IMG/VR virus record: IMGVR_UViG_3300045988_053242
Coordinates: 1-5,907 of that record
DNA length: 5,907 bases
Origin: a virus
Strand: one strand, 5' to 3'
Made by a program: the position numbers and the translations under genes
Shown: positions 1 to 5,907 of the stretch, piece after piece
Numbering within the stretch: position 1 is the first letter of the stretch
Layout: each line of letters starts with the position of its first letter
Notes under the pieces: generated by a model
Databases searched by the model: none
What the model was told of the DNA's origin: nothing
Seen by the model: the letters and a program-made list of their open reading frames with translations, nothing else

Positions 1-99
1 TGCTAGGCTATAAGAAATCGGATGACGCAGGAACAGAACCAAATCCAGGAAACGCAAACGAAGATTACTACTTAAACAAACCGAGCCTGACGACAAACA
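1..99. repeat. Terminal redundancy: copy 1 of a 99-nt exact direct repeat (identical to 5809-5907), marking a circular genome of 5,808 nt
   Basis: Base-by-base comparison of nt 1-99 with nt 5809-5907 shows identity. The repeat lies inside one continuous reading frame (VP1), as expected for an assembly overlap of a circular molecule and not for a biological repeat. Confidence 0.95.
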
Positions 100-1160
100 T
101 AAACGAAGGGACCCTATACGCACGATATCCCGCCAAAGTCGGCAAGTTCCACGACTACTTCACATCCTGTCTCCCCTCGCCGTTAAAATCTGACCCTGTG
201 GAAATCAACCTGACGGGCAATGCGCCAATCAAAGGATACAAAGACTTTGACTATACAGAACTGCAGCATCAAATAAGCCCACTCTTAGCCGCAACAATCG
301 GAGCAGACGCACAAGTAGTTGCGACACCCGGCTACGTAGCATTTGGAGAAGACGGAGAAAAGGCATTCTTAGGTGCAGACCTAAGCGAAGTAAACGCAAT
401 CAGCATTCAGGATTTGAGAATGGCAATTGCCTTGCAGCACGTCTTTGAGGCTGATGCACGCAACGGCACGCGATATCGTGAATTCCTTTCCGGCACATGG
501 GGCGTAACGTCGCCGGACAGCCGGCTTCAAATTCCTGAATACATCGGAGGTCAGCGAATCGCGATCAATGTTAATCAGGTTGTTCAGACGAGCCAGACGG
601 ACACGACAACCGGGCAGGCACTGGGCAATACTGCAGCATACAGCCTAACCACATGCAGTAAGCAAATGGTGGACTATGCAGCGACCGAATACGGCTATAT
701 CATCGGTCTAGCAGTGGTACGAGTAGAACACAGCTACCAGCAGGGACTTGCAACCAAGTGGACACGTGGCGGGCGATTCACCTACTACGACCCGCGTTTG
801 GCAGCACTAGGCGAACAGCCAGTGTATAACCGTGAAATCTATGCACAGGGCACGGCAGAAGATGACCAAATCTTTGGTTATCAAGAGGCTTGGGCAGACT
901 ACCGATACAAGCCTTCCTACGTAACCGGAGAAATGCGGTCTAACTATCAGACCAGTCTGGATGCATGGCACTATGCAGACGACTATAATGCTCTGCCGCG
1001 TCTCTCTGCAGAGTGGATTCAGGAAGGAAAACAGAACATTGACCGAACGATTTCGGTAACAAGCGCAAGAAGCCACCAGTTCCTGTGTGACTTCTATTTC
1101 TCAGAAGACTGGTACCGCGAAATGCCTATCTACAGCATTCCCGGCATTGAAAGAATTTAA
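1..1160 (+). CDS. VP1: Major capsid protein VP1 (F-like), C-terminal part; 5' end is at 5349 across the circular junction
   Basis: The frame is open from the window edge (first full codon at nt 3) to TAA at 1158-1160. The ORF-track start at 198 (GTG) is only the first start-like codon. The translation from nt 3 reads LGYKKSDDAGTEPNPGNANEDYYLNKPSLTTNINEGTLYARYPAKVGKFHDYFTSCLPSP..., which contains the HDYFTSCLP block typical of Microviridae capsid proteins. It is in phase with 5349..5808, giving 1,620 nt (539 aa) once circularised. Confidence 0.95.
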   Translation, partial: LGYKKSDDAGTEPNPGNANEDYYLNKPSLTTNINEGTLYARYPAKVGKFHDYFTSCLPSPLKSDPVEINLTGNAPIKGYKDFDYTELQHQISPLLAATIGADAQVVATPGYVAFGEDGEKAFLGADLSEVNAISIQDLRMAIALQHVFEADARNGTRYREFLSGTWGVTSPDSRLQIPEYIGGQRIAINVNQVVQTSQTDTTTGQALGNTAAYSLTTCSKQMVDYAATEYGYIIGLAVVRVEHSYQQGLATKWTRGGRFTYYDPRLAALGEQPVYNREIYAQGTAEDDQIFGYQEAWADYRYKPSYVTGEMRSNYQTSLDAWHYADDYNALPRLSAEWIQEGKQNIDRTISVTSARSHQFLCDFYFSEDWYREMPIYSIPGIERI

Positions 1161-1170
1161 GGAAGGAGGA

Positions 1171-1196
1171 AGCCCCGCAAAAGCGGGGCTATTTTT
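1171..1196 (+). terminator. Rho-independent terminator downstream of VP1
   Basis: Perfect 8-bp GC-rich stem agccccgc (1171-1178) / gcggggct (1183-1190) with loop aaaa, followed by atttttg (T5 run at 1192-1196). It starts 11 nt after the VP1 stop. Confidence 0.75.
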
Positions 1197-1198
1197 GA

Positions 1199-2056
1199 AT
1201 GGAAACGTTATTAAGCTTTATGCCATACCTCATGAAAGGACTGAGCATGTTAACAGGAATCATAACAAGCAGTAACCAAAGCGGCGCCAAGAACAGCCAA
1301 GGAGCCGGCAGCGAAACCACAACCGGCAGCGAGACCACAACGGGCAGTGTAACAGCACCGCAGCAAATCGGATCGACACAAATCAGCACGCCAACAGGTA
1401 TTACCACATTCGGCAACCAGAGCAGTGTAAACACCGCAAACGCACTGCAAATGATGAGCGGACTACTTAGCAACCTCGCAAACGCTGGAAGCCAAGCGAG
1501 CGCCAAGAAGTACAACAGCGCGGAAGCAGCAGCAGAACGAGCGTTTCAGAAGGAGATGCGCGGAACAGCTTATCAAGACACTGTAAAAGATATGATCGCG
1601 GCGGGAATCAATCCTATTCTGGCAGCAACCAACGGCGCAACAAGCTCGACAAGCGGAGCATCCGCAAGCATCGGAAGCCAACGTTATAACCAGCAGAGCG
1701 CACAGGCTGCAAGCGTATCTGCAATGTACGAATACGGCAACAACACGGCAGAGCTAGCAGACAAATACTTACAGCTAGCAAAACAGGCCACCAGCGCAAA
1801 ACAGTTTAAAAATGCGAAAAGCTGGGAACAGGCAGCAAGCGAGCTGGCAACCTCGAGCGCAAAACAGGCGCAACAGTACAGCTATGCAGCTAGCAAGGTA
1901 GGTGCAAGCCTTGCAGGAGCTGGCAAAGCAGTCAAAAAAGCAGCAGAAAAGGCTGGCAATGCAGCCAAAGACACAGCAGGAAAGTTCAAAAAGTACAACC
2001 AAAGAGTACCAATCATGCCAAACATGGATACATTCAACGCGTACAGAGGAAATTGA
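1199..2056 (+). CDS. VP2: Minor capsid / DNA pilot protein VP2 (H-like)
   Basis: 285-aa ORF immediately after VP1. It is low-complexity and rich in Ala/Ser/Gln/Thr. The block AERAFQKEMRGTAYQDTVKDMIAAGINPILAA (about 1532-1627) matches the conserved ...NTAYQRAV.DM..AG(L/I)NP.LA... core that I recall from gokushovirus VP2 proteins. The start is ambiguous, with in-frame ATGs at 1199, 1220, 1232 and 1247 (the last has aaagga 6 nt upstream). TGA stop at 2054-2056. Confidence 0.8.
   Translation: METLLSFMPYLMKGLSMLTGIITSSNQSGAKNSQGAGSETTTGSETTTGSVTAPQQIGSTQISTPTGITTFGNQSSVNTANALQMMSGLLSNLANAGSQASAKKYNSAEAAAERAFQKEMRGTAYQDTVKDMIAAGINPILAATNGATSSTSGASASIGSQRYNQQSAQAASVSAMYEYGNNTAELADKYLQLAKQATSAKQFKNAKSWEQAASELATSSAKQAQQYSYAASKVGASLAGAGKAVKKAAEKAGNAAKDTAGKFKKYNQRVPIMPNMDTFNAYRGN
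1307..1348 (+). repeat. Imperfect 18-nt tandem repeat (2.3 units) inside VP2 encoding GSETTT-GSETTT-GS
   Basis: ggcagcgaaaccacaacc (1307-1324) and ggcagcgagaccacaacg (1325-1342) are followed by ggcagt. The two differences between the units are both synonymous third-position changes. Confidence 0.9.
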
Positions 2057-2078
2057 AAGCCCTTCCGCGCAAAGCTAA

Positions 2079-2100
2079 GGTTCCCCATCACAGGGGCACC
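2079..2100 (+). other. Hairpin A of the intergenic hairpin cluster
   Basis: ggttcccc (2079-2086) pairs with ggggcacc (2093-2100) with one t.c mismatch; loop atcaca. Confidence 0.55.
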
Positions 2101-2139
2101 AGACAAGCGACAGCCAGAACATAATCATGTAAAGAGAAG

Positions 2140-2170
2140 AGGGGGGGCGCAGATTGTTTGCGCCCCCCCT
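2140..2170 (+). other. Hairpin B: perfect 12-bp G7/C7-containing stem-loop
   Basis: agggggggcgca (2140-2151) is the exact reverse complement of tgcgccccccct (2159-2170); 7-nt loop gattgtt. There is no downstream T-run, so it is not a classical intrinsic terminator. Confidence 0.85.
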
Positions 2171-2223
2171 TGCGTCGCGCCCCCCTACGCGGGGGGCTGC
2201 CGCTGTGATAAGGCAAACAATCT
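2151..2223 (+). repeat. Long-range 11-nt perfect inverted repeat that competes with hairpin B
   Basis: agattgtttgc (2151-2161) is the reverse complement of gcaaacaatct (2213-2223). The left arm overlaps the loop and 3' arm of hairpin B, so the two structures are mutually exclusive. The pairing would enclose hairpin C. Confidence 0.8.
2179..2197 (+). other. Hairpin C: 7-bp C6/G6 stem-loop
   Basis: gcccccc (2179-2185) pairs with ggggggc (2191-2197); loop tacgc. Confidence 0.75.
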
Positions 2224-2231
2224 ATTATCAC

Positions 2232-2268
2232 TATACGCGCGCGCGCACGAAACGTGCACGCACACGCA
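2232..2268. repeat. Alternating pyrimidine-purine (CG/CA/TA) tracts, Z-DNA-prone
   Basis: tatacgcgcgcgcgcacg (2232-2249, 18 nt strictly alternating) and cgtgcacgcacacgca (2253-2268, 16 nt) are separated by aaa. The region includes (CG)5, the palindrome cgtgcacg, and a small gcacg/cgtgc hairpin around the aaa. Confidence 0.85.
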
Positions 2269-2296
2269 AAGAGACAATAATACAAAAAATAGAGAA

Positions 2297-2477
2297 TGTG
2301 GAAAACTTGAGTTTTCAACACTTTCAACAGGTTTTCAACAACAAGTTGCACAAAAAAATCCGTCAAAATGACGAACATTCAACAATTCAACAAGTTTTCA
2401 ACAAAGTTTTAAACAGGGAAAAAGGCAATAAATAAACGTAGTAACGTTAAAAAAACGAGTTTTCAACACTTTCAACA
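2297..2477 (+). promoter_or_regulatory. Iteron array: 8 direct TTCAACA cores plus 1 degenerate and 1 inverted copy, in three clusters
   Basis: TTCAACA occurs at 2314, 2323, 2334, 2378, 2386, 2397, 2462 and 2471. The 10-mer GTTTTCAACA occurs at 2311, 2331, 2394 and 2459. A degenerate gttttaaaca lies at 2406. An inverted copy tgtggaaaac (2297-2306) forms a near-palindrome with the first iteron. The exact 21-nt repeat gagttttcaacactttcaaca occurs at 2309-2329 and 2457-2477. Spacing within clusters is 8-12 nt. Confidence 0.8.
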
Positions 2478-2496
2478 CTACTACTACTACGACTAC
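2478..2496 (+). repeat. CTA trinucleotide microsatellite, (cta)4 then cgactac
   Basis: ctactactacta (2478-2489) followed by cgactac. Confidence 0.8.
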
Positions 2497-2529
2497 AACA
2501 AGTTAATATATAAAGAAAGCGAGGTGTCA

Positions 2530-2564
2530 ACCGGCACAAGATAGACAAGGAAGCTTGTGCCGGT
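2530..2564 (+). promoter_or_regulatory. 11-bp perfect stem-loop immediately upstream of the Rep start; the loop carries an SD-like aaggaag
   Basis: accggcacaag (2530-2540) is the reverse complement of cttgtgccggt (2554-2564); 13-nt loop atagacaaggaag (2541-2553). The alternative GTG start at 2557 lies in the 3' arm, and the ATG at 2572 is 8 nt past the stem. Confidence 0.8.
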
Positions 2565-2571
2565 AACAAAA

Positions 2572-3561
2572 ATGCCATGTACAAAACCATTAGTATTTCA
2601 GATGGACACGAAAAAGCCGAAACTGTGGGGAAGTCTGGAAAACCTAACAAAGCAAGGACTGCAAACGGACATCATGGACGGAGTCAAAAAAGGAAAATTC
2701 GCATTGTTACCATGCGGTAAATGCGAATATTGCCGAAAACAGATAGCGGACCAATGGGCAACAAGAATAGAGCTAGAAGCCAAAGAGTGGGACGATGTGA
2801 TTTTTCTAACACTGACATATGATGATGAACATATACCATACGGCGAAATTATCAAAGGATACAAAAGCATTCAAAGTCAGACAGTAAGCAAACGAGACGT
2901 GCAGCTATTTCTAAAACGGCTACGGAAAGCGTACAAGAAGCCAATAAAGTATTTCCTAGCGGCTGAATATGGTGACAGAACAAAAAGGCCACACTACCAT
3001 GCAATAGTATTTGGACTAAAGCCACCAGATGCACAATGGTACAAAAACCAAAAGGGCAACAGCTATTTTAAAAGCGAGTGGTTACAAAAAATCTGGGGCA
3101 AAGGCATGATAGACTTTTCGCCAGCACAACCGGGAAGCTTTGCATACGTGGCGCAGTACGTCAACAAAAAAGCCATAGGCACAGAAGAGAGCGTGAAATA
3201 CTGGATGCAAGGCAGAGAACCAGAGTTTAGAATCATGTCAAAAGGTATCGGAGAAAAGTACCTAAAAGAACACAAAGATGAAATCTTGAAAACAGATAAC
3301 ATCATATGCGCGGGAGGCCGCGAGAAAAGGCCTCCGCGCTATTTTGATAAGATTCTAGATAAAGATACCAGCCAAGACACAGAAAGCTATTTTAAGGCAC
3401 ATTCTGACGAGCTGAGAGAGGTTAGAGCCAAACGCAGACGCAATGCAATACAAAGTTTGGTCAATCTCGAACAGAGCACGAGCGTGGATTATAAAACCTA
3501 TCTAGACATTCAGAAAGAAAAGGACAAGCTAAGGCAAAAATGGCGTGAGCCGAAAGAATGA
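2572..3561 (+). CDS. VP4: Replication initiation protein VP4 (HUH rolling-circle endonuclease, phiX174 gpA-like)
   Basis: Motif 1 is FLTLTY (2803-2820). Motif 2 (HUH) is HYHAIVF (2992-3012). Motif 3, with two tyrosines, is YVAQYVNK (3145-3168) and resembles the phiX174 gpA active site. There is also an N-terminal CGKCEYC cysteine cluster. I chose ATG 2572 because MPCTKPL fits the M-x-C-x-x-P N-terminus common in gokushovirus VP4. The ORF-track start GTG 2557 is the alternative and has AAGGA 5 nt upstream. TGA stop at 3559-3561. Confidence 0.93.
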   Translation: MPCTKPLVFQMDTKKPKLWGSLENLTKQGLQTDIMDGVKKGKFALLPCGKCEYCRKQIADQWATRIELEAKEWDDVIFLTLTYDDEHIPYGEIIKGYKSIQSQTVSKRDVQLFLKRLRKAYKKPIKYFLAAEYGDRTKRPHYHAIVFGLKPPDAQWYKNQKGNSYFKSEWLQKIWGKGMIDFSPAQPGSFAYVAQYVNKKAIGTEESVKYWMQGREPEFRIMSKGIGEKYLKEHKDEILKTDNIICAGGREKRPPRYFDKILDKDTSQDTESYFKAHSDELREVRAKRRRNAIQSLVNLEQSTSVDYKTYLDIQKEKDKLRQKWREPKE

Positions 3562-3785
3562 CGCGCACAGCGCTTACAATGAATGGATTAGCCGAGCTCC
3601 GCATACGCTCCGCACGGCAAAGCGCTAAAGCGCATTCAAAACAAAGGAGCAAAACCGGGTTACAAAAGAAAGTTACAATTTTATTACAAAACAGGAAAAT
3701 CATTGAAAAAGCTATTGACAAGTGGTATAATAAGGTAAAGAGAAGAAAGGAAAGTGCAAACCATGAAAAAAATCTACATGAGTGA
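3558..3785 (+). CDS. Doubtful 75-aa highly basic ORF (hypothetical)
   Basis: Its ATG overlaps the VP4 stop (ATGA at 3558-3561), which would allow translational coupling, and the product is rich in K/R. However, its 3' half is overlaid by a near-consensus promoter and by the RBS and start of orf72. I recognise no family motif, and off-frame stops are rare in this T-poor strand. Confidence 0.25.
   Translation: MTRTALTMNGLAELRIRSARQSAKAHSKQRSKTGLQKKVTILLQNRKIIEKAIDKWYNKVKRRKESANHEKNLHE
3703..3731 (+). promoter_or_regulatory. Near-consensus sigma70-type promoter with extended -10
   Basis: -35 TTGAAA (3703-3708), a 17-nt spacer, then TGg TATAAT (TG at 3723-3724, -10 at 3726-3731). It lies about 30 nt upstream of the orf72 RBS aaagga (3746-3751) and ATG 3763. 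Confidence 0.65.
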
Positions 3786-3981
3786 GCAAAATTACATAGA
3801 ACTTAAATTTTTTGGATACATAATGGGAAAAAAATACAATTACGAAAAATTATTTAAAAAAGGAGAAGAAATTATTTGCAGAAAGTACGCATTCGAACTA
3901 GGAGATGAAACAAACAAGGACGGGTTATACAAAGTAGAAAAAAGATTCGTAGAAGATGTAATCATAACAAAGAGAGGTTGA
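3763..3981 (+). CDS. Hypothetical 72-aa protein (orf72), Lys/Glu/Tyr-rich, no predicted TM segment
   Basis: ATG 3763 has aaagga 11 nt upstream. The ORF-track GTG at 3754 sits only 2 nt from that motif. The ORF ends at TGA 3979-3981, 4 nt before the peptidase ATG. It is very AT-rich: hand counts give 14/60 and 16/60 G+C for lines 3781-3840 and 3841-3900. I recognise no homology. Confidence 0.6.
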   Translation: MKKIYMSEQNYIELKFFGYIMGKKYNYEKLFKKGEEIICRKYAFELGDETNKDGLYKVEKRFVEDVIITKRG

Positions 3982-3985
3982 CAAC

Positions 3986-4378
3986 ATGGAAATAAAAGCA
4001 TATTTAGCAGAAACGCAAGGAGACGAACAAATTACAGACCACTTCAAAGTAAAGGAATTTGCATGCAAAGACAAAACACCAATCGTATTCGTTGACGATT
4101 ATTTAGCAGTCATTCTAGAGATTGCAAGAAAAAAAATCAATAAGCCGATTGTAATCACAAGCGGATACCGCACAGTAAGCCACAACCAAAAAGTAGGTGG
4201 AGCAAAATACAGCTACCATACAAGAGGCATGGCAGCAGACATCAGAGCGAACGGAATGACACCAAAGGAACTTGCAAAAGTGCTAAACAGTATCGTGCCA
4301 AACAACAGCGGCATCATCGTATATGACAATTGGGTACATTTCGACACACGAAATGAAAAATACAGAAAGGGGGTGTAA
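3986..4378 (+). CDS. Zinc D,D- or L,D-peptidase of the M15 family (Peptidase_M15A/M15_3-like, endolysin-type cell-wall hydrolase)
   Basis: The 130-aa product has the family signature SGYR....N...GG...S.H..G.A.D and a C-terminal WVHFD. The inferred zinc ligands are H78 (4217-4219), D85 (4238-4240) and H118 (4337-4339), giving the H-x6-D...H arrangement. The N-terminal F.V.EF.C block is also typical. RBS gagagg lies 8 nt upstream. There is no signal peptide or TM segment. Confidence 0.88.
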   Translation: MEIKAYLAETQGDEQITDHFKVKEFACKDKTPIVFVDDYLAVILEIARKKINKPIVITSGYRTVSHNQKVGGAKYSYHTRGMAADIRANGMTPKELAKVLNSIVPNNSGIIVYDNWVHFDTRNEKYRKGV

Positions 4379-4380
4379 AA

Positions 4381-4497
4381 ATGGCACACAGAACCGGAGC
4401 GGGTCGAGGCGACCAAAAACGCTTTACCCAAACAGCAAAGCGAGTAAAAAATATCAACGTCCGGCCGAAAGTCTCGCGAGGCGGCATCCGACTGTAA
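4381..4497 (+). CDS. Small basic DNA-binding/packaging protein (gokushovirus ORF8-like, functional analogue of phiX174 J), 38 aa
   Basis: It is absent from the ORF track because it is under 60 aa. My translation is MAHRTGAGRGDQKRFTQTAKRVKNINVRPKVSRGGIRL. The arginine-rich N-terminus, the F-T-x-T-A-x-R-x-K-x-I-N core and the C-terminal RGGIRL match the pattern I recall for Microviridae ORF8-type proteins. A strong RBS agggggtg (4367-4374) lies 6 nt upstream. TAA stop at 4495-4497. Confidence 0.75.
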   Translation: MAHRTGAGRGDQKRFTQTAKRVKNINVRPKVSRGGIRL

Positions 4498-4528
4498 GCA
4501 ATACAAACAAAAGAAAGGAAGTGACTTA

Positions 4529-4645
4529 ATGGCATTAATCAAAGTCAAGGACGTTAAAGAAGCAATTGCGCTAATGATGAACATTCTTGAAAAGCTCGAC
4601 GAAATCTATCACGCACTGAAGGACGCAAACAAAGAAAAAGAGTAA
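4529..4645 (+). CDS. Hypothetical 38-aa protein (predicted helical, charged C-terminus)
   Basis: ATG 4529 has aaaggaag (4513-4520) 8 nt upstream. The translation is MALIKVKDVKEAIALMMNILEKLDEIYHALKDANKEKE. The TAA at 4643-4645 abuts the VP5 RBS, so the ORF fills the gap between two genes exactly. I recognise no family. Confidence 0.4.
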   Translation: MALIKVKDVKEAIALMMNILEKLDEIYHALKDANKEKE

Positions 4646-4656
4646 AGGAGAAAAAC

Positions 4657-4911
4657 ATGAAACTGAAATTCTATTCGTTCCACGATGCACTGACCAACGG
4701 CTATTCTCAGCCGTTCTTGCAGAACAACCGAGCACAGGCAGTCAGAACGGCACGATGGAAGGCCAACGAGAGCAAGCCCAGTGAAATTGAAGACATTTCA
4801 CTTGTAGAACTGGGAGAATTCGACACGGAAAACGGCTACATGAGCGAAGCAATGCCTGAACACATCGCACGGCTCATCGACCTGAAGGAGACGGCCAATG
4901 TTAAATCCTGA
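4657..4911 (+). CDS. VP5: VP5-like non-structural protein (gokushovirus ORF5 family, proposed gpC-like packaging/replication role)
   Basis: The product is 84 aa, the same size class as Chlamydia-phage ORF5. The pattern F.SF.D......Y..PF.......A.R..........(ED)..L.ELG.FD...G matches my recollection of the family. RBS aaggag (4645-4650) lies 6 nt upstream. Its position between Rep and scaffold is typical. Confidence 0.6.
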   Translation: MKLKFYSFHDALTNGYSQPFLQNNRAQAVRTARWKANESKPSEIEDISLVELGEFDTENGYMSEAMPEHIARLIDLKETANVKS

Positions 4912-5323
4912 AGTGATGGTGCGTTTCTACGGTATGAAGACAGAGAGAGCGATAAACAATCCGGGCAGCGAAACAGCACCAACGTGGAAAGCAGTTAAGC
5001 GACCGAACGGCACAACCGACTACATCGAGCAACCGGACGAGAACACATACGAAAAAATCCAGAAGGCGGGCGAGGGCTACGACCTTGCAAGCGCAATCGC
5101 ACGACTGGAAGCCGGAGATACCAGCATCAAAGCAAAAAGCATGGTATACACCGAAGGCACTGACCTTGAAAATCTGCCGAAGGACATCATGACAATGCAC
5201 GAAAAAGCAGAAGCTGCAGCCGAAACAATGAAACAGCTGAAACAGGTGCAGCAGACCGAACAGCCGAAGCCGGAAGAGGAAGAAAAAAAGGAAGAGGTGA
5301 AGAAAGACGAACAGAAACAGTGA
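4898..5323 (+). CDS. VP3: Internal scaffolding protein VP3-like
   Basis: It lies directly upstream of VP1. The pattern ..PGS......NG.....E.DENTYEKIQ....YDL...I.RLEAGD.S......Y...TD....P.D resembles gut gokushovirus VP3 as I remember it. ATG 4898 has gaaggag (4884-4890) 7 nt upstream and overlaps the VP5 end by 14 nt. Alternative in-frame ATGs at 4916 and 4934 lack an SD. TGA stop at 5321-5323. Confidence 0.6.
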   Translation: MLNPEVMVRFYGMKTERAINNPGSETAPTWKAVKRPNGTTDYIEQPDENTYEKIQKAGEGYDLASAIARLEAGDTSIKAKSMVYTEGTDLENLPKDIMTMHEKAEAAAETMKQLKQVQQTEQPKPEEEEKKEEVKKDEQKQ

Positions 5324-5348
5324 AAACCATTTTGCACAAGTGCCACGA

Positions 5349-5907
5349 ATGGAACGACCACGAAGCAAATTCGACCGCAGTCACCAGCTCCTAACGACCA
5401 TAAACGAAGGCGAGCTTGTACCCATCTATTGCGATGAAGTACTTCCTGGTGATACAGCACGTGTCCAACTGAACGGGCTTATCCGTATGAGTACGCCCAT
5501 CTATCCAGTAATGGATAACGCGTACATGGACACATATTTCTTCTTTGTTCCGTGCCGTCTGCTGTGGGAACACTGGGAGAACATGTTCGGCGAGAATGAC
5601 ACCGACTATTGGGAAGAAAAGACCGAATACAGCACACCGACTTGCAAAATCGGAGGAACGAGCGGACTGGTTAACGGCAGCATCGGGGACTATTTCGGAC
5701 TGCCGACCGGAATCAAAAATCAAATCAAAGTGAACGCACTGCCGGCAAGAGCGTATGCCATGATATACAACGAGTGGTTTCGTGACGAAAACATTGAAGC
5801 ACCGTTAATGCTAGGCTATAAGAAATCGGATGACGCAGGAACAGAACCAAATCCAGGAAACGCAAACGAAGATTACTACTTAAACAAACCGAGCCTGACG
5901 ACAAACA
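5349..5907 (+). CDS. VP1: Major capsid protein VP1, N-terminal part; runs off the window end and continues at nt 1 of the circle (5809-5907 duplicates 1-99)
   Basis: It is absent from the ORF track because there is no stop in the window. My translation from ATG 5349 is MERPRSKFDRSHQLLTTINEGELVPIYCDEVLPGDTARVQLNGLIRMSTPIYPVMDNAYMDTYFFFVPCRLLWEHWENMFGEN... These are classic Microviridae capsid N-terminal blocks (S.FD.SH, VP....EVLPGDT, R...P...P..DN...D.YFFFVP.RL.W). An in-frame upstream stop lies at 5298-5300. Confidence 0.95.
   Translation, partial: MERPRSKFDRSHQLLTTINEGELVPIYCDEVLPGDTARVQLNGLIRMSTPIYPVMDNAYMDTYFFFVPCRLLWEHWENMFGENDTDYWEEKTEYSTPTCKIGGTSGLVNGSIGDYFGLPTGIKNQIKVNALPARAYAMIYNEWFRDENIEAPLMLGYKKSDDAGTEPNPGNANEDYYLNKPSLTTN
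5809..5907. repeat. Terminal redundancy: copy 2 of the 99-nt exact direct repeat (identical to 1-99)
   Basis: See copy 1; identity was checked base by base. Confidence 0.95.

Follow-up and report, generated by a model that had tools for sequence, protein, structure and literature searches.

The repeat array between VP2 and VP4

In a gokushovirus genome, the 515 nt that separate VP2 from VP4 contain an array of short direct repeats, which raises the question of what these repeats are and what they do for the phage. The window (the whole stretch of DNA that was analysed, 5,907 nt) comes from a circular genome of 5,808 nt, so that bases 1-99 recur at 5809-5907, and its closest GenBank records are human gut gokushoviruses (87-89% identity). 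All genes in the window are on the + strand:

5349 across the junction to 1160, + strand: VP1, capsid protein
1199-2056, + strand: VP2
2572-3561, + strand: VP4, Rep protein
between VP4 and the M15 peptidase gene, + strand: small ORF
3986-4378, + strand: M15 peptidase
+ strand, listed without coordinates: ORF5-like gene and scaffold protein VP3

When the M15 peptidase was looked up by its exact protein sequence, metagenome contigs alone were matched, with no isolate genome among them.

The core TTCAACA occurs eight times in the genome, always on the + strand and always within 2314-2477 (at 2314, 2323, 2334, 2378, 2386, 2397, 2462 and 2471), exactly as had been claimed from inspection of the letters alone (hereafter the sequence-only reading). 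Shuffled sequences contained 1.04 copies on average and 4 at most, and 0 of 200 shuffles reached eight. The cores are spaced by 9 and 11 nt in the first cluster, by 8, 11 and 12 nt in the second and by 9 nt in the third, and GTTTTCAACA has exact copies at 2311, 2331, 2394 and 2459. The further repeats described by the sequence-only reading are also present: a degenerate copy at 2406 (GTTTTAAACA, 2406-2415), an inverted copy at 2297-2306, where the - strand reads GTTTTCCACA, and an exact repeat of the 21-mer GAGTTTTCAACACTTTCAACA at 2309-2329 and 2457-2477, which is a tandem box pair in two copies and not a separate feature. The near-palindrome at 2297-2320 is real as well, yet as ssDNA it forms just a weak hairpin (-5.6 kcal/mol, z -1.8) that pairs the inverted box at 2297-2305 with 2312-2320. 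Moreover, the degenerate pattern TTWTCMACA has six exact matches in the genome, all six of them inside 2297-2468, and 16 matches with at most one mismatch against 5.5 expected.

With high confidence, we read these repeats as DnaA boxes within a compact module built like a chromosomal origin. This module spans about 220 nt (2297-2520), the array being its left portion, and consists of ten same-orientation 9-mers TT(T/A)TC(A/C)ACA in three clusters, followed by (CTA)n and then by an AT-rich tract. The interval first drawn around the array, 2297-2477, was correct for the repeats but missed the trios (2478-2495) and the AT-rich tract, which are the defining part. The parts of the putative module are:

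2297-2520, + strand: whole oriC-like module, with box clusters 1-3, DnaA-trios and AT-rich tract
2297-2305, - strand: inverted DnaA box TTTTCCACA, an exact fit to TTWTNCACA
2312-2340, + strand: cluster 1, with TTTTCAACA at 2312-2320, CTTTCAACA at 2321-2329 and TTTTCAACA at 2332-2340
2342-2352, + strand: conserved AAGTTGCACAA, majority fraction 0.85
2376-2415, + strand: cluster 2, with first boxes CATTCAACA at 2376-2384 and AATTCAACA at 2384-2392, and last boxes TTTTCAACA at 2395-2403 and degenerate TTTTAAACA at 2407-2415
2416-2459: spacer 2, fixed in length and variable in sequence, majority fraction 0.67, without gaps
2460-2477, + strand: proximal tandem box pair, TTTTCAACA at 2460-2468 and CTTTCAACA at 2469-2477
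2478-2495, - strand: DnaA-trios, 3'-GAT GAT GAT GAT GCT GAT-5'
2493-2505, + strand: CTACAACAAGTTA at the trio/AT-rich junction, phage-specific and nearly invariant
2502-2520: AT-rich tract GTTAATATATAAAGAAAGC, short (19 nt), candidate unwinding element

Conservation among gokushoviruses

Sensitive BLAST with the intergenic region recovered about 200 nt (2313-2517) at 72-80% identity in 44 GenBank phage records; outside this stretch, most of these records cannot be aligned to the window DNA. Dozens of further microvirus-sized contigs came from a pattern scan of IMG/VR. Over the 44 GenBank records and more than 50 IMG/VR microvirus contigs the module is 72-84% identical, and more than 50 gokushovirus genomes that share it at this level have capsid proteins just ~41% identical. 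In the 51 distinct copies on which our alignment is based, cluster 1 (usually four tandem 9-mers) is followed by a variable stretch of ~35 nt, cluster 2 (four 9-mers), a variable AT-rich spacer of ~45 nt, the proximal 9-mer pair, 3-4 nt that are mostly G/C, (CTA)3-5, the nearly invariant CTACAACAAGTTA and, finally, the AT-rich tract. Thus the motif that the sequence-only reading had proposed to look for in related gokushoviruses was found there, with its boxes conserved throughout the alignment. Majority fractions reach 0.92-0.93 in the boxes (0.93 for cluster 1 over the 51 elements and 0.92 for cluster 2), 0.89 in the CTA repeats and 0.99 in CAAGTTA, against 0.67-0.70 in the spacers and ~0.5 in the flanks. 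In addition, 50 of the 51 elements keep cluster 2 and the trios 101±1 nt apart, and (CTA)3 is exact in 48 of the 51. Repeats that are constrained in sequence, separated by stretches that are constrained in length, are the signature of a nucleoprotein assembly site.

The 9-mers of the relatives vary between TTTTCAACA, TTTTCCACA, TATTCAACA and TTATCCACA, the last being the perfect DnaA-box consensus. The last box of cluster 1 becomes TTTTCCACA in many relatives, the third box of cluster 2 is the perfect TTATCCACA in 11 relatives, and the inverted box at 2297-2305 recurs in clade A and in the group of L071, L091, L094 and L035. The Spo0A box is TGNCGAA, and we considered whether TGTTGAA, the complement of the core, could be a site of this kind; this reading was rejected, as the variants of the relatives drift toward the DnaA consensus and the distance between boxes and trios is the canonical one.

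Conservation of some 200 nt outside annotated genes could equally be expected from a structured non-coding RNA or a small protein gene, and ORFs of 93 and 96 aa do cross the array region in the window. Yet neither the Rfam scan of the whole window (E<=1; one chance match elsewhere, none in the region) nor the tRNA/tmRNA search of the window gave a candidate, RNAalifold predicted 0 pairs on 16 diverse copies, and no single reading frame is open in more than 4 of the 51 homologous elements, while conservation tracks the 9-mer repeats. We consequently give an RNA or protein product practically no weight. The argument of the sequence-only reading against the 93-aa ORF is borne out by this, and its preference for a role at the DNA level over coding appears well founded. 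Some covariation was found in a single place, the short palindrome of 6 bp in spacer 2 (2435-2448), which is maintained by compensatory changes. A promoter and terminator scan of 1900-2800 returned one weak - strand promoter. A terminator-like hairpin on the - strand at 2358-2376 was dismissed, its T-run and stem being unconserved in the relatives.

DnaA boxes and trios

In bacterial origins, the basal unwinding system (BUS) combines trios with one or two boxes next to them, a short spacer rich in G/C, and AT-rich DNA (PMC8287927, PMC6669920). Its published rules, built on the trio consensus 3'-GAT-5', ask for a box that deviates from the consensus at no more than 2 positions and lies 0-16 bp from the trios, for a second box in tandem (up to 4 mismatches) and for a run of three or more trios, each with A in the middle when the strand is read 3'-5'; a GC cluster of ~4 bp stands before the trios, and the spacer of the upstream box is most often 13 bp (PMC8287927). 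The CTA repeats of the phage are the complement of this trio: the + strand reads CTA CTA CTA CTA CGA CTA, which makes four perfect trios, one imperfect trio and then one more (2478-2495). Scanning the window with the BUS rules gave a single match, at 2460, where 0.03 were expected. Its box, TTTTCAACA at 2460-2468, has 2 mismatches to TTATCCACA and lies 9 nt from the trios; the TTATCCACA consensus was used here as one scoring, the rule allowing a species-specific consensus instead. With the E. coli consensus 34 of the 51 relatives pass, and 48 of the 51 have at least one box in range that is within 2 mismatches of either consensus.

The tandem arrangement is likewise regular: 45 of 48 elements have two boxes whose ends lie 4 and 12 nt ahead of the first trio, and the 4 nt preceding the trios in the relatives are mostly GCCC, CTCC or CCCC. 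The window differs in that its GC spacer is missing and its boxes end 0 and 9 nt before the trios, because an extra CTA replaces the GC cluster. The strand and order of the trios are the same as in 108 dnaA-dnaN origins and in the C. difficile trio, which was printed as 5'-CACCTACTACTATTACTACTATGA-3' (PMC7561715). Over the 30 nt that follow the trios, mean AT content is 0.71 in the phages and 0.80 in the hosts. The sequence-only reading had recognized an organisation of the origin type, and boxes, trios and AT-rich layout together argue for it, in an element that is located not on a chromosome but between VP2 and VP4 of a microvirus genome.

Classical gokushoviruses are different. The BUS-like module is absent from Chp2 and SpV4, and the one BUS-like match in phiMH2K falls within the VP1 coding sequence and is probably due to chance. 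Microviruses as such can therefore replicate without the module, as Chp2 and SpV4 show, and it is an accessory that belongs to the present group of larger gokushoviruses (5.3-6.2 kb). Among 72,556 plasmids, BLAST with the element found no match. As a separate observation, canonical box-plus-trio modules were seen on some large viral contigs, with no dnaA/dnaN match within 2-15 kb of each locus, so origin mimicry may be wider among phages.

Matching origins in Clostridia

The sequence-only reading had also suggested scanning candidate host genomes for the motif at oriC. We scanned 185,579 genomes, one per species (596 Gb), for the proximal pair together with the trios, written as TTCAACN{2,3}TTCMACN{1,6}CTACTACTAC, a pattern for which ~2 chance matches are expected. 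At least 120 loci were found. Among the matches listed, 107 of 120 are flanked on the same strand by dnaA (upstream), by dnaN (downstream) or by both, and a Pfam check of six of these neighbouring proteins agreed. They belong mostly to Ruminococcus, Oscillospiraceae, Acutalibacteraceae, Ruthenibacterium and other Clostridia, while microvirus genes accompany 1 of the 120 matches listed, a 5.7-kb phage contig binned into a MAG. The placement of 107 of the 120 matches listed at dnaA-dnaN means that the proximal-pair/trio sequence of the phage is the origin sequence of these bacteria.

The resemblance extends well beyond what the search pattern demanded. Host arrays carry TTTTCAACA/TTTCAACA boxes upstream at similar distances, with box cores peaking at -94, -84/-83 and -73 from the trios in the hosts and at -95, -84 and -72 in the phages; in the window, the cores of cluster 2 lie at -103, -95, -84 and -72. 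Also shared are a ~45-nt spacer, often with a palindrome, a closing inverted box and AT-rich DNA after the trios. In the locus comparison, the box that closes the distal cluster of host origins is an inverted TGTTGAAAA, and the conserved AAGTTGCACAA at 2342-2352 of the window is possibly a degenerate inverted box (TGTTGCA). The best identity between phage and host elements among the matches listed is 63-70%, so the donor origin was not found and the resemblance is one of motifs and geometry; a recent capture from a donor origin was likewise not found among the matches listed. In addition, none of the 108 host origins examined contains the CTACAACAAGTTA motif.

The boxes of these origins go along with an unusual DnaA. 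Where the recognition helix of the host DnaA reads DHSTxxY, the 350 nt that precede the trios contain a mean of 8.6 TTCAACA cores and 1.3 canonical boxes; in hosts with DHTTxxH the means are 1.1 TTCAACA cores and 2.6 canonical boxes. In DHSTxxY, Ser takes position 435 and Tyr position 439 (E. coli numbering), as assigned by alignment with solved DnaA structures. Six residues of DnaA make base-specific contacts, T435 and H439 being two of them (PMC7561715, PMC5043019). With Ser and Tyr at positions that touch the bases, TTTTCAACA would be the cognate box of the variant DnaA, to which the phage boxes are matched. As judged from their origins, the data show that a large clade of Clostridia uses TTTTCAACA rather than TTATCCACA, in step with changes in the recognition helix. 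The sequence-only reading had counted the A for C at position 6 of the 9-mer as a mismatch to the DnaA-box consensus; it is no defect, TTTTCAACA being the box found in the origins of the likely hosts. The match points to phage hosts of the Ruminococcus/Oscillospiraceae type, which fits the M15 cell-wall peptidase gene of the phage, the host group being Gram-positive.

Position, orientation and cassette-like behaviour

Ten genomes make up the clade of the window (VP1 identity of 76% or more), where the module occupies the VP2-VP4 gap and points in the sense direction. The other clade, with VP1 identities of 40-50%, has it behind VP4; 44 of these genomes carry it inverted and 2 in sense orientation. 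Of the 56 genomes counted, therefore, 46 have the module downstream of VP4. That the array sits just upstream of Rep, as was first noted, is correct for the clade of the window but does not hold in general, and placement upstream of Rep is incidental. The AT-rich end faces VP4 in both common arrangements.

Direct repeats about one helical turn apart near the Rep gene, as seen in the window genome, would normally suggest iterons bound by VP4 with a nick site adjacent, as in pMV158 or CRESS-DNA viruses, and binding by VP4 had indeed been offered as one option by the sequence-only reading. Iterons specific for a Rep protein should change with it; here the repeats stay unchanged among phages whose VP4 proteins are 33-40% identical, and their position relative to VP4 varies. 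The same 9-mer layout, moreover, stands at bacterial dnaA-dnaN loci, with microvirus genes at 1 of the 120 matches listed. Binding by VP4 has accordingly been abandoned as the explanation of the motif, and VP4 iterons appear extremely improbable.

A close pair of genomes captures the behaviour of the element: between L002 and L034 the flanks are collinear at 83-89% on both sides, whereas the ~210-nt module is exactly flipped, and short direct-repeat-like repeats stand at both junctions in L002. Moreover, window positions 3561-3733 are 93.6% identical to L034 sequence that begins at the module edge. Two positions, inversion in place and recombination breakpoints at the edges amount to cassette-like behaviour. 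Could the element then be a captured piece of a host origin, or a small mobile cassette, without any function for the phage? These same observations, together with the L002 junction repeats, are what such a reading would lean on. Neutral DNA, however, would have diverged beyond 72-84% identity in 5.3-6.2-kb genomes whose VP1 proteins are ~41% identical, the conservation is focused on boxes and trios with their spacing fixed, and the phage copies share derived features that are not seen in hosts, so we regard a functionless passenger as very unlikely.

Despite the changes of direction, third-position and whole-genome strand composition are equal across the three orientation classes, with a sense-strand third-position AT skew of +0.28 to +0.37 in all of them. 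Module direction thus appears not to set the packaged strand. This independence of direction favours a role on duplex DNA and weakens the case for a VP4 nick site inside the module.

The latter point bears on the possibility that DnaA assists nicking, where DnaA would melt the module and VP4, an HUH endonuclease, would nick the freed strand carrying CTACAACAAG/TTATATA, making the module the rolling-circle origin. An invariant phage-specific motif does mark the very junction of trios and AT-rich tract and is carried by the strand that does not bear the trios, it is missing from the 108 host origins, and the AT-rich end points toward VP4 in both common arrangements. The junction motif CAACAAGTTATATA is also, as we take it, loosely like the phiX174 origin core CAACTTG/ATATTAATA. 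A phiX174-type origin, however, is a conserved nick-site sequence of ~30 nt within the Rep gene; the element here is intergenic, no CAACTTGATA-type match was found in the window, and no similar motif was found in Chp2, phiMH2K or SpV4. More importantly, 44 of 56 genomes carry the element in the direction opposite to their genes, and close relatives differ by a flip in place, so that the nicked and packaged strand would differ by lineage, yet sense-strand composition is uniform. DnaA-assisted nicking is for these reasons rather improbable.

A possible DnaA-driven origin on the duplex form

The reading we prefer is that host DnaA opens the replicative form of the phage at this module; taking the identity of the module and its use together, we hold this to be moderately probable. 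Whether the phage uses the module as a working origin is, by itself, close to an even chance. Recruitment of host DnaA had been raised among the hypotheses of the sequence-only reading, and it appears to have been the right lead, as the same boxes stand at host oriC. From the architecture, the conservation, the identity with host dnaA-dnaN origins and the link between box type and recognition helix demonstrated here, we infer DnaA binding, unwinding, helicase loading and a benefit to the phage, which may proceed as follows.

The module presents, in this order, a distal array of eight boxes in two clusters, the proximal tandem pair, the trios directly after it and the AT-rich tract last. On the double-stranded replicative form, a host DnaA of the Ser435/Tyr439 type would bind the boxes. 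The proximal pair would then nucleate a DnaA filament on the 3'-GAT-5' trios of the - strand, the adjoining AT-rich tract (2502-2520) would melt, and host loaders would bring in the replicative helicase. The outcome would be an orientation-independent, theta-type initiation that does not depend on VP4 and operates alongside the rolling-circle replication driven by VP4. Perhaps theta-type initiation serves the amplification or the upkeep of the duplex form. The invariance of CTACAACAAGTTA is the main feature that this origin model leaves unexplained.

The boxes might, on the other hand, titrate or sense host DnaA without starting replication, either disturbing host initiation or making the expression of phage genes follow the growth of the host. 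A replicative form present in many copies, each with ten boxes, would make a strong sink, a sink would be indifferent to orientation, as the arrangement is, and in the window genome the array does stand upstream of VP4, where a responsive switch could be placed. For a sink, however, the trios, the fixed 4/12-nt spacing and the AT-rich tract would be unneeded, yet they are conserved like the boxes; as for a switch, the module is mostly downstream of VP4, hence no VP4 operator, and the promoter scan gave the one weak - strand site mentioned above. We therefore find a sink or switch unlikely.

If host DnaA does open the duplex at the module, a large group of gut gokushoviruses may have taken over a complete miniature origin fitted to the unusual DnaA of Ruminococcus/Oscillospiraceae, with a duplex form that DnaA would drive like a minichromosome, in time with the host cell cycle. 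We put this forward tentatively, as a possibility that falls short of an even chance. If true, it would allow a non-integrating, lysogeny-like carrier state in Gram-positive gut anaerobes, and oriC mimicry would become a sequence-only means of host prediction for phages without assigned hosts. Gut gokushoviruses are among the commonest phages of the human and animal gut, and the module bears on both their hosts and their long-term persistence; a DnaA-dependent origin on an ssDNA phage with rolling-circle replication offers a hypothesis for how a carrier state could persist without an integrase. Independently of the phages, TTTTCAACA-type boxes in a clade of Clostridia would be useful for origin prediction.

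Comparison with known systems

In the literature on Microviridae and gokushoviruses we found no description of DnaA boxes, trios or oriC-like modules, and searches for oriC-like modules in phages and for the DnaA-trio in bacteriophage returned nothing relevant. The element would thus be a chromosomal-type DnaA origin module on an ssDNA phage, of which no earlier description was found.

Its closest counterpart is the bacterial BUS at dnaA-dnaN (the incC region of B. subtilis and oriC2 of C. difficile), which has the same order of boxes, short GC-rich spacer, trios and AT-rich tract, with a distal box cluster upstream as in the phage module. The spacers of the phage family, 4 and 12 nt, compare with the published GC cluster of ~4 bp and a commonest spacing of 13 bp. 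The phage module differs in that the origin is packed into ~220 nt of a 5.8-kb ssDNA phage genome, in the extra invariant CTACAACAAGTTA after the trios and, for the window, in the lack of the GC spacer. Among chromosomal origins, the oriC of Ruminococcus, Oscillospiraceae and Acutalibacteraceae (L125, L136, L147, L190 and others) share with the phage the TTTTCAACA box, the pair followed by (CTA)n, distal clusters ~72-95 nt upstream, the ~45-nt spacer that often holds a palindrome and sometimes an alternating CG tract past the AT-rich DNA. They differ by their 63-70% identity to the phage element, by longer and more variable arrays and by 3-8 trios that run straight into AT-rich DNA.

Other replicons resemble the module in part. 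Work on E. coli replication in the late 1970s and 1980s produced engineered M13-oriC chimeric phages and oriC minichromosomes, whose duplex form replicates from oriC with the DnaA of that host. M13-oriC is likewise an ssDNA phage carrying a chromosomal origin, but as a laboratory construct in E. coli, whereas the module described here is natural, widespread and conserved in gut gokushoviruses. P1 oriR, pSC101 and RK2 are mobile replicons that recruit host DnaA through origin boxes beside their own initiator. They contain one to few boxes together with Rep iterons, while the phage module shows no separate iteron set, and we know of no plasmid or phage origin with a full box array and trios. Finally, the pMV158 dso and geminivirus origins also have direct repeats near a Rep gene that encodes an HUH-type Rep; their repeats co-vary with the cognate Rep, whereas those of the phage are constant across divergent VP4 proteins and identical to the DnaA boxes of the host.

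Inversion of the module and exchange of a cassette after VP4

The oriC-like module (window 2297-2520) lies between VP2 and VP4 in the window's clade and after VP4, mostly inverted, in clade B. Between the related phage loci L002 (1150-1500) and L034 (1380-1700), a module of about 210 nt is exactly flipped while the flanks are collinear. Flanking the L002 copy are GCCGTAAA and GGCGTAAAC, a pair resembling a short direct repeat. In the window as a whole and in the related phage loci, A far outnumbers T on the sense strand, with an AT skew of +0.33 to +0.36 and a third-position T of only about 0.16, and this A excess is present in all clades regardless of the direction of the module.

The left breakpoint of a second segment, window 3561-4387, corresponds to the module edge in L034 and, in the window, to the stop codon of VP4. 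Its non-coding part directly 3′ of VP4 (3561-3733) is 93.6% identical to clade-B phages, and the stretch holding a small ORF and an M15 peptidase gene is 88.8% identical to them, yet VP1 of the clade-B phages sharing this segment is only about 41% identical to that of the window. Window 3561-4387 is a cassette exchanged recently between clades. The presence of an M15 peptidase in a microvirus fits lysis of a Gram-positive host.

3986-4378, M15 peptidase gene (Peptidase_M15_3, E 4.5e-22)

Secondary structures in and around the module

Several inverted repeats and related elements were found within the module and on both sides of it:

2087-2098/2198-2209 and 2151-2161/2213-2223, nested inverted repeats
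2140-2170, perfect GC-rich hairpin (-17.2 kcal/mol, z -6.4)
2233-2268, alternating CG tract, 3′ of the hairpin and the nested inverted repeats
2435-2448, short palindrome in spacer 2 (columns 136-151 of alignment A2)
2530-2564, perfect inverted repeat of 11 bp (-13.2 kcal/mol, z -6.05)

The hairpin region at 2087-2268 may serve as a terminator or as an origin for the complementary strand. In clade-B phages and in the host origins L190 and L135, an alternating CG tract likewise lies 3′ of the module's AT-rich end. On the other side, the inverted repeat at 2530-2564 lies immediately 5′ of the VP4 ATG (2572) and spans an alternative GTG start at 2557. As for the palindrome in spacer 2 (2416-2459), it is maintained via compensatory changes, with 72.9% of cells paired against 27-55% when the partners were slid, and a covariation score of 0.261 against 0.124 in shuffles, a value reached by 1 of 500 shuffles. 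Spacers of host origins frequently contain a palindrome too.

Module-like loci in bacterial and larger viral sequences

A complete microvirus contig, L195 (CAVKUS010000079.1, 5,739 nt), contains the module in a 92% copy and is deposited within a 'Bacteroides sp. CAG:545' MAG; this placement is probably a binning artefact and no evidence on the host. Long TTTTCAACA arrays with trios and AT-rich DNA were detected in L127 (a Mesoaciditoga sp. MAG) and L236 (a bacterial MAG), with neither dnaA nor dnaN within the 8-kb locus of either, and could represent an origin distant from dnaA or a different replicon.

Canonical modules occur on ten IMG/VR contigs of 8.8-162 kb (L248, L256, L257, L261, L264, L265, L266, L268, L271 and L272). 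They combine CTA trios with a GC cluster, AT-rich DNA and between two and seven TTATCCACA-type boxes, and neither dnaA nor dnaN was matched in the 2-15 kb examined per locus. Flanking ORFs were judged by eye for five of the ten, and one in L272 looks like a cell-wall hydrolase. Larger phages or phage-plasmids may commonly carry origin-like DnaA modules.

In the Ruminococcus/Oscillospiraceae-type genomes among the host loci (L124-L241), the DnaA residues corresponding to E. coli T435 and H439 are Ser and Tyr, and the boxes of their origins are TTTTCAACA rather than TTATCCACA. In these data, the pairing of a Ser/Tyr DnaA with TTTTCAACA boxes looks like a clade-wide shift of initiator specificity.

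Follow-up and report, generated by a model that had tools for sequence, protein, structure and literature searches.

Few phages of the human gut are as abundant as the microviruses, and lysis and gene gain in the gokushoviruses are poorly known. In phiX174, the constitutive late promoter PD lies after the replication gene and the polycistronic structural operon ends at leaky hairpin terminators, with lysis depending on a single overprinted membrane protein, E, that inhibits MraY. Accessory genes of the lambdoid tailed phages can be carried as morons, units composed of a promoter, a gene and a terminator. For human-gut gokushoviruses, M15_3 peptidases have been reported, 5 of 11 of them beside an unknown ORF (Roux et al. 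2012; PMC3394797), and a peptidase region of about 700 nt common to the distant microviruses MG945328 and MG945336 has been read as the product of recombination (Kirchberger, Martinez & Ochman 2022; PMC9239249). The locus described here had been presented in a first-pass annotation as an uncharacterised pairing of a small gene with an M15 peptidase; both the M15_3 gene with a neighbouring unknown ORF and the recombinant peptidase region were in fact already published (PMC3394797, PMC9239249), and the locus is a well-documented case of a kind already recognised, not a new system. The region is probably a promoter-proximal accessory and lysis module with a recombinant history, rather than an independently transcribed moron.

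The window, which is the whole stretch of 5907 nt that was analysed, has a terminal duplication of 99 nt (1–99 equals 5809–5907), and the genome is therefore a circle of 5808 nt, within the range of about 4.5–6 kb of Gokushovirinae genomes. The Gokushovirinae gene set was found on one strand, comprising VP1 (Phage_F, PF02305, E=2.2e-89), the VP4 Rep (PF23343, E=1.2e-20), the VP2 pilot protein (phrog_18604), the VP3 scaffold protein (PF09675, a match that scores below the curated cutoff of the family) and VP5 (PF20577). The nearest database records are annotated as Gokushovirinae, and the source is a human-gut gokushovirus, a small ssDNA phage. The Rep gene is 90–91% identical at the nucleotide level to those of L001, L003, L022 and L023, which belong to lineage A, and 53–59% identical to that of every other genome carrying orf72, the small gene upstream of the peptidase. 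The human-gut gokushovirus KX513876 (SH-CHD13) and MT121961 are likewise relatives of the backbone (Rep 94% identical in amino acids), and both lack orf72.

A sigma-70/sigma-A-type promoter is located at 3703–3731 of the + strand, with a −35 box TTGAAA at 3703–3708, a spacer of 17 nt and an extended −10 box TGgTATAAT at 3723–3731. It had been singled out as the best promoter of the window, and a scan of both strands confirmed it as the top site (TTGAAA-17-TATAAT with upstream TG, 11 of 12). The promoter is nearly base-for-base unchanged in 10 divergent genomes that carry orf72 and is kept in three that do not; judged by its sequence and conservation, it is very likely to be real. It is followed by a conserved 5′ untranslated region at 3732–3762 (+), with the ribosome-binding site AAAGGA at 3747–3752. 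The same promoter and untranslated region precede genes other than orf72 in L020, L026 and L027, the untranslated region before the different gene in L026 being almost identical to 3732–3762. Among 33 related gokushoviruses, 32 have their top + strand promoter within 600 nt upstream of the M15 gene, whether orf72 is present or not. An equivalent promoter lies 75 nt 5′ of M15 in L022, which lacks orf72, and directly 5′ of ORF8 in L039, in which the junction between Rep and ORF8 is empty.

Downstream of the promoter, the + strand carries orf72 (3763–3981), the M15 peptidase gene (3986–4378), the genes of an ORF8-like basic protein (4381–4497) and of a 38-aa protein, o38 (4529–4645), VP5 (4657–4911), VP3 (4898–5323) and then VP1 (5349 across the origin to 1160). 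Gaps between the genes of this operon measure 2–31 nt, the one between M15 and ORF8 being 2 nt. An intrinsic terminator at 1171–1190 (+) is composed of AGCCCCGC-AAAA-GCGGGGCT followed by ATTTTT; the window has no other terminator-like site on its + strand, and an equivalent hairpin is present 3′ of VP1 in L001, L002, L005 and L039. The scan of the whole window detected no + strand terminator between 3731 and 1171. Because the promoter is there regardless of cargo and no terminator precedes the one at 1171–1190, it would be an operon promoter and not a private one. After conversion of the ssDNA to the double-stranded form, the host RNA polymerase would initiate at the extended −10 promoter at 3703–3731 and produce a single long mRNA encoding orf72, M15, ORF8, the 38-aa protein, VP5, VP3 and VP1, which would end at 1171–1190. 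We infer from this layout that the promoter heads the whole structural operon, with read-through to VP1. The arrangement resembles that of PD in phiX174.

These features bear on the moron that the first-pass annotation had proposed, namely a horizontally acquired two-gene unit transcribed alone from its own promoter. The source of a true moron of this kind would be a bacterium or a tailed phage. As in the lambdoid morons, an accessory gene of deviant composition separates two genes that are neighbours in relatives, and a strong promoter lies immediately upstream of it. Unlike the lambdoid morons, the segment has no terminator of its own, ORF8 following M15 at once; it would be served by the promoter of the operon, an equivalent of which remains in L020, L022 and L039 where orf72 is missing, and it was exchanged homologously within the virus family.

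The compositional argument for a moron holds for one of the two genes. The hand-counted G+C values of the annotation were exact on recount, both for 3781–3960 (14, 16 and 21 per 60 nt) and for core genes (31/60 at 541–600 and 34/60 at 1501–1560). Its T count of 17/60 for 3781–3840 was exact too; the value of 5–7/60 given for elsewhere is unrepresentative of the genome (mean 10.2, s.d. 3.6, range 2–19 per 60 nt). With sliding windows of 219, 300 and 720 nt, the genome-wide minimum of GC is at 3659/3660 (0.247, 0.280 and 0.347, respectively), and the trough at 3659–3960 has a GC content of 0.25–0.28 against a genome mean of 0.46. Non-coding sequence at 2268–2570 is almost as AT-rich (GC 0.30–0.33). 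The promoter leader and orf72 (GC 0.283) are outliers, and in GC3 orf72 reaches 0.30 versus 0.44–0.60 elsewhere, a difference that favours the moron. About half of the GC deficit of orf72 is due to an amino-acid content rich in K, N, Y, I and E, the GC expected from its amino acids and the codon usage of the genome being 0.355 versus 0.282 observed. The M15 gene (GC 0.399, GC3 0.405) is close in composition to Rep (GC 0.424, GC3 0.436), so the cassette as a whole is not foreign in composition. The combination of deviant composition with insertion at a site where relatives have two contiguous genes is thus found for orf72 only and not for M15.

The relatives of both genes point to an origin within the microviruses. 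A profile search of a 5.8-billion-sequence collection placed the orf72 family in 35 clusters, all on contigs of at most 6.1 kb, which is the size of microviruses. An exhaustive phmmer search with orf72 over 1.84 billion representatives gave four proteins at E ≤ 0.001, all members of its own small family; one of these, P0029, is on a gokushovirus contig and two are fragments without placement. No relative outside microvirus-sized contigs was found in either collection, and orf72 appears to be a gene confined to gokushoviruses. The M15 family is much larger (more than 982 clusters versus 35), and its best 120 relatives, with 65–94% identity, are all on contigs of at most 6.2 kb, that is, on microviruses. 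In favour of an outside source, M15_3 genes originally entered the microviruses from Firmicutes-type (pro)phages (PMC3394797), and the closest relatives of the M15 protein outside the microviruses belong to Faecalibacterium phages (43% identity). The horizontal acquisition that had been claimed stands in that the block was exchanged; the exchange took place between gokushovirus lineages and was not an import from outside. With the missing terminator, the promoter that persists without cargo and the differing histories of orf72 and M15 described below, we consider a true moron highly improbable.

The mosaic pattern of identity bore out that the segment and the remainder of the genome differ in history, and the borders given for the segment, about 3660–4380, coincide with recombination breakpoints. 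The supposed two-gene unit comprises two segments with separate histories. Segment 1, at about 3650–3960 (+), contains the promoter variant and orf72 and appears to derive from distant gokushoviruses of lineage B. It is 82–96% identical per 50-nt window to L004, L009, L011, L012 and L014, whose Rep and VP1 genes are 53–57% and 57–60% identical to those of the window in nucleotides; as a whole it shares 89–92% identity with genomes that have about 41% identity to the window in VP1, and it is absent from the backbone relatives L001, L003, L022 and L023. Segment 2, at about 3960–4390 (+), contains an M15 allele designated type 4 and is 86–100% identical per 50-nt window to L002. This allele is 88–94% identical in nucleotides to those of L002, L019, L020 and L027 (lineage B), 90–91% to those of L022 and L023 (lineage A) and 63–68% to those of L001, L003 and all other carriers of orf72. 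Synonymous divergence (dS) from L004, L009, L011 and L014 is 0.2–0.3 for orf72 and 1.4–2.3 for the adjoining M15 gene. Beyond these segments, the region 4381–5323 returns to the lineage-A backbone (82–92% nucleotide identity to L001, L003 and L023).

The values are those of a recombinant peptidase module exchanged between microviruses, with nucleotide identities of 88–94% for M15 and 89–92% for orf72 versus 53–59% for Rep and 55–60% for VP1 in the same pairs of genomes, and three M15 types are found in both VP1 groups. Homologous recombination between gokushovirus lineages that are only distantly related would have assembled the module in two or more events, with crossovers probably in a conserved hairpin element at 3561–3660, at the orf72/M15 junction and at the M15/ORF8 boundary. 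The genomes compared include no donor in which orf72 is combined with a type-4 M15, so the number and order of the events are uncertain. The peptidase region of Kirchberger et al. is similar in that about 0.7 kb around the peptidase has a nucleotide identity far above that of the rest of the genome (PMC9239249). Unlike that region, the block in the window is composite, the promoter and orf72 coming from one source and M15 from another, and it adjoins the conserved hairpin element. Mosaicism of this kind could also arise in a metagenome assembly if a chimera formed by way of the conserved element and of k-mers common to M15 genes, given that the circle was closed by assembly through an overlap of 99 nt and that the breakpoints are in conserved sequence. 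However, the full-length arrangement recurs in independent samples and assemblies, L041 and L042 (JGI 3300006298; ENA ERZ28580737, an HMP sample), with 99.4–99.9% identity and 14–22 mismatches; because both match the window over its full length, the chimera is refuted, and we give it virtually no credence.

Comparison of the junction across relatives substantiates the earlier designation of orf72 and M15 as accessory genes. The interval between Rep and ORF8 is empty of cargo in L039 and L040 (Rep–promoter–ORF8); M15 lies directly behind the promoter, with no cargo between them, in L020, L022, L003, L028 and L032. L022 lacks orf72 at the same site, the closest backbones hold other cargo or none at the slot, and five lineage-A genomes show five different configurations of it. 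In other relatives, unrelated orphan genes of two families, F3 and F4, occupy the position of orf72; neither family has a match in Pfam or PHROGs. KX513876 has an unrelated 65-aa gene (F3) and an M15 protein 59% identical to that of the window, and KX513868 (SH-CHD5) has the same M15 allele as the window (92% in amino acids) and a 94% nucleotide match to 3561–3653, with a 488-nt filler containing F4 and F3 instead of orf72. The position between the resident promoter and the first core gene would thus accept cargo: none, small orphan genes or, here, orf72.

The M15 gene (3986–4378, +) encodes a 130-aa protein, and its ribosome-binding site AGAGAGG (3971–3977) is inside the end of orf72. The protein matches PF08291 over profile positions 2–108 of 108 (E=4.5e-22, 78.7 bits, cutoff 23.2) and the endolysin family phrog_894 (E=1e-40). 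Its AF2 model (pLDDT 91.7) has the Hedgehog/DD-peptidase fold and is most similar in Foldseek to PDB entry 1LBU (probability 1.00, r.m.s.d. of 2.2 over 90 columns), followed by VanY, Ply500, ChiX and LysECD7. Residues R62, H78 and D85 align with R138, H154 and D161 of 1LBU and, like H118 and D120, do not vary among 29 homologues. The zinc ligands of the H-x6-D motif, the C-terminal His and the substrate-binding Arg are all present, H118 being assigned as the third ligand by inspection. The protein is accordingly an intact LAS-type zinc peptidase, of the class that cuts the peptide stems of peptidoglycan, and most likely serves as the endolysin of the phage. The Gokushovirinae and Alpavirinae M15_3 genes of Roux et al. 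share the PF08291 domain, the human-gut source and the affinity to lysins of Faecalibacterium-type (pro)phages, and the same role was proposed for them; the orf72 family, the resident promoter, the shuffling among several lineages and the empty or alternative states of the slot go beyond that report (PMC3394797). With a muralytic enzyme, the phage differs from phiX174 and its protein E.

The orf72 protein (72 aa, pI 9.1) is basic and soluble. A median dN/dS of 0.22 and 17 invariant residues establish orf72 as a real gene. No match was detected in Pfam, PHROGs, PADLOC or a profile search against PDB sequences, nor by tblastn against 50,697 phage records. Its AF2 model (pLDDT 80.7) has a beta-alpha-alpha-beta-beta-beta topology, for which Foldseek gave no match in the PDB and, in BFVD, only its own entry, A0A8S5LB07 (Microviridae sp. 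cty645). The two genes are tightly packed, as had been stated, with 4 nt between them, and each of the 13 distinct carriers keeps a gap of 4–5 nt from orf72 to the M15 gene that follows it, including L038, whose P0029 is 50% identical. Such spacing could indicate functional coupling to the lysin, and it recalls the holin–endolysin cassettes of tailed phages, including the Faecalibacterium phages Lelie and FP_Toutatis (the source of the 43% identical M15 proteins), in which a small gene is tightly coupled upstream of a peptidoglycan hydrolase. Unlike the small gene of those cassettes, orf72 has no transmembrane segment or other membrane-active feature (GRAVY −0.70), and the coding strand offers no holin candidate or overprinted lysis gene, no 19-aa window in any + strand frame reaching a Kyte–Doolittle value of 1.6. 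The M15 protein itself has a hydrophilic N terminus and neither a signal peptide nor a transmembrane segment, so neither form of a canonical cassette, a transmembrane holin beside the lysin or a signal or SAR sequence on it, is seen here.

Export of the lysin would then need another factor, and orf72 might be a dedicated partner of M15 (a timing inhibitor, chaperone or release factor) that replaces the missing holin in a novel holin-less lysis cassette; the constant spacing and the ribosome-binding site inside orf72 agree with this. Against it, the five relatives noted above express M15 from the promoter without cargo, orf72 clusters are few beside those of M15, the unrelated F3 and F4 genes occupy the same position, and orf72 adjoins four M15 types that differ by at least 25%, with no co-evolution with M15. 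We regard the dedicated-partner reading as unlikely, and likewise an obligate role for orf72 beside the lysin. As many relatives seem to express M15 straight from the promoter, orf72 appears optional for it and, because it also lies beside four M15 types, is favoured to be a dispensable, highly expressed host-directed accessory factor. A role in host takeover or anti-defence has a little less than an even chance in our estimate; modulation of lysis timing is possible, with a distinctly smaller chance. A search of the literature on gokushovirus lysis partners returned nothing beyond Roux et al. 2012.

The conserved non-coding element at 3561–3660 (+) directly follows the stop codon of Rep and is the homology arm on the left side of the variable region. 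Among 34 other genomes from the two lineages, 17 have it with a nucleotide identity of 79–97%. An ORF of 75 aa at 3558–3785 was rejected as a gene: indels of 1 nt and 3–4 nt in relatives mark it as non-coding, and it is open in differing frames and lengths among them. The element contains three small hairpins (3563–3573, 3591–3618 and 3621–3634, +), the middle one of which has three covarying pairs, is 100% paired, and shows a covariation that none of 500 shuffles reached. An Rfam scan of the window gave no significant match, and the ssDNA fold of 3545–3765 (221 nt) is no better than that of shuffles (z = 0.13), covariation being found in the small hairpins only. Between the element and the −35 box there are three TTACAA repeats (3660–3665, 3673–3678 and 3684–3689, +), which may be regulatory sites. 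They are kept in genomes with the same promoter variant, including L020, L026 and L027; because none of these three carries orf72, the repeats are not specific to it, and an orf72-specific operator was rejected.

More tentatively, the non-coding region after Rep may be a fixed expression platform, composed of the covarying hairpin element, the TTACAA repeats, the consensus promoter and the conserved 5′ untranslated region, and at the same time a recombination hotspot, at which very different lineages swap orphan cargo with the joint exactly at the start codon. On this view orf72 would exemplify such cargo and would combine a new fold with a new activity directed at the host (anti-defence, or control of a cytoplasmic endolysin without a holin). 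This full reading is a possibility that we hold to be less probable than its opposite; if true, it would place an accessory locus of the cassette type in viruses whose genomes are regarded as rigid and non-mosaic throughout the family. Acquisition of M15 and recombination of the peptidase region had both been published, so current views are not overturned. A 5.8-kb ssDNA phage nevertheless keeps one promoter-proximal spot at which lysin alleles and orphan genes are traded between lineages with about 40% capsid identity, with a lysin that has no recognisable export partner and a conserved structured DNA element flanking the hotspot. Together with the F3 and F4 families, orf72 offers a concrete locus at which ideas on lysis and on the function of accessory genes in gokushoviruses can be tested.

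As filamentous phages illustrate, RNA polymerase or primase recognises the complementary-strand and Rep origins of ssDNA genomes, and rolling-circle origins are often recombination hotspots in rolling-circle replicons. The promoter-like site and the hairpins might therefore form such an origin, their conservation resulting from replication and not from transcription. The conserved, covarying hairpin element directly upstream, an iteron-like TTTCAACA cluster that adjoins it in lineage B, and the recombination hotspot are consistent with this. However, the site has a −35 box and an extended −10 box at the proper distance of 17 nt, with the conserved untranslated region, a ribosome-binding site and ATG after them, and the 221-nt region folds no better than shuffles. 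A consensus promoter is also kept in relatives that have unrelated sequence at that position (L001, L005, L039 and L002, the last with 12/12). An origin in place of a promoter is therefore improbable. The two roles are compatible and not mutually exclusive.

The window is a complete gokushovirus genome in which every gene lies on the + strand, and its nearest deposited genomes are human-gut gokushoviruses. Bases 1–99 recur with 100% identity at 5809–5907; this 99-nt terminal direct repeat is an overlap from circular assembly, so that the true circle measures 5808 nt. Gene calling and profile matches place VP1 from 5349 across the origin to 1160 (539 aa after removal of the duplicated end) and VP2 at 1199–2056. 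A 500-nt non-coding region separates VP2 from VP4/Rep (2557–3561), which is followed by orf72, a 72-aa gene (3763–3981), the M15_3 peptidase M15 (3986–4378), an ORF8-like basic protein (4381–4497), a 38-aa gene (4529–4645), VP5 (4657–4911) and VP3 (4898–5323).

Different parts of the genome have different closest relatives. The nucleotide sequence of Rep is 90–91% identical to that of lineage A, the backbone relatives of the window (L001, L003, L022 and L023), and 53–59% identical to that of lineage B, the distant gokushoviruses that include the other orf72 carriers; the corresponding values for VP1 are 78–81% and 55–60% (approximately 41% at the amino-acid level). orf72 is absent from lineage A and 89–92% identical to its counterparts in lineage B (L004, L009, L011, L012 and L014). 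M15 is 90–91% identical to L022 and L023 and 63–66% identical to L001 and L003 in lineage A, and in lineage B is 88–94% identical to L002, L019, L020 and L027 and 63–68% identical to every other orf72 carrier. Identity in 50-nt windows switches at approximately 3650, 3960 and 4390, and dS relative to the closest carriers is 0.2–0.3 for orf72, far below the 1.4–2.3 of the adjacent M15. By clustering, orf72 adjoins four M15 types, and three types of the peptidase occur in both capsid groups. These comparisons show recombination between lineages: the block is a mosaic that gokushoviruses have exchanged among themselves. The horizontal acquisition proposed in the first-pass annotation therefore stands as exchange, but among gokushoviruses and with different sets of relatives for orf72 and M15. 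An assembly artefact is ruled out by two contigs from other samples, 99.4–99.9% identical over the full window length.

The left crossover zone is a non-coding element of approximately 100 nt (3561–3660), conserved at 79–97% nucleotide identity in 17 of 34 other genomes from both lineages, the capsids of which are approximately 40% identical. It contains three hairpins; the middle one (3591–3618) pairs in all sequences and includes three compensatory pairs. The element abuts the Rep stop codon in the window but in lineage B is found approximately 450 nt downstream of Rep; it may be an origin or a recombination hotspot.

As first annotated, no promoter-like site on either strand scores higher than TTGAAA-17-TATAAT with an upstream TG at 3703–3731 (11/12; the next-best + strand sites score 9/12). 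This promoter belongs to the operon and is not private to a cassette: in 32 of 33 related genomes, with or without orf72, the top + strand sigma-70-type site falls no more than 600 nt upstream of M15. L022, which shares the backbone and M15 type of the window without orf72, has TTGCAA-17-TAAAAT with TG 75 nt 5′ of M15, and orf72 is a clean extra segment of the window in the alignment of the two. The orf72 promoter and 5′ untranslated region (UTR) of the window stand directly before M15 in L020, and before different genes in L026 (~658–760, first gene MPYKC...) and L027 (~4936–5040, first gene MTLKS...). In L039 and L040, more distant backbone relatives (Rep 83% identical in amino acids), Rep is followed by the promoter, ORF8, the 38-aa gene, M15 (a 43–45% allele) and VP5, so that the promoter stands immediately 5′ of ORF8. 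Intergenic gaps from M15 to VP1 are 2–31 nt, and the sole + strand terminator in the window, a hairpin at 1171–1190, lies 3′ of VP1, a position retained in relatives; a transcript from approximately 3738 would thus run through all structural genes. Given this single terminator and the presence of the promoter without orf72 in L020 and L022, the earlier reading as an independently transcribed moron is unsupported, although the underlying observation was largely right. A 20-nt repeat, ATAATnAnGTAAAGAGAAGA, occurs with 90% identity at 2121–2140 and 3727–3746; the former copy, which lacks a matching −35 box, duplicates the −10 box and leader start of the main promoter just 5′ of a GC-rich hairpin after VP2.

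The slot between this promoter and M15 or the first core gene holds varying cargo. It is empty in L003, L020, L022, L028 and L032, and contains orf72 in the window and other carriers, the unrelated 60–65-aa family F3 in L001 and L002 (and with orf72 in L005), the 59-aa family F4 in L002, L021 and L023, and other small ORFs in further relatives; the cargo genes had no match in Pfam or PHROG. Five lineage A genomes with backbones approximately 90% identical have five different slot configurations, and a consensus promoter with its UTR and ribosome-binding site is conserved. In L026 and L027 the cargo switches at or near the start codon, which suggests that cargo is replaced on a fixed expression platform.

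Recounting gave exactly the base composition values counted by hand in the first-pass annotation. The lowest-GC window genome-wide begins at 3659/3660 (0.247 over 219 nt, 0.280 over 300 nt and 0.347 over 720 nt; mean 0.46). The sharp deviation is confined to the promoter leader and orf72, which form the trough (GC 0.283, GC3 0.30), and does not extend to M15 (0.399 and 0.405), which resembles Rep (0.424 and 0.436). The low GC of orf72 is due in part to its amino-acid content (0.355 expected versus 0.282 observed), and the non-coding region at 2268–2570 is nearly as AT-rich as the trough. A T count of 17/60 is elevated but not exceptional (mean 10.2, s.d. 3.6, maximum 19).

Profile searches assign M15 to PF08291 (E = 4.5e-22) and to endolysin family 894 of PHROG (E = 1e-40). 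In an alignment with Streptomyces DD-peptidase 1LBU, Arg62, His78 and Asp85 of M15 fall opposite the arginine that binds substrate and two zinc ligands, and R62, H78, D85, H118 and D120 are invariant across 29 homologues. The closest structures to its AF2 model (pLDDT 91.7) are 1LBU, VanY, the Listeria phage endolysin Ply500, ChiX and LysECD7. The window thus encodes an intact LAS zinc peptidase, a putative endolysin as proposed by Roux et al. 2012 (PMC3394797). No + strand reading frame of the whole window encodes a transmembrane-like segment, all hydrophobic stretches lying on the T-rich complement. The phage thus has a lysin-type enzyme, M15, but neither a holin nor a signal sequence was recognized, nor an overprinted membrane protein like E of phiX174. 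The third M15 allele (43–45% identical; L039 1388–1780, L040 4461–4844) follows the 38-aa gene and precedes VP5 instead of standing 5′ of ORF8, so the peptidase was placed at least twice in the clade of L039, L040 and the window.

orf72 matches BFVD entry A0A8S5LB07 ('Microviridae sp. cty645') at 100% identity, whereas searches of Pfam, PHROGs, PADLOC and PDB sequences gave no match. Its confidently predicted fold (pLDDT 80.7), beta-alpha-alpha-beta with a long beta-hairpin, resembles nothing in the PDB or BFVD apart from itself. Only four proteins reached E ≤ 0.001 when 1.84 billion representatives were searched exhaustively with phmmer; all belong to the small orf72 family, and they include P0029, a 50%-identical relative on a gokushovirus contig (L038), and two unplaced fragments. 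orf72 is nonetheless a real gene under selection, in which 17 residues are invariant and the median dN/dS is 0.22. Its family comprises 35 clusters at 50–89% identity, as against more than 982 for M15; carrier contigs are all ≤6.1 kb, and gokushoviral wherever long enough to check. orf72 is rare, dispensable for M15 and uncoupled from M15 alleles, and we therefore favour host-directed optional cargo, with a modulator of lysis timing in second place. The invariant 4–5-nt spacing to M15 leaves some room for orf72 as a partner of M15.

Roux et al. 2012 described M15_3 peptidases in human-derived microviruses, 5 of them gokushoviruses and 6 alpaviruses, with 5 of the 11 genes adjoining an unknown ORF, and inferred horizontal transfer with Faecalibacterium-like sources (PMC3394797). 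Kirchberger et al. 2022 attributed raised identity between distant microviruses over a 700-nt peptidase region to rare recombination in otherwise rigid genomes (PMC9239249). The locus described here adds another example in greater detail. Its composite block, fixed promoter/UTR platform and flanking structured element extend beyond what was found in either paper.

The amphipathic-helical 38-aa protein (MALIKVKDVKEAIALMMNILEKLDEIYHAL...) is 69–97% identical between lineages in which VP1 is approximately 41% and ORF8 approximately 47% identical and VP5 and VP3 are undetectable, reflecting either unusual conservation or exchange; at the equivalent position in lineage B, gene callers report a gene of 75 aa. 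The octamer TTTCAACA has six + strand copies at 2313–2477 in the VP2–Rep non-coding region (0.36 expected by chance), near GC-rich hairpins at 2140–2170 and 2177–2197. Almost every related genome has this cluster, with 2–8 copies. In lineage A it precedes Rep on the + strand; in nearly all of lineage B it follows Rep on the − strand, just before the hairpin element (L004, +, is an exception). The array, the orientation of which thus flips between lineages, resembles iterons and is possibly an origin or Rep-binding site.

Follow-up and report, generated by a model that had tools for sequence, protein, structure and literature searches.

Lysis genes in microviruses and their relatives

Although gokushoviruses rank among the most abundant human-gut phages, to our knowledge none of them has a demonstrated lysis mechanism. 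In phiX174, lysis depends on a single gene encoding protein E, an inhibitor of MraY which acts without a holin-endolysin pair. Protein E itself does not degrade the wall enzymatically; it is a membrane protein encoded by an overprinted gene.

Genes of another kind, the M15_3 peptidases, were described by Roux et al. 2012 (PLoS One, PMC3394797) in five human-gut Gokushovirinae and six Alpavirinae. That study showed their horizontal acquisition and proposed an endolysin role and Gram-positive hosts. It also noted holins beside the prophage homologues, an affinity of the peptidases to Faecalibacterium sequences, and unknown ORFs adjoining 5 of the 11 peptidases, with one such ORF lying on the complementary strand. 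Gokushovirus M15 peptidases were mentioned again, and the endolysin proposal restated, by Kirchberger and Ochman 2020 (PMC7062461). The peptidase was subsequently treated as a recombining accessory lysis gene, as shown for another genome pair (Kirchberger et al. 2022, PMC9239249). Cultured roseophage microviruses also carry M15 peptidases.

The only accessory wall hydrolase of a microvirus verified by zymogram is Gp7 of Ebor (Tainavirinae), which degrades peptidoglycan in such assays and has been detected in trace amounts in virions (PMC11195240). Ebor belongs to another microvirus lineage, infects Rhodobacter and encodes a 45-aa predicted membrane protein besides Gp7 (PMC11195240). Gp7 is related by HHpred to PDB entry 6SSC, which is absent among the matches of the peptidase considered here. 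In the microviral wall-hydrolase literature compared, the absence of a holin is not directly addressed.

The stretch of DNA analysed here (the window, 5907 nt) carries an M15_3 peptidase gene which agrees with those of the gut gokushoviruses (Roux 2012; KX513868, KX513876) in Pfam family, size, subfamily, habitat and position after VP4. No essential difference was found, and the window is a further member of this group, with the peptidase cassette on a KX513876-like backbone. Since Roux 2012 and the later papers had described such enzymes, and both GenBank relatives are annotated ‘peptidase M15’, the finding of the peptidase as such was already known.

Outside the microviruses, the family includes the stand-alone M15 endolysin of the Faecalibacterium siphophage FP_Toutatis (AUV56799). 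It is likewise a single-domain protein (137 aa against 130 aa) and shares 43% identity over the full length. Two membrane-protein genes follow it in Toutatis: one product is holin-like and 131 aa long, the other has 105 aa and a transmembrane segment at its C-terminus. Together, the endolysin and the two membrane genes are a classical lysis cassette, whereas the microvirus has neither membrane gene.

Genome organization

The genome contains the complete gokushovirus gene set, as identified by Pfam and PHROG searches, and the coding strand is the + strand for all genes. The main features are as follows.

Spanning the window ends, + strand: VP1, capsid protein (Phage_F, E 2e-89)
1199-2056, + strand: VP2, pilot protein (Pfam/PHROG)
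Between VP2 and VP4, about 500 nt: intergenic region
2557-3561, + strand: VP4, Rep (Pfam/PHROG)
3558-3785, + strand: small ORF (ORF list)
4657-4911, + strand: VP5 (Phage_ORF5)
4898-5323, + strand: VP3, scaffold protein (Chlamy_scaf)

An exact 99-nt direct terminal repeat, of the kind usually left when circular genomes are assembled, is present (positions 1-99 equal 5809-5907), and so the genome is circular with a true length of 5808 nt. The window is a complete circular genome of a gokushovirus (Gokushovirinae, Microviridae). Naive wrap-around of the window duplicates 33 aa within VP1. Among GenBank records, Human gut gokushovirus KX513876 is the nearest, aligning at 88.9% nucleotide identity across 76% of the window. 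Among the ORFs scanned against Pfam and PHROG, there was no integrase, repressor or other lysogeny gene.

The + strand has a strong base skew (A 37%, T 17%). As a result, hydrophobic codons are depleted on the + strand, and the - strand gains long hydrophobic ORFs, such as 1189-1515 and 4213-4584, which should not be counted as genes.

The peptidase gene and its product

The gene lies after VP4 and is preceded by a ribosome-binding site.

3970-3977, + strand: Shine-Dalgarno-like AAGAGAGG, 8 nt before the peptidase ATG (read from the sequence)
3986-4378, + strand: gene for an M15_3 (LAS-fold) zinc peptidoglycan peptidase, putative endolysin (Pfam, PHROG, AlphaFold2, Foldseek)

The ORF runs from the ATG at 3986 to the TAA ending at 4378. 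Its 130-aa product matches Pfam PF08291 (Peptidase_M15_3) over profile positions 2-108 of 108 with E 4.5e-22 and 78.7 bits, against a gathering cut-off of 23.2 bits, and PHROG 894 ‘endolysin’ with E 1e-40. The characteristic motifs are SGYR (residues 59-62), H78-x6-D85 and WVHFD (116-120), the last containing H118 and D120. The H/D block aligns with the Zn-ligand block of the Streptomyces DD-peptidase 1LBU. Across 115 microviral homologues, H78, D85, H118, D120, S59, G60 and R62 are each conserved in at least 98%, and dN/dS relative to the window is approximately 0.12-0.25, which indicates that the gene is under purifying selection. Given this conservation of the ligands and these dN/dS values, the gene product is predicted to be a working enzyme.

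The AlphaFold2 model, built from 45 homologues, has a mean pLDDT of 91.9. Foldseek matched it in the PDB to 1LBU (E 9.9e-5), VanY, VanXYc, Ply500, ChiX, LysECD7 and hedgehog N-domains, so that the predicted fold is the LAS or hedgehog/DD-peptidase fold. TM-scores against models of viral M15 proteins are 0.91-0.95. The fold and the H-x6-D...H zinc site are shared with 1LBU (the Zn D-Ala-D-Ala carboxypeptidase of Streptomyces albus G), VanY, Ply500 and ChiX, and identity to these is only 13-25%. PDB sequence searches returned no solved PF08291 structure nearer than 1LBU, and for this reason the bond cleaved by the enzyme cannot be deduced.

The protein starts with MEIKAYLAETQGDEQITD, an acidic sequence. 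Its first 30 residues are hydrophilic, and in the AlphaFold2 model residues 3-7 make up one of the strands of the fold, so the peptidase has neither a signal peptide nor a SAR segment. The best Kyte-Doolittle window within the protein is internal and reaches 1.08. An N-terminal extension is impossible because of an in-frame stop at 3965-3967, upstream of the ATG.

The sequence-only reading had called the genome a microvirus carrying a bona fide zinc peptidase fold (H78-x6-D85...H118, SGYR, WVHFD) with a non-signal, non-SAR N-terminus. This description is borne out in full: the matches to Phage_F, Rep, pilot, Phage_ORF5 and Chlamy_scaf settle the classification, the Pfam and PHROG matches, the 1LBU alignment and the AlphaFold2 model agree on the enzyme, and hydropathy, the upstream stop and the strand at residues 3-7 agree on the N-terminus.

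Search for a holin or other export partner

Membrane segments were sought with 19-residue Kyte-Doolittle windows at the usual threshold of 1.6, which is a hydropathy scan and not a trained predictor. No + strand ORF of 20 aa or more in the window contains a stretch of transmembrane grade. The maximum, 1.40, is below 1.6 and belongs to the VP2 N-terminus; a stop-free scan of all three + frames of the window gave nothing above this value either.

1208-1264, + strand: hydrophobic segment at the VP2 N-terminus, LLSFMPYLMKGLSMLTGII, top Kyte-Doolittle window (1.40)

A total of 140 related microvirus genomes were fetched, and 115 M15-bearing genomes were used for the same scan. No conserved transmembrane ORF was found across these 115 gokushovirus genomes. 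The sole recurrent segment of transmembrane grade was the VP2 N-terminus, which was repeatedly at or near the top hydropathy score and reached up to 1.73. Other transmembrane-like ORFs were confined to three sporadic singletons (genomes L066, L109 and L122 of this set). As a positive control, the scan finds the two membrane proteins directly after the Toutatis M15 endolysin, with scores of 2.59 and 1.71-1.91.

An overprinted hydrophobic frame within VP1 (5519-5599, approximately 5522, VHGHIFLLCSVPSAVGTLG) was considered and rejected, as it consists of 26 codons with no start codon before the hydrophobic part. Its recurrence in relatives is explained solely by the conservation of VP1 in them. 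With this sole candidate rejected, none of the three + frames of the window holds an overprinted transmembrane ORF of the phiX174 E type. The antisense ORF over the peptidase (4213-4584, - strand) was rejected as well, being fully open in only 3 of 115 genomes. Such an ORF is expected because the + strand is T-poor (17% T).

The search of the window and the related M15-bearing genomes thus yielded no holin, signal peptide, SAR domain, spanin or conserved partner, and so no evident route by which a cytoplasmic peptidase would reach its substrate. The sequence-only reading had found no convincing transmembrane helix in the + strand ORFs and had named a small overlapping transmembrane ORF as the finding that would count against it. 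Its observation stands for the window and now extends to 115 related genomes; the overlapping ORF was sought and none was found, since 5519-5599 has no start and the antisense ORFs are unconserved. Its framing of the whole as an open discovery stands in part. The lack of a recognisable holin is confirmed by the hydropathy scan and extends to the 115 genomes, but the M15_3 endolysin proposal dates from 2012. The missing holin is a real gap, yet it is not a new observation specific to the window sequence.

A canonical holin-endolysin pair could underlie these results if the holin had escaped the scan, whether through very small size or weak hydrophobicity, through a position on the complementary strand, or as one of the small ORFs that vary between genomes. 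The Ebor membrane protein encoded alongside the hydrolase (PMC11195240), the unknown ORFs of Roux 2012, including the complementary-strand one (PMC3394797), and the sporadic ORFs of L066, L109 and L122 are all in keeping with this. It is nevertheless quite unlikely. No + frame of the window reaches 1.6, the VP2 N-terminus is the only recurrent match in 115 genomes, the antisense frames are open in so few of them, and the scan does pick up the Toutatis holin. The genes around the peptidase bear on the same question.

3763-3981 (GTG alternative start at 3754), + strand: orf72, soluble small protein directly upstream of the peptidase (28 homologue clusters)
4381-4497, + strand: orf38a, basic 38-aa protein ending in ...RGGIRL (phrog_10695; pI 12)
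4529-4645, + strand: orf38b, conserved 38-aa helical protein (MALI.IKDVK.AI..M..ILEKLDEIYHAL)

The position of orf72 would suit a missed holin, as a gap of 5 nt separates its homologues from the M15 gene downstream in all five genomes fetched. The 28 homologue clusters, all from contigs of at most 6.1 kb, define a microvirus-restricted family of 72-aa proteins. However, orf72 is soluble, with no transmembrane segment by Kyte-Doolittle and no Pfam, PHROG or NCBIfam match. Its AlphaFold2 model (beta-alpha-beta3, pLDDT 81) has no significant fold match in the PDB. The gene is present in only 6 of the 120 M15-bearing genomes examined. For these reasons (solubility, no family or fold match, few genomes), orf72 was rejected as a holin or a protein of known function.

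More generally, the region upstream of the peptidase (3657-3983) is hypervariable, and the gap between VP4 and M15 ranges from 152 to 1294 nt among relatives. An upstream ORF is absent before M15 in 44 of 120 M15-bearing genomes, and in the remainder it falls into at least 12 unrelated groups, as obtained from clustering restricted to the VP4-to-M15 interval. Both this inconstancy and the shortness of some gaps, only about 150-250 nt, argue against a holin hidden there.

Downstream, orf38a starts 2 nt past the M15 stop and is conserved in all relatives. It is probably the gokushovirus ORF8/J-like DNA-binding protein. The next gene, orf38b, is among the most conserved proteins of the lineage and has no family assignment. 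Its core ILEKLDEIYHAL is invariant, and the protein is 71-97% identical over backbones with VP1 only 37-45% identical. In 91 of 94 genomes it follows M15 within approximately 520 nt, and in the remaining 3 it directly precedes M15. All 78 new genomes retrieved via orf38b alone carry M15. As a dedicated peptidase partner it is ruled out by its presence in 15 of 21 M15-less relatives (described below), and for the same reason it is regarded as a backbone gene.

Host

AAGGAG-type ribosome-binding sites speak against a Bacteroidetes host, and AAGGAG-like sites precede most genes of the window. The only match in the genome collection searched is a complete gokushovirus contig of 5739 nt (CAVKUS010000079.1, here L023), with VP1 83% identical, in the MAG bin of ‘Bacteroides sp. 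CAG:545’. This placement probably reflects mistaken binning, not the host, because the genes of the lineage are Shine-Dalgarno-rich. The closest non-microviral homologues of the peptidase (43% identity) are stand-alone endolysins of the Faecalibacterium phages Toutatis, Lelie and Aster. The hosts of gut gokushoviruses have been predicted to be Clostridiales (Shah et al. 2023, PMC10159846; see also PMC3394797). The host is likely a monoderm of Clostridiales, in which case the cytoplasmic membrane would be the only barrier between the enzyme and the wall.

A mobile cassette and a sister clade without it

The peptidase gene coincides with an island of high identity in otherwise divergent genomes.

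3983-4387, + strand: exchanged peptidase cassette (blastn)

In blastn comparisons, approximately 3983-4387 is 83-93% identical at the nucleotide level to genomes whose VP1 is only 37-45% and VP4 mostly 36-41% identical. The peptidase of KX513876, the GenBank relative nearest in backbone, is only 58% identical to that of the window, and the peptidase of KX513868 shows 92% protein identity. On these sequence comparisons, the peptidase gene is a cleanly bounded mobile cassette of approximately 400 nt, exchanged among very different gokushovirus backbones. Approximately 985 protein clusters (at 90% identity) in the database match the peptidase.

A sister clade of 21 genomes (IMG/VR contigs, L124-L144), with VP1 53-56% identical to that of the window, has no M15 gene. 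The core gene order is otherwise unchanged and the structural gene set is the same. The peptidase is therefore accessory. In L125, the one genome of this clade with small ORFs scanned, no wall hydrolase was found, so the gokushovirus backbone presumably has an exit route of its own.

These distributions also bear on a role outside lysis. The peptidase might be associated with the virion or act early, opening the thick wall locally for delivery of the DNA, for which no holin would be needed. The absence of an export device fits such delivery from outside, as does a host that is probably of Gram-positive type. In tailed phages, PF08291-type domains also occur as parts of large virion proteins, including Gp5 OB-fold hub fusions and proteins of 800-1190 aa. 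The microviral peptidase, however, is fused to neither VP1 nor VP2, and its nearest relatives are stand-alone endolysins adjoining holin-like genes. The cassette moves among capsids with VP1 37-45% identical, with no apparent co-adaptation, and the M15-less relatives retain the same structural gene set. Furthermore, the T=1 capsid has little spare room. The traces of Gp7 in Ebor virions (PMC11195240) notwithstanding, a function in entry is unlikely, and less likely than one in lysis.

Expression signals and the proposed mechanism of lysis

Two candidate signals frame the genes that are probably transcribed with the peptidase.

3703-3731, + strand: sigma-70-like promoter candidate TTGAAA-17-TGgTATAAT with an extended -10 TG (11/12 consensus matches)
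1171-1190, + strand: terminator-like hairpin after VP1, 8-bp stem with 7 G-C pairs, then ATTTTTG

The promoter candidate is the top-scoring promoter-like site of the genome on either strand and lies approximately 250 nt upstream of the peptidase. Of 111 relatives, 35 contain the element TGnTATAAT exactly once, and 34 genomes have a copy within the VP4-to-M15 interval. The hairpin is the only + strand terminator-like site reported by the scan and is a probable end of the transcription unit starting at the promoter candidate. By consensus match, the two sites bracket orf72, M15, the small ORFs, VP5, VP3 and VP1, which suggests that the peptidase is probably co-transcribed with the virion genes. 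Since it would lie downstream of the extended -10 promoter and be followed by the DNA-binding, scaffold and capsid genes, the enzyme would be expected to accumulate with the virion proteins.

The reading favoured here, with a probability of about 0.62, is that the peptidase is an accessory endolysin which originated in tailed phages of Clostridiales and gains access to the wall without a canonical holin, aided by the phage backbone. The gut gokushoviruses would have gained the gene horizontally from these tailed phages and would now swap the cassette of approximately 400 nt among themselves. The product would be a single-domain LAS-type zinc peptidoglycan peptidase, made in the cytoplasm, which cleaves wall peptide stems or cross-links as infection ends. 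From the evidence above we infer both the role in lysis and an access to the wall that is independent of a canonical holin. Such access may be provided by a membrane lesion or a block of wall synthesis arising from the conserved backbone, for example through excess VP2 or an amurin-like activity. The backbone function would damage the membrane or wall first, and the peptidase would then complete the breakdown of the wall. This backbone step is proposed because the sister clade evidently exits its host without the peptidase. The VP2 N-terminus as the route of membrane damage is speculative, because a hydrophobic N-terminus is general among pilot proteins.

An enzyme for which no route to the wall was found might also serve a purpose other than lysis: it might remodel the wall of carrier-state cells, bring about superinfection exclusion or affect the host in some other way. 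Some microviruses are known to form carrier states (PMC9753089). Such a role is very improbable here, as the ORFs scanned include no integrase, repressor or other lysogeny gene and the homologues of the peptidase act as endolysins. In addition, a cytoplasmic enzyme would meet the same problem of access in any role directed at the wall.

An accessory endolysin would have consequences beyond this genome. The peptidase is the only recognisable lysis-type gene of gokushoviruses; it could serve as a marker of host type (Clostridiales) and, as a small ready-made enzyme, is a candidate for testing against gut Firmicutes. The additions made here to what was known are modest: the absence of a holin is consistent over more than 100 genomes, the mobile cassette is bounded, and a sister clade lacks the peptidase, which points to an exit function encoded by the backbone. 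A wider proposal can be put forward tentatively, namely that a very large clade of gut gokushoviruses, represented here by at least 115 genomes, frees a signal-less cytoplasmic endolysin without any holin, by an undescribed route (for instance VP2 or a small backbone protein), in Clostridiales hosts of Gram-positive type. If true, this would be a new lysis strategy of ssDNA phages and would tie the peptidase to the way in which gokushoviruses generally leave their hosts.

Other non-coding elements

An Rfam scan of the window gave no significant match. Directly after the VP4 stop, a stretch of approximately 95 nt (3561-3656) retains 85-93% identity among gokushoviruses that are otherwise very divergent. 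It was found in 72 of 140 genomes and in 0 of the 21 M15-less ones. Its conservation at the nucleotide level across reading frames suggests a cis element. Folding of the conserved element (3550-3670) as ssDNA gave a z-score of -1.26, which is not notable.

The intergenic region between VP2 and VP4 contains, at 2312-2477, seven iteron-like + strand copies of TTTTCAACA or CTTTCAACA. At no more than one mismatch, there are 10 matches to these in the window against 2.2 expected, and 0 of 200 shuffles reach 10. The stretch 2313-2511 matches 114 of 140 related genomes and 0 of the 21 M15-less ones. This iteron-like region could be an origin or a Rep-binding region. The same intergenic region also includes G-run/C-run hairpins at 2140-2205, AGGGGGGGCGCAGATTGTTTGCGCCCCCCCT followed by CGCGCCCCCCTACGCGGGGGGCTG, the first of which was called on the - strand by the terminator scan.
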